This document shows positions 1-64,000 of a stretch of DNA of 64,000 nucleotides, piece by piece. The DNA is taken from the sequence record OP595146.1. One strand, given 5' to 3'. This stretch comes from Escherichia phage vB_EcoM_DE17. The notes under the pieces were generated by a model, which did not search any database, was not told the DNA's origin, and worked only from the letters and a program-made list of their open reading frames with translations. The translations under genes were made by a program, and so were the position numbers. Each line of letters starts with the position of its first letter. Positions within the stretch are counted from its first letter, which is position 1.

Positions 1-987
1 TTCATAACGAGAGGAACGCATCTTCATATCGTTGTAATCAGTTGGAACAGATACAACATCTCGTGGATGGACACGAACCTTCAGGATGGTATCACCTGAG
101 AAGCAACGAACATAATCCCAAGCACCAACATGAAGACCTTGAGAGCAAGTTACGTTACGGTTGTTATCAACCATCCAACGTGGCATCTCTACAATGTTAC
201 CCAAATCATTAGGTACTTTGTAGGTGTGAGAGTCAACCAGCTTGCCTTCACGAGTAGAGACTTTCTTCCAACCAATGATGTAGCCTTCTTCATCAATTTC
301 AACATCAAGGTGAGATACAAATCCCCAAAGTTGTTCTACAGAATCTTTAGATGGGTTTTCCATCAGTTTTTCGAAGAACATTACAAGTCGTTCAAAACCT
401 TTATCACCAGTTTTCATCATGTGAAGAATACGGTCAACCAGAGTAGAACGCATCTCAACAGCACCGTAGAAGAGCTTGTCACCTTTGATTGTGATAGCGC
501 CCTGAGTGAAGTTTTCGATAGACTTACGAATGTTCATCAGTTCAAATGCTTTCTTGAACTCACCTTTCACAACATGAACTACAATCTCTTGATAGTTCGG
601 ATGAGTAGATTCAACAATTTCAGATTCTGAACCGTAAGTCATAATTACAGAGTCACCAGTAATCATGTACTCAATCTTGTCATCTTTCTGCATAGCTTCA
701 TGCAGTTTATTCACTGGAGCTTTCTGTACAGCGTCTTTAACGACCTTTTCAACTGGTTTGCCAGCTTTCTTCTTAAAGGTCTTAGCAACTTGCTTCAAAG
801 TCTTCGTAGCTGGTGTAGAAGCTGCCTTTTTCTTTCCTTTTAAGGTTGCTTCATGACGCTCTACAGCACGACCAACTGAACGGGTTGAAGTATTGAACTT
901 CTGTGCAATAGCTGTTTTAGTCAGCTTACCTTCTTTAACCAGTTCGTAAATTTCTGCGTCAATCTGTGCTTTAGTTTTAGTAGTCAT
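1..987 (-). CDS. rIIB: rIIB protein, 3' end cut by window edge
   Basis: Absent from the ORF track because it runs off the edge. Own translation from ATG (cat at 985-987): MTTKTKAQIDAEIYELVKEGKLTK... The last residues, ...GLHVGAWDYVRCFSGDTILKVRVHPRDVVSVPTDYNDMKMRSSRYE, match the conserved T4 rIIB C-terminal region as I recall it. Lies directly downstream of rIIA. Confidence 0.8.
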   Translation of the reverse strand, partial: MTTKTKAQIDAEIYELVKEGKLTKTAIAQKFNTSTRSVGRAVERHEATLKGKKKAASTPATKTLKQVAKTFKKKAGKPVEKVVKDAVQKAPVNKLHEAMQKDDKIEYMITGDSVIMTYGSESEIVESTHPNYQEIVVHVVKGEFKKAFELMNIRKSIENFTQGAITIKGDKLFYGAVEMRSTLVDRILHMMKTGDKGFERLVMFFEKLMENPSKDSVEQLWGFVSHLDVEIDEEGYIIGWKKVSTREGKLVDSHTYKVPNDLGNIVEMPRWMVDNNRNVTCSQGLHVGAWDYVRCFSGDTILKVRVHPRDVVSVPTDYNDMKMRSSRYE

Positions 988-1031
988 CTTATTACTCTCT
1001 CTTGTTAATTAATAAATCATTTTGTAAGGCT

Positions 1032-1061
1032 ATTCTAAGGGGCTTTGAAGCCCCTTGTCAA
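1032..1061 (-). promoter_or_regulatory. sigma70-like promoter with hairpin in the spacer, between rIIA and rIIB
   Basis: Minus strand reads TTGACA (1061-1056), 18 nt, TAGAAT (1037-1032). The spacer is the hairpin AAGGGGC-TTCAAA-GCCCCTT. Confidence 0.5.
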
Positions 1062-1066
1062 ACACT

Positions 1067-3433
1067 TTAATCGTAAATTGTAGTCCCTTCTGGAACACAC
1101 TTCACATCAAAGCCTAAGAACTTACTCACTTCGATGGGTGACACTTTATTCCAATCTAAATGAGAAAGCAAGAAGTTTTCTTGTTTTCTTTTTGAAAGGT
1201 AGTTTGTCACCTTGATGACCATACGGTCACCAGCTTTCTTAATTTTCTTGTACAGCTTTGTATCATTATCAAGACAGCTTTTTAAATCTTGCAACACACT
1301 AATAGTGTAAGTGTATGCAAAAGGTGCAGCAACGTATTGGATTTTACCAAACATTGCCTCTACAGCATCTTCATTACCTTCTAAGAAGATAGTTTTGTTT
1401 GTGTCTCGTGAATAGCAATAACCGCGAGAAATCTTCCTGTTATTGAACGTAAAGTTTCTGGCAATAATCCAACTGCTTGTAAGGTCTAGGACACCATTCA
1501 TATAGATACGTGTCATATACCTGTTATGATTAATCCAGTGAACATCAGTTAAGCTGTCGTTCAAGAGCTTCTCATCTACTTCAATCCAGTCTTCTGGTAT
1601 CTTTTTCCAATTTGCTTTTCGGAAAACATAGACTGTCTTTTCAATGACATTGGCAACTGACTTAGCTACATCTTCTGGAGATGAGCAAAAACATTCACCA
1701 TCAACTGTGTCGCCTACTGCCTTAATATAAAGCTGAGGCTCTTCAATCGTATCTAAGTCTTCTGACACCTCTTTGTATGAAGCTACGCCTTCTGCTGGAA
1801 CAGCTTTCCAAAGTTTTACAACACCTCTTACAGCTTCTTTACGCTGATAATGGTGTTCCTTATCAGACATCTTCACAATCTTTAACAAGCTTTTATCAAG
1901 TTTGTGAAGATTGATTAAATCATCTAGCTCTTCCTCATTAGAGAATACAAAGACGATACCATTGTATCTGTGAAACAGACTTGACTCACTGGCATAGTCT
2001 CGACATGCACCACGCAGAATCTGATTGCGTCCTACAGTCTTCTCAGTACCATTTTTATTGCGACGGTCATTTATAACAAACAAAAACTGTTCAATTTGAC
2101 TTTTACGCATTGCGCCAAAGATATTGAACATACTTGCCTCTTGAGTGTAGGAAAGCGCTGTTGCACGAATCTTACTTTCTAAAGAGTTGAACTTAACATA
2201 AGCAACTGGATTATAAAGATAATCTACTTTAGGGATATTGTTCCCGTTCCTATCAACCTTAATATTGCCTTTACCGTCACGTTCGTAAATGACTGAGCCG
2301 TCTTCTGCGTAGATAATTCCACGACGAATGTTTAGTAATTCTTCTTCCAGAGAATCAAGCTTAACACCACCCCACTCTAGCTTTGGACACACAGCATTAA
2401 ACATCTCTCGTGAGTTCAAGCGTAACTCAGCATAAGCCTGTGCAGCATCCATGAGTGTAGGTTGGCTATTAACTTTCTTGATAACATCCTTTGTAATTGC
2501 TTCAGTTATCTTTTTGGTAGCCTCAATGATAACATTTTTTGTCGTATCATTCATCTGCAATGCTTCACGAGAAGCTGCAATAGCAACTGAGCCAATAGGC
2601 ATGTAGATGTTTACAAGGTCTACGCTCCTGCGGAAAAATTCTGGCAATACTTTGAAGAAATCATCACCAAGTAATGCTTCCATATTAACAGGGTAGGCAA
2701 TGTTACCCATCACCACATTAAACTCTGTCCTGTTACCACTAGAACGCCAGCTTTGTTTGTGAATCATGGCATCATAAACACCTTCTTCACGGGCAATGAC
2801 ATTCATATCTGCTAATACATCGTCATACTCGATATTACTTTCTGGTTTTACAGCAAAGTATGAGTATACGTTACCAGCTTCTTCAAAGAACTTTGAGATG
2901 CGGTGGTCAGCAACTGCTACACGTACAGCTAAACCATTAGGCTCTTTTGTTGGGTTGGTGGTCAGTTTAGTTACTTGAGGAATGCCATTCTCAAGGTAAA
3001 CAGAGTACTTATTAACCACACCATCAACATAGCTAGACACTGTGAATGACTGAGCAATTGCAAATGGGGATTTTGAGCCGATACCCATTGCACCAATGTA
3101 GTCATTAGAGTCATTCTTCGTAGAAGCCCCGTAGTTTAGGTACAAACTCATAACTTTATCATGAGTCAATCCAGTTCCAAAATCACGGACTTCAAAGTAA
3201 GGCTCAAAACGAGTAGGTAAATGCACATGGAACGGGATATTCTCTTTTCCAGCTTCTTTCTGAGCATCTACTGCGTTACATGACAGTTCACGAATCACTG
3301 CCCTTTCTTTAAAGGTATATACACCAGAACTCAAAAGGCTGAACATTTCAGGTGTCATTGTAATCTGTGCTTGAGACGTCTCTAAAGAAGTTGAACTCTT
3401 AATCACTTCTGCGTGGTCATTTACCATGCGCAT
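1067..3433 (-). CDS. rIIA: rIIA protein (GHKL/HATPase-like N-terminus)
   Basis: 788-aa ORF. N-terminal ATPase-like motifs: RELSCNAVDA, RDFGTGL, GAMGIGSKS. Size and position upstream of rIIB fit the T4-type rII pair. Confidence 0.8.
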   Translation of the reverse strand: MRMVNDHAEVIKSSTSLETSQAQITMTPEMFSLLSSGVYTFKERAVIRELSCNAVDAQKEAGKENIPFHVHLPTRFEPYFEVRDFGTGLTHDKVMSLYLNYGASTKNDSNDYIGAMGIGSKSPFAIAQSFTVSSYVDGVVNKYSVYLENGIPQVTKLTTNPTKEPNGLAVRVAVADHRISKFFEEAGNVYSYFAVKPESNIEYDDVLADMNVIAREEGVYDAMIHKQSWRSSGNRTEFNVVMGNIAYPVNMEALLGDDFFKVLPEFFRRSVDLVNIYMPIGSVAIAASREALQMNDTTKNVIIEATKKITEAITKDVIKKVNSQPTLMDAAQAYAELRLNSREMFNAVCPKLEWGGVKLDSLEEELLNIRRGIIYAEDGSVIYERDGKGNIKVDRNGNNIPKVDYLYNPVAYVKFNSLESKIRATALSYTQEASMFNIFGAMRKSQIEQFLFVINDRRNKNGTEKTVGRNQILRGACRDYASESSLFHRYNGIVFVFSNEEELDDLINLHKLDKSLLKIVKMSDKEHHYQRKEAVRGVVKLWKAVPAEGVASYKEVSEDLDTIEEPQLYIKAVGDTVDGECFCSSPEDVAKSVANVIEKTVYVFRKANWKKIPEDWIEVDEKLLNDSLTDVHWINHNRYMTRIYMNGVLDLTSSWIIARNFTFNNRKISRGYCYSRDTNKTIFLEGNEDAVEAMFGKIQYVAAPFAYTYTISVLQDLKSCLDNDTKLYKKIKKAGDRMVIKVTNYLSKRKQENFLLSHLDWNKVSPIEVSKFLGFDVKCVPEGTTIYD

Positions 3434-3461
3434 AATACTTTCCTCTTAGTTTACTGTTAAA

Positions 3462-3638
3462 TTACTTATTAAACATTTTACCAGAACCACCACACATAGG
3501 ACAGCAACCTGCTCTTGTATAGCCTTCTCCATTACAGTAGTCACATTTTTTGTGTTCTGCAAAGTACTTACAAAGAAGATAAACAAGGACTGCTACACCA
3601 CCAAGTGACAGTAAAATTTCTACCCAATATGCTTGCAT
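3462..3638 (-). CDS. small membrane protein with DnaJ-type zinc finger (58 aa, below ORF-track cutoff)
   Basis: Own translation: MQAYWVEILLSLGGVAVLVYLLCKYFAEHKKCDYCNGEGYTRAGCCPMCGGSGKMFNK. It has an N-terminal TM helix and two CxxCxGxG repeats. It fills the gap between rIIA and the upstream ORF. Confidence 0.55.
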   Translation of the reverse strand: MQAYWVEILLSLGGVAVLVYLLCKYFAEHKKCDYCNGEGYTRAGCCPMCGGSGKMFNK

Positions 3639-3955
3639 GACTCACCTCTCATATTTTTGTAAAGGATAAAGCTTCTGTCATGGACGACACTTGTAGACAC
3701 TGCAAAGTTACTTTCAAGCATCTGTTTGTTTGGATTGTAGAAGCTCTCTTTAAACTCGTCAAGTGCAAATTGGTGATTGTCTGGAAGACCTTTTACACAC
3801 ACCTTTATTGTGATTGCTGCTGCAATCTTCCCAGTCAGTTCTTCTTTAGCTGCTACTAAGATTTTGTTGAGGAACTTATGACCATTTTCAGGCTTCTTGA
3901 TGTTCTCCCAACGCTCTTCTAAGACAATATTGATGTTCATCTCTTTGATTTTCAT
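3620..3955 (-). CDS. hypothetical protein
   Basis: ORF track 3620..3967. I prefer the ATG at 3955 (MKIKEMNINIV...), preceded by GGTGA. The track start is a TTG. Confidence 0.55.
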   Translation of the reverse strand: MKIKEMNINIVLEERWENIKKPENGHKFLNKILVAAKEELTGKIAAAITIKVCVKGLPDNHQFALDEFKESFYNPNKQMLESNFAVSTSVVHDRSFILYKNMRGESCKHIG

Positions 3956-3960
3956 AATTT

Positions 3961-4305
3961 TCACCAAGTCCAGTTAACGAGTATGCCATCGAAACCTTTT
4001 ACTAAAGGTACACCCTCATGTTCATAAAATTCAGGATTAACTTCGAATCCACGATTTTCAATATACTCTATCATGTATTTCATTACAAAGCTAATCTCTT
4101 CGTAGTCATCTGGGTCTCTGCCAAAGAACTGTTCTATGACAAACATACCCTCTTTTGTAGCAAATTGGCAGTGGTGATTGTAGATACCTTCACAAAACTT
4201 TTCAAACTTTTCTTTACCGAGAACTTCAAGGATGTCTGTATAGGCAACTTGTAAGTATTTCGGTTGTACAGGTTTCTTATTAAACCATATGGAAAGGTTG
4301 TCCAT
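3961..4305 (-). CDS. hypothetical protein
   Basis: 114-aa ORF with GGAGA RBS (TTTCTGGAGAATGCTATG), directly after the terminator downstream of the NAMPT-like gene. Confidence 0.6.
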   Translation of the reverse strand: MDNLSIWFNKKPVQPKYLQVAYTDILEVLGKEKFEKFCEGIYNHHCQFATKEGMFVIEQFFGRDPDDYEEISFVMKYMIEYIENRGFEVNPEFYEHEGVPLVKGFDGILVNWTW

Positions 4306-4321
4306 AGCATTCTCCAGAAAT

Positions 4322-4345
4322 TAAAAAGGCTCCCGTAGGAGCCTC
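4322..4345 (-). terminator. rho-independent terminator after the NAMPT-like gene
   Basis: Minus strand: GAGGCTCC-TACG-GGAGCCTTTTTAA. GC stem, tetraloop and U-run. Confidence 0.8.
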
Positions 4346-4358
4346 TTATCATATACTT

Positions 4359-6140
4359 TTAAAGCTGCTTGTCAATATTATTTCGAATATCACCAAGAGT
4401 TGTGTAGCCGAACTGCTCAGAGTCGCTAAAGACTAAACGTAAAGCACAAGCTGGATGTTCAAGTGCATCTGCAAAGCTCTGGAATCCATAGCCATCTACA
4501 GCTTTCAGATTCTCACCATCCCACATAGGGGCTACACCACCAAAAGCAGACTTCTTAACACCACTATCTGTTTTAGGGTCTTTTGCAAGCATAATCTCTT
4601 TACCACCAATTCTTGCAAGAGTTGCTTTGACAGCAAATGCAAAGGTGTCACGAGTCATGTACTGGTAAGTGTAAGAACCTACACCAAACACTACGTTAGA
4701 GCTTGCAAAACCCATTTCATACAAACGCTTAAGGATTTCGTTTGCGCGTTCCAACGTGATAGAGTCACCATAAATAAGTCCGATATGCTCATCCAGTACT
4801 TTAAAACCTTTAGAGTTGATAGTTCCTCCAAAGATGTTATACAGTGTCTTGATAGCTCCATCAATCTCCGCTACAGGACGTGTTACAACGTTTGCAGAAC
4901 CAACCATATAAGCATTTTTCAACAGCACTGTATCAGCAACTTCAAAGTCTTCTCTGTCAACAACCATTTCGTAACCTTCTGACAGTAGCCATCCAGCAAT
5001 ACCATAATTGATGTTTTCAAGCTTCATGTTCAGAACAGCATTCAGCATTGTGTCGCTGGCTTCCAGCTTACTTAGGTGTTCGTAATAAGCCTTTTTAGCA
5101 CACTCTAAATGGATTGCTTTGTATCCTGTGACAATATGTACAGGGTCTCCAGAATCAGGACGAATTACCAGTTTGCCATCACGTTCCATAATCTCTTTAC
5201 GGAGTTCTGGCAATATGACTGATACAGTTCTCCAGAAGTTATAAGTATCTGAAACAACACTTGCAATACCAGTTGGGTAAGTTTTTGTTAAGAAACGACG
5301 GAAGGTTTGTAACTCACCTTTAAAGCGTCTTTCTTCTTCAATCAACTCGTTACCACCTTCCCAAGCAATGTTTGCACACATTACAGAATGTTCAGTGGCT
5401 GGTACAGAGCTACCAATATCAGAGATTGGGTAGGACTGTCCATAGATGCGTTTAGCTGTATACACAGCAGGGAAGCTATCAGTCCCTTTAAAGCTGGTTA
5501 AGTGACCTACAGCGTTAAATGCGTCATCAGTAAAGCCAGACATACCACGCATAGCAAAGTCATGGCACTGGTAAGGTAAATGTAAGTCGTTGTCACAAGT
5601 AAGGTCAGCCCACTTCTTACAGATACGTTTGTAGTGCAATGCAATAGTTGCAATGGTACAAGCCTTCCAAATCTCAGCAGAGAAAGCATCTTCCAGATAC
5701 CCCGCTACCCAATGGAAACCTGAAACAGTGTTCTGGAAAACAATCATTGGTACACGCATAGGGACAACTGTACCTTCTTCTACAGCGTAGACTTCAACTG
5801 GTAAATAACCTAAGTCGTGGAGTGCTTCCCAATGTTCTCGACCAATAGCATCTTTACCCAGAACACCATTCATGACTTCTAAGATTTCGTCAATTGCTTC
5901 TTTTTTGTCACGTTCAAAGAACGTAGCATTCCAATGGTCTATCAGGTAATCTTTAACAAAACGTTGAATACCAAAAGCAACTACACCATCAATTGCTAAG
6001 GGGCTGTTAAACCATTTGTCACTACGTGGTGTCAGGTTGAACATCAAGTACTCTGTTGCGCTAGGATACTGGTAGATGTGACCAGATTTGTAAGCATCTG
6101 CGTTTAAACCTGCTGGTACTGCATAAAGTGATTTAGTCAT
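4359..6140 (-). CDS. nadV: nicotinamide phosphoribosyltransferase-family protein (NadV/NAMPT-like; candidate Namat of NARP1)
   Basis: 593-aa ORF that I recognise as NAMPT/NAPRTase family (YAVPAGLNADAYKSGH..., SVPATEHSVM, GDSITLERA, FGVGSYTYQ). Adjacent to a Prs-like gene. Confidence 0.8.
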   Translation of the reverse strand: MTKSLYAVPAGLNADAYKSGHIYQYPSATEYLMFNLTPRSDKWFNSPLAIDGVVAFGIQRFVKDYLIDHWNATFFERDKKEAIDEILEVMNGVLGKDAIGREHWEALHDLGYLPVEVYAVEEGTVVPMRVPMIVFQNTVSGFHWVAGYLEDAFSAEIWKACTIATIALHYKRICKKWADLTCDNDLHLPYQCHDFAMRGMSGFTDDAFNAVGHLTSFKGTDSFPAVYTAKRIYGQSYPISDIGSSVPATEHSVMCANIAWEGGNELIEEERRFKGELQTFRRFLTKTYPTGIASVVSDTYNFWRTVSVILPELRKEIMERDGKLVIRPDSGDPVHIVTGYKAIHLECAKKAYYEHLSKLEASDTMLNAVLNMKLENINYGIAGWLLSEGYEMVVDREDFEVADTVLLKNAYMVGSANVVTRPVAEIDGAIKTLYNIFGGTINSKGFKVLDEHIGLIYGDSITLERANEILKRLYEMGFASSNVVFGVGSYTYQYMTRDTFAFAVKATLARIGGKEIMLAKDPKTDSGVKKSAFGGVAPMWDGENLKAVDGYGFQSFADALEHPACALRLVFSDSEQFGYTTLGDIRNNIDKQL

Positions 6141-6185
6141 CTTTTAATCTCTCTCAAAATGGGGCTTTTAAGCCCCTATAAACTT

Positions 6186-7067
6186 TCAATCAAGGTTTGC
6201 TACAGTAACTTGACTATAATGTGTTAAGCCACGGTCTTTAGCTTCGCCTAAAGAGTTTGTAGTGTAAATATGGTCGATACCATTGTCAAGAAGGTTTTCA
6301 ACATCTTTAGAGAAGATACCATGTGTTACATAAAGTTCCACACGTTTTGCACCTGCTTCACGAAGATGTTTCGCTGCTTCTATGAAGGTTCGACCACCAT
6401 CACAGATATCATCCAGAATCATAACGGTTTTATCTGTCAAATCAACATCATCAAGGATTCGCATACCAGTAATTTCACCAGTCTTAAGGTTACGCACTTT
6501 AGACATTGTGATGTATGGTTTATCCACCTCTTTAGCAGTCTCTGCAATCTTCTTAGCAGCACCTGCATCTGGGGCTACTAAGTAATCAATCAGTGGGTCA
6601 TTTGCATAGTGGACTGCAATTTCCTTTTGAGGAATACTCTGGAAGCAGTTAAACAGGTTATCTGGTACATAGCTGTGAGGGTCAACTGCACAGACTGCAC
6701 CAAATCCCATTGCATTTACCTGTTTAGCAAAAACCTTTAAAGCTGCTGCGTCACCTTTAAACATGTGACGGTCATAGCGTGCATTTGGTAAGTAGTAAAA
6801 GATGACAGTCTTTAAAGCATAATCATGAGGAATTAAATCATCAATTGCTTCTTTAGCAAGTGCCACAGCAAACAATGTATCCTTATCATAACCTTTTACA
6901 ATCATAATCACATTGTTGATGGATGATGCTGCATAAGCAGTGAAATCAACAAACTCTGGCGAAAAGTGTCCACCAATCTCACCAGAAGGAAATTGGATGA
7001 TGTTAAACTCTTCTTCATGAGTTCCTTTAGTTGGTGAATGAACTGTAACACGGATAGATGTTTTCAT
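6186..7067 (-). CDS. prs: ribose-phosphate pyrophosphokinase-family protein (Prs-like; candidate Adps of NARP1)
   Basis: PRTase-type motif VMILDDICDGGRT and overall Prs-like sequence. Start moved to the ATG at 7067 (MKTSIRV...) behind the RBS GAGAGAGAA. Confidence 0.75.
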   Translation of the reverse strand: MKTSIRVTVHSPTKGTHEEEFNIIQFPSGEIGGHFSPEFVDFTAYAASSINNVIMIVKGYDKDTLFAVALAKEAIDDLIPHDYALKTVIFYYLPNARYDRHMFKGDAAALKVFAKQVNAMGFGAVCAVDPHSYVPDNLFNCFQSIPQKEIAVHYANDPLIDYLVAPDAGAAKKIAETAKEVDKPYITMSKVRNLKTGEITGMRILDDVDLTDKTVMILDDICDGGRTFIEAAKHLREAGAKRVELYVTHGIFSKDVENLLDNGIDHIYTTNSLGEAKDRGLTHYSQVTVANLD

Positions 7068-7078
7068 AGTTTTCTCTC

Positions 7079-7357
7079 TCAATCAAAAGTTACGTTTGTT
7101 ACTGCCATTGCAGATTTGCATTTTGCAGGGTCTACAACGTGATAAAGTACACTACAGTTACCTGTGCTGTCTGGTACAGGTTTAACCCATTGTTGCTTGA
7201 CAGTTGGTTCGCCTAAGTCTTTGTAAGAACCATCTGTAAAGTTGTTTACCATCTCAAGTGCAATTGGCTCTGGAACATGACCACGTATCATGTACATTTC
7301 ACAGCCATTACCACCTTCACTGACTAATGGTAAAATCTCCCACTTTTCTTTAGCCAT
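7079..7357 (-). CDS. hypothetical protein
   Basis: 92-aa ORF. Its stop overlaps the region of the next gene's RBS. Same-strand tight packing. Confidence 0.55.
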   Translation of the reverse strand: MAKEKWEILPLVSEGGNGCEMYMIRGHVPEPIALEMVNNFTDGSYKDLGEPTVKQQWVKPVPDSTGNCSVLYHVVDPAKCKSAMAVTNVTFD

Positions 7358-7865
7358 TGTAAGTTGCCCTATAAACTATCTCGAACTTCAACAGGAGAGA
7401 TATTGCCAAATCTGTATAGTTGTTGTCAAGCACATCTGGCATATTATTTTTGATATATCTCTCTTGCTCTTCATAGGTCATCTTAGGGGTACTTAAAAGA
7501 CTATCTCCTTGCTTCTGGTTATCAGCTTTAGTCTGAATAAACCAGTTTGCACAGTGATGTTCGCCACCTTTTGTAACAGGTTTGTGGTGGCCTAATGTGA
7601 AGGATTGACTGCCTGTGTATCTGCAAAGTTTATTGAGTACTGTAATGGTGTTCTTCACAACAAAGCATTCATATAGGTTGTCTATGGTGTAGTGTGGGTA
7701 ATATCGAAATAATGCTCTTTCACGAGTACTCTCACGATTCCAGAGAATCATGTGGTTGGAGTTGGAAGGGTCGTATTGGTGGGAGTCAATGAACTCTTGA
7801 CGTTCCTCAAAACTGAGTCTTAACACTGACATTGCAGCAGAACGTTTCAGATTTGACAGATACAT
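7350..7865 (-). CDS. HNH endonuclease-domain protein
   Basis: Motif LGHHKPVTKGGEHHCANWFIQTKADNQKQG fits the HNH pattern (HH..P...GG....N....N). RBS GGAGATAATATATG. Confidence 0.6.
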   Translation of the reverse strand: MYLSNLKRSAAMSVLRLSFEERQEFIDSHQYDPSNSNHMILWNRESTRERALFRYYPHYTIDNLYECFVVKNTITVLNKLCRYTGSQSFTLGHHKPVTKGGEHHCANWFIQTKADNQKQGDSLLSTPKMTYEEQERYIKNNMPDVLDNNYTDLAISLLLKFEIVYRATYNG

Positions 7866-7873
7866 ATTATCTC

Positions 7874-7905
7874 CAAAATAAAAAGGGAACCTTTACAGTT
7901 CCCTT
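7874..7905 (-). terminator. rho-independent terminator
   Basis: Minus strand: AAGGGAAC-TGTAAAG-GTTCCCTTTTTATTTT. Confidence 0.8.
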
Positions 7906-7916
7906 ATAGTATCTGC

Positions 7917-8237
7917 TTACTGAGCTACTTTCAAGATTCTTGTGAATGGAATTTCACTTTCTTCCATTAACTCTTTAGTTTCTTTGGTAACTTTCACAAA
8001 GTTATCTAGGCAGATAATCTTCTTATCTTTCTTACTATAGGTTAATTTAACCTTTTCAATATCTTTCTCAGAGCTTTTCTCTTCATTGAAGAGTTTTACA
8101 GCCTCTTTGAATGGGAGATATGAGCCATCATTATCACTAATGAATCCTGTACCACAATAGTAGGAGTTATGTTCTCTAGCCATAAACTGGCACAGTAAGA
8201 AAATCTGTAATTTACGAGTGTTATAAACTTTGCTCAT
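7917..8237 (-). CDS. hypothetical protein
   Basis: 106-aa ORF followed by a terminator. Confidence 0.55.
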   Translation of the reverse strand: MSKVYNTRKLQIFLLCQFMAREHNSYYCGTGFISDNDGSYLPFKEAVKLFNEEKSSEKDIEKVKLTYSKKDKKIICLDNFVKVTKETKELMEESEIPFTRILKVAQ

Positions 8238-8239
8238 GA

Positions 8240-8506
8240 TTATTTAGCCTTCTTATTACGTTTACGGTTACGAGCTTTCTTAGCTGCTCGTTTAATAGCT
8301 GCTGCACCAGACGGACGGTGGGCTTGTTTCTTACCACCTTTGCCACGGCCTACATAGATGTAAGGTTGCTGTTCAATTTGGCTTGTAAGAACCTGTGCAA
8401 CCGCTGAAGCATCTACACCGACCTGCTTTCCAGTCATAGAAACAATGGCTGCTGCTTTTGCCAGTGCCTTCAAGAATCCAGCTTTCATATTACCTAAAAT
8501 TCCCAT
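8240..8506 (-). CDS. hypothetical protein with highly basic C-terminus
   Basis: Start placed at the ATG at 8506 (MGILGNMKAG...). C-terminus is KRAAKKARNRKRNKKAK. Confidence 0.5.
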   Translation of the reverse strand: MGILGNMKAGFLKALAKAAAIVSMTGKQVGVDASAVAQVLTSQIEQQPYIYVGRGKGGKKQAHRPSGAAAIKRAAKKARNRKRNKKAK

Positions 8507-8604
8507 TTTTAGTCTCTCTCTCATTAAAGTTTAATACAGAACTTATGAAGTTCTTCTTCAGTGATACCAATTGGAGTTATACCTTAGTCCATTTGCCAGA
8601 ATAA

Positions 8605-9090
8605 TCACTCTGCTCTCCACTGACAATCACCTTGCCACCCATACTCTTTTCTCCAGAGGTTTTGATTATCAGAACCACGATACGGTTTAACTGTTGGTTT
8701 AGATGAATCATACTTACCATCAATCACCACGTCAACATATTTCATCACATCTAGGTGAATTTTTTCGTGTAACTGAAAACCTGTCCAGAGCCAGATAGAC
8801 TTCTCTGGATAAACAGTTTTAATACGTTTGCATATGTTGGTAACCTCTTGAATATTTCTATCATCCAGAGGTTCTCCACCAAGTATTGACAACCCACTGA
8901 TGGCCTCATCACCCATTAAATTAATAATGCCGTAAAGGTTTGCATAAGTAAACTCTTTACCAGCATTAAACTTCCAAGACTCCCTGTTAAAGCAGCCTTC
9001 ACAGTGATGTTTACAGCCAGCTACGAAGAGGCTTACCCGAACCCCTTCACCATTAGCTGTGTCAAATGGTCGAATCTCCATGTAATTCAT
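8605..9090 (-). CDS. nrdG: anaerobic ribonucleotide reductase activating protein (radical SAM)
   Basis: CKHHCEGC (CxxxCxxC) radical-SAM cluster motif, about 160 aa, same operon as nrdD. Confidence 0.85.
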   Translation of the reverse strand: MNYMEIRPFDTANGEGVRVSLFVAGCKHHCEGCFNRESWKFNAGKEFTYANLYGIINLMGDEAISGLSILGGEPLDDRNIQEVTNICKRIKTVYPEKSIWLWTGFQLHEKIHLDVMKYVDVVIDGKYDSSKPTVKPYRGSDNQNLWRKEYGWQGDCQWRAE

Positions 9091-9099
9091 CTAGTTACC

Positions 9100-9399
9100 T
9101 CACCAATACATATAAGTGTTCTTAGCGGCTTTCTTTGGAGACTTGCTATCAATATCAAAATCTTCATCTAAGAAGGATGTCTTAGAAAGCTGCCTTATTT
9201 GTGTTCTTGTAAGACGTTTAGTGGCCTTCTTAATCTCTCTACAAGGCTGACTTGTAAAGTCATAAGAGCCACCTTTTCTGGACATCATATCAGAATGGAA
9301 GTAGACATCTAAAGCATTTTCTCTGTTACGTACCTCATTTCTCCACTCATAAAGTCCATGAACGTTCTTTAAACCTTTTCTTCGAATTGTTTTACTCAT
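9100..9399 (-). CDS. hypothetical protein
   Basis: 99-aa ORF with a 4-nt overlap to the upstream gene. Confidence 0.5.
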   Translation of the reverse strand: MSKTIRRKGLKNVHGLYEWRNEVRNRENALDVYFHSDMMSRKGGSYDFTSQPCREIKKATKRLTRTQIRQLSKTSFLDEDFDIDSKSPKKAAKNTYMYW

Positions 9400-9791
9400 T
9401 CAAACACCACCTGACAAGGAACCTGTTTAGTAATAAATTCTTCACAGTGCTCTTTAATGAAGTTTTGTAATGGTACACAATCTTGTGCGCAAGTCATTAG
9501 CATAATGTACTCTGGATTCATGATGTTTTCAAGACTGTAGAAGACAACATCATCAGATAGTTCGTGACCATCTTCTTCAGACCAAGTTCCAGTGACTACA
9601 GCTAATTTGTCAAGCAATTCATTAGGCAATGCTACACTATCTTCTACAGAATCACTTAGAACATTGTCGCCGATATACAATGTGAAGACCGTGTGGAATG
9701 TTGAGTATCTTACGTGATTCTTTTCACAAGAGCCACACTCTGAGGCATAATCTTTAATCCACTCTAACTGTTTTTGGCTCAACTTAATCAT
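9396..9791 (-). CDS. hypothetical protein
   Basis: 131-aa ORF with overlapping stop/start on both sides. Confidence 0.5.
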   Translation of the reverse strand: MIKLSQKQLEWIKDYASECGSCEKNHVRYSTFHTVFTLYIGDNVLSDSVEDSVALPNELLDKLAVVTGTWSEEDGHELSDDVVFYSLENIMNPEYIMLMTCAQDCVPLQNFIKEHCEEFITKQVPCQVVFE

Positions 9792-9988
9792 AATTTCACC
9801 TTAGTCGGTAATGCACTGAATGCTATAGATAACCCTAAAAATGGTTTGAAGCATGACCATAAATCCATCTGACCATGATATGAGAAACCCCATTGTGGGT
9901 CTGAAAAACCCCATACCATAACACTAACCCCAAAGAAGAAGACTAGAATATGGAGTATGTATATCAACGCTTTTGATATCTTAAACAT
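9788..9988 (-). CDS. small membrane protein
   Basis: 66 aa with two hydrophobic helices (ALIYILHILVFFFGVSVMVWGF, LGLSIAFSAL). Confidence 0.5.
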   Translation of the reverse strand: MFKISKALIYILHILVFFFGVSVMVWGFSDPQWGFSYHGQMDLWSCFKPFLGLSIAFSALPTKVKL

Positions 9989-10091
9989 TTTAACTTACCT
10001 TTCAATTCACAATAAGAGAGTCCTAAAAAGAACCCTAGTAAGACAGAACCTATGAACAACCCAATAATACTCTCTGCCATATCTAACATCC

Positions 10092-10131
10092 AATAAAAAG
10101 GTGATGTAAGCCTACCAAGACCCACATCACC
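10092..10131 (-). terminator. terminator-like hairpin after nrdD, abutting a TTGACA box
   Basis: Minus strand: TTGACA-AGGTGATGT-(16-nt loop)-ACATCACCTTTTTTATT. Confidence 0.6.
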
Positions 10132-10141
10132 TTGTCAAGTT

Positions 10142-12286
10142 TTACATAGAGACTCTATCACGAATCTCAGCGATTTTTGCATCGTTCATTCGGGATTCAC
10201 CTTTAATCTTAGTCCATCCAAGATACCCACACACCCTGTTAATCACAGAGATATCATGTGAATGGCAAACCTCACATTCTTCAACATCAGCCTTTGGTCT
10301 GTTACCACAATGTTCACAGATTGCTAAGTCAAAGTTAAGCCCCTGATAGAAACCTTTCAACATCCCTCTGGTAATACAACTTTTAAGTGCTGTTAAGTTT
10401 TCTGGATTAGCTACCCTTACATACTGGATTCTGCCACCTCTACAGATATGGAAGAATGGCTCTTCTAAGTCCTGCTTCTCAAATGGTGAGATGTCTGCTG
10501 CAACATTCATATGAAAACTATTTGTGAAGTATTCCTTGTCAGAAACACCTTTAATAACGCCAAACATATCTCTGAACTGTTTTAACTGAGTTCCGCAAAG
10601 TGATTCTGCTGGAGTACCATAGACGGCATATAAGAAGCCATCTTCATTTTTAAACTCTTCAGTTTTCATGTTGATGTATGCCAGAACATCGTATGCAAAA
10701 CTACAGCTTCCAACTTCATGAAGTCGTTTACCTTCAGCAAGAACAGATAGCTCATCAAGCGCGGTAACCCCAAAAGAAGCTGTGAAGGACTTCACGATAT
10801 CCCAGCCAACCTTGTCAGTAGGTTTCTTATTCCCTTTGTACAGACCACCTTGTGTGAATGCAAGAGGGTTAGAACTTGCTGGCATATTAGCAATCATTTC
10901 GTAACGTTTCTTGTGGAAGCTGCGAATCATCTCTAGGTACTTATCAAGCTCTTTCCAGAAATCTAAGCCATTCTCTTTAGAATACTGGTAAATCATTGGT
11001 AAGTTCAAAGATACAGCACCAATGTTAGCACGACCAACATAGAACTCTTCCCCATTCTCATTAAAATATGGAGATAAGAAGGCTCTGCAACCCATCGGTG
11101 AAATTACCTTGCCAGAACGCTCAAAAGCTTCTGCTACAGCACCATGACCAGATACGCTTAAGAAATCTGGATACATCGCTTTAGAGCAACACTCAATAGC
11201 TTTACTGTACAGGTGTCCTTGACAGATATTTTCATCATGTCTCTTCTGGTCATAGATATAAACCAGCTTAGGAAATACAACAGGTTTTTTACTCTTACCT
11301 TGTCCATTCATACGAACATCTAGGAGAGTACTTGCAATCATGTATTGTAGTCGGTTGTCTTCATTAGACATGTCTGAGTCAAGCAAACCAAATGTTAAAG
11401 TTGTGAATGCAAAATCACCACGGCTGCAAGGTACAGTATTTAGTTTCATCTCTAGTGACTGGAAGCCTTGAGTTAATTCAATCTGTAGCTGCTCCATGAC
11501 ATAGTTATGGTAATGTTCTTTAGGAATACCGTAAGATGCTGCTTTCTCAGCATGATAGCGTAGAGACTTCTTAGCATACGGTACAAGTGCCTTATCAATC
11601 TCTGCTAAAGTAAATCCACCAAATTGCTGTGCAGTTGCTGAAAGAACTACATCACCGATAACTTGTAAGGCTGACAGTACAGACTTCGGTTCACAGTATT
11701 CGATGCCAGACATTTCAAAGCCACCTTTCAGTACTTTACCAATGTCGAACAGGCAACAGTTAATCCCACCAAAAATTAGGTCTCTTAAGTCATGGATGTA
11801 GATAAACCCTTTTTCAATGGCTTCGAGTTCCTCTGGTGTTAAATGGTACTGTTTAAAGATTTCTTTAGTCAGATAACCACGAATAATTGAACCTTTTGTA
11901 GAAATTAAACTACTGTCAAAGTTAGCATTTTCACGGTCACCTAAGAAGAGTGTGTCTCTGGTCTTTTGGTAAAGCTCATCCCAATTTTGAGCAACCTCTT
12001 TACGGTAATTTCTGTATGTTGAGTAAGACTCATAAATCTCGTGATTGACTTCTGCCAAAGCACCCTCAACAATGCTGTGGATATCATTTACCGAGATAAG
12101 CAAATTACCCTGCTTAGTGGACTTTACCAGAATCCTCATAAATGCTGACTCAAGAGCTTGGGTAACATCTGGTGGCAGTTCTTTATATCCAACCCTGTTA
12201 GCTGACTTTGTCACTGCCGCTAAAACTTTTTTGATATCAGGTTCTTCAAGTGAGCCATTCTTTTTAATAATCTGTACTTTGTTCAT
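10142..12286 (-). CDS. nrdD: anaerobic ribonucleoside-triphosphate reductase (class III)
   Basis: 714 aa. C-terminal glycyl-radical motif RVCGYLG and Zn-site cysteines CEHCGN...CEVCHSHD. Confidence 0.9.
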   Translation of the reverse strand: MNKVQIIKKNGSLEEPDIKKVLAAVTKSANRVGYKELPPDVTQALESAFMRILVKSTKQGNLLISVNDIHSIVEGALAEVNHEIYESYSTYRNYRKEVAQNWDELYQKTRDTLFLGDRENANFDSSLISTKGSIIRGYLTKEIFKQYHLTPEELEAIEKGFIYIHDLRDLIFGGINCCLFDIGKVLKGGFEMSGIEYCEPKSVLSALQVIGDVVLSATAQQFGGFTLAEIDKALVPYAKKSLRYHAEKAASYGIPKEHYHNYVMEQLQIELTQGFQSLEMKLNTVPCSRGDFAFTTLTFGLLDSDMSNEDNRLQYMIASTLLDVRMNGQGKSKKPVVFPKLVYIYDQKRHDENICQGHLYSKAIECCSKAMYPDFLSVSGHGAVAEAFERSGKVISPMGCRAFLSPYFNENGEEFYVGRANIGAVSLNLPMIYQYSKENGLDFWKELDKYLEMIRSFHKKRYEMIANMPASSNPLAFTQGGLYKGNKKPTDKVGWDIVKSFTASFGVTALDELSVLAEGKRLHEVGSCSFAYDVLAYINMKTEEFKNEDGFLYAVYGTPAESLCGTQLKQFRDMFGVIKGVSDKEYFTNSFHMNVAADISPFEKQDLEEPFFHICRGGRIQYVRVANPENLTALKSCITRGMLKGFYQGLNFDLAICEHCGNRPKADVEECEVCHSHDISVINRVCGYLGWTKIKGESRMNDAKIAEIRDRVSM

Positions 12287-12304
12287 TATTGCCCCTTTAC
12301 ATGC

Positions 12305-12329
12305 TAAAAAGGTCTCCGAAGAGACCCTT
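12305..12329 (-). terminator. rho-independent terminator
   Basis: Minus strand: AAGGGTCTC-TTCG-GAGACCTTTTTAG. Confidence 0.75.
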
Positions 12330-12334
12330 TCATT

Positions 12335-12541
12335 TTAAATCTTTTTAGAAAACTTCGAAACGAGTTTTCTTAGTTTTTCAGTGATACCTAGCTGTATCTC
12401 TAATATTTCAAAGATAACCCATAGTAACATGGCTCCAAACAATGAACCTTGTTCAAAATCAGTAAATAGGTTAACAACAAGCATACCAATCACAATGGCT
12501 GGTGCATCAACAACCAAGCCTTCCCAAAGGCGTTTAAGCAT
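12335..12541 (-). CDS. small membrane protein
   Basis: 68 aa with hydrophobic segments (APAIVIGMLVVNLF, LFGAMLLWVIFEIL). Confidence 0.5.
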   Translation of the reverse strand: MLKRLWEGLVVDAPAIVIGMLVVNLFTDFEQGSLFGAMLLWVIFEILEIQLGITEKLRKLVSKFSKKI

Positions 12542-12776
12542 TATTCACCTCTGCCATAAAATTCTGTAGCGTTCCAACAGGTTTTAGGTTTTGTCCATCA
12601 GTTTTCATGATGAATGGCATCTGACGAACTGGCATCTGTGCAATATCCATCAGGTCTGACAGTTCATAATCCTGCCCTAACATTCTCACAACATGGTCAA
12701 TACCACGAGCTTTTGCAAAATTCTTTGCAGTCTCACACTGAGGGCATCCAGTTTTGGAGTAAATTACATAAGTCAT
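12534..12776 (-). CDS. glutaredoxin/NrdH-like redoxin
   Basis: 80 aa, N-terminal CPQC redox motif (VIYSKTGCPQCETAKNF), located between nrdB and nrdD. Confidence 0.75.
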   Translation of the reverse strand: MTYVIYSKTGCPQCETAKNFAKARGIDHVVRMLGQDYELSDLMDIAQMPVRQMPFIMKTDGQNLKPVGTLQNFMAEVNNA

Positions 12777-13849
12777 TAAGGAACCTCTAAAAATCCACTA
12801 TTCAAATCATCTACAACAGTATTCAACAGGTACGCACCATTCTGTTGCTCCTGATTAGCATTCTGCTCTTTATCAATTTCCATCTTCTTAATCATATACT
12901 TCAAAGGTGGTTCTTTAGGAGCTATAAAATCTCTGGGAATGCCAAACATATCATACAGTGGGGCAGCATTATAGTAAACCCACTCATGAAGAAGCTTTGT
13001 ATTTAAGCCAACTACAGCACGTCCTTCGGAGAAGATATAATACGACCATTTCTCTTCACTTTCAACTACTTCATCTAAGATTACTTTAATCTCTGGAAGG
13101 ATTTGTTGAAAAGCTTTCTGCCACTCATCATCTCTTAAAGTTTCTTTTAAAACTTCAATATCAATTTTAGTGTGAAGGATTTCGTCAAGCATAATTTTCT
13201 GGACAGCTTGAGCAATACCTTGAAATTTATCTTGGGCATCAAGTGCAAAAGTACATGCAAAAGATGCCATAAAAGAAATACCTTCAAGTGCAGTCACTGC
13301 AAATAGACCTTTTAGAATCACTTTATGGAAGTGTAAAGGGTCTTTGTCCAGAAGTGAGTCACGCACATAACTCAGACGATAGTTTATACCTTCATCCAGT
13401 AATTCTTCAAGGACACGATTCACAGTTTTTAATCGGTCTTGTACAGCAACATTCTGGTTAATCTCATCTAAGATTGTTTCAGGGTTTTTAATACATTGTC
13501 TTACAATCTCTGAGTAAGTAAGAGCGTGTAGGTTTTCAATCTCAGACTGCTTCATAATTGCAGTTGCATAGATGTCATCAGAGATGAAGGGTGCAAAGGC
13601 AAATGCCAAGCTCTTAGCAACTTGAGTGTCTGCCTCCCACTGCCACTTAAGAATCTCAAGCATTACACCTGACATTGATGCTGGGACACTCTCAAAATCA
13701 AGACGTGATTGTTCAAAAGGGAACTCATCTTCTGACCAGTCTTGTGCTTTTTGTTGTTTATAAAGTTCGAAGATTTTTGGGTAGTGCTTATTAAGTGAGT
13801 CAAAAGTTTTTCTCTCACCACCTAAAAAGATTGGGTGCTGGTTAATCAT
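12776..13849 (-). CDS. nrdB: ribonucleotide reductase class Ia beta subunit
   Basis: Ferritin-like ExxH motifs (EIENLHALTYSEI, LDEILHT). Start trimmed to the ATG at 13849 (MINQHPIF...), which overlaps the upstream stop. Confidence 0.9.
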   Translation of the reverse strand: MINQHPIFLGGERKTFDSLNKHYPKIFELYKQQKAQDWSEDEFPFEQSRLDFESVPASMSGVMLEILKWQWEADTQVAKSLAFAFAPFISDDIYATAIMKQSEIENLHALTYSEIVRQCIKNPETILDEINQNVAVQDRLKTVNRVLEELLDEGINYRLSYVRDSLLDKDPLHFHKVILKGLFAVTALEGISFMASFACTFALDAQDKFQGIAQAVQKIMLDEILHTKIDIEVLKETLRDDEWQKAFQQILPEIKVILDEVVESEEKWSYYIFSEGRAVVGLNTKLLHEWVYYNAAPLYDMFGIPRDFIAPKEPPLKYMIKKMEIDKEQNANQEQQNGAYLLNTVVDDLNSGFLEVP

Positions 13850-14103
13850 AGCGTGATTTCTCCTTTCTTTATCATTTCTAAGGCTTGTTTTCTGTCTAAA
13901 ACTTCCCAATTCTCTTTGTTAAACATCTCATAAGGTCTTGCGTAGATTTTACCATCTGCTGTAGAGATGTAAGAGGCTCCAGTGACCCATAAGTCATCAT
14001 TCTGCTTTATCATGATACCTGTGCTGCTCACATAGTACAATGTTTTGCGGGGTTTGTAGAGCAAGTATATTGGTCGCTCATGTTTTTCTATTAAATCTTT
14101 CAT
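13846..14103 (-). CDS. hypothetical protein between nrdA and nrdB
   Basis: Track ORF 13846..14187 overlaps the nrdA end. The internal ATG at 14103 (MKDLIEKHERPIY...) has the RBS GGAGAGA. Confidence 0.5.
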   Translation of the reverse strand: MKDLIEKHERPIYLLYKPRKTLYYVSSTGIMIKQNDDLWVTGASYISTADGKIYARPYEMFNKENWEVLDRKQALEMIKKGEITL

Positions 14104-14158
14104 GGTCTCTCCAAAGTTATTTTTAGAGGGTCTTTTACGACCCTCATAGTTATTAAAA

Positions 14159-16393
14159 CTAAACACCACAACCCTCGCAATAAGCATCTTGCAGTGCAGA
14201 TTTACCTACACCAATGCGACTGTTAAGGTAGTACATGGTTTTCATACCTACCGAGTTGGCATAAATCATGTACTTCAAAGCTTGAGCCAATGATACCTTC
14301 TTAGCTTTTGCGTAGTCAACATAGAAATCTGAAGAGATAGCTTGACCAGTGAACTTTTGAACAATTGCATAACAATCAATCAGGTCAAAGGTGTCAATAC
14401 CCCAAGCAATTTCATATACATACTTCAACTCTTCATAATCTGGAACAATAAACAGTACGTTACCAGTTGCAGACTTTTTGGTTAAAATAAAGTCACGAAT
14501 TGGGTACAAGCCGTTAGTTGTATTAGTCGCCAGAGAAGAACTCTCGTTAGGCATGTAAGCCTCTAATACAGAGTTACGGATTCCACCATTTTCTTTGATA
14601 CGCTGTGCTAAGTCATCCCAATCATATCGTAGTTTTGCATCATGCTTTTCATCAATCTTCTTGTTGGCTGTCTTTGGAGGAACCCAACCTTCAGGATACT
14701 TAGTGAACTTCATGTACTCTGGAACGCCACGCTCTTTAGCAAGTCTCAGAGAGGCTTCATGCAGATAGTAAGAGTGCATCTCTGCAAGTTCATGAAGCTT
14801 CGTCTTACCTGCTCTTGAAGAATAGTTCACGTAGTTTTTCGCAAGGTAATGAGCCACATTTGTAAGGCCAATCCCAACAGAGCGACGCTTCTGAACATGG
14901 TTGCGCATCGACGGATACGGATAATCCATAAGGTCAATAACGGAGTCAACCATTGCAAGAGCATAATAAGCAACGTCAGCGTATTCATCTTCTGAAATTC
15001 TCCCTGCAACCAAACTAGCTAGGAAGCAAAGAGCTACCTCACCATCCTCTTTCACAGCATCGTCTCTGTAAAGGTCTGTCTCTTTCTCAAAACCATACAC
15101 TGGCAATACAATTTCCATGCAAAGATTTGACATCTTCAATGGCTCTTTAAATGGTGTATGTGTGTTTGCATTATTTGTGAAGAATGGGTACACACGACCT
15201 GTTGCGTAACGCTGCTGGATAAACAGTTTAGCAATTTCACGAGCCTTTACTCGTCTGTGTTTAACACCAGAATGTACTGCGTGACCAACTGCCATAGCAA
15301 ACTCATCAGCGGATGCTGTGTAGAACATGTCATAGAGTTTTGGTGCATCTTTGTAAGAGAATAGCAACCAATCTGTATCATACTGGACACACTGCCAGAA
15401 ATAATCGTTTGTGCCGAATGAGTAGTCCATCTCATTAATACGTTTAGAAGGAACCGTTGTAGGGTGCTTCAAACGCAGTAAGTCTTCAATCTGTGGGTCT
15501 AGAGCGGTGTAGAAGTTGTTAGCTGAACCACCACGGCTCTTCTGTTTGTTTGCCTCTACAGATGAACGTACAAGTTTGTAATAAGGTAGCTTACCCATGT
15601 GCTCAATAGTATTTTGACGGATACCATCACCAATAGTGCGAGTCTCCATCAGCATACCGATACCAGCTTGCTTTGTAGTCATATCATAAGCAACCTTTGC
15701 AGCAATGCCAAGAGATTCAGCAGTATCGTTTGCCTTAATCAAACAGCATGACGCATAACCTGACTTAGTAGCACGTAAACCATTCAGATAAGGCGTAGGA
15801 GCGTTAATCTTCAGGTCAGATAGGTAAGTGTACAGCTTAATCACATCTTGCAGTCTACGGTGTTTTGGTTGCTTCTCAAAAGCTTTCATAGCCATACCCA
15901 TAAACATAAATTGTGGTGACTCAAAAAGTCTTCCAGTTTTAATATCACGGATACCATATTTGTCTCTGAACTGTTTCAACACTGCATAGCCGTAAGAGAT
16001 ATCTTTTGAGTGCACAATATACCCTTGCAGATATTCAAGCTCTTCCTGAGAATAGTCCATCTTCTCCCAAAGTCCTGCTCTCTCCATATTTTTAACGAAG
16101 GTAACCAGCGTAGGAACCTTAGTAAAGCCTCCAAAGGCTTCTTTGTAGATAATCCCCAGAAGTAGCCGTCCAGCCATATCTGAGTACTCTTGAGTTTGCT
16201 TATCAACACAAACATCAATCATGGCTTGGTGCATCTCTTTTGTAGTGCAACCCTCATAGACACGCTTCATGGCTTCCATAGTGACTTCTGACCAGATAAT
16301 TCCACGCTTATCTGCCCATGATGCCCACTTATTCAGTCTTTCTGGGTCAAAGCTGACTACTGTACCGTTTGATTTTTTAATTGTCTTAATCAT
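14159..16393 (-). CDS. nrdA: ribonucleotide reductase class Ia alpha subunit
   Basis: 744 aa with an N-terminal ATP-cone-like region, the active-site motif SNLCMEI and C-terminal redox cysteines YCEGCGV. Confidence 0.9.
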   Translation of the reverse strand: MIKTIKKSNGTVVSFDPERLNKWASWADKRGIIWSEVTMEAMKRVYEGCTTKEMHQAMIDVCVDKQTQEYSDMAGRLLLGIIYKEAFGGFTKVPTLVTFVKNMERAGLWEKMDYSQEELEYLQGYIVHSKDISYGYAVLKQFRDKYGIRDIKTGRLFESPQFMFMGMAMKAFEKQPKHRRLQDVIKLYTYLSDLKINAPTPYLNGLRATKSGYASCCLIKANDTAESLGIAAKVAYDMTTKQAGIGMLMETRTIGDGIRQNTIEHMGKLPYYKLVRSSVEANKQKSRGGSANNFYTALDPQIEDLLRLKHPTTVPSKRINEMDYSFGTNDYFWQCVQYDTDWLLFSYKDAPKLYDMFYTASADEFAMAVGHAVHSGVKHRRVKAREIAKLFIQQRYATGRVYPFFTNNANTHTPFKEPLKMSNLCMEIVLPVYGFEKETDLYRDDAVKEDGEVALCFLASLVAGRISEDEYADVAYYALAMVDSVIDLMDYPYPSMRNHVQKRRSVGIGLTNVAHYLAKNYVNYSSRAGKTKLHELAEMHSYYLHEASLRLAKERGVPEYMKFTKYPEGWVPPKTANKKIDEKHDAKLRYDWDDLAQRIKENGGIRNSVLEAYMPNESSSLATNTTNGLYPIRDFILTKKSATGNVLFIVPDYEELKYVYEIAWGIDTFDLIDCYAIVQKFTGQAISSDFYVDYAKAKKVSLAQALKYMIYANSVGMKTMYYLNSRIGVGKSALQDAYCEGCGV

Positions 16394-16439
16394 TTTTGAA
16401 TCCTACAGATGAGAAGAGCCTCCGAAGAGGCTCCCTAGT

Positions 16440-16772
16440 TTAAATCTTGAAAATTTGCTCATTCTGCCACATATCGTAAAACTTATCACTTACCTTTGTG
16501 ACTGACGAAGTGTGCATACAATTGACGAACCATGATATATTACTATTCATAATTATTTCAAGCTGTTTTGTGACATCCACATTCATGTCTTCAACAACGT
16601 AATTACCTCGCATCTTGCAAACAACTCTTCCAAACAAGATTGCACTTCTGCCTCTTCGGTCGTCACAGTACATAACTGTGTCTCCGTGCTTAACATCTTG
16701 TCCGATACTATCAACACCTAATTTAGCACCTGAGATAATGTCATCATAAGATAACTTTTTTGCTTTAGACAC
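16440..16772 (-). CDS. hypothetical protein
   Basis: 110-aa ORF on the same strand; its stop is followed by a hairpin at 16412-16436. Confidence 0.5.
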   Translation of the reverse strand: MSKAKKLSYDDIISGAKLGVDSIGQDVKHGDTVMYCDDRRGRSAILFGRVVCKMRGNYVVEDMNVDVTKQLEIIMNSNISWFVNCMHTSSVTKVSDKFYDMWQNEQIFKI

Positions 16773-17088
16773 GGTATTTCTCCAAGTTTCTTTTTAGATA
16801 TAACCAACCATAGTCAGTTCTTTCTACACCCATGAAGAGTGGAGCCATTACAACTTTACCAAAAGTATTCCTGTGTTGACAGATTTCAAAAGAATACTCT
16901 TTCTCAATATCAATCCCGTATTTGTACAGAACTGCTTTTAAAACTTGTTCATTATCCAGAAGTGTATCTGGAGTCTCACCATACTTCTCAAGTAACGGGT
17001 CATTCATAAACACCGTCATAGAGATATTGTAGTTTGAGAAGTGGCTCTTCTGAGCCACACCTTCTTTATTAATGTTCTGTGAATCCAT
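16765..17088 (-). CDS. hypothetical protein
   Basis: Start placed at the ATG at 17088 (MDSQNINKEG...). Confidence 0.5.
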   Translation of the reverse strand: MDSQNINKEGVAQKSHFSNYNISMTVFMNDPLLEKYGETPDTLLDNEQVLKAVLYKYGIDIEKEYSFEICQHRNTFGKVVMAPLFMGVERTDYGWLYLKRNLEKYRV

Positions 17089-17824
17089 TATAACCAACCC
17101 CTTTTAACCAGCACTTCAGGTTATTAGCATCATAATTCAGTTTCGGGTATGAGGTTACATGGAACTGCTCACCATCATAGTAGACAATATCTGCAATCCA
17201 TAGTCCATTCTCTTTACAGAAATCTTTATCTGCTTTAGAGGTAATTGGATTAACTTCTACAAAACCATCTACACCCAAATCCTTTAAGCTACATACAATA
17301 CCTTTGCAGATAACGCATGTGTCAGATACTACCACAAAAAGTTCTTGGCTTTCAAGTTCTACAATGTATTCACCAAGCTGAACTTTAGGGAGATTAGATT
17401 GCTTCATAATCTTCCCATCGGCTGCACGAACAATTGCATACCATTCTTTACCATCAACTACTGACATTCTGATGATACACTCTTGACCAGTACGCTTCTC
17501 AATATCTGCAAGACGCTTTAAAGCTTCTTCATAGTCGTCTGTGTACTTCAGGTCATTATTATGGCAAACAGCTTTCATAGCACCGTTATGGTCATGTTGT
17601 GATAGATAAATCAGACCGTCAAGAACATATTGCAAATCTGCCTGAGCATCCAGTGTCTCAATGGGGTCTTTCTCTTCAATTGCTTTTACAAGCTCTTTTG
17701 CTTCTTCAAGCATACATAGAGATTGAGATTTCAAAGACTCCCAATACTCATCACTGTAAGGTTGCTTTTGAGTGTTTCCACAACGAAGATTCCAGTTTTT
17801 TACTGATTCTCTTGAGTTAAACAT
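17069..17824 (-). CDS. putative all-alpha NTP pyrophosphohydrolase (MazG-like) domain protein
   Basis: N-terminal acidic helix pattern LEEAKELVKAIEEKDPIETLDAQADLQYVLDG resembles MazG/dimeric-dUTPase-type folds. RBS AGGAG. Weak call. Confidence 0.35.
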   Translation of the reverse strand: MFNSRESVKNWNLRCGNTQKQPYSDEYWESLKSQSLCMLEEAKELVKAIEEKDPIETLDAQADLQYVLDGLIYLSQHDHNGAMKAVCHNNDLKYTDDYEEALKRLADIEKRTGQECIIRMSVVDGKEWYAIVRAADGKIMKQSNLPKVQLGEYIVELESQELFVVVSDTCVICKGIVCSLKDLGVDGFVEVNPITSKADKDFCKENGLWIADIVYYDGEQFHVTSYPKLNYDANNLKCWLKGVGYNGFTEH

Positions 17825-18048
17825 TTGGACTCCTTAAAATATCTGTTAACCTTTAGCTCTCGTGTTTCAATATATTCCAGATGCTCACGTAGCTCTTGAC
17901 GTTTAAGCATTAGGTGCTGCATTTGAGATTCAACAGCTTCAACCTCTTTAATTATTGACTCTCTGGCATTTGCAAGAATGCGCTCAAGTTCTTCAATCTT
18001 GCTGTCAACTTTTGCTACATGACTCACAGCTTTACTTTTGTTAAACAT
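17800..18048 (-). CDS. hypothetical coiled-coil protein
   Basis: Start at the ATG at 18048 (MFNKSKAV...) behind GAGAGAGAA. Heptad-rich sequence. Confidence 0.5.
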   Translation of the reverse strand: MFNKSKAVSHVAKVDSKIEELERILANARESIIKEVEAVESQMQHLMLKRQELREHLEYIETRELKVNRYFKESKCLTQENQ

Positions 18049-18069
18049 TTTATTCTCTCTCAATAGTTA

Positions 18070-18567
18070 TCAAGCACAGTTTGCTTTCATTACCTTATGG
18101 ATTCTTTTTTCAGCATCTTCATAAGTTTCTTTAGTAATAAACTTAATTGCTGCAATATTGGCATTGTAGAAGAGTCTGAGCTTAGAGTCAATCCTTTTTG
18201 TCATTACATCGAATTTATGTTGAAGGTTTGCTTCACCATAAACTAGACCACCTTTTGTGTAGTAGGTTTGAATAATGTAAAAGTCAAAAAATTCTTTTCC
18301 AAAGCTCTCAATATCTTTTTTGATATACTCAGAAGAAGTCTCATAAGTCATCCAATCACTTTCCTTAGTGACTACCTTCTTCCGAGTCTTGCCAGCAACT
18401 TTTCTTTTGGTCACACTATTAAGCTGTTTCTTTCCGATATAGTATTGTCCGGTTTTCTTACAGTATACTAAATAGACAAAGCCAAAATGTTTAGTGGGGT
18501 CAACTTCCCCACACAAAGATACCCAATGACCGTAGGTAGGACAATTGCCAAATCCTTTAATCTTCAT
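18070..18567 (-). CDS. GIY-YIG-like nuclease domain protein
   Basis: FGFVYLVYCKKTGQYYIGKK resembles the GIY...YIG motif pair; 165 aa. Confidence 0.45.
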   Translation of the reverse strand: MKIKGFGNCPTYGHWVSLCGEVDPTKHFGFVYLVYCKKTGQYYIGKKQLNSVTKRKVAGKTRKKVVTKESDWMTYETSSEYIKKDIESFGKEFFDFYIIQTYYTKGGLVYGEANLQHKFDVMTKRIDSKLRLFYNANIAAIKFITKETYEDAEKRIHKVMKANCA

Positions 18568-19597
18568 TCATACACGGCTCCCAATTATATTTCTTAAAAG
18601 AGAAATTATCTTTTGGATTTCTCTCTTGATATGCTATCCAGAAATGTTGCTCCATTAACTCTAATGGTGTTTTGGTAACAGTCTGTCCATCCCATGACAC
18701 ATAGGTGTAAGACTCTTTTTTAGCATAGAGTTCATAGATAGCGTCAAGGCACTCTTTATAGGTCTCTTTACCATCTAAAGCATTCATCACAGCTACTTTG
18801 CCAGCACCTTTAAGGCCGAAGTAGTTGTCTGCATTATCTCCAGCAACAGCCTGATAACACAAAAATTTAAAACCTACACCAACTGTTTTTGCAGCTTTTG
18901 GTTTTGATTTGATAGGACAATCCCAGATATCACCAACATTATTGTCAGCAATAAAAATTAGTGGTGACTTTTCATAGGTCATATCAATACAATAAGTCCC
19001 TTCAGCTTGTCGAAGGTCTTTGTCAATACTCATAAGAGCAGCCTTCTTACCCATCTTTTCAGCTTTAGCAATTACGATTGAGTCTGCTTCGAAGCCACCC
19101 TTTAAGAGTTTAAACTCTGGTCTTGATAAAAGATATTCACGACAAGCAACTAAGTGTGTTGGTGTGACAGCTTCTTTACGGTTACCTTGATATTGGTGCT
19201 CAAGCCCTTTAATGTCTTTATGTTTATGTACACCCTTCTCTGTTAGATAACCTACCCAAGTTCTTTCTTTACCAACAACCTTAAGCCATTCCTGAAGAAC
19301 CTGCTGAGTAGCCATGATAGCTTCTTTTTCACTCTTAGCTTCTTTCCAAGTCTGTCTTTCCCATTCATCTTCATCAAATGTCAGACCAAGTTCTTCCACA
19401 AGGATTCTCTGGTCTGCTAACCATCTTGCAGCGTCTTTTGCATTATCAAATGGTTCAGATTCTTCTGCTGTGAGTTTATTGACATATTTATATTTTGCTT
19501 TCTCAACTACACAAGCACCTTTATAGGCAATACTATCAGAGTCAATAAAGACATGTGTAACTGAATCTGGAAGTTTTGTTAGCGTATACTGCTCCAT
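18557..19597 (-). CDS. 5'-3' exonuclease / flap endonuclease (RNase H-like)
   Basis: FEN-type acidic motifs: HVFIDSDSIAY, ADSIVIAKA...SIDKDLRQ, AGDNADNYFGLKGAGKVAV (H3TH-like). Confidence 0.7.
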   Translation of the reverse strand: MEQYTLTKLPDSVTHVFIDSDSIAYKGACVVEKAKYKYVNKLTAEESEPFDNAKDAARWLADQRILVEELGLTFDEDEWERQTWKEAKSEKEAIMATQQVLQEWLKVVGKERTWVGYLTEKGVHKHKDIKGLEHQYQGNRKEAVTPTHLVACREYLLSRPEFKLLKGGFEADSIVIAKAEKMGKKAALMSIDKDLRQAEGTYCIDMTYEKSPLIFIADNNVGDIWDCPIKSKPKAAKTVGVGFKFLCYQAVAGDNADNYFGLKGAGKVAVMNALDGKETYKECLDAIYELYAKKESYTYVSWDGQTVTKTPLELMEQHFWIAYQERNPKDNFSFKKYNWEPCMNED

Positions 19598-19612
19598 TAT
19601 GAATCTCCATAT

Positions 19613-19642
19613 GAAAAAGCCCCATACTAAGTACAGGGCTTT
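19613..19642 (-). terminator. rho-independent terminator
   Basis: Minus strand: AAAGCCC-(13-nt loop)-GGGGCTTTTTCAT. Confidence 0.65.
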
Positions 19643-19659
19643 AAAGTAACTTTTAGAGA

Positions 19660-20517
19660 TTAGTCTTCTGTATCGAAGTCTTCATCTTCTTCGTCATCTG
19701 GGTCTGGCAAGTCTTCATCGTCACCATCATCAGAATCATTTGAAGGTTTGTGGTCTTTTGCGTCTTCTTCAGTGATTTCACCGTTATCTTCAACACCATC
19801 AAGACCAAGCATAGCCAGTTCGTCTTCATCCAGTTCAGGCTCACCGTTAGCACCGTTACCACCAGTGTAAGGTACAAGAGTATCAATGATAAACTGTTCC
19901 TGAATAGGTTTTGTCAGAACATTGTTCTCAAAAGTGTAGAAGTGAGTAGAAAGAATCACACTACCAAAAGAACCATTACCAACTGCAATATCTGGATGAA
20001 TTACATCATAGTTCTTGTCATCTTCATGTTTGTCAGATGCTTGAGCTTTGATTTTCTTCATCGGCTGTTTAACAGCTACACGCTTACCGTTTACTTCTTC
20101 AATCAGCATTACAGGGAATGACTGTTTAGCTGTCCACACAGCACCATCTTTATAAGCTGCTGCACGACTTACTTTCAAGATGTAGTAAGTGTCTGCTTCA
20201 AATGGTGGTTTGCAACCAAACTTCTCTTCGAAGTCATCTGCATCAACTGCTTCAGTAGTAACTTTATCCCAACCTTCTGGGTTTTTCTTAGACTTAGTAA
20301 ACTCTTTAAAGAGCTTGTTACCATCTTCTGCCAGAATTGAAACACTGTAGTTACAGTCTTTTCCTGGGAATTTCTTATCAATTGATTTACCTTTTCCCGG
20401 ACGTGGTGAAGTGTTCAGGTAATAAAACCAGACATCTTTCAGAAGGTAACGCAGAGTTTGACGTTCAGTACCATTGTACTTCTCTACCGGAGCTTTCATT
20501 TTAACAACTTTAGACAT
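19660..20517 (-). CDS. putative ssDNA-binding protein (T7 gp2.5-like, acidic C-tail)
   Basis: 285 aa ending in the extremely acidic tail DDGDDEDLPDPDDEEDEDFDTED. Own strong promoter and terminator; sits in the replication block. Confidence 0.5.
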   Translation of the reverse strand: MSKVVKMKAPVEKYNGTERQTLRYLLKDVWFYYLNTSPRPGKGKSIDKKFPGKDCNYSVSILAEDGNKLFKEFTKSKKNPEGWDKVTTEAVDADDFEEKFGCKPPFEADTYYILKVSRAAAYKDGAVWTAKQSFPVMLIEEVNGKRVAVKQPMKKIKAQASDKHEDDKNYDVIHPDIAVGNGSFGSVILSTHFYTFENNVLTKPIQEQFIIDTLVPYTGGNGANGEPELDEDELAMLGLDGVEDNGEITEEDAKDHKPSNDSDDGDDEDLPDPDDEEDEDFDTED

Positions 20518-20553
20518 TATTTAAACCTCTATCTCAATTTATGAAGAGTACCA

Positions 20554-20582
20554 ATTCTAATTTGTTGATACTCTATTGTCAA
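20554..20582 (-). promoter_or_regulatory. sigma70-like promoter for the SSB-like gene
   Basis: Minus strand: TTGACA (20582-20577), 17 nt, TAGAAT (20559-20554). Confidence 0.65.
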
Positions 20583-20589
20583 ACATTAA

Positions 20590-20739
20590 TTACTGGAAGT
20601 TGTGCTTATCTTTAGAAGCTGCTTTACGTGCAGTTTTTCCAGTTCTTACACGCTTCTCTTCATAGTATTTTGCTGGTTTACCAGCAGTGGCTTTTAAGGA
20701 ATCCCCAAAAACTTTTTCAAATGCTTTAGAGTGTTTCAT
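20590..20739 (-). CDS. small basic protein (49 aa, below ORF-track cutoff)
   Basis: Own translation: MKHSKAFEKVFGDSLKATAGKPAKYYEEKRVRTGKTARKAASKDKHNFQ. RBS CGGAGAATATCATG. Confidence 0.4.
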   Translation of the reverse strand: MKHSKAFEKVFGDSLKATAGKPAKYYEEKRVRTGKTARKAASKDKHNFQ

Positions 20740-21017
20740 GATATTCTCCGATATACTTGATATTCAAACACATTTTCTTTTATTACAAACAGCCAACCAA
20801 TATTATGTTTAGGTATAGTAATAATGACTGTGATTATGCTGTGATGGAACTTTTCTTCTACCTCAACGCCTCCATCACATTTCATGGAGAGCATTCTATA
20901 GAACCTATCAACCTTTGTCAAACACTCTTCCTGAAATTCATTTAAACTTTTTTCTTCAAAGAAGGGTATAAACCCCTCTCTTTTATAACTATCACTCAGT
21001 TTCGAATGGGCAGTCAT
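20736..21017 (-). CDS. hypothetical protein
   Basis: Track ORF trimmed to the ATG at 21017 (MTAHSKLSD...), with GAGG 6 nt upstream. Overlaps the primase-helicase stop. Confidence 0.5.
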   Translation of the reverse strand: MTAHSKLSDSYKREGFIPFFEEKSLNEFQEECLTKVDRFYRMLSMKCDGGVEVEEKFHHSIITVIITIPKHNIGWLFVIKENVFEYQVYRRIS

Positions 21018-22977
21018 CTGCATCCTCACTTAATACAGGTGGAATCGTTGAGCTTTGACGCTGTTCTTCAGTATAGACTTCACCAGTCTCACGGTCAAAC
21101 ACTTCATCCTCATAATGAGGTAAAGAGTCGTCATAATGGTCTTCAGCTTCACCAATACCAAACTGTTGACGAATATTTTCTGCTGCGCCATCAATGTCAA
21201 CACCACACCCAGAAGCTTTGATAAGACGTCCTGTGTCTGGATTGTACCAAGTATGACCAGCAATACCTGTTGACTTACCATGACGACGACACTTAGTTAA
21301 CTTGATTTTTGTCAAGTTTTTCTTAACAGGGTCTGGGTCAACCTTGTTACGCATTAACAGAATGTTGTTCATAGAAATCTGGAAATACGCACCAGAACCT
21401 TTAATGTCCTCTTCAGAGATATCTCCACCTTCAGAGTTAGCTTTCTGACCACCTGCACTCTTACGAACGTGACAGACGTTTACCTGTGCATACTGGTAGC
21501 GTTTGCAACGACGCAATAGCTCAGACAAAACTTCCTCTTCATCCGTATCTGAACGTGACAGAGCCAACGTAATAGGGTCAAGAATAATAATCTTACAGTC
21601 TAAACTGTTAACAAGATAGTCAACAAATTCCAGCAGGTTATCTTGGTCAATTGCCCCTTGATGGTCTACGATGTGGATGCGACGACCTTTAGATAGTTCT
21701 GCGTGTGCTTCCTTTAATTCATCCCAATCACGTTCGTCATAAGGAATCTCAGAAATCTGTTTGCTCAGGTGAATTGCACAGAGCATCTCCATCAACTCTT
21801 CATAGGTATCTTCTACCGGAATTACACCAATATTGTAATCGGTTTCCTTCCAAGCTGAATAAATCATCTCACGAGTGTAAGCTGATTTACCTACTGAAGA
21901 TGGTGCTGCCAGAGTTGTAATCTCTCCTAAACCATAACCACCGTAAGTTAGTCTGTTCAAATCCCCGAAAGATTCTGGGAAAGGAATCAATGGAATCTGA
22001 CCACGATTCTTCATTGCCTCAAAACCATCTGCAAAGTTCTTGATACCAGCAGGGCAATAACGAGGTGCATTGTAGATACGCTGCTTAAATCCTTCCAGAA
22101 CTGTGTCTTTCTCTTTATAGAACTTTGTCCACCATTCATTAAGGTCTTTTACACCTTCTGGATACTGGAATAAACGCACCTTCTCAATAGGTAGGATACC
22201 AGCAGCCTCTTTGGTGGCTTTAGCACCTGCTTCATCGTTATCAAAGCACAAGTAAATTTCATCAAATGATGTAATGTACTGATAGTTATCTTTGATAGAC
22301 TTGATGTTTGCACCTGACGGAACAGATACATGACAGTAATTCTTACGACGAGACTTATCCTTAATCGCCAAAGAAGTCATGTAGATTGCTGTGGCGCATT
22401 CCATCTCACCTTCCCAGATGAACAGACGATTCCCACCTTCTGGGGCAATCCATGAACCGAACATTGCCAGTTCACCTTTAATGTCTCCAACACCACCTGA
22501 AAAGTCTTTTAGCTTACCACGTAGGTGTTCTTTTGGATGGTCTTCTGGGTAACGGTGACGAACACGGTAGCCAACATGTTCTAGCTTACCATCTTCATTA
22601 CGTTTGTAAGTTGGATAGAAATGTGCATCAATTTCACCATCACTGTCAATGTCAACCTTGATACCTAAGCGTTCAAGAACTTTTGCAGGAATCTTCCTGT
22701 CTTTCAAGTCCATAGCTTCAAGGTTTTCTTTTACATCATCTAAATCCATTCCACGGAAAGTACGGTTTTTATTATCTGAACCAGTAGAATAAGTGCTCAC
22801 AATTTGTCCTTTATCAAAATCCCACTCTGGAAAACCTTTGTTACAGCTAAAGCAAGTCATTGAATAGGAATCATCGTCATGGTGGTAGATTGAACCAGCA
22901 TCTGATGAACCACAACGTGGACATGCACAATGACCAATAAACTGACCAGCCTCTTTCAATTTGCGACCTTTAGACAT
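20992..22977 (-). CDS. bifunctional DNA primase-helicase (T7 gp4-like)
   Basis: Zn finger CPRCGS...CFSCNKG, TOPRIM-like FDNDEAG, Walker A APSSVGKSAY, Walker B IIILDPITLA. Start at the ATG at 22977. Confidence 0.85.
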   Translation of the reverse strand: MSKGRKLKEAGQFIGHCACPRCGSSDAGSIYHHDDDSYSMTCFSCNKGFPEWDFDKGQIVSTYSTGSDNKNRTFRGMDLDDVKENLEAMDLKDRKIPAKVLERLGIKVDIDSDGEIDAHFYPTYKRNEDGKLEHVGYRVRHRYPEDHPKEHLRGKLKDFSGGVGDIKGELAMFGSWIAPEGGNRLFIWEGEMECATAIYMTSLAIKDKSRRKNYCHVSVPSGANIKSIKDNYQYITSFDEIYLCFDNDEAGAKATKEAAGILPIEKVRLFQYPEGVKDLNEWWTKFYKEKDTVLEGFKQRIYNAPRYCPAGIKNFADGFEAMKNRGQIPLIPFPESFGDLNRLTYGGYGLGEITTLAAPSSVGKSAYTREMIYSAWKETDYNIGVIPVEDTYEELMEMLCAIHLSKQISEIPYDERDWDELKEAHAELSKGRRIHIVDHQGAIDQDNLLEFVDYLVNSLDCKIIILDPITLALSRSDTDEEEVLSELLRRCKRYQYAQVNVCHVRKSAGGQKANSEGGDISEEDIKGSGAYFQISMNNILLMRNKVDPDPVKKNLTKIKLTKCRRHGKSTGIAGHTWYNPDTGRLIKASGCGVDIDGAAENIRQQFGIGEAEDHYDDSLPHYEDEVFDRETGEVYTEEQRQSSTIPPVLSEDADDCPFETE

Positions 22978-23170
22978 TAGCACCTCTTCGTTGTAGTTCT
23001 GCCTTCAATCCATTTTCAATCTTGTCAAGTTCATGAATCTCATCTGCAATCTCTTTCCTTCGTGATTCAACTCTCTTAAGACGTTCAATCATTACCTCAT
23101 TGGAAAGAGATGAGAGTTCCACTAAACGATGGTCAATAACCTTAAAATTATCTTTTACTCTCATCTTCAT
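22970..23170 (-). CDS. hypothetical coiled-coil protein
   Basis: 66-aa ORF overlapping the primase-helicase start. Confidence 0.5.
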   Translation of the reverse strand: MKMRVKDNFKVIDHRLVELSSLSNEVMIERLKRVESRRKEIADEIHELDKIENGLKAELQRRGANV

Positions 23171-23178
23171 TCTCTCTT

Positions 23179-23922
23179 TTAAATTTTCAGGATAGCTCTT
23201 AGCTTACTTTCAAGGTCTGCAAGAGTACCATTATTATGGATAATGTCACGCGCATATTTGGTAGAAATTCCATTTTCTGAAACATGTGATGAAACCTTGT
23301 CCACATTGTCTCTTTTTACTTCAATAATCTGGTGTGCAAATCTACTCAGCCACTCAGCTTCAGAGTCAAACCTTAAGTCACTGATTAAAACAACACCCTC
23401 TTGATTCATAAGTGAACAAGATTCAAAGAAGCGAGCCATTCGTTTTTCAAGGTCTTTAGCCCAGAATTTGTCACCCATAACTTTACGGATTACTTCAGTG
23501 CCCCAAATCTGTTGAATTTGTCTTGATGAGAATTTATACTTCTTGCTAAATCCCAGACGTGTCAATAGAGTTGGCTTAGCAACCTTCTTAAGTTCCATGA
23601 TTAATCGTCCGGTTAACTCCGACATAAGCTTAAAGTCCATATGATAACGTTCATCTCTGAAGGTGAACTCCATAGCTTCCGTAACTTTTAACATAAGTTC
23701 AGAGTATGATAAATCAAAAACCTGTGGAGTCTCTTTAGTTTCACCGTACAGGTCATTCCATGTCAAGTCAAATATCTTTGACGCAGATAGCTTAAGATTG
23801 TCTGCATAGGCCATTACTGCAACATTGTAGCCATACTCATCCTCTAAGATGTTCTTCACAATAGAACATGAGGTATCTTTTCCAGAACGTGCCTTTCCAG
23901 TAAATGCGATAATATTGCTCAT
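23179..23922 (-). CDS. deoxynucleoside monophosphate kinase (T4 gp1-like)
   Basis: P-loop FTGKARSGKDT closely resembles the T4 Dnk N-terminus (GVKRSGKDT); about 240 aa. Confidence 0.6.
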   Translation of the reverse strand: MSNIIAFTGKARSGKDTSCSIVKNILEDEYGYNVAVMAYADNLKLSASKIFDLTWNDLYGETKETPQVFDLSYSELMLKVTEAMEFTFRDERYHMDFKLMSELTGRLIMELKKVAKPTLLTRLGFSKKYKFSSRQIQQIWGTEVIRKVMGDKFWAKDLEKRMARFFESCSLMNQEGVVLISDLRFDSEAEWLSRFAHQIIEVKRDNVDKVSSHVSENGISTKYARDIIHNNGTLADLESKLRAILKI

Positions 23923-23941
23923 TCTATCTCCCTTAATTACT

Positions 23942-23966
23942 AAAAAGCCCCCAGCTAAGGAGGCTT
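23942..23966 (-). terminator. rho-independent terminator
   Basis: Minus strand: AAGCCTCC-TTAGCT-GGGGGCTTTTTAG. Confidence 0.6.
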
Positions 23967-23983
23967 GTAAGTTTTATAAAGAC

Positions 23984-24796
23984 TTAGTGCAGTTGGGCAG
24001 TATTAATCTGTGAGTGTTCTTTTTCAGCCATAGCTGAGATTTGCTTAACAAAATCATCACCGAAGTTAATGCGAAGCTTCTCTTCAATGATTGAAGCACC
24101 GATGCTTACCAAAACATCATTGATTGCTTGCATACTCACACCGCCAGTCATTTCCTCAACGAACTCAATGGTTACTCCCAACATCTGAGAAAGTTGGATT
24201 AGTGCAACAATATTCATCATTGTAGAAATAGCTGGAATCATCAGAGCAACCTTCACCTGTAGTGGTTCTACATCAGCTACAGAATCATCTTTCACAGCTT
24301 CTTCTAAAGAATCTTTAGTTTGCTGGATAATCTCTTTGATTCGTGGATTTAACTCTTCTACACCCCAATCAAGTTTTTCATATCGTGACAGCTTCTCTTC
24401 CATGCGCTTCTCAAGAGCAGCCATAACAGCACTCGTTGACGAAATTAACAGGTCAACTAGCTCATTATTATCTAAGAGCAGTAGTAATTCTTTTTCTTCA
24501 GAGGTCATGGCAATATAGTCATTTTTCTGCATCTCATAAAAAATGAACTCTGCAAGAGCATCAACACCTACAACAATAGATGCTAAAGCAAGTGTTTTGT
24601 CACACAACATCATATTAACCTGTTCTGCAAAAGCACCGTTATCAGACTTGTCTTTAGGCAGGTTATAGCTTGCAGGTATAAACTGCTCTGTGTAGTTGTT
24701 TCCACGAAGAATCATAGCCATGCTTTCTACGGCATTGATTAAGAAAGCTTCGTCAATACCTTTTTCTTCAAGCATCTGGTCTACAGTAGTATTCAT
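23984..24796 (-). CDS. hypothetical protein
   Basis: 270-aa ORF; no motif recognised. Confidence 0.55.
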   Translation of the reverse strand: MNTTVDQMLEEKGIDEAFLINAVESMAMILRGNNYTEQFIPASYNLPKDKSDNGAFAEQVNMMLCDKTLALASIVVGVDALAEFIFYEMQKNDYIAMTSEEKELLLLLDNNELVDLLISSTSAVMAALEKRMEEKLSRYEKLDWGVEELNPRIKEIIQQTKDSLEEAVKDDSVADVEPLQVKVALMIPAISTMMNIVALIQLSQMLGVTIEFVEEMTGGVSMQAINDVLVSIGASIIEEKLRINFGDDFVKQISAMAEKEHSQINTAQLH

Positions 24797-24797
24797 A

Positions 24798-25220
24798 TTA
24801 TTTCTCTCTCAGTTGGTTAAGTTTCTTTCTAGAACATTTTAAGTTTTCGGATGAAGAAAAGTCAAGTGTCTTTTCAGAACGTGGATAGTAATGTCTATCC
24901 CAAGAAGTTTCAACATCATTAATCAGTGACGCTAGATTACACAGGTCTGTACCACTTTGCAACCTCTTTTTAAGAGAATCTAGTAAAGCAACTGTGTCTT
25001 TAGCTTTACGTCTAGCTGTAGCAACATCTTTCATATGCTCAAATACAGAGCATTTTAAGTCATCTTCATAGTTTTCAGACAACTCTATTTCATGTTGTAT
25101 ATCAACCATTCTCCTGTGATGGTGAGCATATTCCCGTTGAGCAGCAATGTCAAGTTCTTCCAACTTCTGCAAAGCTCTAACAAAGTCAGCTATGTCTGGG
25201 TGAACAAACATTTTCTGCAT
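24798..25220 (-). CDS. hypothetical protein
   Basis: 140-aa ORF; first gene leftward of the divergent control region. Confidence 0.55.
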   Translation of the reverse strand: MQKMFVHPDIADFVRALQKLEELDIAAQREYAHHHRRMVDIQHEIELSENYEDDLKCSVFEHMKDVATARRKAKDTVALLDSLKKRLQSGTDLCNLASLINDVETSWDRHYYPRSEKTLDFSSSENLKCSRKKLNQLREK

Positions 25221-25264
25221 GTAAGCCTCTTTTAAGTAACTATTAAGTTTTAATCTTTTATCTT

Positions 25265-25305
25265 AACGTATTCTATACGTTATACTTTAAAGCTTTTTAA
25301 AAGCT
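25265..25305. promoter_or_regulatory. two perfect palindromes in the divergent intergenic region
   Basis: AACGTAT-tct-ATACGTT (25265-25281) and AGCTTTT-t-AAAAGCT (25291-25305), flanked by repeated cttttaag motifs. Confidence 0.4.
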
Positions 25306-25477
25306 ATTAAATAATCTTTTAAGAGTTTTAAAGTATCTGTATAGTTAAACTGTTAAGTAACCTTTTAAGTAAAAACCCACTTCGCAAAGATTAACACCTT
25401 GTCAAGTACATTGTCAACTTGCTTTTTATAATTTTTTGCAGTAATGTATGAGGTTAATGATTTTAGAGGGAGTAAAA

Positions 25478-28177
25478 ATGGAAAACGTAGATTTTAAAAA
25501 CTTACATTTAGTTGGTGATACAGAAACTGATGGTTTACTCCTTGAGTTCACTAAAGTGCACGTAATGGCTTTCGCAGACTATAAATCTGACGATGAAGAG
25601 CCACCTGTATGGGTCTTTACAGATGAGCCTATCCTCGGTCACAAATACACCAAGTACATCAAGGGTGGTTTGCGTGAAGGTATTGAGTTTGCGTTAAAGG
25701 CAAAACGACTTTGCATCCATAATGGTCTGGGTTATGACTGGTGGGTATTCAATCACATTGCACCTGATTTGTGGAACTTTGATAATCCAAAGTGTAAACC
25801 GTGGAGTAATTTCTTTCAGGATTCTCTTATCCAATCTCGTGTTCAGTGGATGGATAGGCCAACTCCAAAAGGCTATAAAGGTGCTCATGGCTTGGCGGCA
25901 TGGGGTGCTCGTGTTGGTGTCCGTAAACCAGAGATTGAACATTGGGGTGTGTGGAATGCAGAAATCTTCACTCGTGTTGTAGAAGATATCCGTATTAACG
26001 CCAAAACTAAACGTGCACTGGATAATGAATACCTGAAGTTAAAGAAGTGTGGTATAGACACTTATGAAACCTATATGCGAGCTAAAGAAACATCTTTCTG
26101 GATGAGTCAACAAGCTATCAATGGTTGGAAAGCCGATAAAGAGCTTATGGAGTTCCATGTAAAGGAACTTGACAAGTTGACTAATGAGCTTGCTTCGGAA
26201 GTTGAACCACATCTTCCTCCAACTATTAAGACCAAAGGTAAAGTTACTGGGGAAGAGTTTGCAAAAGCTTGGAATGAGTATGTTGAAGCATTCGGTCATG
26301 CAGATGGACTGAAGAGAATTACCAAGTACCCTAAGACAAAGTATCGTCAACAGGTACGTAACGGTGAGATGCAGACATACGAAATCAAGCCATTTGGTAA
26401 GCCAACTACAAAGATTTTTAACATTGAAAAGAGAAATTGCTATACACCAACCAACTCTGTAACTGGTGAAGAGTACAAGGAAGGTTTTGTAGCAATGAAG
26501 GATGCTCGTGCAATTTGCAACGAGTTGAATGCAAAGATTGGTAAGAAATGCAAAGACTGGAAGCCAGTAAAAACAGTTAAAACTGTGAAGTACTATAACA
26601 GTCATGTTGTTAATCACTTTGAACTAGAGTCAAGTCGCTACACAGGATTGATTGATGCACCATATACACCAATTGAGTTTGAAGTTTCTCGTATGACTCA
26701 GGTAGCAGTTGTTAAAGACTACTTAAAATCAGTTGGTTGGATTCCAGATGACTGGAACTACAAGAAAGACTCAGATGGTCGCCCTGTCAAAGTTTGTCGT
26801 TTCAAAGACAACAAAAAGATGATTACAAAGCATCCTAAGTGGCAGGAGATGGTGGAACGGTGTGGGTTGAGCTATGTTGAACACGAAGGTGTCCAGTACA
26901 TTGAGCATAACTGGTCTGTGAAGAAATACACAGATTTACTTGAGCCTTGCTTAATCCGCACTTCACCAAAACTTACTGAATCTTCTTATGATACGATTGA
27001 AGGTGAGCTTGGACAGAAGATTGCTAAGTACTATACTTTGATGCACCGACGCAGAACCATTGAGAACTCAAAGGATGATGAAAAAGGTTGGCTAAACCAG
27101 ATTCGTCCTGATGGTCGCCTTAGTGCTGGTGCAATGGTATTTGGTACTTCAACTGGACGTATGACACAATATGGTATTGTAAACGTACCGTCTGGTGCTG
27201 CTGTCTATGGGGAACCAATGAGGGCAGTGTGGATTTGTGAAGAGGGTACTAACGTTGTCTCTGTAGACATGAACTCAGCCCAGCTAGTTCTCCTTTGTAA
27301 CTTTATGGGTGATAAAGACTTCACCAAAGCGGTAACGCAAGGTAAAGAAGAGATTGAGTTTATTCGTCAAGAAGATGGACGCTATTACTGCAAACACTTT
27401 GATGAGTACCTCAACCCAGAGATTGATAAGTACCTTCGCTATGACTCTGAGAATGACCTGTACGTTGTCTATTCAGGGACTGATGCACACACACTGAACA
27501 GTATTTACTTTAGCTTGAATGATGAGCAGGATATCTTGACTTGTCGAGCCACTCAGGATGAGAATCTTCTCCATGAGATTAGTAAGGGTCGTAAAAAAGC
27601 TAAGAATGGTATCTATGCACTACTGTTCGGTGCAGGTGATGAGAAGTTTGCTAAGACGATTAAAGCTGCAACTACTCAGGAAGGTGCACTGACTAAACAG
27701 ACTTACTTTATTCGTTTGCCTAAAATTAAGAAGCTGCTAGATGACTTGGAAGCTGACTACAAAGCGACTAAAAAGGCACTTGAAGAGGTGTTTGGTAAGA
27801 CTGCTGCAATCTCTAAAGGAGGATTTGTAAAGGTTGCTGGGGCTTGGTTGTGGTGTAAATCTCCACACAAACTGTTGAACTATCTTTTGATGGGTTCAGA
27901 GGCTCAGATTCAAAATGAGGCAATTAACCTTGCTTGTCGTCGTATGATTGACGAAGGTTTGATGAAGTTGAATGGTCGTCAACCAGCTATTGGTGCTCGT
28001 TTGCTCTGCGCATATCACGATGAAACAAGCTGGGAATGTCCAGAAAGTATGACGGCAGAAGTGAAAGCAGTTACTGACTGGTATTATGGACAAGCTTCTA
28101 AGAACTTAGGTCTTAAGAAAGAAACACTTGTAACAGGTACTGGTAAGGTTGGTAAAAGCTGGCTTGAAGTGCACTAA
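25478..28177 (+). CDS. DNA polymerase, family A, with 3'-5' exonuclease domain
   Basis: Start at the ATG at 25478 (MENVDFKNLHLVGDTETDG, Exo I motif) behind GAGGGAG. Motif A VSVDMNSAQL, motif B KKAKNGIYALLFG, motif C YHDE. Confidence 0.9.
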   Translation: MENVDFKNLHLVGDTETDGLLLEFTKVHVMAFADYKSDDEEPPVWVFTDEPILGHKYTKYIKGGLREGIEFALKAKRLCIHNGLGYDWWVFNHIAPDLWNFDNPKCKPWSNFFQDSLIQSRVQWMDRPTPKGYKGAHGLAAWGARVGVRKPEIEHWGVWNAEIFTRVVEDIRINAKTKRALDNEYLKLKKCGIDTYETYMRAKETSFWMSQQAINGWKADKELMEFHVKELDKLTNELASEVEPHLPPTIKTKGKVTGEEFAKAWNEYVEAFGHADGLKRITKYPKTKYRQQVRNGEMQTYEIKPFGKPTTKIFNIEKRNCYTPTNSVTGEEYKEGFVAMKDARAICNELNAKIGKKCKDWKPVKTVKTVKYYNSHVVNHFELESSRYTGLIDAPYTPIEFEVSRMTQVAVVKDYLKSVGWIPDDWNYKKDSDGRPVKVCRFKDNKKMITKHPKWQEMVERCGLSYVEHEGVQYIEHNWSVKKYTDLLEPCLIRTSPKLTESSYDTIEGELGQKIAKYYTLMHRRRTIENSKDDEKGWLNQIRPDGRLSAGAMVFGTSTGRMTQYGIVNVPSGAAVYGEPMRAVWICEEGTNVVSVDMNSAQLVLLCNFMGDKDFTKAVTQGKEEIEFIRQEDGRYYCKHFDEYLNPEIDKYLRYDSENDLYVVYSGTDAHTLNSIYFSLNDEQDILTCRATQDENLLHEISKGRKKAKNGIYALLFGAGDEKFAKTIKAATTQEGALTKQTYFIRLPKIKKLLDDLEADYKATKKALEEVFGKTAAISKGGFVKVAGAWLWCKSPHKLLNYLLMGSEAQIQNEAINLACRRMIDEGLMKLNGRQPAIGARLLCAYHDETSWECPESMTAEVKAVTDWYYGQASKNLGLKKETLVTGTGKVGKSWLEVH

Positions 28178-28183
28178 TTAGTA

Positions 28184-28217
28184 TTGACAAGGTGCTCACG
28201 GAAGAGTACCTTATACT
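28184..28217 (+). promoter_or_regulatory. promoter-like TTGACA / TATACT pair with a hairpin-containing 22-nt spacer
   Basis: TTGACA (28184-28189), hairpin AAGGTGCTC-ACGGAA-GAGTACCTT, TATACT (28212-28217). The spacing is non-canonical. Confidence 0.35.
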
Positions 28218-28238
28218 GTATCTTGTATAGGAGGTCAT

Positions 28239-28457
28239 ATGACACTTTCAGAGATTGAAGTTCAGTTGCAATGTGCTGGTTACTCTCAAAAAGAGATTGA
28301 AGGGATGTTTATCGTTCTTTGCAGTAGCTGTAGGAATTTGAAGGTAAACCCTGAAGTTCTACGTAGAGTCGATATCTTTATTGCTGGAGGCAAAATCGCA
28401 AAAGACAAGACAGGCTACTTAAAAGGTGAGCGTGTAAACATTGAGAGCTTATTATGA
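28239..28457 (+). CDS. hypothetical protein, paralog A1
   Basis: 72 aa, RBS GGAGG. Similar to 28660..28872 (MTL..., ...I.GKIA.D.TG.LKGER..I). Confidence 0.6.
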   Translation: MTLSEIEVQLQCAGYSQKEIEGMFIVLCSSCRNLKVNPEVLRRVDIFIAGGKIAKDKTGYLKGERVNIESLL

Positions 28458-28663
28458 GCCACCGTGGAAGAACCCATGCAGCGATGATGAAAGGTGCTTC
28501 AAAGGAGACTATCAAGAATCGTAAGCAGAAGTTGTTTGAGAGAATGAACAGGTTAATTGACAATTCATCTCTTTCAGGTTCTGAGAAAGTTTTCTTGAAA
28601 GGTAATCTGAAAAGCATTGCACAAGAACTTATTGACATTGAATATTGGAGACACCAAAAATGA
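28454..28663 (+). CDS. hypothetical basic protein
   Basis: 69-aa ORF with ATGA-type overlaps on both sides. Confidence 0.5.
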   Translation: MSHRGRTHAAMMKGASKETIKNRKQKLFERMNRLIDNSSLSGSEKVFLKGNLKSIAQELIDIEYWRHQK

Positions 28664-28872
28664 CACTTGCAGATGTTATCCAGCAACTTCACGACAATTG
28701 CTATACTCCAGAGTTGATTCAGGAAATGCTTATTGTAGTGATGCCTAGCAAGTTCGTAAAAGGTTTTAATCGTGACTCCTTAATGTCTGCGCATATCATT
28801 ATCGTTGACGGTAAGATTGCAAGGGACCGTACAGGAGTCCTTAAGGGTGAACGTATTAGTATTGACCTCTGA
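28660..28872 (+). CDS. hypothetical protein, paralog A2
   Basis: Start at the ATG at 28660 (MTLADVIQQL...), overlapping the previous stop. Paralog of 28239..28457. Confidence 0.6.
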   Translation: MTLADVIQQLHDNCYTPELIQEMLIVVMPSKFVKGFNRDSLMSAHIIIVDGKIARDRTGVLKGERISIDL

Positions 28873-28891
28873 GTATTGGGGGGACATCAAA

Positions 28892-29047
28892 ATGAAACGC
28901 AAAGTAAAATTATTTAGTTTATATGGAAGAGTCGGTAAAGGTTTTGATTGGCAACTGCTACGTTCAGATGTTAAAAGCAATGAATTAGCACAGCTTATTA
29001 TAAACTATCGACGAACGTACAGAGAGGTAGAACATCGTGAACAGTAG
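28892..29047 (+). CDS. small hypothetical protein (51 aa)
   Basis: Internal ATG of track ORF 28805..29047 (MKRKVKLFSLYGRVGKG...) behind GGGGGGA. Confidence 0.4.
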   Translation: MKRKVKLFSLYGRVGKGFDWQLLRSDVKSNELAQLIINYRRTYREVEHREQ

Positions 29048-29060
29048 TAGGAGAAGTATT

Positions 29061-29297
29061 ATGTGGAAAGCAGTAATTGTGTTTGGTGTTATCTTTCTGT
29101 CTGGCTGTAACCCATCTTACGAGGACAAAAACGCTTCTTATAGCCTCCCACCAGAGATGCAAGATTGCAAAGTCTATAAGTTAAATGGGGATGCAATAAG
29201 CACAGATATTGTTGTTGTCAGATGTCCAAACTCTCAAACGACAACATCTTATAGATATGGTAAAAATAGCCAATCACACACTACGGTTATTGAGTGA
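29061..29297 (+). CDS. predicted lipoprotein
   Basis: Start at the ATG at 29061 behind AGGAGAA. Signal peptide plus lipobox: MWKAVIVFGVIFLSGC. Small Cys-containing mature part. Confidence 0.65.
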   Translation: MWKAVIVFGVIFLSGCNPSYEDKNASYSLPPEMQDCKVYKLNGDAISTDIVVVRCPNSQTTTSYRYGKNSQSHTTVIE

Positions 29298-29307
29298 GGT
29301 TTTTACG

Positions 29308-29514
29308 ATGCAGGTCTTAATAAACTATATCTACTGTTATGATGTTGTTCACTCCACTACAACGGTAGCTCAACGTAACCCAATCGTCCCACGAGAGGGT
29401 GAGTTGGTTAGAATCGAGGGTTGGACTTACACTGTGGAAAGCATCATTCATAAGTTTGATGTTGCTGGTGATGTTCAAGTTATTGACGTAGAGATTGGTG
29501 GTAAGAGAAAATGA
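29308..29514 (+). CDS. hypothetical protein
   Basis: Internal ATG at 29308 (MQVLINYIY...) behind GAGG; 68 aa. Confidence 0.45.
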   Translation: MQVLINYIYCYDVVHSTTTVAQRNPIVPREGELVRIEGWTYTVESIIHKFDVAGDVQVIDVEIGGKRK

Positions 29515-29714
29515 CTGTAGAAGATAAATTTAAGAACGCAGTTCTTACAGAAGATGGTGAGCTTGAAACATTCATTCTTCGTGTTGATGGTAAGCTATTC
29601 CGGTGTCGTTGTGGGTCAAACTGTTTTCACAAACCTGATAACACAAAGTTAGACATATACGAGTGTAATAACTGTGGGGTAAGGTTCTTAGGTAAGATTA
29701 AGGATATGCAATGA
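29511..29714 (+). CDS. zinc-ribbon protein, paralog B1
   Basis: CRCGSNCFHKPD...CNNCG. Paralog of 30039..30230. Confidence 0.6.
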   Translation: MTVEDKFKNAVLTEDGELETFILRVDGKLFRCRCGSNCFHKPDNTKLDIYECNNCGVRFLGKIKDMQ

Positions 29715-29977
29715 AGATAACTCAAGAAATGAAGGGATTGTATGAGAAAAGTCTGGTAATCCCTCCAAAGACTAATACTAAGAAATTACTATTTGACTCT
29801 TGGTTAGATAGCTCTACATATGGGAAGTACTACCTAAAGGTTATTTCATTTGGTGAAAGACCAGAATCACCAGAATTTTATGAGAGCTACATAAATGAGC
29901 AAGATAAAAAATGTTTATGTTTCTACGAAAAACACATGGAATTAGTAAATTCAATTAATCACGAAAGAGAGCTTTGA
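29711..29977 (+). CDS. hypothetical protein
   Basis: 88-aa ORF with a 4-nt overlap to the upstream gene. Confidence 0.5.
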   Translation: MKITQEMKGLYEKSLVIPPKTNTKKLLFDSWLDSSTYGKYYLKVISFGERPESPEFYESYINEQDKKCLCFYEKHMELVNSINHEREL

Positions 29978-30038
29978 TGGTTGTGCTTGGCACTACTTCT
30001 ACTCAAAAGGTTGCATAGCTTGTGAGGCAAGAGATAAA

Positions 30039-30230
30039 ATGAACAAAGAAGATAAACATAAAAATGCTGTACGAACTCCTGATGGAAAGGTTCAATCCTT
30101 CATCCTTACAGTTGGTGGAAAGCCATTTCGTTGCCACTGCGGAGCAAACTGTTTTCATAAACCAGATAAAAATGACTTAGAGCTTTACGCATGTAATGCT
30201 TGCAATACTTGGTATCACTCAGAGGAATAA
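30039..30230 (+). CDS. zinc-ribbon protein, paralog B2
   Basis: MNKEDKHKNAVRTPDGKVQSFILTVGGKPFRCHCGANCFHKPD...CNACN aligns along its full length with 29511..29714. Confidence 0.6.
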   Translation: MNKEDKHKNAVRTPDGKVQSFILTVGGKPFRCHCGANCFHKPDKNDLELYACNACNTWYHSEE

Positions 30231-30231
30231 A

Positions 30232-31335
30232 ATGACAATTCTGTACAAACAAAATAAAGATAACTCTTTTAACGTCTGGTCATGCGTTGCTGTAGGTGAC
30301 AAAGTTATTACAACCTACGGTAAAGAAAATGGCAAGATGATGTTTGAAGAGTATACAGCAGAACCTAAAAACATCGGTAAAAAGAACGAGCGTAACGCTG
30401 AACAGCAAGCTCTCTTTGAAGTCGCTGCTAAGTATAAAAAGCAAGTTGACCGCAAAGGTTATGCTTACACAAAAGAATCTGCACAGAATACTGAGAAGGT
30501 AGGTGTGCAGCTTGCTCATGATGCTGCAAAGGTTAGTCATGCAAAGTATCTGAAGTTCCCTGCTGATGCTCAACCGAAACTTGATGGTGTCCGTTGTAGG
30601 ATTTCAAGGCACTTAAGTATTGGCAGTGTATTCACAGCATACTCTCGTGAAAATACTGTTTACAAAATCCCTACTGAACTAATACCTGATATTATGGCAA
30701 TGTTAAGGCTCCACAAAGATGTTGATGAATTTGATGGAGAGATTTATGCTCATGGGTGGGACTTAGAAGATATTGTCTCTATGATTAAAAATGAAGACAA
30801 TCCTGACCGTCATCTACTTAAGTTTTACTGGTATGATATCTGTGACAGTACTAAGACGTGGCCTGAGCGTAGAGATATTATTGAGACTTCACCATTGAAT
30901 GACTTTAGAGACGGCTGTAAAGTTGTTCCTGTTAAGTCTCGTCGTGTAAATTCTTGGGAAGAGTTTGATGAAGCTCATGATAAGTGGGTTGAAGCTAAGT
31001 TTGAAGGTGCAATGTACCGTTCAATCTCTGAAGACTCCTTCTATGAGTGCTGTCACCGTTCATACTTCTTGATTAAGCACAAGAAGATGCACACTGAAGA
31101 GTTTAAAGTGACTGGTGTAAAGACTGATAAGCGTGGTCATGGCAAGTTCGTTGTAGAGACTCTTCCTAACGTCTTTGTAGATGTCTCATGGAAGACTACT
31201 CATGAGAAGAAACAGTATCTTGCTGAGCATCCTGAAGAGTTTATTGGGAAGCCTTTAACGGTTCAGTTCCAGAAGATGACTCGTAAGGGTTCTTTACAGT
31301 TCCCTGTTGGGCTAGTTATCAGGGATTACGAATAA
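30232..31335 (+). CDS. ATP-dependent DNA ligase
   Basis: Start at the ATG at 30232 behind GAGGAA. Adenylation motif I AQPKLDGVRC, later EGAMYR-type motif; about 367 aa. Confidence 0.8.
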   Translation: MTILYKQNKDNSFNVWSCVAVGDKVITTYGKENGKMMFEEYTAEPKNIGKKNERNAEQQALFEVAAKYKKQVDRKGYAYTKESAQNTEKVGVQLAHDAAKVSHAKYLKFPADAQPKLDGVRCRISRHLSIGSVFTAYSRENTVYKIPTELIPDIMAMLRLHKDVDEFDGEIYAHGWDLEDIVSMIKNEDNPDRHLLKFYWYDICDSTKTWPERRDIIETSPLNDFRDGCKVVPVKSRRVNSWEEFDEAHDKWVEAKFEGAMYRSISEDSFYECCHRSYFLIKHKKMHTEEFKVTGVKTDKRGHGKFVVETLPNVFVDVSWKTTHEKKQYLAEHPEEFIGKPLTVQFQKMTRKGSLQFPVGLVIRDYE

Positions 31336-31341
31336 AAGTTG

Positions 31342-31369
31342 TTGACATAGAAAATTTGGTGAGTATACT
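31342..31369 (+). promoter_or_regulatory. sigma70-like promoter
   Basis: TTGACA (31342-31347), 16 nt, TATACT (31364-31369). The -10 lies inside the inverted repeat GGTGAGTA...TACTCACC. Confidence 0.6.
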
Positions 31370-31543
31370 GAGCAGCATAAACTAACAGGTACTCACCAGC
31401 ATCACTTAAGAGTCTTTTAAGAGGGTTTTAAGTAATGTATTGCACGGCAAGGCGATGTGAAGTCTGGTTTTGCATGGTGTGGTCTGGTATGGAAGGATGG
31501 CAGTAGCCTTATAAAAAATCTGCCAAATAAGCTATAAAATCTG

Positions 31544-31572
31544 TTGACAAGTCAGGTGTTATAGCTTATTTT
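31544..31572 (+). promoter_or_regulatory. possible sigma70-like promoter
   Basis: TTGACA (31544-31549), 17 nt, TATTTT. Upstream of the secreted-protein gene. Confidence 0.4.
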
Positions 31573-31616
31573 TATGCTCAATGTAATACAAAATTTAATA
31601 TAACTTTGAGGTCATT

Positions 31617-32000
31617 ATGAAAAAGATTTTATTAGCTGCTGCAATGGTTATGTCAATGAATTTACCAGTCAATGCAACAGAACTCCCAAATGTGGACTTA
31701 TCAGGTGTTCCAGAAGACACTTGTCAGATTGTTAAAGGTGTTGCTTTGACTAATGGTGAGTTACTTAAACCAATCTCTGAAGAGTCTTTAACAGAGATGA
31801 CTGATAAGGTAACTGACTATCAGTATCGTGTTCTTGCAGAGTATTTCCTGCAATCTGCAAATATTAAAGAGAAGCACCCTGATGATATTGATGTACAGGC
31901 TATGCTCAATCATCGTATTCAGTTTAAAGAAGATTTGATGCAAAAAGCTATGTATGGTGTTGAGTATTTCTTAGAAAACAGAAGCTGCACAGGTATTTGA
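31617..32000 (+). CDS. secreted/periplasmic hypothetical protein
   Basis: Sec-type signal peptide MKKILLAAAMVMSMNLPVNA-TE. RBS GAGG. Confidence 0.6.
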   Translation: MKKILLAAAMVMSMNLPVNATELPNVDLSGVPEDTCQIVKGVALTNGELLKPISEESLTEMTDKVTDYQYRVLAEYFLQSANIKEKHPDDIDVQAMLNHRIQFKEDLMQKAMYGVEYFLENRSCTGI

Positions 32001-32001
32001 T

Positions 32002-32214
32002 ATGGCTCTTAAAAAGTTACATCCTAGAAGTGGTTATGGTAAGATAATTGATGATACAGACGGCTTTACAGTCTTTACAGTTATCTGTCAAGATGATTCA
32101 CAGATTGAAAAGGCTCTTGATGATTATCTTAACGATGAACGTGAAAAGGTTAGGGCTACAAACATAGATTCATTGATTGACACTTCACGCAAACGGAAGA
32201 AGAAAGATGAATGA
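32002..32214 (+). CDS. hypothetical protein
   Basis: 70-aa ORF with a basic C-terminus. Confidence 0.5.
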   Translation: MALKKLHPRSGYGKIIDDTDGFTVFTVICQDDSQIEKALDDYLNDEREKVRATNIDSLIDTSRKRKKKDE

Positions 32215-32506
32215 GACTTTTGACCCTTATGCTCCACAAGATGATTGGGAGGCTGACAGAGAGGTTGAAATGGAGAGTTATATTTGTCCAATGGATGTAG
32301 ACGAAATGAGAGATTTCGTTGCACATCGTTTTAAGAGAGAGATTAAATCCAGAGGTCTTTCTCAAGAGCAAGTTGCTAAAATTTGTGGTATCTCTCAGGC
32401 TCGCGTATCCAACATAATCCACCTCACTGGTAATGTCTCCCTTGAGTATATGTTGGAAGTATGCGAAAAATTTGGTGTTAATTTTAATTTAAGGCTGGCA
32501 GATTAA
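32207..32506 (+). CDS. XRE-family helix-turn-helix protein
   Basis: Start at the ATG at 32207, overlapping the upstream stop. HTH: RGLSQEQVAKICGISQARVSNIIH. Confidence 0.65.
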   Translation: MNETFDPYAPQDDWEADREVEMESYICPMDVDEMRDFVAHRFKREIKSRGLSQEQVAKICGISQARVSNIIHLTGNVSLEYMLEVCEKFGVNFNLRLAD

Positions 32507-32507
32507 T

Positions 32508-32867
32508 ATGAAACGTGAAAATATTATCCACTCTGAAAACTTCGCATTAGGCTTTTATGGTGTACCTACTCACCTTGAAAAGTATTATGGTGTGAAGATT
32601 CTTTCCAATCTCATTATTGCTTATAAAGATGGTAAGATTAAGCATACTGAGAAGAAACGTGTCATGGGTTATATGGCTGTAGGTTCAGCAATCTCAAACA
32701 TTAAGCTGGAAACAACTAGTAGCCAGATTGTAAAAGACCACTTCATCAAAGAGCTTTACCACAATCTTGATGGTGTAGCTGTTCAGGCTGTTTGGCTGGA
32801 TGTTGATGGTCACAATTACACAAGCTTCGTTTTCAAAAATGATGACATTAAGTGTCTGTTCCCATAA
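32508..32867 (+). CDS. hypothetical protein
   Basis: 119-aa ORF starting 2 nt after the XRE gene stop. Confidence 0.5.
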   Translation: MKRENIIHSENFALGFYGVPTHLEKYYGVKILSNLIIAYKDGKIKHTEKKRVMGYMAVGSAISNIKLETTSSQIVKDHFIKELYHNLDGVAVQAVWLDVDGHNYTSFVFKNDDIKCLFP

Positions 32868-32880
32868 TAGGTGATTAACT

Positions 32881-33396
32881 ATGATTGATGTCTACTTACA
32901 AGATGCTCATGCAGATTTCCTTAAAGTGATGCTTAAAAAGTTTATGGCTTCACAGTGTGAGAATGAAGCATCTTTTAAAATAGTTACATGTGGCGATGAA
33001 GCTGGTTTTGTTGAGATTGAACATGAAGGTACTGGAAAGATTGTTTGTAAGTTACCTGATAGTATGTTCTCTAACACATTCTTAACAAAGACTAGTATAA
33101 ATGTTAAGCTTGTACCTCAGATTGAAACATACTCTGGTACAGATTACCCTAAAGGTTTTAAGTCACTGATGAAGTACTTCTTAGATGACTTTGTGAGTAA
33201 TCTTCTGAGAGAGGTAAAAGAAAGTCGTACAGTGTTGACTGTAGAGAACATGGGAGGAACTATCAGGGTTACTTCTGACTGTTTTGTTATGAGCCTCTTC
33301 GACTTCGTTCCTAAGAACTTTGATGGTATTCTGGATGAAGAAGATGACTGTGTAGATTTTATATTGGTTCTTGAACCAGTTTTTGAGGTTAAATAA
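32881..33396 (+). CDS. hypothetical protein
   Basis: 171-aa ORF. Confidence 0.5.
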   Translation: MIDVYLQDAHADFLKVMLKKFMASQCENEASFKIVTCGDEAGFVEIEHEGTGKIVCKLPDSMFSNTFLTKTSINVKLVPQIETYSGTDYPKGFKSLMKYFLDDFVSNLLREVKESRTVLTVENMGGTIRVTSDCFVMSLFDFVPKNFDGILDEEDDCVDFILVLEPVFEVK

Positions 33397-33657
33397 ATGA
33401 AAATTGAACACTGCTATGAGTCTGACGGAGCACCTATCCGTTGTCCACATTGTGGATGCACAGACTTACAAGGTGAGGTAAGTGAAATAGTCAACGGTCA
33501 TATTGCTGAAGAGAGTACAAGGTGTACAGGGTGTAGTGAAGTTATTGCTTTCTGGGCTTATGGTTCATACCAGCCTACGCCACACTTAATCTACCATAGC
33601 AATAAAGCTGTGAAGAATGTTATCAACTGGTTCATTAAGAAAGGGTTTACAAAATGA
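33397..33657 (+). CDS. zinc-ribbon hypothetical protein
   Basis: CPHCGC...CTGC cysteine pairs; 86 aa. Confidence 0.5.
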   Translation: MKIEHCYESDGAPIRCPHCGCTDLQGEVSEIVNGHIAEESTRCTGCSEVIAFWAYGSYQPTPHLIYHSNKAVKNVINWFIKKGFTK

Positions 33658-34199
33658 TTAAATTAATCTTTGCAAGTGGTGAAAATGGTGAGTTTGGTAC
33701 TCCAACTGGTATGCCGTGGCCTCGACATAAACAGGACATGCAAGAGTTTAAGAGACTCACTAAAAACAACTTAGTAGTGATGGGTAATGAGACTTTCAAG
33801 ACTCTGGGGAGTAAACCTTTACCAGAACGTGCAAACCTAATCTTAACAAATTCTGTACCATACTTAGGCATAGACTTTGGCAAAGATGAGGTAATGTATG
33901 CTAAGGCCAGCAAAGAATCCTTTGGAGCATTTTTGAACTATCTTGATAGCTCTATTGATGAAGATGTCTTTGTAATTGGTGGTGCAGGTGTCCTTGTCAA
34001 TGCTTTACCATATGCTGGTGTAGTTTTCCATACAGTTTTCCATAAAGTTACTGAAGAGGCCACTGTGTATTTACCTTTTGAAAACTTTTTTGAGAAGTTG
34101 TATGATAACCGTGTATTTACAAAGGTACAGTCAAAACCATCAGAGGATGGTAAAGCAACCTTTGAAATTTATGTTCCACAAGTAAAAGGGCACTTTTGA
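33654..34199 (+). CDS. frd: dihydrofolate reductase
   Basis: N-terminus MIKLIFASGENGEFGTPTGMPWP and VIGGAGV motif; directly upstream of thyA. Confidence 0.8.
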   Translation: MIKLIFASGENGEFGTPTGMPWPRHKQDMQEFKRLTKNNLVVMGNETFKTLGSKPLPERANLILTNSVPYLGIDFGKDEVMYAKASKESFGAFLNYLDSSIDEDVFVIGGAGVLVNALPYAGVVFHTVFHKVTEEATVYLPFENFFEKLYDNRVFTKVQSKPSEDGKATFEIYVPQVKGHF

Positions 34200-34200
34200 T

Positions 34201-35100
34201 ATGTCACAAGCAGATACAAGTTACAAAAATATCCTGAACCATGTTTTATCAGTTGGTGAACTGCGTACTACACGAACTGGAGATGTTATCTCTGCTTTTG
34301 CTCCACCTCAGTTTCGATTTGATATGCGAACTGGTTTCCCGCTCTTAACATCTAAACAGGTGTTTACACGGCAAGTTATCGGGGAAGCTTTATGGTTCCT
34401 GAATGGTGAGAATAAGCTGGGTGAACTCCGTTACCGCACTTGGGGTGAAAATGATGGGGAACGCTGGACTATCTGGTCAGATGATTTTAAACGCTGGTTA
34501 AGCTCTAATTATTCTTCTGAACAAGATTGGTTAGAGGATGCAGGTGGAAGAATCTATGGGGTGCAGTGGAGAAACTTTGAAGGTCATAACGGTTGTGTTG
34601 TAGACCAGTTAGAGACCTTAGTAACGAAGATGAAGGGTGATATCACAGACCGTTACATGCTTGTTAATGCTTGGAATGCAGCAGATATTGCAGCAAACTC
34701 AATGGCTTTAGCACCTTGTCATGTTCTGTTTCAGATTTATATCACTAATGAGGGTGAAGTTGACTTACAATGGTATCAGCGTTCAGTGGACACCTTCTTA
34801 GGACTTCCGTTTAATATTGCATCTTACGGTTTTATTCTGGAAGTTCTTTGTAAGATGACTGGATACACTCCACGGTACTTGATAGGTGTCTTTGGAGATA
34901 CTCAGATTTATCAGAACCATATGAAGCAGGTTTATGAACTGATGAACAATGAAGAGTTCCATGCACCAACTTTTGAGATTGGTATCCCACTTAACACTTT
35001 AAGTGACTTAAAACATCTTACAGCAAGTGATTTTATTGGTGGGATTAATAACTACCAACATGCAGGTAAGATTGAAGCACCTCTGTCAGTAGGCAAGTAA
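34201..35100 (+). CDS. thyA: thymidylate synthase
   Basis: Active-site LAPCHVLFQ and RIYGVQWR motifs; 299 aa, uninterrupted. Confidence 0.9.
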   Translation: MSQADTSYKNILNHVLSVGELRTTRTGDVISAFAPPQFRFDMRTGFPLLTSKQVFTRQVIGEALWFLNGENKLGELRYRTWGENDGERWTIWSDDFKRWLSSNYSSEQDWLEDAGGRIYGVQWRNFEGHNGCVVDQLETLVTKMKGDITDRYMLVNAWNAADIAANSMALAPCHVLFQIYITNEGEVDLQWYQRSVDTFLGLPFNIASYGFILEVLCKMTGYTPRYLIGVFGDTQIYQNHMKQVYELMNNEEFHAPTFEIGIPLNTLSDLKHLTASDFIGGINNYQHAGKIEAPLSVGK

Positions 35101-35102
35101 AA

Positions 35103-35140
35103 CAAAAAAGGCTCCCGTAAAAAGGAGCCTTAAATTTTAT
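35103..35140. terminator. bidirectional rho-independent terminator between convergent thyA and the tail-module end
   Basis: AAAAAAGGCTCC-CGTAAAAA-GGAGCCTTAAATTTTATTTTT, with T-runs on both strands. Confidence 0.8.
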
Positions 35141-35508
35141 TTTTCAGTATTCTTTGTGTTCTTTTCAGTAATAGCTTGCAAGGCTGATACTGATTGAGCC
35201 AGATTGTTCACACTGTCAGAGAATTTATCAAGAGTCTTAGTAAGTTTTGCATTCTCACCCTTAACATTCTCTAACTGAACTTTCTGGTTCTCCATCCCTA
35301 GCTGAATCAGTCTCATGTCAGACTGTAAATCACGAATAGCTGAGTAATTACTTTTGGAATAATTATCTAACTGCTGTAACTTTGTTGTGACAGAAACTTC
35401 TTGTTTACCACTTGAAACTTGCATGGTGGTATACATCCCAATAACACTAAAAATACCAACTACAATTGCACCAATATTATTTTTAAAAGCTTCCTCTAGC
35501 CACTTCAT
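35137..35508 (-). CDS. membrane-anchored coiled-coil protein
   Basis: N-terminal TM helix (IGAIVVGIFSVIGMYTT), then a heptad-rich region; 123 aa. Confidence 0.5.
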   Translation of the reverse strand: MKWLEEAFKNNIGAIVVGIFSVIGMYTTMQVSSGKQEVSVTTKLQQLDNYSKSNYSAIRDLQSDMRLIQLGMENQKVQLENVKGENAKLTKTLDKFSDSVNNLAQSVSALQAITEKNTKNTEK

Positions 35509-35702
35509 TTATTCTCCCCCTTAAAAGCTTTTTCTAAGTTATCTACGAACTCATCATCAATAGGTGTGTCTGTTTTACTCGCAAGATATCTTGCAAGCTT
35601 AAAGAACACTTTCTCAATCATGTATTCACTTAGAAGGGATAAAATGAGTTTCCAGAAGAAGCTACCTAGATTTTTTAGAAGAATTGCTAGGATTGTAGGC
35701 AT
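35505..35702 (-). CDS. small membrane protein
   Basis: 65 aa with a hydrophobic N-terminus: MPTILAILLKNLGSFFWKLILSLL. Confidence 0.5.
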   Translation of the reverse strand: MPTILAILLKNLGSFFWKLILSLLSEYMIEKVFFKLARYLASKTDTPIDDEFVDNLEKAFKGENK

Positions 35703-35781
35703 TTAATCACCTCATCAGCCAAGATGGTGAGAATACCCATAAAGAATATTAACACCATCTTAACAATCAGTCAACAAGTGA

Positions 35782-38139
35782 TTAAGCAGTTCTTACCCAA
35801 GCCATTAACTTGTAGAACTGGTTTGTAACACTAAATGCTGAACCAGAACCAGTACCACCTGTGTTACCGCTAACTGTGTGGCTGTGAGCACCAATACCAA
35901 CAGTGTGGCTGTGGTTACCTGTTGTATTCGTTACACCAGACCAAGTTCTTGACGCATTAAAGTTAGCAGGGATACCATAAGTGAAGTTAGAGCCAGTAAA
36001 ACCCTTAGAAGCAGTTGAGCTACCAAGTGTAAATGCACCACTTGCTGTGTAGAAGCTGCTAGAGTCACTTCTAAAGTAACCTACTGTACCAGTAATCTCC
36101 ATAGTACCTCTGTTATGGTTATGGTTACCAGTTGTGCTAGAAGTCTTAGTGCCATAATCAAATGATGAAGTGGTAGCAGAGAAGCTATGCGTGTGTGAAG
36201 GTAAGTTGCCAACAGATAACGTTACAGAGTCTGAACCACCAGTTGTAGCAACATCTGAGCCATTTGCTGCTGCAATTCGGATAGTTCTACCAACACCATT
36301 GTTCAGGTACGTCCAAGTTAGACCAGGAAGTGCTGTATTAGGGTTAACATTGCTGTTAAACCATGTCACAATACCCACTGGGTAGATTTTATTCAGGTCT
36401 GTAGAGTCACTTACTGCTTCTGCAATTCTCTGGTCAGTTTCAGCTTTAGTATATGCACCAATTTCTGAAGGGGTTGGTTTCTGAGCTTCAGTGTAAACCT
36501 TAGACCATTCAGCCTCAAAACCAGACCTATCTCTGGCTGTTCTATACCACATCCCACCATTTCTATAATCAAACCTTAATTGCGCAGTTGGTGTTGATGC
36601 TAACATATTAGCGAATAGGTGTAAGACTAAACGGCTTGAACCACCACCCTTGATAGTCTCTACATAAATTCCTGAAGGTTGGTTCCAAGCCACACCACCA
36701 TCAGACTCCTCCACCAAAGCTCTGGCTGATGACCATAAGTACTTTGCATCGGTTGCAGATTTAACGTAGTATCTAGCATCTAAGTTAGAGAAATCCGAAG
36801 GTTGAACTTGACCCGTGATTGCTAAAGTTGCATTCATTTCAAATACTGAACCAATGCTAAGCCCTTTACCTGTCTTGTAGTTAAACACATTTAAGATATC
36901 ACTGGCATCACCATTACCAATATACCACTTGCTGGTTCCATCAACAGCCTTTCCCCTAATGAATAAGGACGTTGCAGTTTTTGCTCGTAACGCGAGAGCT
37001 TCTCCATCAGAGTTGATAACCTGTTGTGCAGAGAATGTATTAGCAGCATTAGTTCTTGCAATCGTACTTAATGTTGCTGCCGGAATATATCTAGAGTCAA
37101 TATTAGCCCAATCTGAAGGTTGGACTTGTCCAGTGATTTGCACAGTCTTATTGATACCAATAGTAGTACCTAGTGAAATCTGTGAACCTGTAAGGTAGTT
37201 ATAAATGTTTAGACGTGTCTCGTCAGAATCTGTACCAACATACCATTTATTTGTTCCATCAGACTTCTTACCGAGAATGTAAAGTGCTGTACTTGCATCA
37301 GTATTCTGTAAAGTAATAGCATTAGCATTCTTCTTAGCAACAAGGTTAGTGAAAGTGTTAGCACCTGTAAAAGTATTATTGCCAGCTAACTGTGCAAATC
37401 TCTGATTAGCAACTGTCTGAGTAAAGTATCTGGCATCTAAGTTAGAGAAATCTGAAGGTTGAACTTGACCAGTGATTCTAAGTGACTTGTTAAATGCTGC
37501 TGTTGCATCAAGGGTTAACATTGCACCAGTAGCATGATTGTACAAATAAACATTAGTACTATTTGCATTTCCCTGTCCAACATACCAAGTTTGCTGGTTA
37601 TTAGCATCTCTACCTTGAATATATGAAGCACCTGCATTGGTTGCCTTCTTAAGAGTTAACTGCTCACCATCAGTTACAATTGCTTGCCTGATACTGAAGT
37701 TATTTGTAACAGCAATCCTTGCATATCTTGCATCATTCTCTTCATTAGTTCTCATACCAAGCTCATTAGGGCTTGGTTTATTCAAAGTATGATAAACAGT
37801 TGCCGACCTTGTGGCATCTGCAATAGTGAGTTTAAGCCCATTTGAGTTAATTTTAAAAGTCTTTAAAATATCCCCAATAGTAATCTCAGAAGAGCCTGTT
37901 GGGTCAAATACTGCCTTACCACCGTAAAGTAACTTGACAATACCTAAATCCCCAACCATAGTACTCCCAGCAATCTGAACAAACCTTTCTAGTTTGAAGG
38001 AAGCTAAGAAGTCTTGATAGGTCATTCTACGGTCTTCGTCACCCAACATTTCAGGTCTTTTCTTAACTCTGATGTGCAATAGGTCTTCTGAACGAATTGT
38101 GTCGATTGAGTTTAATTGACTCAATTTGTAATCTGCCAT
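35782..38139 (-). CDS. tail fibre protein with three internal ~110-aa repeats and a collar/HxH C-terminal domain
   Basis: 785 aa. ITGQVQPSD(F/W)(S/A)N(L/I)D(A/S)RY occurs three times. C-terminus has GNLPSHTHSFS, GNHNHN, GNHSHTVGIGAHSHTV and ends WVRTA. Confidence 0.8.
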   Translation of the reverse strand: MADYKLSQLNSIDTIRSEDLLHIRVKKRPEMLGDEDRRMTYQDFLASFKLERFVQIAGSTMVGDLGIVKLLYGGKAVFDPTGSSEITIGDILKTFKINSNGLKLTIADATRSATVYHTLNKPSPNELGMRTNEENDARYARIAVTNNFSIRQAIVTDGEQLTLKKATNAGASYIQGRDANNQQTWYVGQGNANSTNVYLYNHATGAMLTLDATAAFNKSLRITGQVQPSDFSNLDARYFTQTVANQRFAQLAGNNTFTGANTFTNLVAKKNANAITLQNTDASTALYILGKKSDGTNKWYVGTDSDETRLNIYNYLTGSQISLGTTIGINKTVQITGQVQPSDWANIDSRYIPAATLSTIARTNAANTFSAQQVINSDGEALALRAKTATSLFIRGKAVDGTSKWYIGNGDASDILNVFNYKTGKGLSIGSVFEMNATLAITGQVQPSDFSNLDARYYVKSATDAKYLWSSARALVEESDGGVAWNQPSGIYVETIKGGGSSRLVLHLFANMLASTPTAQLRFDYRNGGMWYRTARDRSGFEAEWSKVYTEAQKPTPSEIGAYTKAETDQRIAEAVSDSTDLNKIYPVGIVTWFNSNVNPNTALPGLTWTYLNNGVGRTIRIAAANGSDVATTGGSDSVTLSVGNLPSHTHSFSATTSSFDYGTKTSSTTGNHNHNRGTMEITGTVGYFRSDSSSFYTASGAFTLGSSTASKGFTGSNFTYGIPANFNASRTWSGVTNTTGNHSHTVGIGAHSHTVSGNTGGTGSGSAFSVTNQFYKLMAWVRTA
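36770..37760 (-). repeat. three tandem ~330-nt coding repeats inside the tail fibre gene (approximate bounds)
   Basis: Near-identical nt blocks gttagagaaatc(c/t)gaaggttgaacttgacc(c/a)gtgat at 36784-36819 and 37441-37476, plus a diverged copy at 37111-37137. Confidence 0.7.
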
Positions 38140-38154
38140 TATAAATTTTCCTCT

Positions 38155-38177
38155 TAAAAGGGGCTACAAAGCCCCTG
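38155..38177 (-). terminator. hairpin/terminator between the two tail fibre genes
   Basis: Minus strand: AGGGGC-TTTGTA-GCCCCTTTTAAG. Confidence 0.5.
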
Positions 38178-38185
38178 TAAAGAAA

Positions 38186-39361
38186 TTAAGCTGTTCTCTG
38201 CCACACATATACTACAAAAGATGGCTGCTCAACACTGAAAGCTTGACCACCACCAACAGAACCAGATGTCCCTGAGTGTGTATGCTCAGAGCTAGAAACA
38301 GTAACAGTGCCCGTATGACTGTGTGAACCAATATTGACAGTGTGGCTGTGAGCACCAATTGCAACAGTATGACTATGAGCACCAGATGATGCAGTTGTAC
38401 CTGAGAAGCTATGGGTGTGAGCACCAGCTAAGTCAGTATATGAAGCATTACCAACCCCAGCATCAGCAGATGCGGTAATAGCATTTGACCCACTTCTATC
38501 ATTACCCCTCAGAGGTACTCTATGGTTGTGGTTACCAGCATTACTTGTCGTTCCACTAAATGTGTGGGTGTGAGCACCAGCACTGTTAGTTGCCTTCGTA
38601 CCGTAGTCAAAAGTTGATGTACTCTTTGAACCATAATCAAAACTAGAGATAGATACACTTGCAGAGTGTGTATGACCACCCCCTGTTAGATAGATAGAGT
38701 GAGTATGTGCTGGTAAATTGTTATTTGTCAATACTACAGTCTGAGAACCAAAAGTTGAACCAACAGGTCTAGAATCTGTATCATAACCAACCAGTGCTCT
38801 ACCTTTAGAAACTAACTCCCAAGTACCTCCACAAAGCAAGTAAGTGGATGGGTTGGCAGAGTTAACAGATAGGTGAATAGTCCCTACTGGATATGATGCT
38901 TGAATAGCTTTGTATAAATTATTCACTGCTCTCGCGGTAGCGTACTTATCAGCATCTTCATTGTACAGATTAGATGTTGTCCAGTTCTGAACATTACTTA
39001 AACCTACCTGTGCTTTCGTTGTATTGTGTGGGTTACTTTTGTCGTCAATATGTTGCTGAATTGAGTTATTCACTTCTTCTGACGACATAATTTGTAGATT
39101 TGCTCTTGCCTCAGCAACATTCACAATGTCTGACAAGTTATTGGCTGCAACTAATTGGAGAGAGTTAATAACATTATCAAGACCCACTTGTGATTTAGTT
39201 ACACCATGAGGATTATTCCTCAGAGATGCGTGAGGTGCTAACAACTGTTCAAGCGTACATCTTTTATCCTCAACACCTTGCTTAAGGTGGAAGATATCAC
39301 TTAAATCAACTGGTAAGGCCGCTTGTGGCAAGGCACTAATTTGAATTTCACCTACTGCCAT
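38186..39361 (-). CDS. tail fibre protein with multiple GxHxH repeats
   Basis: 391 aa. NNLPAHTHS, GGHTHS, GAHTHTFSGTT, GNHNHRV, GAHSHTVAIGAHSHTVNIGSHSHTG. C-terminus WQRTA parallels the neighbouring fibre. Confidence 0.8.
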   Translation of the reverse strand: MAVGEIQISALPQAALPVDLSDIFHLKQGVEDKRCTLEQLLAPHASLRNNPHGVTKSQVGLDNVINSLQLVAANNLSDIVNVAEARANLQIMSSEEVNNSIQQHIDDKSNPHNTTKAQVGLSNVQNWTTSNLYNEDADKYATARAVNNLYKAIQASYPVGTIHLSVNSANPSTYLLCGGTWELVSKGRALVGYDTDSRPVGSTFGSQTVVLTNNNLPAHTHSIYLTGGGHTHSASVSISSFDYGSKSTSTFDYGTKATNSAGAHTHTFSGTTSNAGNHNHRVPLRGNDRSGSNAITASADAGVGNASYTDLAGAHTHSFSGTTASSGAHSHTVAIGAHSHTVNIGSHSHTGTVTVSSSEHTHSGTSGSVGGGQAFSVEQPSFVVYVWQRTA

Positions 39362-39363
39362 TA

Positions 39364-39666
39364 TTAAGCTCCTACATATTCATATGTGTAAAGGTTTCCT
39401 GTACTTGTTGATGCAGTCCCTGTCTCAGATTTAATCAGATTCCAGCCATTAGCCACTAAATCTGGTTGCTCAGTTGCATATGAGCGAACTTCACCAACAG
39501 TGCCGTTTACTTTATTAAGCAGGTAGTTGATAATATAGTTGAACCACTGCCTACCCATAGGTTCACCCTTTAAAAGACCTGTCTCTTGAACTTCCGGTGG
39601 TGGTAAAACTTTTAACTGGTTACCATCAGTATCTACTTCATTTGTAGACCAATTTAAAACTGCCAT
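39364..39666 (-). CDS. short tail fibre/baseplate-attachment protein
   Basis: 100 aa. [16 protein letters not shown] resembles the conserved N-terminal motif of tail fibre proteins. Confidence 0.5.
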
Positions 39667-40520
39667 TAAGAATTTCCTTCTTGTTGTGATTTATCTTTTC
39701 TGCCTTTGACAATTTGTGCAACCTCAGCCATGATTCCATATGCACCACCTGCAATAGCTTCTTTACCAACGATGAAATAGCCACTATTATTGGACCTATC
39801 TACAGTCATATAATCATCACTCTGTGAGTTTGCTGTTCTGTCAACCCTAAAGTAACCATCAATAACACCAGCATCTGCAAGACTACCTACTAAGTTGGAT
39901 TCCAGAGAGCCACCAGTGTTATTTGTGACAAGACCTCTGTTAGCATCAGTTACAAACCAGTTCTCTTTATCATCAACAATAGCAAGTGATGAATCAGCAA
40001 CCTCTACAGGAGTCCAAGCAGTTCCATTTAAAGTAACATCTCTTAAGATGACAGCGGAGCCAGTAGTTGTTGCAGAAATCTTTGACAATGTATATGCAGC
40101 ATCTAGAACGCTTTTTCTAGTGTTGATACGGATAACGATACCACCAGTCTTAGGAGTAATATGCTCAAAAATCTGAGAGAAAGTTGCACCATATAGCGTC
40201 ATAATTGCTTTTTGCAAGAATGTTGGGGTGGTGTCAGAGCGTCTTAGGAAGATTTGGATATAAAGCATAGCCCTATATGTTTCATCATCTGCACCTAAAG
40301 GTCTAGGAACTTTAATCAGTGAGCCAATGTTATCAAGTTGTTGGCCTACTGACGTCCTGATATTTCTCTCTGTGTGCATCTGCCAGCAAACATCCTCTAG
40401 AGTTTGTAATTCATCAGTGATTGCTTTCAAGATACTTGTATAGATAAATTTATCTTTAAACTGTGTTACAGTCCTTTCATCAAGTGTTTTGTAATAAACA
40501 CTATCAATCTTTTCAAACAT
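39666..40520 (-). CDS. baseplate protein (P2 gpI / Mu gp48-position)
   Basis: 284 aa, immediately after the baseplate J-like gene; assigned by synteny. Confidence 0.55.
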
Positions 40521-40522
40521 TA

Positions 40523-41991
40523 TTACTCCTTAGTGATGGTATACTGGCTGCTTTCCCAAACAGTATATTGGTCACCGTCAACAGTAATTCTTGCTGTAGT
40601 ATACTGCCCGTCACTAGGTGGGACTGATTGACTGTTTGATAAGGCTACTTTAACCTCATTAATCTCAATACCTTTAATTACGTCATAGATATATCCATAG
40701 ATTCTGTTAGGGATAACATCATTACCAACCTTAAGAGTTCTCCCATAAGCATTAATACCTTGTACAATGCTGTCTCTGATATCCTCTTCAGGGATTGTCA
40801 AGCTTTCTTCATCATATAAAGAGTAAGAGACTTTAACAAATGCGTATTTTGGTGTTGGTCTGCTAAAATAAATATTATGTGCCAAACCACCTAAATCATG
40901 GGCTGTACCAAAAATTGAGCCATAAGCCCTAATACCAGCAGGTTTTGTATCCCAGATTGCTTGAGCAACATTATCATTTTGACCACCAACTACAACAATC
41001 TTAAAAGATTTTGGTGGAAGACCTTCTGAGCTTGTCTCTTCAGTATCATTCTCAACACCTGAAGCATCTGAGACACCTTGAACTCTTTTAACAGCAGCTA
41101 CAATTGCATCCAAAGTCCCTACACCAGTAACTGCTAAAGATTCTAAATATCTCTGTCTAAGTTCTGTGTCAGTTTCTTCGTTTCTACCAGTTGTTAAGTC
41201 ATACCTGTTATAAATACTGTCAAGACCATCAACAGTTGTCTCAATCTCAATAAGCGTACCAGCCAAAGCAGGGGTAGCACCAACCTCTTCAGCTACTACA
41301 TCTGAAATAGTTGTAATTTTTGTAAAGGTCAGAAATGTTGTTGCAGTGACAACCATAGGGTTTGTTCTTGCAATGATATCACCCTCTTCTTTATAGACTC
41401 TTAGTGAGGCTCCATCATTAATGACTTCTGCTTTTGCTACAATACCACCATTAATAGCTTCTGCTAATTTTGTTAGAAGCGTGGTGATTGTGTCTGATGA
41501 GGTTGGTTTATATGAGAAAATGACGTTATCAATAATAATAACATAATCTGCATCAGTTCGTAAAGAGTTAACTTCAAGGATAGCTTCAACACAATATGAT
41601 GGAGTAAGGGTAATATTATTAACTGGATAAAAGATGTTTCCGGCAGTACTTCTTAATCTTGTTGTTGAAGGAATGGTAGCACCAGTCGTTCCAGTAAACT
41701 CAACTTGACCTCTTGTTGCCTGAGCAACATATCTGTATACCGCATTTAAAGCTGTAATATCATCAAGGTTAAAGCCTTCAGCCTTATCAATTGTACCCCC
41801 ATCGTAGATTTCTGATAGAATCTCATGAGTATCTGCTAAAGACCTTGCAATTGAAGCTAGGAAGAGTCCTAATTGGCTATCTTCAGAAACGTCAAGGTTG
41901 GGTGAAATATCTCTAAGAAGTCTTGATTTGATATTATCAAAAATCTCCTGATATCTTAGAGTTTGTAATCCTGTTGTAGTTAATCCTGCCA

Positions 41992-41992
<1 letters not shown>
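40523..41992 (-). CDS. baseplate J-like wedge protein
   Basis: 489 aa. Position after the gp25-like gene and size fit the Baseplate_J family. Confidence 0.65.
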
Positions 41993-47376
<5,384 letters not shown>

Positions 47377-47377
<1 letters not shown>

Positions 47378-47616
47378 TACATTTTTCCTGCTCTTCTAAG
47401 TTCGTTGTAAGCAATTTCCTCTTTATACGACCTCTGAATCTCAAGAAATTGTCTCAATGATAATAAATCAGAGAATGTCATAGCAAAGAGTTGGTCAAGT
47501 GTTTCTTTACACCCTTCCATACCATAAATAGCAAGCACAAATTTCATCTCGTCTGCTTCTTCATAGGTTGCCTCTACAGCAGCATCAGTCAGTGGTGTCT
47601 GTAGAGTGTTACCCAT
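47377..47616 (-). CDS. tail assembly chaperone, downstream (T-like) segment reached by -1 frameshift
   Basis: 79-aa ORF. Its frame stays open upstream across the stop of 47619..48017 and is the -1 frame relative to it. Confidence 0.6.
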
Positions 47617-47618
47617 GT

Positions 47619-48017
47619 TTACTGAGAAGTTAGGCTTTTGAAAATGCTTGCTTCGAAAAAACTTCCGAAGTTTGCCTCCAGCGCAAATGCTAAGTAATCA
47701 ATAAATTCACCATAGTTTGCTTGGAAGTATGTATCAATATTAAGTGGGAAGTCATCAACAGTTGCCCCTTGAAATAACAGGGTAGCCATTTCTTCAAGGT
47801 TAATTTCTTCAATTCTGTCAAAACAAGCTTCAACAAGTTCTTTAAATGGAACCATTGGAGCTTCTTTCTTATCTTTATCAGTCAGGCTTGACAGCATCTG
47901 TGCAAATGTTGGAACAACAATTTTACCCAACTTCATAGACATCTTAATACCATCTCTTGCCCCAAGCAGAACGATATTTACTTTCTTACCATTAATTACT
48001 CTAGATTCTGTTTTCAT
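47619..48017 (-). CDS. tail assembly chaperone (gpG-like)
   Basis: 132 aa between the tube and tape measure genes. Contains the slippery heptamer T TTT TTC near its 3' end. Confidence 0.65.
   Translation of the reverse strand: MKTESRVINGKKVNIVLLGARDGIKMSMKLGKIVVPTFAQMLSSLTDKDKKEAPMVPFKELVEACFDRIEEINLEEMATLLFQGATVDDFPLNIDTYFQANYGEFIDYLAFALEANFGSFFEASIFKSLTSQ
47655..47661 (-). promoter_or_regulatory. -1 programmed ribosomal frameshift slippery site (U UUU UUC)
   Basis: In-frame codons AGT TTT TTC (47663-47655). After a -1 slip the reading ...FF RSKHFQKPNFSVN MGNTL... runs without stops into 47377..47616. Confidence 0.6.
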
Positions 48018-48043
48018 TGTGATTCCTTAATACTTTTAAAAGA

Positions 48044-48080
48044 AACAAAAAAGGGGAAGACCTTTTAAAGTCTCCCCCTT
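48044..48080 (-). terminator. rho-independent terminator after the tail tube gene
   Basis: Minus strand: AAGGGGGAGAC-TTTAAAAG-GTCTTCCCCTTTTTTG. Confidence 0.8.
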
Positions 48081-48090
48081 ATAGGATTTA

Positions 48091-48537
48091 TTAAACACTT
48101 GACGCTGGAATTGTAGAAGTGTAGTCTAGCTTCTCACAACCAAAAATCCAAGTTTTAGAGTTCTGGTCACGACCAAGTTCAATCTGTGGTAATTCCTGCA
48201 ACCAAGCATTAATACCAGTTGCCAGAACAGAGCCTGATGGGTCGTAGATTACGAAGTTAGAAGAGATATCTTCTTCAAGTTCCATATTGTCTTGTTTAGC
48301 TTGAATTGCAGAAAGCATCTGATTAGAGAGAGAAGTCTGCATTAGCTCAATCTCAATAGTACCTGTCTTGTCTGCATTTCTTGTCAGAGCAACCTGACCA
48401 CCTGCACCTACAACTGGTGTCACAAGTGGTGATGTTCTCTGTAGACGTAAGAATGAGTCTGGGGCAAAGCCTTCAATGGCAATACCATTCCAGCTACACA
48501 CAACGTCTTTAGGGGAATATTGCTGATACATAGCCAT
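48091..48537 (-). CDS. tail tube protein
   Basis: 148 aa, immediately downstream of the sheath gene. Confidence 0.7.
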   Translation of the reverse strand: MAMYQQYSPKDVVCSWNGIAIEGFAPDSFLRLQRTSPLVTPVVGAGGQVALTRNADKTGTIEIELMQTSLSNQMLSAIQAKQDNMELEEDISSNFVIYDPSGSVLATGINAWLQELPQIELGRDQNSKTWIFGCEKLDYTSTIPASSV

Positions 48538-48552
48538 TCCAATTTACCTCTA

Positions 48553-49905
48553 TTATTCGTAAGCCACTGTACCTTTCAAGTCAACATCCAAGATAGCCCC
48601 TGCCAAGATACCTGCGAAGGTAACATCTTTCAGGATACGAGCTTTCTTGTCTGCCAAAGCAACTTGAGAGGCTTTAGGAACATTAACTGTGTAAGATGAC
48701 AGGAAGTTTCTGTTGACTGCTCTTTGCAGAGAGGTTTCAATGACTTGACGAATACGGGTAATACCAGTATCATCATAAGTAATCTTACCACCCTTCTGGT
48801 TAATTAGCAAGTCTCTCAGAGAAGTTTTCAGGTCTGATTCTAACCAGTCAACACCACGGATGATATCAATCCATTCCCCACCAGAAGTAATCCCTCTACG
48901 AACCACTGGAACACCACCATCAAGGTCAATAAAGTTACAGTGACGTGCATCTAAAGCTGACTTCTGAATACTTGTCAGAGGTCTCTGATTAGATGGCTGT
49001 AGAGAAGCAGCTACACCAGTTAACTGTGCGTTACCCCAAGCAATTGAACCTGCATCATACGGAGCACCATAAGCAATATAAGCCATTTCTGGATAGTCTT
49101 CTGCTGCTGTGTGATGCCACAAGCAAACTGTACGAGTGTACTGATTCTTAGCAAGCTGTGCTGGAACATCATTTGCACTCGCTAATTCTGTACCTTGCAG
49201 TGCTGCTACATCGGAGTTAGCTGTAAAGAAAATCTTCTTACGAGCTTGAATCTCAGAAGCCATTGCTAAGACAAACTGTTGAGTTCTGTCTTCTGCTGCA
49301 ATGAAATACCAGTCAGTTGAATACGCTTCAATAGCTGCCAGAGCAGTCGATGCTGTGTCAGCAGTTGTGCTTGCAATTGACACTGTTTGTGCTGTAGTAG
49401 TAACCTTCACGAAGTCGTTGACACCAGCTTTGGTGATTACCATTGTTGCTGAACCGCCAGCACCAGTTACATTGACAGTAACAAGGTCTTTTACAGAAGG
49501 TTCTGCTTCAATCTGAGTTTTAAGCTGCTGTAGCACCTTCTCAGCAGTATCTTCTGACTGTGAAGTGTACTGGAATGGCTGAGAAACTCCACCGCTCACA
49601 GCTACAGTTAAAGAATAGTCGGTGCTCTCAGTAACCTCATCAGGAATTGATACAGTGTACTGCATAGCACGTCTACCAATATAAAGCTGAGTTACTTTAG
49701 GAGTCTGACTCCAAAGTTGTTTAGCAGCCTTATATGCAGCAGAATTTTCATCGAAATCTTCAGCAACTTCAGTTAAGGAAGTGTAACCACGGACTCTTTC
49801 TTCAAAGTTATCTGTTGAAGCTAAAAATAGTGGCAGCCCAAAACCTTCTCTTGTAGTTCCTGCGGTGTTCAATGTAATATCTACATTAACAATTGGATTC
49901 CACAT
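48553..49905 (-). CDS. contractile tail sheath protein
   Basis: 450 aa; synteny sheath-tube-chaperones-tape measure. Confidence 0.75.
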   Translation of the reverse strand: MWNPIVNVDITLNTAGTTREGFGLPLFLASTDNFEERVRGYTSLTEVAEDFDENSAAYKAAKQLWSQTPKVTQLYIGRRAMQYTVSIPDEVTESTDYSLTVAVSGGVSQPFQYTSQSEDTAEKVLQQLKTQIEAEPSVKDLVTVNVTGAGGSATMVITKAGVNDFVKVTTTAQTVSIASTTADTASTALAAIEAYSTDWYFIAAEDRTQQFVLAMASEIQARKKIFFTANSDVAALQGTELASANDVPAQLAKNQYTRTVCLWHHTAAEDYPEMAYIAYGAPYDAGSIAWGNAQLTGVAASLQPSNQRPLTSIQKSALDARHCNFIDLDGGVPVVRRGITSGGEWIDIIRGVDWLESDLKTSLRDLLINQKGGKITYDDTGITRIRQVIETSLQRAVNRNFLSSYTVNVPKASQVALADKKARILKDVTFAGILAGAILDVDLKGTVAYE

Positions 49906-50505
49906 TTATTTTACCCCTTTGGAGTCTACATCTAGATGGATAGTATATTCTGGTGGCTCTTGTCCTTCTTCGTAAACTAATTCACCATCAACAATGACAC
50001 GCTCAATAATACTTCCACGTTCATCTTTCAGGACTGAATTTTTTACAAGAGTTACAACAAGAGGTGCAGAATTTTCGAAATCTGTATTAAGATAAGTGTA
50101 GTCATTTGGGATAGCTCCAGTGTCTAAAACTGTAGCTCCTGTCTCTTCAAGAATTAAATCTCTGACTGAACTCATCTCTAATCGTTGTTTAAGCTCAAGC
50201 ATAATACTGTGAGCACCTTTACCATTTACCGTAATTAATACTGGAATCTGAAAAGCAATTCTGTAGCAAACTACATCATCCTCAACAAACTTATCAAGAA
50301 CCCAACCATAAGGTGTTGCAGCATCTTGACAATATACGGTAATAAATGGCTGGTCAGGTTTTAAACCTTTGTCATTTGAGTTATCAGAAGGGTAAGCTCT
50401 AATTACATTTGGTCTATTATTTTTATCACGAGCTAGTCTGTGACCAATAACATCCACTAAGGTTCTAACTAGACCTTTTTCAAGTTCTGCTGTTTCTAAC
50501 TGCAT
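49906..50505 (-). CDS. tail/neck structural protein
   Basis: 199 aa, between the connector genes and the sheath. Confidence 0.45.
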   Translation of the reverse strand: MQLETAELEKGLVRTLVDVIGHRLARDKNNRPNVIRAYPSDNSNDKGLKPDQPFITVYCQDAATPYGWVLDKFVEDDVVCYRIAFQIPVLITVNGKGAHSIMLELKQRLEMSSVRDLILEETGATVLDTGAIPNDYTYLNTDFENSAPLVVTLVKNSVLKDERGSIIERVIVDGELVYEEGQEPPEYTIHLDVDSKGVK

Positions 50506-50881
50506 TCATTTTATCCCTTCTAATAATGATATATTCATAATGGGATGTATGGGCTAATTGCTGTGACCAATCCATAGTCATAAATACTTCATACTCATGA
50601 CCATCAATCATAACAATGTCAGACTCATTCCACTCTACATCATCTGAAGTTCTAAGTTTATATGTGGTATACAGGATTCTTGTATCGGTAAGTCTGATAC
50701 CTTCCGGTAAAGCAATCTGTGTACCATTCTTTACAGAACCTTTGATATATGGCTGGATATTACCTTTACAGTTAACCTCTACAATATCTTGTGAAGCTAC
50801 CCAATCACCATCATCATTGTAATAACCATCTTCAGAGGCTTTGCGCTTTACTACAAAGCTGTGTCTGTTTAAGAGTCTCAT
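50480..50881 (-). CDS. head-tail joining protein
   Basis: 133-aa ORF in the connector block. Confidence 0.45.
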   Translation of the reverse strand: MRLLNRHSFVVKRKASEDGYYNDDGDWVASQDIVEVNCKGNIQPYIKGSVKNGTQIALPEGIRLTDTRILYTTYKLRTSDDVEWNESDIVMIDGHEYEVFMTMDWSQQLAHTSHYEYIIIRRDKMNAVRNSRT

Positions 50882-51360
50882 TTTTTAATACCCTTCTTAG
50901 TAGAAATTTTATAAGCAAGGTTATCCCTTAAGTCACCTGTCTCAACAAGAGGTGCATTAAAGCCTTTTTTCTTGACTGTGGAAGGTGCGTTAGGAGGGAG
51001 GATAGCAGAATTACCAAAACCTCTTTTAATTGCCTTTTGAGCATTCTTTGCAAATGCTTCTAAGGTATTTGAAGGGTCTGTGTTGAGACTGCTAAGTTGC
51101 TTATATAGATTCTTCTTAGTCTGCTCTAACAAGGTCTGTTTGTTTAGCATCATAGTGATTTCAAACAACCTACGATATACTTTACCAGAAGCTGAGGGAA
51201 CCCCAATAACTTCTTGCAAATACATTAAAGCAGGATAAGAAAAACCAGAGCTATGTTGACCTTGTTCTTGAAAATACCCAACTTGAGCATTAGCCGTTTG
51301 CAAGTTCTTCATAGCCCCGACTAATTTTGCTCTAGCGGGGTGAATAACCCTTTTAACCAT
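50878..51360 (-). CDS. neck/tail-completion protein (HK97 gp10 / Mu gpG-like)
   Basis: C-terminal APLVETGDLRDNL resembles the conserved (V/L)xTGxLRxS motif of this family. Confidence 0.5.
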   Translation of the reverse strand: MVKRVIHPARAKLVGAMKNLQTANAQVGYFQEQGQHSSGFSYPALMYLQEVIGVPSASGKVYRRLFEITMMLNKQTLLEQTKKNLYKQLSSLNTDPSNTLEAFAKNAQKAIKRGFGNSAILPPNAPSTVKKKGFNAPLVETGDLRDNLAYKISTKKGIKK

Positions 51361-51809
51361 TATTCATCTCGCTCGATAATAAATACGCCATTAACACGGT
51401 TGCAGTAATCTCTGCCTTCGTATCTGGCAGCATCACCATATTCTGTGTATTTCTTGACAGAGCAAGGATTCTGACGACGCATATCAATATCGCACTGGTT
51501 AATACCACCTGCATAGGGTAGTCCTGAAACAGAGCTTTTAACAAGGTCATCATAAACAGCTTTCAGAGATTTGAATCTGGAAGAGTTACGTAAATAAACA
51601 CCACCAACCTTCTCATCTCCCATCTTGGCTACTTGAAAGAGTAAATATTTAAGAGCTTTGATGGCTGCTTTCTTTTCATCCTTTCCAGATTCTAGATAGA
51701 ACCACTCTAGCACAGACTGTTCAATAAGAATTTCATCATTATTGGTGTCTGTGCAGAGGATTCTTACTCTATCAAGAGGGTTATTGGCTGGGTCGCCTGT
51801 ATAACACAT
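51360..51809 (-). CDS. head-tail adaptor/head completion protein
   Basis: 149 aa; first gene after the major capsid gene. Confidence 0.45.
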   Translation of the reverse strand: MCYTGDPANNPLDRVRILCTDTNNDEILIEQSVLEWFYLESGKDEKKAAIKALKYLLFQVAKMGDEKVGGVYLRNSSRFKSLKAVYDDLVKSSVSGLPYAGGINQCDIDMRRQNPCSVKKYTEYGDAARYEGRDYCNRVNGVFIIERDE

Positions 51810-51830
51810 TCATAACCCTCCTTAAGAATA

Positions 51831-52937
51831 TTATTCGTCTTTAGCGTCAGAACGAACGTCTACCAGCAACTGAGGACGAGTACAGTATGGCAGCATGTAA
51901 GAGTGAGCTTCAAAGTCAATACCTTCGTCACGGTCTTTTTCGTATTCGAATACGTACAGTTCCTGACCAAGTGTATTTGCGTAACCCATCTTAGGACATG
52001 GGCCATAAGCCACTTCGAAGATGTTGTTTGCTTCACCAAGCATAGAAACGTTAGGGAAAGCGTGTCCTACACCAACCTCTGCACCAGCACCATCAATGCT
52101 CACCAGAGTATGAACCTTACCACGCTTGTCTTTGAACTTACCGTTGTACTGGACAAACTTAACACCACCGTAGTAGAAGGTGTTCATGTGAGCCTGAACG
52201 CCGTCAGTACCACCAGTTCTCAGAGAACCAGTAATCTGTTGCCAAGCCAGTGGGGTCTGCTGTGCAAGATAGGCATCACGAATCTTAGGGTGTTTAGTCA
52301 GCTTGCTGAAGAATACACGGTCAACAACTACGTGAATTTCTTCACCGTTGATTACAGTGCCAGTCTTAGCTTCGTCTTCCATGTGCATACGCAGTTCTTC
52401 AATAGAAGCGTCGATGTCAGCATTAGGGTTGTCAAGGTCGAAATAAACAGTCTTCTTCTCAACGTCGAACTGCTTGTACAGGTCAGCATACAGAGTACCA
52501 CGAGCATCAACAACTTTACCCTTCAGAGCTTGCATAAACAGGAACTCACGAGTAATATCGAACTTGGTACGAATCTTCATCAGCTTCTTAGCACGTACTA
52601 CAGCTTCAGTAGTCAGTTCGTTTGCAGTGCCTGGCTGACGTACACCCTGAATTTCATCAGGAGTAATGCTTTCAACTTCTTTGAAGTACATCATTGGGAA
52701 GCTGATTTGACGAACACGCTCAGGTGCGCTAGTCTCTGCTTTACGGCTATCACGGTCTACCGCATCAAGCAAGCTAACATCCCAATCAGTCAAGTCCATA
52801 AGGAAAGTAGTTTGGGTGATTGGTGCTGAACGGAACAGACCTAAGTTGGAAATATACCCATAAGTATTTGGGATAGACTGGACTTCACCAGTCAGGTCAG
52901 CAAGGAAAAATCTGCTTTTTTCAGAATTAGTCAACAT
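51831..52937 (-). CDS. major capsid protein (lambda gpE-like fold family)
   Basis: 368 aa, preceded by a gpD-like decoration gene and an S49 protease as in lambda C-Nu3-D-E order. Confidence 0.8.
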   Translation of the reverse strand: MLTNSEKSRFFLADLTGEVQSIPNTYGYISNLGLFRSAPITQTTFLMDLTDWDVSLLDAVDRDSRKAETSAPERVRQISFPMMYFKEVESITPDEIQGVRQPGTANELTTEAVVRAKKLMKIRTKFDITREFLFMQALKGKVVDARGTLYADLYKQFDVEKKTVYFDLDNPNADIDASIEELRMHMEDEAKTGTVINGEEIHVVVDRVFFSKLTKHPKIRDAYLAQQTPLAWQQITGSLRTGGTDGVQAHMNTFYYGGVKFVQYNGKFKDKRGKVHTLVSIDGAGAEVGVGHAFPNVSMLGEANNIFEVAYGPCPKMGYANTLGQELYVFEYEKDRDEGIDFEAHSYMLPYCTRPQLLVDVRSDAKDE

Positions 52938-52970
52938 TGTAAAATTCTCCAGAATGTCTTATTATTGTTA

Positions 52971-53348
52971 TTACAGGCCAGTTGGTACGAAATCGATACC
53001 TTTAGCAGCCAGAGCTGTCTTGACGCTCTCGGCATTAACACCAGACTCAAGAGTCAGCATGTCTTTCAGTTCTGCGTCACGGTAAATACCAACAACTTTC
53101 AACTGACCGTGGTAAGACAGTTGCAGGTCTGCATAAAAGTTAACGATACATACAGAATCAGCCTGAGCTTCTTCCCCTGCTGCAACTTTAGTACCATCTG
53201 CTTTCAGAACTTCACCTACACGATATTCTGTAGATGCCTGTGGGGTGTACTCTTTACGAGAGTGGCCTGTTGGGGTAACCTGTTCCCAAAGAATGATATC
53301 ATTCAGAGGTTCTCTTTTACCTAACTTAGTAAAACCTTGATATGCCAT
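52971..53348 (-). CDS. head decoration protein (lambda gpD-like)
   Basis: 125 aa, between the protease/scaffold and the capsid gene. Confidence 0.65.
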   Translation of the reverse strand: MAYQGFTKLGKREPLNDIILWEQVTPTGHSRKEYTPQASTEYRVGEVLKADGTKVAAGEEAQADSVCIVNFYADLQLSYHGQLKVVGIYRDAELKDMLTLESGVNAESVKTALAAKGIDFVPTGL

Positions 53349-53359
53349 TATTGTGTTCC

Positions 53360-54706
53360 TTATTTGATAAGAGATTTTAGAGCATTCTGGAGAGCCAGTT
53401 TGCGTTGTTCAGCGGTGTCTTCGGAAGCATTCTTAGCTGGTTCTTTTTCTTCTTCAACTAAATCAGCTTCGCCGTCATTACCCACTTCTTCCATAGCGTT
53501 GGAATGTTCAAGAACAGCACCAGCAGTTTCTTTCAGCTTGGTAATTTCTGATTCTTTTTCTTCCATTGCAGAAGCATGGGACGCGATAGTTTCATTAAGT
53601 TTCTGGTTAGCACCTTCCATAGCATTCATAAACAGAACACTCAGAGGGTTATCAAGACCAGCACCTAAAATAGTCGTTGCAGCTTCTTTTGCATCAAATC
53701 CAAAAGCTTCAGCAGAAGCAGAAATCTTATTAGTCAAATCTGACAAAGCAGCTTCCTGTTCTTTAGCTTTCATTTGAGCAACCTGAAGACGCAAAGCTTC
53801 TAGTTCTTGCTTTTCTTGTTCAGTCATTTCTTCACCTGAATTGTTAACGTTTAAACTTACAGGAGCCTCTTCAGAACCTTGTAAGTAATTTAAGAAATCA
53901 TCTTGAGACATGATTGAGTTAATTAAACCAAGTTCAAGAGCTTCCTGAGCAGAATAAACATTCGCCTCAGTATTCTTTACAGCTTCTTCAGAGATATTAC
54001 GTGATTCAGCTACAAAACCTGTGAAGGTTGCGTAGGTATCATTAATTCTCTTTTGAAGTCTTTCTTTGCTTTCTTCTGAAAGTGCTTGGAATGGTGAACC
54101 CATACCTTTAAACTCACCAGCTTTGATGACGTTAATTGTTACGCCATTCTTTTCAAATGCCTTAGTTAATTCCTGATGAACCATGATTACACCGATAGAA
54201 CCAACATCTGCATCTGGTGATGCAATAATTTCTTCAGCAGAAGATGCAAGAGCATATGCAGCGGAACAAGCGAACTCATCTACATAAGCAATAATTTTCT
54301 TTTGGCCTCTTGAAGCCATAATGTGACGTGCTAATTCAAAGCAACCTGAAGCTTCACCACCACCAGAATCAATGTGCAGAACAATAGTCTTAATTGACTC
54401 ATCTGCTAAAGCTTCGTCAAAGCCTCTGCGTAAACCTTCATAAGAACTTAAACCACCTGTGCACATTGCATCAATGAATGTCATACGATGGGTTAAGCCA
54501 CCCATAATAGGGATAATAGCAATATCATCTTTTACTTTTAAAAGACTTCTTGCATCACCTTTTGGGTTATCAAAGTTTACTGCTGCTTGGACATCACCCA
54601 GCAATCTGTTATTCACATAAGTTGCTGCTGAGTGAGCTAATGATTCAGTGGCTAGTAAAGGTTGGTTGAATAATCTATCAGCAAGTCTGAAGATATTCGA
54701 ACTCAT
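53360..54706 (-). CDS. prohead protease (S49/SppA-ClpP-like) fused to a scaffold-like C-terminus
   Basis: IDSGGGEASG and FACSAAYALAS motifs in the N-terminal half. The C-terminal half is a Glu/Ala/Lys-rich coiled coil. Confidence 0.75.
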   Translation of the reverse strand: MSSNIFRLADRLFNQPLLATESLAHSAATYVNNRLLGDVQAAVNFDNPKGDARSLLKVKDDIAIIPIMGGLTHRMTFIDAMCTGGLSSYEGLRRGFDEALADESIKTIVLHIDSGGGEASGCFELARHIMASRGQKKIIAYVDEFACSAAYALASSAEEIIASPDADVGSIGVIMVHQELTKAFEKNGVTINVIKAGEFKGMGSPFQALSEESKERLQKRINDTYATFTGFVAESRNISEEAVKNTEANVYSAQEALELGLINSIMSQDDFLNYLQGSEEAPVSLNVNNSGEEMTEQEKQELEALRLQVAQMKAKEQEAALSDLTNKISASAEAFGFDAKEAATTILGAGLDNPLSVLFMNAMEGANQKLNETIASHASAMEEKESEITKLKETAGAVLEHSNAMEEVGNDGEADLVEEEKEPAKNASEDTAEQRKLALQNALKSLIK

Positions 54707-54717
54707 TTTTACTCACC

Positions 54718-55050
54718 CTATTTGTTTAAATCTACAGAGACTGAAGAGATAACATAGATACCTTCTTCAGCAAAGAATTGAGGTTTGCTAAGAGCACCAG
54801 TTGCCACGCATTTATCGTTAGCATCCCACAAGCTATAGTGTGAGACCGTTGCAGAAGCTGGAACAGTAATATTAACTGTGTCTTCTGAGGCAATTAAGCC
54901 ATTATCCGGTTCAGAAAAATAAATAGCCACTGGCTGAGTAACCTTATTTGCTGTAGGGTCTGCCGTTGGGTCTACATTGTGTAAAATAATAGTCGTTGGG
55001 GTTAGCGTGGCGAGGATTTTATTCTTACCATCAATAGTTAATGTTCCCAT
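54718..55050 (-). CDS. hypothetical structural-module protein
   Basis: 110-aa ORF. Confidence 0.45.
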   Translation of the reverse strand: MGTLTIDGKNKILATLTPTTIILHNVDPTADPTANKVTQPVAIYFSEPDNGLIASEDTVNITVPASATVSHYSLWDANDKCVATGALSKPQFFAEEGIYVISSVSVDLNK

Positions 55051-55550
55051 TAATTAAACCTTACTTTTTGTTTAAGGACTGTTGAATGGTTACCAGATTC
55101 ATCTACCACATTTACAATCATATCATATACTTTACCTTTGACAAGTACTTTGTAATCATTTTGTGAAAAAATGTATTCAAGTCTGTTTGTTTCTTTGTTA
55201 ACTGTCATTGGGGATTGAAATGCAGTATCGAGGGTAATGAAAGCGGCTTCAATGCTATTAACATTGATACGTTTATTCTCGCAGTTATATAACTTTACAC
55301 CCAAAAGGCATGAACTGTCAAATGGAATTTTAACAATTTCACTACAATTTCCTGAAATAAACGGTTTACCACTCATTGGTGCATCAAGTAACCTGCAAAT
55401 AGTGAAAACGTCAGAGACTCCACCATCACTAACATAACCTGAAAGGCTGACCCTTGAGCCAGCCTCTACAGATAGCTTATCAGTAATGATAAGGACACCC
55501 CTATACGAATGCACTCGTGTAGCATTTGAAATAGAGATAACTTCAGCCAT
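55050..55550 (-). CDS. hypothetical structural-module protein
   Basis: 166-aa ORF overlapping the portal stop. Confidence 0.45.
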   Translation of the reverse strand: MAEVISISNATRVHSYRGVLIITDKLSVEAGSRVSLSGYVSDGGVSDVFTICRLLDAPMSGKPFISGNCSEIVKIPFDSSCLLGVKLYNCENKRINVNSIEAAFITLDTAFQSPMTVNKETNRLEYIFSQNDYKVLVKGKVYDMIVNVVDESGNHSTVLKQKVRFN

Positions 55551-57025
55551 TATTTATTTGCCTTATTTGCTGTGCTTGGGTCTTTCGCTGAAGGTGTCTT
55601 TGCAGTACCTTCTCCAGCGGTCTTATAACCATCTCCTGAACGGCTTTGGCTATTTGGAGAAAGTTTTTCAGATACTGGCTGAGACTCATCAGCAGGAGGA
55701 AGACCAATATGCTCTCTAAGTTTGTTAGATAGCTCTTTGTCAACTTCCAAAGCACCTACTGCAACAGTCTTCTGAATATAAGAACCAATTACTTCAAGGT
55801 CTGGAGTTTCGATATCATCATATGTGATTTGTACATGTTCTTCATCATCCCACATATTAAGAGCATAAGTTTGTGCAACTAAATCACGGTTAATTACGTT
55901 CTTAATTTGCTTCAGCAGAATATCTACTGACATTGCTAATAGGCTTGTCTTAGAATCTGCAAGAGAGAATGAACCATATTTTGACTGACCCATAGCAAGA
56001 ACATCTGACATAAATGCCATCATAATTTGCTTGGAATATCTGTCAATGATAGAACCTGTATCGTATGCTTTAGCACCCTGTCTAGAAACTAATGAGAACT
56101 CGAAGATATCCTCTTTAGTATCTGGGTCGATATATCTAGGCCAGATTAAACCTGCTCTGTCATTAGCAATCATATCGTTAACAACAGTTTTGCAGTATTG
56201 TACGAAAGCTTTCTTTTCAGGCTCTGCATTTTCATCCAGATAGTCTGGTGGTAAACCAATCTTTGGCATACCTACTAAGTCTCTTGAAACACCAACAGCT
56301 TCATACTCTTCAATCTGTACTTTATATTTCCACGGTACATAAGCATTAAGTAATGGTGAACGACCTTCTGGGTTACCATACTCATCATCATACTTAAACA
56401 GCATGAATTTAGCTCGTGGGAGTTTTCTTGTTAGTGGTCTTTCTCCAAGATTAATTGCTCCAGCAATATGTGAAACATTTCTCAGATTCTGTCTAACACC
56501 AGTAACTTTTCTAAAGTCTTCGTCAAAATACCACTTATCAAGTGTTGACTGGTTTCTGATTGGTAATTTAGCCCATCCAATTAGACCATCATCAAATTTT
56601 GACTGGTACTTTCCTTTTTTACCCTGACGTTTCTTATAAACCTTTTCGTTAACACAGAACCCATAAGTGCAGAATGACATTACAGAGTTAATAAAATCTG
56701 CCCAATCATGCTCCATGTCATCCATTAAAGAATTAAAGAAGTCTGCTCTTTCAAGCATTTTAGGGTCTTGCTCTTTCCCCTTTGGAGGTACGAATCTCCA
56801 GTTGACTTTTCTGACAAACATCTTAATAATATTTACAGATGCTGCTACAGCAGGGTCACGCATCATTAATTGGAAAGTTTTAATACTTTCAGGGAACCTT
56901 AGTGCCTGACGAGGTTCTTCATAGATTCTTCCATTCTTAACCTTCAGACCCAAAGAACCTACTTCACCCATTCTAAATGGTGGTAAGCTTTCTTGTGTTT
57001 CTGTAATATCTGCCATTCTTCTCAC
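55550..57025 (-). CDS. portal protein
   Basis: 491 aa, directly downstream of the large terminase. Confidence 0.75.
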   Translation of the reverse strand: MRRMADITETQESLPPFRMGEVGSLGLKVKNGRIYEEPRQALRFPESIKTFQLMMRDPAVAASVNIIKMFVRKVNWRFVPPKGKEQDPKMLERADFFNSLMDDMEHDWADFINSVMSFCTYGFCVNEKVYKKRQGKKGKYQSKFDDGLIGWAKLPIRNQSTLDKWYFDEDFRKVTGVRQNLRNVSHIAGAINLGERPLTRKLPRAKFMLFKYDDEYGNPEGRSPLLNAYVPWKYKVQIEEYEAVGVSRDLVGMPKIGLPPDYLDENAEPEKKAFVQYCKTVVNDMIANDRAGLIWPRYIDPDTKEDIFEFSLVSRQGAKAYDTGSIIDRYSKQIMMAFMSDVLAMGQSKYGSFSLADSKTSLLAMSVDILLKQIKNVINRDLVAQTYALNMWDDEEHVQITYDDIETPDLEVIGSYIQKTVAVGALEVDKELSNKLREHIGLPPADESQPVSEKLSPNSQSRSGDGYKTAGEGTAKTPSAKDPSTANKANK

Positions 57026-57032
57026 CTAGCTA

Positions 57033-58634
57033 TCAACGTCTAAGCCCCTCATATGGGTTTCCTCTCACTAAGTCTGTGTGAGCACCCATTGATGGTGGCT
57101 TGAATAATTTAACTTCGTTAAGACTGTTGAAAGCATCACTGGTAGCATCCACTTGGTCATCTTTAGTTTTACCATCACCACAAAAACCTTCAAGTTCTTG
57201 GAAGTAAGCTTCGTTCCAACTACCTCTCAAGACTTTTACAAGTCCAGCTTCAGAAGCAGCAGAAAACCCCGCAAATCGGGTAACTTTGTCTTTATTTGTT
57301 GGTTTAGCTCTTGCTCGATAACCTTTCTCGGCAAGTTTCCTGATGAGGGATGTTGCGTAGGATTTACCAGCAGCGCCTGGGTCTTGAGGGATAAAAATAC
57401 CAGTTCGCTTACCGTCACTTTCAGCAGTCAAATTAATTTGTGTTTCGACTCCAGAGGGTCTATCTCTAAATCTTACTACATCAATGATATAATAGCAACC
57501 GTCTTTTTTAGATTTACCCATCTTAACACCTGCTGTCCAGTCTGGATTAGGGTTAATCTCAGATGGTAAAGTTGCTGCTAAGTCCCATGCTCTGACATCG
57601 AATACATCTTCTGGGAGTGAATCAACAATTTCACACCATTGTCTTTGCCAATAGTTTGAACCTTCTGCACGAGCCTTCCAGTTACCGAAACGAAGCCTTG
57701 CAACGTTTACAGGGGTGTTGTTTTCCAACTTACCACGATATTTAGGTTCTAAGAAGTCAAGAATTGGGTTATCATCAATCGTACCAGAGATGAATGTATA
57801 TGTTTGAGGAATCTCAAGAGGAAACATTTCAAGAATCTTGTCTCTCTCCCAATCAGAAACCATAACACCATCATTCATTACATACCAACGAATACGACCA
57901 CACTTTTCAGGGTCTGGGTAACCTTCTTCATCTAAGAATGGTTCTACCCAATCGTAAATAAAGTGGTCTCTGTCTGGGTTCATAGAAATCTTCATGTATG
58001 AATCACCTTCAGCCCCAGAACGTAGACGAGTCTGTAGGTATGAAATCTGTGAAGCAGAGAAGTGTGTACCTTCGTCAAAGTAAATAGCTGAATACTCAAT
58101 ACCCTGATGACCTTCAGCGTGCTTTTCAAGTTCTAGATAGGTAAACTTGATAGTTGCCCCAGAAGGGAATGTGATAGTCATCTTCTGCTCGTGAGGAACC
58201 CCACCAAACTTACCAAATAGTTTCTTTGCAGCAGGCCACAAACCACCTTGTAACTGTGTTGTGTTTCGACGGAAATATACAGCATTATAATTAGGGTCTT
58301 CAATAAATCTTAAAGAGTCCATTAACAATGCAGCAGTCTTACCAGCACCCGCAGCACCACCATAGAGAACCAAGTCAGCATTAGTATTTAAAAAGACCTC
58401 TTGAGAACCCGGCTGAGGGGCTACATAGTTCTTATCCGTCATCAATTTGAAGATAAGTCTAACTTGGTCTGGTGTGTATCTTAATAAAGTCAGAATTTGA
58501 GTTGGAAGGAATTTAGAGGGGTCTTTACCGAATGATTTGATAATTTCTTTTACTTCATCAGAAAGCCCCAACTCTCCAGCTAGGACTTTCCTAACATCTT
58601 CCACTCGCTTCTGCTTAACAGCATTTAAGTCCAT
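57033..58634 (-). CDS. terL: terminase large subunit
   Basis: Start at the ATG at 58634 behind GGAGGTG. Walker A GGAAGAGKTAA, Walker B-like AIYFDEGTHF, C-terminal nuclease-like acidic motifs. Confidence 0.85.
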   Translation of the reverse strand: MDLNAVKQKRVEDVRKVLAGELGLSDEVKEIIKSFGKDPSKFLPTQILTLLRYTPDQVRLIFKLMTDKNYVAPQPGSQEVFLNTNADLVLYGGAAGAGKTAALLMDSLRFIEDPNYNAVYFRRNTTQLQGGLWPAAKKLFGKFGGVPHEQKMTITFPSGATIKFTYLELEKHAEGHQGIEYSAIYFDEGTHFSASQISYLQTRLRSGAEGDSYMKISMNPDRDHFIYDWVEPFLDEEGYPDPEKCGRIRWYVMNDGVMVSDWERDKILEMFPLEIPQTYTFISGTIDDNPILDFLEPKYRGKLENNTPVNVARLRFGNWKARAEGSNYWQRQWCEIVDSLPEDVFDVRAWDLAATLPSEINPNPDWTAGVKMGKSKKDGCYYIIDVVRFRDRPSGVETQINLTAESDGKRTGIFIPQDPGAAGKSYATSLIRKLAEKGYRARAKPTNKDKVTRFAGFSAASEAGLVKVLRGSWNEAYFQELEGFCGDGKTKDDQVDATSDAFNSLNEVKLFKPPSMGAHTDLVRGNPYEGLRR

Positions 58635-58655
58635 TAAGCACCTCCGCAAATAGAA

Positions 58656-58856
58656 TTATTCAGAGTCTGTAGCAGTCTCTTCTTTCTTAACTTCGAACTT
58701 TGCATCAACAGCATCAAGAAGTGCATCCATAGATGCTTCTTTAATATCAATACCTGTTGCTACAGATAATCTGTCTGCAATTGCCATGATAGTATTCTGC
58801 ATAAATTCTAGCTTCTTATTAGCTTCATAAAGTTCTTTATAAACGGTCTCGCTCAT
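58656..58856 (-). CDS. hypothetical protein upstream of terL
   Basis: 66-aa acidic helical ORF with RBS GGAGAAAACATAATG. A small-terminase role is not supported. Confidence 0.45.
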   Translation of the reverse strand: MSETVYKELYEANKKLEFMQNTIMAIADRLSVATGIDIKEASMDALLDAVDAKFEVKKEETATDSE

Positions 58857-58892
58857 TATGTTTTCTCCAAATAGTTAATCATGTTTCCCCTT

Positions 58893-58916
58893 AAAAAAGA
58901 CGGTACAGAGACCGTC
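58893..58916 (-). terminator. rho-independent terminator preceded by a TTGACG box
   Basis: Minus strand: TTGACGGT-CTCTGT-ACCGTCTTTTTTAAG. Confidence 0.65.
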
Positions 58917-58981
58917 AAGGAGAAACCACAATGTACGTCAGAGACATACTGTATAAGGCTTCTTATAAAGTATAACTCTGT

Positions 58982-59041
58982 AAAAAAGCCCTGTCTAAAA
59001 ATACTCTTCGGTAGCGAAAGGAAGAATACTTATAGCAGGGC
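58982..59041 (-). terminator. long hairpin terminator at the end of the tRNA array
   Basis: Minus strand: GCCCTG...(imperfect extended stem)...CAGGGCTTTTTTAC. Confidence 0.7.
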
Positions 59042-59078
59042 ATTATTATTATTTTAATTGAGAGAGAGTAAAATAACT

Positions 59079-59154
59079 TGGAGAATCCGAAGGGACTCGA
59101 ACCCTTATAAACCTGTTTTGCAGACAGGCACATATCCATTTCTGTCACGGATTC
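59079..59154 (-). tRNA. tRNA-Cys (GCA)
   Basis: Hand fold fits canonical numbering exactly. Anticodon stem CCTGT/ACAGG, loop CTGCAAA, T arm AAGGG-TTCGAGT-CCCTT, CCA encoded. Confidence 0.85.
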
Positions 59155-59158
59155 AAAT

Positions 59159-59251
59159 TGGAGGAAGATACCAGACTTGAACTGGTACACCGATTTCTCA
59201 GCTACTGGCAGTTTAGCAAACTGCTCCCTTACCTTTTAGGGTTAATCTTCC
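59159..59251 (-). tRNA. tRNA-Ser (GCT), type II
   Basis: Acceptor GGAAGAT/ATCTTCC, anticodon stem GCAGT/ACTGC, loop TTGCTAA, long variable arm, T arm ACCAG-TTCAAGT-CTGGT. Confidence 0.8.
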
Positions 59252-59252
59252 A

Positions 59253-59987
59253 TTATTTCTGTAATGCGTTCTTCATTTCTGGTGTTGCAATAGTGTCAAT
59301 TACACCAGTTTTACAAGCATCATCAAACCAGTCTGGTAAGATACCTGCTAAGAACCCATTGATATTCGTTTTAAGGTACTCTGCAATAAGGGCAGCTTCT
59401 TCTTCAATCATCTGCACAACTTCATCTGCATAAGCTGTAATCTTTGAGATACCTTCATTAATCTTACTAACAGCTTGGTTAGCTAAATCAGAAATAGTAT
59501 CAAGACCTTTATCAATAGCATCCTGTAAGTCACTTAATACATCATTAACACCGTCTAGTGCACTGTTAATCGTATCCATAGCTTTTTGACCATACTCTGT
59601 AGCAACACCCATAATACCACTAAATGGTGTACAGCCAACTTGTTCACCTGCTGCACCCATAACATTAGAATAGCCTTTTGCTACCTGCATACGTGAGGAA
59701 AACTCATCAATGGACTTTTGACCATAATCTGTCAGTGTCTTAGTAGTTGATGTAGTGCTTGTCAGACTCGTTGTAAAGCTGTTAAGCAGAACTGTTGTAA
59801 GTCCAGCAGCAACAAGTTTATCTTTTATTGTAGGGTCTGTTACAGAGCTAATAGAGCTTACAAGTGATGTAGAGGCAGCTACGGTTCCACCGAGAACTGC
59901 TGCACCAGTAATAAGGGGATTAGAAAACCCTCTACCGGTTTTTAAGAGATTAAAAATCTCCTTACCTTGTTCTGTCATCTCTTTCAT
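59253..59987 (-). CDS. hypothetical protein embedded in the tRNA array
   Basis: The track ORF extends to 60050 but overlaps tRNA-Phe. The ATG at 59987 (MKEMTEQGK...) has the RBS AAGGTG. Ser/Thr-rich N-terminal part and helical C-terminal part. Confidence 0.6.
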   Translation of the reverse strand: MKEMTEQGKEIFNLLKTGRGFSNPLITGAAVLGGTVAASTSLVSSISSVTDPTIKDKLVAAGLTTVLLNSFTTSLTSTTSTTKTLTDYGQKSIDEFSSRMQVAKGYSNVMGAAGEQVGCTPFSGIMGVATEYGQKAMDTINSALDGVNDVLSDLQDAIDKGLDTISDLANQAVSKINEGISKITAYADEVVQMIEEEAALIAEYLKTNINGFLAGILPDWFDDACKTGVIDTIATPEMKNALQK

Positions 59988-60003
59988 TAAGCACCTTTGG
60001 AAT

Positions 60004-60080
60004 TGGTAGTCCAGTGGGATTTGAACCCTCTTCTCATGTTTTTCAGACACGCGCTTTAACCATATAAGCTACTTGGACTA
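60004..60080 (-). tRNA. tRNA-Phe (GAA), irregular acceptor/D junction
   Basis: Anticodon arm CGTGT-CTGAAAA-ACATG, D arm GCTT/AAGC, perfect acceptor TAGTCCA/TGGACTA. However, there are 4 nt instead of 2 between the acceptor and D stem, and one T-stem mismatch. Confidence 0.6.
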
Positions 60081-60085
60081 TAAAT

Positions 60086-60161
60086 TGGGGTGACCTACGG
60101 GATTTGAACCCGTATAGACCATGTTCACAGCATGGGTCATTACCATTTATGATAAGGCCAC
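60086..60161 (-). tRNA. tRNA-His (GTG)
   Basis: Anticodon arm CCATG-CTGTGAA-CATGG, T arm ACGGG-TTCAAAT-CCCGT, discriminator C, CCA encoded. Confidence 0.85.
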
Positions 60162-60192
60162 ATTTAAGGACTCTCGTAAGAACCCTTAGAAG

Positions 60193-60268
60193 TGGCAGCG
60201 GCATAAGGATTTGAACCTTAATAAGACAGCTTCAGAGACTGCTGCATTGCCAGTTATGCTATACCGCT
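60193..60268 (-). tRNA. tRNA-Gln (CTG)
   Basis: Loop CTCTGAA, D arm GCAT/ATGC, T arm TAAGG-TTCAAAT-CCTTA, discriminator G. Confidence 0.75.
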
Positions 60269-60273
60269 AAATT

Positions 60274-60352
60274 TGGTACTCCATATCGGATTCGAACCGA
60301 TACATAACACAGATTTTAAGTCTGGCCTCTCTGCCAATTGGAGTAATGGAGC
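60274..60352 (-). tRNA. tRNA with anticodon TAA (Leu-type) but short variable region
   Basis: Anticodon arm CCAGA-CTTAAAA-TCTGT, T arm ATCGG-TTCGAAT-CCGAT, acceptor GCTCCAT/ATGGAGT, 7-nt variable loop with no long arm. Confidence 0.55.
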
Positions 60353-60354
60353 AT

Positions 60355-60430
60355 TGGCGGGGGATGTTGGAATTGAACCAACTTCTTCGATTTCAAAGAC
60401 CGAGGTTTTAACCTTGTAAACTAATCCCCT
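60355..60430 (-). tRNA. tRNA-Gln (TTG)
   Basis: Anticodon arm TCGGT-CTTTGAA-ATCGA, D arm GTTT/AAAC, T arm GTTGG-TTCAATT-CCAAC, A1-C72 mismatch, discriminator G. Confidence 0.75.
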
Positions 60431-60438
60431 TTAAATCT

Positions 60439-60996
60439 TTACTTTCTCAGTGGATGAATAAAGAATGCCAACATAACTCTTTCCCTTGAGAATGCTCTTT
60501 CTTCTGGGACAACACTTTTTAGCTTCCATCCAACATAAATTCTCCAGTAGAATTGTTTACCAAAGACTTTAATTGATGGGATAAAAGCGAATAATCCCCA
60601 AGCATTACTGTTCCACATTAGGAGATAACCTGTCTGATTATCTTCAGGGTTAGAACTTACGTTGATATTACCTTTCCACTTAGTAACATCTTTTACATCT
60701 CTTCCTAATACATGGTAAGAGAAGTTATAAGCTTTGTTTCTCCAGAGCCAACCAACTCTCTGCATATAGACACCAAGCTTGCCAATCTTTCTAATCTTAG
60801 CCCATCGTTCGACATGCCCTTTATCACCATCAATTGGGTTGTCATATGTCTCCATCCATCTGAAGCCGAAAGGTAAGTGTCCTTTCTTCTCACTGTAAAA
60901 TGGAACTACAAAAGGTGCTAAGATAACTGCTAAGATTGCTGCAAATGGTTCTAACAAAGCTAAGAAAATCCATGAAGCATACTTCAAATATCTCAT
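60439..60996 (-). CDS. hypothetical membrane protein embedded in the tRNA array
   Basis: 185 aa with a hydrophobic N-terminus (ASWIFLALLEPFAAILAVILAPFVVPF) and a Trp-rich body. Confidence 0.6.
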   Translation of the reverse strand: MRYLKYASWIFLALLEPFAAILAVILAPFVVPFYSEKKGHLPFGFRWMETYDNPIDGDKGHVERWAKIRKIGKLGVYMQRVGWLWRNKAYNFSYHVLGRDVKDVTKWKGNINVSSNPEDNQTGYLLMWNSNAWGLFAFIPSIKVFGKQFYWRIYVGWKLKSVVPEERAFSRERVMLAFFIHPLRK

Positions 60997-61015
60997 CTAA
61001 ATAGCCTCTTTAAAT

Positions 61016-61091
61016 TGGCGCAGGATAAGGGATTCGAACCCCTATTAACAGCTTCGTAGACTGTTGCTCTATCCATTTGAACTAATCCTGC
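61016..61091 (-). tRNA. tRNA-Arg (ACG)
   Basis: Anticodon arm ACAGT-CTACGAA-GCTGT, D arm GTTC/GAGC, acceptor GCAGGAT/ATCCTGC. Confidence 0.85.
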
Positions 61092-61189
61092 TTACCTACA
61101 AGAACACCATACAGTTTTTCACAAGAGTTGTTTTTACGCCTGTTTTTGAATGACGCTATAAACTTTTTTGCAATTGACTTATTACTCAT
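61082..61189 (-). CDS. possible 35-aa basic micro-ORF between tRNAs
   Basis: AGGAGAACACTATG, then MSNKSIAKKFIASFKNRRKNNSCEKLYGVLVGKQD. The stop lies inside the tRNA-Arg 5' end. Speculative. Confidence 0.3.
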   Translation of the reverse strand: MSNKSIAKKFIASFKNRRKNNSCEKLYGVLVGKQD

Positions 61190-61205
61190 AGTGTTCTCCT
61201 AAAAT

Positions 61206-64000: not shown

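Follow-up and report, generated by a model that had tools for sequence, protein, structure and literature searches.

The gene pair analysed here lies at positions 4359–7067 of a 64,000-nucleotide stretch of DNA from Escherichia phage vB_EcoM_DE17 (OP595146.1), referred to below as the window; coordinates of the operon and of the motifs it encodes refer to the minus strand throughout. The upstream gene, adps (6186–7067), starts at an ATG at 7067 and encodes a 293-aa PRPS-like protein, the putative ADP-ribose pyrophosphokinase and first enzyme of the NARP1 pathway. The downstream gene, namat (4359–6140), encodes a 593-aa NAMPT-like protein, the putative nicotinamide ADP-ribose transferase and second enzyme. 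Open reading frames, Pfam (Pribosyltran/Pribosyl_synth and NAPRTase/NAMPT_N, respectively) and PHROGs (ribose-phosphate pyrophosphokinase, 4.6e-97; nicotinamide phosphoribosyltransferase, 1.1e-201) agreed with the initial annotation, which had described a Prs-like gene upstream of a NAMPT-like gene on the same strand. The spacer (6141–6185) is exactly 45 nt long, as that annotation had it, and carries both the namat ribosome-binding site and the hairpin GGGGCTTAAAAGCCCC at 6161–6176 (MFE −14.3 kcal/mol, z = −2.9 versus shuffles). An intrinsic terminator closes the operon at 4324–4347, where a consensus scan found a stem of 10 pairs and, after it, a run of T (MFE −17.6 kcal/mol, z = −3.2 versus shuffles); its existence had been noted correctly, with a position (4322–4345) that was off by 2 nt. 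Two genes upstream of adps lie in the same terminator-bounded unit.

The window phage belongs to Felixounavirus, the Felix O1-like coliphages, with 257 matching phage records and a best match of 96.8%. This is also the genus of phage Bas63 (JohannRWettstein, MZ501086), in which NARP1 was defined by deletion of genes 79–80 (bioRxiv 10.1101/2024.02.11.579819, Osterman et al. 2024). Genes 79 and 80 of Bas63 (bas63_0079 and bas63_0080) occupy the same genomic position as the window pair, between NrdG on one side and rIIA on the other, and are identical to it in length (882 and 1782 nt; 293 and 593 aa), in order and in the 45-nt spacer with its hairpin. Bas63 is annotated from the same adps ATG, which we retained over an alternative in-frame TTG at 7082 that would give 298 aa. 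Both proteins align without gaps over their full lengths: Namat is 97% identical to Bas63_0080 (593/593 aa), including its insertion domain and selectivity-clamp residues, and Adps is 78% identical to Bas63_0079 (293/293 aa), with a C-terminal catalytic half that is 91–98% identical in 60-aa blocks. The initial annotation had rightly referred to a 2024 report of such a pathway, and the type case proves to lie in the same genus; the finding is therefore already known. In addition, 97% of Adps-clade genes have a Namat homolog at most 10 genes away (bioRxiv 10.1101/2024.02.11.579819), and here namat follows adps directly, on the same strand, across the 45-nt gap.

In GenBank, all relatives are labelled ribose-phosphate pyrophosphokinase and nicotinamide phosphoribosyltransferase. 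Those labels fit a classical salvage route, in which a genuine PRPP synthetase and a NadV/Nampt make NMN and host NadR or PncC completes NAD+, so that more NAD+ or nucleotides would be available for replication. The first protein is 100% identical to that of phage KhF2. Although it exceeds the cut-off of TIGR01251, a broad subfamily model and the only one it passes, it misses every NCBIfam Prs equivalog cut-off widely; the best of these, NF002095, gave 103.7 against a required 296, and another 91 against 297 bits. In BLASTP, the validated Adps proteins of ICP1 (116 bits) and SPbetaL1 (100 bits) outscored E. coli Prs (61 bits). The PRTase motif that the initial annotation had pointed out, VMILDDICDGGRT, is present at 6387–6425 (aa 215–227), and alignment and residue mapping placed the PP loop within it. 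That loop reads DDICDGGRT and matches the DDICDG of ICP1 Adps, whereas canonical Prs has DDMIDTGGT; the canonical ribose-5-phosphate loop DD-x-x-DTGGT was not found in the alignment of Adps. Its residues D219, D220 and D223 correspond to D212, D213 and D216 of ICP1 Adps. Lys190 (6498–6500) is the counterpart of Lys185, the catalytic lysine of ICP1 Adps, whose replacement in K185A causes loss of function (PMC13586617), and F26, R97, H131 and D167 map to ICP1 F18, R87, H121 and D161, so that the catalytic Lys and the acceptor-binding Asp, His and Arg are all conserved. The sole exception among the mapped residues is the adenine-contacting Phe92 of ICP1, which corresponds by alignment to Met102, next to Phe103, in the window protein as in Bas63. 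Finally, Adps ends about 21 C-terminal residues short of E. coli Prs in the alignment. Adps homologs have been described as devoid of alpha11-alpha12, the C-terminal regulatory/filament region of PRPS (PMC13586617), and the window protein has probably lost it as well. Judged by its sequence, the PRPS-like protein would thus belong to the Adps clade and not with housekeeping Prs.

We then considered the second protein. Its closest PDB sequence matches were the SPbetaL1 Namat structures 9w5w and 9w5x (2e-127), followed by HdNadV (2e-104) and human NAMPT (about 1e-40). An AF2 model (pLDDT 92.9) had a Namat crystal structure as its top fold match (TM 0.95). All nicotinamide/NAD+ contacts of SPbetaL1 Namat mapped to identical or conservative residues in the window protein: D15, Y17, F195, R198, D221, A248, H251, R327, D329, G458, D459, G488, S489, Y490, Y494, T496, R497 and D498, with the catalytic core (F195, R198, D221, H251, R327 and D329) among them. 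Two published rules distinguish the Namat selectivity clamp. In the helix, the Namat-specific consensus is GS-X-phi-X-phi-X-phi-TRD with an aromatic X, and in the loop the third position is Arg, Lys or Tyr, giving or preceding the residue that stacks on adenine, with Bas63 Namat as the cited Lys-type example (PMC12774641). By alignment and mapping, the window helix GSYTYQYMTRD (4647–4679; aa 488–498) fits the consensus, and the aligned loop S40-D41-K42-W43 (6012–6023), with Lys third and Trp as the stacking residue, follows the loop rule and is identical to that of Bas63. The clamp motif and the fact that the protein matches the Namat structure better than HdNadV point to Namat.

Two observations on this protein nevertheless agree with classical salvage. 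It exceeds the cut-off of the NF006629 equivalog (468.7 versus 405), a model evidently unable to tell Namat and Nampt apart. Namat homologs also keep residual PRPP-to-NMN activity in vitro, about half that of human NAMPT in the case of SPbetaL1 Namat (PMC12774641), and because of this some classical salvage may still occur. As an account of the pair as a whole, however, classical salvage is very unlikely given the Prs scores, the DDICDG loop and the adenine clamp.

We also searched for an NMN adenylyltransferase, the enzyme by which a Nampt making NMN from PRPP could be complemented from elsewhere in the phage genome. Such a NARP2-type arrangement is known in other phages, for example KVP40 (bioRxiv 10.1101/2024.02.11.579819), and about 23 kb of the phage genome lies outside the window. 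The Nmnat gene was not found in the last 50 kb of KVP40, and E. coli NadR and NadD served instead as tblastn queries; run on the window and on all of the Bas63 genome, they returned only chance hits (E ≥ 0.8). Pfam scans of 20 other ORFs revealed no NMNAT or cytidylyltransferase-type domain. The initial annotation had seen no such gene beside the pair, and its proposed genome-wide search, run here on the window and Bas63, extends that absence to both; from Bas63, we infer that it also holds for the remaining 23 kb. Moreover, the Nampt homologs of NARP2 form a separate clade in phages without Adps (bioRxiv 10.1101/2024.02.11.579819), whereas here Adps is adjacent. We regard a NARP2-type pathway at this locus as extremely improbable.

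The shared genus with the type system, the orthology to Bas63, the agreement with the Adps and Namat sequence rules, and the combination of unreached Prs equivalog cut-offs with an undetected NMNAT support the NARP1 reading, which the initial annotation had already preferred to classical salvage. We therefore conclude with high confidence that 4359–7067 is a core NARP1 operon (Adps plus Namat) of a Felixounavirus. In the window phage, the basis for this is orthology, synteny and conservation of the enzyme-defining residues. In the proposed mechanism, a NAD+-depleting defense (SIR2-HerA, DSR1/2, type I Thoeris, SEFIR or similar) would cleave NAD+ to ADP-ribose and nicotinamide, the PRPS-like Adps would move the beta,gamma-pyrophosphate of ATP to the distal ribose of ADP-ribose to form ADPR-PP, and the NAMPT-like Namat would couple ADPR-PP with nicotinamide to give NAD+ directly, with no need for an NMN intermediate or an NMN adenylyltransferase. 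In Bas63, the counter-defense phenotype of the delta-79-80 mutant was seen on SIR2-HerA, NAD+ levels were rescued, independence from host PncC and NadR was shown, and ADPR-PP was detected by metabolomics in infected cells (bioRxiv 10.1101/2024.02.11.579819); enzymology and structures are established for the SPbetaL1 and ICP1 homologs (PMC12774641, PMC13586617). The enzymes assayed in vitro, those of SPbetaL1 and ICP1, are 32–46% identical to the window pair, and the Adps allele tested genetically, that of Bas63, differs from the window's in its N-terminal domain. By analogy with these systems, we infer that the window proteins, including this different allele, would carry out NARP1 chemistry and counter-defense.

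Comparison with known systems places the pair more precisely. SPbetaL1 NARP1 likewise has its two genes side by side in this order, keeps the nicotinamide/NAD+ contacts and the GS-X-phi-X-phi-X-phi-TRD helix, and its Namat (9w5w, 9w5x; PMC12774641) matches the fold of the window model at TM 0.95. It differs in sequence (45–46% identity for Namat, 32% for Adps), in the clamp loop (Arg40 versus Lys42-Trp43), in the Adps PP loop (DDLSSFGGT versus DDICDGGRT) and in a Namat of 491 rather than 593 aa that contains neither of two insertions described below. The ICP1 proteins NrsA and NrsB, equivalent to Adps and Namat (PMC13586617), share with the window the DDICDG loop and the loss of the PRPS C-terminal helices, yet they are only 33% (Adps) and 46% (Namat) identical, have Phe92 in place of Met102/Phe103 and, unlike the window Namat, carry no insertion. 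Canonical Prs plus NadV/Nampt and NARP2 (KVP40 Nampt plus Nmnat) draw on the same two protein superfamilies, one with the PRPS fold and one with that of type II phosphoribosyltransferases. In NARP1, by contrast, the acceptor of Adps is ADP-ribose and not ribose-5-phosphate, and Namat differs from canonical Nampt in using ADPR-PP and not PRPP as donor, in yielding NAD+ directly and in having no NMNAT partner. The Adps plus Namat core is also found in the RyDEP-associated NARP1 (bioRxiv 10.64898/2026.05.28.727677) and in NARP1-AP, which consists of Adps, Adpp and Namat, Adpp being a Macro-domain ADPR-1''-phosphate phosphatase (bioRxiv 10.64898/2026.01.28.702374). The window operon differs from both as a bare two-gene version: Pfam matched neither a Macro (Adpp phosphatase) nor a RyR domain in the seven flanking ORFs, whose PHROGs matches are all of unknown function. 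Since it has no Adpp, the operon is predicted, by the logic of the NARP1-AP paper (bioRxiv 10.64898/2026.01.28.702374), to be ineffective against aRES-type depletion.

The operon has two lineage-specific features. The first is the 5′ part of adps (6558–7057), which encodes the N-terminal domain (aa about 4–170) and is an alternative allele relative to Bas63. DNA identity in this part falls to 58–79% in 100-nt bins, compared with 87–98% in the flanks, and protein identity over aa 1–180 is about 58–75%. Felixounaviruses carry two adps allele classes, the window's being the commoner in the genus. Synonymous divergence from Bas63 in this part is saturated (dS 2.4; dN 0.23; dN/dS about 0.09), indicating an old allele under purifying selection and not a recent adaptive change; the N-terminal domain is an old, recombined allele, and positive selection on it was rejected. 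The second feature is the extra length of Namat, 593 aa versus 488–496 aa in ICP1 Namat, SPbetaL1 Namat and bacterial homologs. The initial annotation had put the excess over bacterial NadV at about 100 aa, and two insertions (aa about 257–275 and about 340–424) account for it. The larger one, a domain of about 85 aa (4869–5123), is absent from SPbetaL1 Namat, ICP1 Namat and bacterial NadV, but it is kept across Ounavirinae down to about 46% identity and is confidently folded in the AF2 model. It has apparently not been discussed in the literature. Used alone as a 90-aa query against a database of 5.8 billion proteins, it matched one fragment, an uninformative result.

These features raise the question of a modified NARP1, in which the Adps allele, the Namat insertion or both would alter substrate range or regulation relative to Bas63, for example by accepting a modified ADP-ribose or resisting a host inhibitor. 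The allelic domain is the one that supplies the adenine contacts to ADP-ribose, and the insertion is a conserved, well-folded domain. Nonetheless, all mapped ligand-contact residues are identical in the two Adps alleles, dN/dS speaks for purifying selection on an old allele, and Bas63 carries the same Namat insertion yet behaves as a standard NARP1 phage. We consider such a modified specificity or regulation very unlikely. That the Namat domain and the old Adps N-terminal domain add some function beyond core NARP1 is likewise unlikely; no such role has been described, and candidates would be regulatory control, shielding from a host counter-measure or an acceptor range altered to take, for example, modified ADP-ribose species.

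With NARP1, a phage can evade many NAD+-depleting defenses at once, so recognising the operon matters for host-range prediction, for instance when therapeutic Felix O1-like phages are chosen. GenBank contains several hundred near-identical copies that still bear the names Prs and NadV. The present assignment adds no new biology; its use in practice is to correct this annotation, and it draws attention to the Adps N-terminal allele and the domain inserted in Namat, both lineage-specific, uncharacterised and cheap for structural and biochemical groups to test.

Of the products of the two upstream genes, the 92-aa protein (7079–7357) is restricted to Felixounavirus, Mooglevirus and SUSP1-like phages, and in Erwinia phage M7 no homolog was detected at that position. 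The 171-aa HNH-like protein (7350–7865) is conserved in M7 (52% identity), but phi92/rV5-like phages encode it too, at a distance of about 70 kb from their Adps (e.g., phage alia). Both were rejected as obligate NARP1 partners, the linkage reflecting conserved gene order only. The spacer hairpin is conserved in Bas63 with one changed loop base and no covariation, and it is absent from M7 and from SUSP1. It was therefore rejected as a conserved RNA element and is dispensable for NARP1. The adps–namat spacer is also the site of an HNH homing-endonuclease gene in some relatives; in SUSP1 and Moogle, an HNH endonuclease gene replaces it.

The two genes lie on the minus strand in the order adps (6186-7067, ATG at 7067) and namat (4359-6140), and encode proteins of 293 and 593 aa that Pfam, PHROGs and NCBIfam assign to the ribose-phosphate pyrophosphokinase and NAPRTase/NAMPT families, respectively, in agreement with the Prs-like and NAMPT-like pair of the initial annotation. 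Adps carries the motif VMILDDICDGGRT at aa 215-227. The 45-nt spacer (6141-6185, minus strand) indeed holds a hairpin, GGGGCTTAAAAGCCCC (-14.3 kcal/mol, z = -2.9), and a terminator scan placed the proposed closing terminator, a GC-rich hairpin and T run 3′ of the namat stop, at 4347-4324(-), 2 nt from its first coordinates (-17.6 kcal/mol, z = -3.2); both folds were stabler than shuffled controls.

A megablast search with 4200-7300 against 50,697 phage records returned 257 matches (top identity 96.8%), nearly all from Felix O1-like phages of Escherichia, Salmonella, Shigella and Citrobacter; every matching record labels the pair ribose-phosphate pyrophosphokinase and nicotinamide/nicotinate phosphoribosyltransferase. 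Among Felixounaviruses is Bas63 (JohannRWettstein, MZ501086), the BASEL phage from whose genes 79-80 the NAD+ reconstitution pathway NARP1 was defined (bioRxiv 10.1101/2024.02.11.579819). Its genes 0079 and 0080 are 882 and 1782 nt long, lie 45 nt apart, and are preceded by NrdG, several small genes and 0077/0078 and followed by three small genes and rIIA; the window has the same arrangement in reversed orientation. Window Adps is 78% identical to Bas63_0079 (293/293 residues, ungapped) and 100% identical to KhF2 phage Adps, and window Namat is 97% identical to Bas63_0080 (593/593 residues). Further upstream, a 714-aa ORF at 10142-12286(-), putatively NrdD by gene order and length, is uninterrupted; in Bas63, a homing-endonuclease gene separates the two pieces that the NrdD annotation joins (bas63_0067/0068), and the window gene thus appears to have neither this intron nor the endonuclease.

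Without genes 79-80, Bas63 plated ~20-fold lower on SIR2-HerA cells and NAD+ was reduced, and ADP-ribose pyrophosphate (ADPR-PP, m/z 720.010) was seen only with wild-type phage plus defence; in enzymology with SPbetaL1 homologs, Adps converted ADP-ribose and ATP to ADPR-PP, and Namat converted ADPR-PP and nicotinamide to NAD+ (bioRxiv 10.1101/2024.02.11.579819). By this scheme, the pair would counteract defences that split NAD+ into ADP-ribose and nicotinamide, rebuilding NAD+ from both through ADPR-PP. We consider it very probable that the window pair acts in this way, the activity of these exact proteins being predicted from sequence. The orthology and residue conservation computed here support this function; published work documents the phenotype for another member of the genus and the chemistry for more distant homologs. 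NARP1 in this lineage is already known, the genus being its type case. NARP1 also neutralised the NAD+-depleting defence Kongming, whose trigger is the phage deoxynucleotide kinase R1DNK (PMC12774641); the window encodes a dNMP kinase at 23179-23922(-) (Pfam DNMK, 1.4e-22).

Residues were mapped by aligning the window, Bas63, ICP1 and SPbetaL1 proteins. All nicotinamide- and NAD+-contacting residues given in the SPbetaL1 Namat structure paper (PMC12774641) are identical or conservatively replaced in window Namat. The same paper describes a Namat-specific selectivity clamp, formed by a helix motif GS-X-phi-X-phi-X-phi-TRD (X aromatic) and a variable loop in which residue 3 is Arg, Lys or Tyr, with Bas63 as the Lys-type example; window Namat has GSYTYQYMTRD at aa 488-498, which fits the motif, and the loop S40-D41-K42-W43. 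Of the key residues reported for ICP1 Adps (PMC13586617), F18, R87, H121, D161, K185, D212, D213 and D216 correspond to window F26, R97, H131, D167, K190, D219, D220 and D223, and F92 to M102, with F103 adjacent; the PP loop, also listed as key, is DDICDG in both, and window and Bas63 Adps agree at every mapped site. By sequence, the closest solved structure to Namat was SPbetaL1 Namat (2e-127), ahead of Haemophilus ducreyi NadV (2e-104) and human NAMPT (~1e-40). The AlphaFold2 model of window Namat (32 homologs, pLDDT 92.9) had the Namat crystal structure as top PDB fold match (target-normalised TM 0.95).

The alternative is classical salvage by a genuine Prs and NadV. Window Adps differs from E. 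coli Prs in its loop (DDICDG versus DDMIDTGGT) and, as judged from the alignment, lacks ~21 C-terminal residues of the latter, agreeing with the reported loss of PRPS regulatory helices from Adps (PMC13586617); its BLASTP bit scores were 116 to ICP1 Adps, 100 to SPbetaL1 Adps and 61 to E. coli Prs, and it approached no cut-off of the NCBIfam Prs equivalog models. An NMN adenylyltransferase (NMNAT), noted earlier as absent beside the pair, was likewise missing on a wider scale: searching both the window and the whole of Bas63 with E. coli NadR and NadD as tblastn queries yielded only chance hits (E >= 0.8), no such gene is annotated in Bas63, and Pfam scans of twenty other ORFs found no cytidylyltransferase-type enzyme. 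Those ORFs matched dNMP kinase, MazG-like, GIY-YIG endonuclease, DNA ligase, DHFR, thymidylate synthase and unknowns; the replication module includes a SegE-type GIY-YIG endonuclease (18070-18567(-), 2.3e-27) and a MazG-like PRA-PH domain protein (17069-17824(-), 8.8e-06). NadR-like genes occur in other phage groups (773 records) and constitute the separate NARP3 pathway. Classical salvage retains a very small probability, mainly because Namat homologs keep some PRPP-dependent NMN synthesis in vitro (PMC12774641). The NARP1-type reading is upheld by the Bas63 orthology, clamp motif, Adps catalytic residues and lack of an NMNAT in the window and in Bas63. The flanking genes contain neither the Macro domain of the Adpp phosphatase (NARP1-AP) nor a RyR domain (RyDEP); the window operon is a bare two-gene NARP1.

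DNA identity to Bas63 is 87-98% over 3400-9100, except in alignment edge bins, at indels around 8558-8600 and in ~500 nt of the 5′ part of adps (7057-6558, minus strand), where it falls to 58-79%. The indel at 8558-8600 (~157 nt) lies immediately downstream of the NrdG-like gene (8605-9090). Divergence within adps begins at a sharp mosaic boundary within ~10 nt of the start codon; synonymous sites in the segment are saturated (pS 0.72, dS ~2.4, dN 0.23, dN/dS ~0.09), as against dS 0.42 and dN 0.036 in the rest of the gene. The N-terminal segment is an ancient allele that has been swapped through recombination and is under purifying selection. Across Felixounavirus, tblastn separated two Adps N-terminal allele classes, ~154 records at least 90% identical to the window and ~91 at 60-80%; Bas63 falls in the latter, and the window carries the allele other than that used in experiments.

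Window Namat exceeds SPbetaL1 Namat, ICP1 Namat and bacterial homologs by ~100 aa, and alignment with these proteins traced the extra length, already remarked on relative to bacterial NadV, to two insertions at aa ~257-275 (5316-5372, minus strand) and aa ~340-424 (~85 aa; 4869-5123, minus strand). The latter forms a confident small alpha/beta unit in the full-length model, and a fold search with it found no relative. Namats with the long insertion (580-610 aa) occur at identities as low as ~42-46%, among them those of Yersinia, Pectobacterium and Erwinia Ounavirinae; in other Namat clades (P0097, P0098), this loop holds unrelated insertions. The text of PMC12774641 does not contain "insertion" and uses "inserted" for plasmid cloning alone. 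Because Bas63 shares it, the insertion is compatible with ordinary NARP1 function.

In SUSP1 (L012, 3391-3882), Moogle (L013, 4680-5171) and some Felixounaviruses, the place of the 45-nt spacer is taken by an HNH homing-endonuclease gene. By this comparison, the window spacer is an empty homing site, occupied instead by the hairpin, which is absent from these phages and from Erwinia phage M7. A second terminator (7905-7883, minus strand) and that at 4347-4324 enclose a four-gene unit of a 171-aa HNH-like protein, a 92-aa protein, adps and namat. The 171-aa protein (7350-7865, minus strand; phrog_3500; motif GHHKPVTKGGEHH...NW...DNQKQGD) shares 52% identity with gp081 of Erwinia phage M7, which likewise lies two genes upstream of adps, and also occurs in phi92/rV5-like phages, remote from their Adps. 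Considered as obligate NARP1 partners, the 171-aa and 92-aa genes were set aside; neither tracks NARP1 beyond Ounavirinae. Both terminators share a compact layout (7883-7934(-) and 4324-4375(-)), in which a sigma70-like -35/-10 match is followed by the hairpin and T run and directly by TGGAGA and the next gene's ATG, suggesting leaky terminators with coupled re-initiation.

Follow-up and report, generated by a model that had tools for sequence, protein, structure and literature searches.

An orphan VIPR guide RNA in a Felix O1-like phage matches the vipr gene of its relatives

The intergenic region behind the ligase gene of Escherichia phage vB_EcoM_DE17 (sequence record OP595146.1) holds what is, close to certainly, a vrRNA gene, the gene of a VIPR guide RNA. 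The DNA considered here is a stretch of 64,000 nucleotides, which we refer to as the window. A complete VIPR system comprises vipr and vap1, and since neither gene was detected in the window, there is good support for regarding its guide as an orphan vrRNA. Read with the published skipping code, this guide matches ten consecutive codons of vipr itself, as that gene occurs in related phages. We infer a function from this arrangement and consider it moderately probable: the orphan guide would use the Vipr protein of a co-infecting rival to silence the rival's own vipr.

According to the accessible parts of the preprint describing these systems, a vrRNA consists of 9–16 YNNGG repeats with a conserved GGY and a hypervariable NN, followed by an invariable structured tail (bioRxiv 10.64898/2026.04.26.720920). 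The effector Vipr is a RAMP homolog of about 195 residues, with one protomer per GGY. Each NN dinucleotide pairs with double-stranded DNA, one base per unit being skipped, and binding represses transcription. In phage SUSP1, which carries a type II VIPR, vipr-vap1 is preceded by one vrRNA and followed by three. These vrRNAs were seen as discrete RNAs of about 100 nt by small-RNA sequencing, they co-purify with Vipr, their target is mostly a satellite that resides in E. coli chromosomes, and a conserved tail with a pseudoknot is reported for the SUSP1 clade (bioRxiv 10.64898/2026.04.26.720920).

While the vrRNA as a kind of RNA is thus already known, if only very recently, its orphan, effector-targeting form appears to be undescribed to our knowledge. 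In their accessible parts, the VIPR preprints mention neither orphan vrRNAs nor vipr-less phages with guides nor Felix O1, and the paper on the Felix O1 genome is silent about the element.

The intergenic element and its anatomy

The window belongs to the genus Felixounavirus (Ounavirinae, Felix O1-like myoviruses), and the 2.4 kb around the locus are 95–98% identical in 259 matching phage records. The gap between the ligase gene and the gene for a 127-residue protein measures 281 nt, with both flanking genes on the plus strand (Table 1); in related phages the same space can be as short as about 270 nt or as long as about 1.9 kb. The product of the downstream gene has no Pfam match and falls into PHROG 4332 (function unknown). 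Relatives such as pSJ21, Moogle and Sf17 have a small hydrophobic extra ORF, absent from the window, that separates the vrRNA promoter from the ligase gene (at about 2645–2790 in locus L003, with equivalent positions in L007 and L009). Elsewhere in the window, the minus strand carries a cluster of 23 tRNA genes at 59079–63865, typical for Felix O1-like phages.

Table 1 Features of the ligase intergenic locus in the window, and vipr codons matched by orphan guides
Feature	Position	Strand or orientation	Remark
ATP-dependent DNA ligase gene, upstream flank	30196–31335	+	ORF of 379 aa; annotated as DNA ligase in relatives
Promoter P1: TTGACA (31342–31347), 16-nt spacer, TATACT (31364–31369)	31342–31369	+	11/12 consensus positions
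Inverted repeat GGTGAGTA (31358–31365) / TACTCACC (31390–31397)	31358–31397		8 bp; read from sequence
Leader with hairpin, three ~11-nt units CACTTAAGAG TCTTTTAAGAG GGTTTTAAGTAA	31403–31434	+	Tandem Repeats Finder, period 11 at 31406–31432
23-codon micro-ORF, MYCTARRCEVWFCMVWSGMEGWQ; apparent repeat by-product, not a gene	31435–31506	+	From ORF list
vrRNA repeat tract, 11 pentamers then GG	31436–31492	+	Strongest period-5 signal in window
Guide portion, 10 variable units	31436–31485	+	NN code AT AC AA GA GA CT TT AT GT CT
Conserved last unit (GGTAT) and 3′ tail	31486–31535	+	Same as last-vrRNA tail in vipr loci
Promoter P2 for downstream gene, TTGACA-17-TATTTT	31544–31572	+	10/12 consensus positions
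127-aa gene with signal-peptide-like N-terminus, downstream flank	31617–32000	+	ORF
Orphan guides of window and Felix O1 types	vipr codons 157–166	sense (window guide)	20/20
Orphan guide of EC6 type	vipr codons 14–21	antisense	16/16
Orphan guide of JH2 type	vipr codons 2–10 and start codon	antisense	17/18
Orphan guide of GEP101	vipr codons 157–166		19/20 over first ten units
Orphan guide of L030	vipr codon 34 onward		0.83; suggestive, not counted
Orphan guide of RPN213	vipr codon 121 onward		0.82; suggestive, not counted

Directly behind the ligase gene, a first-pass annotation of this DNA had placed a strong promoter, and P1 is indeed found there as described, being the best promoter-like site between 29 and 34 kb. 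Promoter-like sites as a class do not exceed chance in the region (10 found versus 14.6 ± 4.0 expected); P1 is therefore supported by its near-invariance across 42 related loci and not by the abundance of such sites. Its core, AATTTGGTGAGTATRCTGAGCAKCAT, is present in all Ounavirinae loci examined, whether they carry vipr or not, and standard sigma-70 spacing would put its start site at about 31376. A second promoter-like site had been assigned to the next gene and is likewise present: P2 is kept in every locus and delimits the VIPR locus on the 3′ side, and in the window P1 leads directly to P2 in 213 nt.

The stem that had been placed after the promoter has to be moved. The 5′ arm of this inverted repeat overlaps the −10 hexamer and lies upstream of the expected start, so that the stem cannot belong to an RNA begun at P1. 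The repeat is conserved in all relatives without informative covariation and might act as an operator or fold within ligase mRNA that reads through. As an operator it might serve, for example, the Cro/CI-type HTH protein that is encoded at 32207–32506 (Pfam HTH_3, E 5e-10).

The cttttaag motifs and the G/T-rich stretch reported behind P1 are also there, and the latter is a strict 5-nt repeat, a regularity that had been overlooked. Its units are TGTAT, TGCAC, GGCAA, GGCGA, TGTGA, AGTCT, GGTTT, TGCAT, GGTGT, GGTCT and GGTAT. They share the form (G/T/A)-G-Y-N-N: position 2 is a G and position 3 a pyrimidine in 11/11 units, and position 1 is a G in 7/11. When the period-5 signal of G was compared over 60-nt stretches on both strands of the 64-kb window, the tract came out highest: it reaches 2.49, where the mean is 0.16 and the 99.9th percentile 1.15.

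Upstream of the repeats lies a leader whose 20-nt core is unique in the window. Every vrRNA in the clade has a leader of this kind in front of it; relatives also use another type, TTTTTAAAAGGTCTTTAARAGGGTCTTTTAAT, in which the bases differ and the pairing is preserved. Downstream, the tail contains a stem TGGCAG (31498–31503) / CTGCCA (31520–31525) with an A-rich loop, TAGCCTTATAAAAAAT, and the loop segment AGCCTTAT (31505–31512) could pair with ATAAGCT (31527–31533) as a candidate pseudoknot. In vipr-carrying loci, the last vrRNA ends in exactly this tail. Other tail types keep the stem by compensating arms, namely GGTAG/CTACC, TAATCG/CGATTA and TAGTCTCA/TGAGACT. Both the leader hairpin and the tail hairpin are part of the minimum-energy fold, and fold stability is somewhat higher than that of shuffled sequence (z = −2.17).

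An 8-mer from the leader core, CTTTTAAG, occurs 15 times in the window, where 5.06 ± 2.43 copies are expected and 0/100 shuffles reach that number. Three of the copies cluster in an AT-rich divergent region directly upstream of the DNA polymerase gene (25229–25369), in which Tandem Repeats Finder also reports a 21-nt repeat (25295–25338). A phage regulator may bind at this 8-mer.

Homology to VIPR loci and the absence of vipr

How can a repeat of this kind be assigned to a system? An IMG/VR scan for (GGTNN)7GGT returned at least 120 contigs, many of them unrelated to Felix O1 and of 38–60% GC, with degenerate non-coding arrays that are co-oriented with the flanking genes and stand up to 18 in tandem. 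An all-against-all comparison of neighbouring ORFs identified a family of proteins of about 195 residues that directly adjoins the arrays in 46 of 77 loci; the ORF that comes first in the insert of long Ounavirinae loci is one of its members. This array-linked protein has no Pfam match and corresponds to PHROG 4652 (function unknown); against PDB entry 36pp_D ("SUSP1 Vipr protein") it gives an E of 1.5e-127.

In the long loci of relatives one module, composed of a leader, 9–18 pentamers and a hairpin, is present up to 6 times. The module hairpin has a conserved A-rich loop, and its arms vary between copies yet stay complementary. All 27 of the 27 arrays first collected from related loci have a length of 5k+3, from which it follows that there is no phase-breaking indel. 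Among 299 pentamers of relatives, G occupies the first position in 79% and the second in 99%, the third is either T (90%) or C (10%), and the fourth and fifth take any of the four bases; the window pentamers have the same register and profile. Between phages with about 95% identical flanks the arrays cannot be aligned, and it is the NN that differs. For SUSP1 vrRNA1 we count 12 units, in agreement with the structure paper in its accessible part (bioRxiv 10.64898/2026.04.26.720927).

The window element shares with the type II vrRNAs of SUSP1 the slot between the ligase gene and the 127-aa gene, the promoter, the leader, the YNNGG register and an identical tail, as well as the 1-nt-skip code with the skipped base on wobble positions. 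It differs in that its phage is without vipr or vap1, in that a single vrRNA is present instead of 3–6, and in that the first G is less well kept. Its target is also a different one, namely vipr itself, whereas vipr-linked guides target the E. coli satellite.

Could the transcript nevertheless be of a more ordinary kind? A regulatory RNA or 5′ leader of the downstream operon unrelated to VIPR, be it an attenuator, a terminator or a generic small RNA, would suit an intergenic position with two promoters and a fold somewhat stabler than shuffled sequence, but we hold it to be very improbable. With Rfam 15, only tRNAs reach the gathering score in the window, and neither 31300–31650 nor five array-rich loci give a meaningful match even at E up to 10. 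No terminator-like site was found in the region, and the repeat anatomy and locus homology are specific to VIPR. The first-pass annotation had reserved P1 for a short transcript, either non-coding or coding for a micro-peptide. Homology to SUSP1 speaks for the non-coding version, and the peptide version finds no support in its reading frame. The 23-codon ORF does exist, open in the window and with an ATG after a purine-rich stretch, although it is not the sole small ORF as had been thought (a GTG ORF of 26 aa lies at 31457–31537). In Felix O1, however, its frame reads ATG TAT TGC ACG GTA AGG TGA and stops after 6 codons, in other copies the stop comes after 6–10 codons, and in some the ATG is replaced by AGG or TTG. 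The composition rich in Cys, Trp and Gly follows from the GGY-NN repeats. The micro-ORF, as far as comparison of sequences can tell, is an artefact of the repeats whose frame is not conserved as that of a small protein would be, and we give next to no credence to a Cys/Trp-rich peptide of 23 aa as the product.

The protein partners of the guide were searched for in the window and beyond. In the window, tblastn finds no homolog of Vipr (best E 3.3) and none of Vap1 (best E 0.58). The complete genome of the nearest relative, Ro111lw, contains no Vipr either by tblastn or by a profile from 48 Vipr homologs, and no Vap1 (best tblastn E 0.78). About half of the related phages carry vipr, vap1 and up to six vrRNAs at the same locus: vipr is present in 118 Ounavirinae records, always at this one locus, and a contiguous vipr-less locus is found in about 111 phage records. 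With no vipr or vap1 in its phage, an orphan vrRNA can act only with Vipr from another element.

Across 42 parsed loci there are 17 unique orphan guides and 59 unique vipr-linked guides, and none is shared between the two groups. The first G of the units is present in 67% of cases in orphan arrays compared to 79% in vipr-linked ones (p 0.044), which could reflect relaxed constraint. A separate group is formed by vipr-less Felixounavirus loci with two vrRNAs (L137/L140 from UAB_Phi87, L146, L153 and L157), whose guides resemble satellite-type guides. Unlike the single anti-vipr orphans, these loci look like plain remnants of a vipr-vap1 deletion.

Two side observations concern the variability of the locus. 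In O157 typing phage 15 (KP869113, locus L136) a run of N extends exactly across the vrRNA and vipr locus, suggesting that the repeats break short-read assemblies. Among derivatives of VpaE1, LR597663 (VpaE1_ev78) has a solo guide of the window type and no cassette, and LR699048 and LR597658 (VpaE1_ev035 and VpaE1_ev108) carry vipr. This difference suggests that the locus is swappable between closely related or laboratory-evolved phages.

The code of the guide and its matches in vipr

Guides were compared to possible targets with our own scanner for the published 1-nt-skip rule, in which matches are scored as the share of NN positions. As a control, 10 of 24 vipr-linked guides match the E. coli satellite at 79–93% of NN positions (19–27 of 20–30). 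These scores lie above the shuffled maxima (16–23) for nine of the ten guides and equal the maximum for one, reproducing the published targeting of the satellite.

By the same rule the window guide reads xATxACxAAxGAxGAxCTxTTxATxGTxCT, which corresponds to a stretch of vipr encoding ITKEELLMVL (Table 1), with each skipped base on the wobble position, that is, codon position 3. The complete match holds for 8 of 19 vipr alleles, and 0/200 shuffles of the unit order reach the score of the guide. In 2.9 million IMG/VR viral contigs the exact 10-unit pattern has 8 matches, all in vipr. Seven of them lie in complete, intact vipr ORFs, including those assigned to SUSP1, wV8 and Moogle; at the eighth (assigned to SUSP2) the locus is too short for the whole gene, and the flanking translation is that of Vipr. 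The pattern has no match in 185,579 bacterial and archaeal genomes (596 Gb). Against the E. coli satellite L138, the window guide scores 15/22, which is inside the shuffled range, and against the window itself and Ro111lw it stays at a background level of at most 17/22.

The window guide is not alone in this respect (Table 1). A match to vipr is counted for 4 of the 17 orphan guides, and 0 of the 59 vipr-linked ones exceed 0.70 against vipr (Fisher p 0.0019). When the 24 guides of eight vipr-carrying loci were scored against their own locus, none exceeded 0.73, and none matches the window. No significant match was obtained for the SP2 guide, the second UAB_Phi87 guide and both L146 guides. The first UAB_Phi87 guide reaches 19/22 in satellite L138, a score that only equals its shuffled maximum, and the remaining orphan guides of two-vrRNA loci were scored against vipr only. 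L138 contains no vrRNA array.

A further observation concerns the satellite itself. A baseplate-type gene on the minus strand of the window (44352–45149) has up to 94% DNA identity over about 68% of its length to an E. coli chromosomal gene, a counterpart that is present in 474 of 5,426 complete E. coli genomes. In strain EC25 the counterpart belongs to an island, about 13 kb in size, where genes of the tape-measure, baseplate, HNH and serine-recombinase types are found. This island is inserted in a DUF72 gene next to yecD, and it is the satellite targeted by vipr-linked guides.

If orphan guides act on vipr, both sides might bear traces of it. Among 19 vipr alleles, 14 sites vary at codon position 1 or 2, and 9 of these 14 fall within the 27 codons targeted by orphan guides (binomial p 1.9e-5). 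Wobble sites are not enriched in the targeted codons (13 of 71, with 9.8 expected), and the enrichment at positions 1 and 2 relative to wobble has a Fisher odds ratio of 8 (p 0.001). The family of the window guide comprises 46 phage records, among them 29 Salmonella phages and 15 Escherichia phages. Its nine sequenced variants differ in the NN of unit 3 (AA/AG/CG), unit 6 (CT/AT) and unit 7 (TT/CT). Base for base, these differences equal vipr polymorphisms at codons 159 (AAA/AGA/CGA), 162 (CTC/ATC) and 163 (TTG/CTG), and several guide variants have a perfectly matching partner among the vipr alleles. Since vipr alleles and guide variants are each related by descent, the statistics overstate their independence. 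The pattern may be read as signs of an ongoing interaction; alternatively, the match between variants could stem from each orphan's own vipr-carrying ancestor.

Possible function and comparison to known systems

How might a guide without an effector be of use to its phage? In the proposed course of events, host RNA polymerase would start at P1 and produce a transcript of leader hairpin, 11 GGY-NN pentamers and structured 3′ tail. By analogy with SUSP1 the transcript would be trimmed to about 100 nt, where processing of a 5′ leader of about 60 nt is assumed. In complete systems, a Vipr filament presents the NN, pairing with dsDNA skips every third base, and transcription is blocked by the bound complex. 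During co-infection with a vipr-carrying relative, the orphan RNA would then load into the rival's Vipr and lead it onto the rival's own vipr gene, and the rival's vipr-vap1-vrRNA operon would be shut down, perhaps together with downstream genes of the same transcription unit. The vipr cassette is the sole target at which a vipr-less phage would not hit its own DNA as well, and Vipr comes only with the rival.

Any gain in fitness from such silencing would be conditional, as the rivals' own guides target the satellite and not the window phage. It would help only where the rival also suffers from the roadblock or then takes greater damage from the satellite. Whether vipr-less phages keep the single guide as a protein-free weapon, in an arms race in which the guide-read codon positions of vipr change and guide alleles follow, is a question on which we are evenly divided. 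The somewhat degenerate first G of the orphan units and the satellite-type deletion remnants at the locus could count against a functional reading.

Both features would be at home in a relic of self-targeting, in which a vipr-carrying ancestor gained a guide directed at vipr itself and had its system silenced, the cassette was lost via recombination between leaders, and the vrRNA that stayed behind is functionless. We regard this history as rather unlikely, yet it has several points on its side: the orphan combines the promoter and leader of a first vrRNA with the tail of a last vrRNA, just as an inter-leader deletion would give, and no vipr-carrying genome has an anti-vipr guide, as expected if the combination is unstable. 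What it explains less well is that at least three independent families of anti-vipr guides occur in vipr-less genomes, that promoter, second G, pyrimidine and tail are all intact, and that several guide variants perfectly match a vipr allele that is still alive. The concentration of non-wobble vipr variation in the targeted codons would moreover need continued pressure on vipr-carrying phages, and partly matching guides of an escape type are absent from vipr-carrying genomes, where the maximum is 0.70. An RNA that merely titrates the rival's Vipr off the rival's guides, with an irrelevant NN code, would also keep the GGY motifs and the tail, both recognised by Vipr, and it has an analogy in RNA anti-CRISPRs. 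Such a sponge, however, needs neither a 20/20 match to vipr nor NN variants that track vipr alleles, and we think it improbable.

Several other candidates were tried for the repeat tract and rejected. An R-loop replication origin or a cluster of primase sites was set aside, as GC skew follows the direction of transcription without any feature at 31.4 kb; the motifs of Chi, KOPS or BREX decoys do not fit the pentamer register; and G-quadruplexes leave the conserved pyrimidine unexplained. A boxA/nut-like antitermination site, a C-rich Rho-loading site on the minus strand and a TRAP-like ring-binding site were dropped as well. The TRAP sites of the Bacillus trp leader, with triplets 2–3 nt apart, do share the 5-nt period and a triplet held per oligomer subunit. 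The likeness is one of layout only: the motif here is GGY in place of GAG/UAG, the proteins are folded differently, and information is carried by the spacer bases.

The proposed use of a rival's Vipr by an orphan guide has parallels in other conflicts. Virus-borne mini-CRISPR arrays and RNA anti-CRISPRs are cases in which the virus carries the RNA part only and the effector is made by the host; the foreign effector is either used to attack close relatives or disabled. Effector family, RNA architecture and recognition code all differ from those discussed here, where the effector would come from a rival phage. Within the VIPR world, the preprint in its accessible part describes satellite vrRNAs aimed at other satellites and, in a Pseudomonas fulva clade, guides aimed at other VIPR systems (bioRxiv 10.64898/2026.04.26.720920). 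The window guide shares with these the use in conflicts between mobile elements. It differs from them in that its carrier is a full lytic phage that has lost the effector or never had it, and in that it is aimed at the effector gene of the carrier's closest relatives.

What would follow if orphan guides work in trans? They would constitute a counter-measure to VIPR and explain where vipr varies, and they would offer a simple test system of one small RNA, a 20-kDa protein and a known target. If true, this would be the first anti-VIPR mechanism, an RNA-guided system disabled by a guide that the opponent supplies. Independently of function, roughly half of the Felix O1-like phages, Felix O1 included, carry orphan guides, and where such a guide stands alone it is mostly directed against the effector gene of vipr-carrying relatives. 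The annotation of a conserved "empty" intergenic region is thereby settled for a group of classic typing and therapeutic phages. VIPR was found (2026) by protein search, to which genomes with a guide only are invisible.

The array scan also returned material beyond the Vipr family. A second family of proteins, of about 165 aa (PHROG 15946, no Pfam match), stands beside degenerate GGYNN arrays in 8 unrelated viral contigs (L027, L068, L108, L110, L031, L045, L117 and L121) and probably represents another VIPR type. Up to 18 arrays stand in tandem, in L068, and L119 contains 13 within a stretch of 14.6 kb. In the viral contigs L114 and L126, GGYNN arrays are directly followed by a tRNA-like sequence (…ggttcgattcc…).
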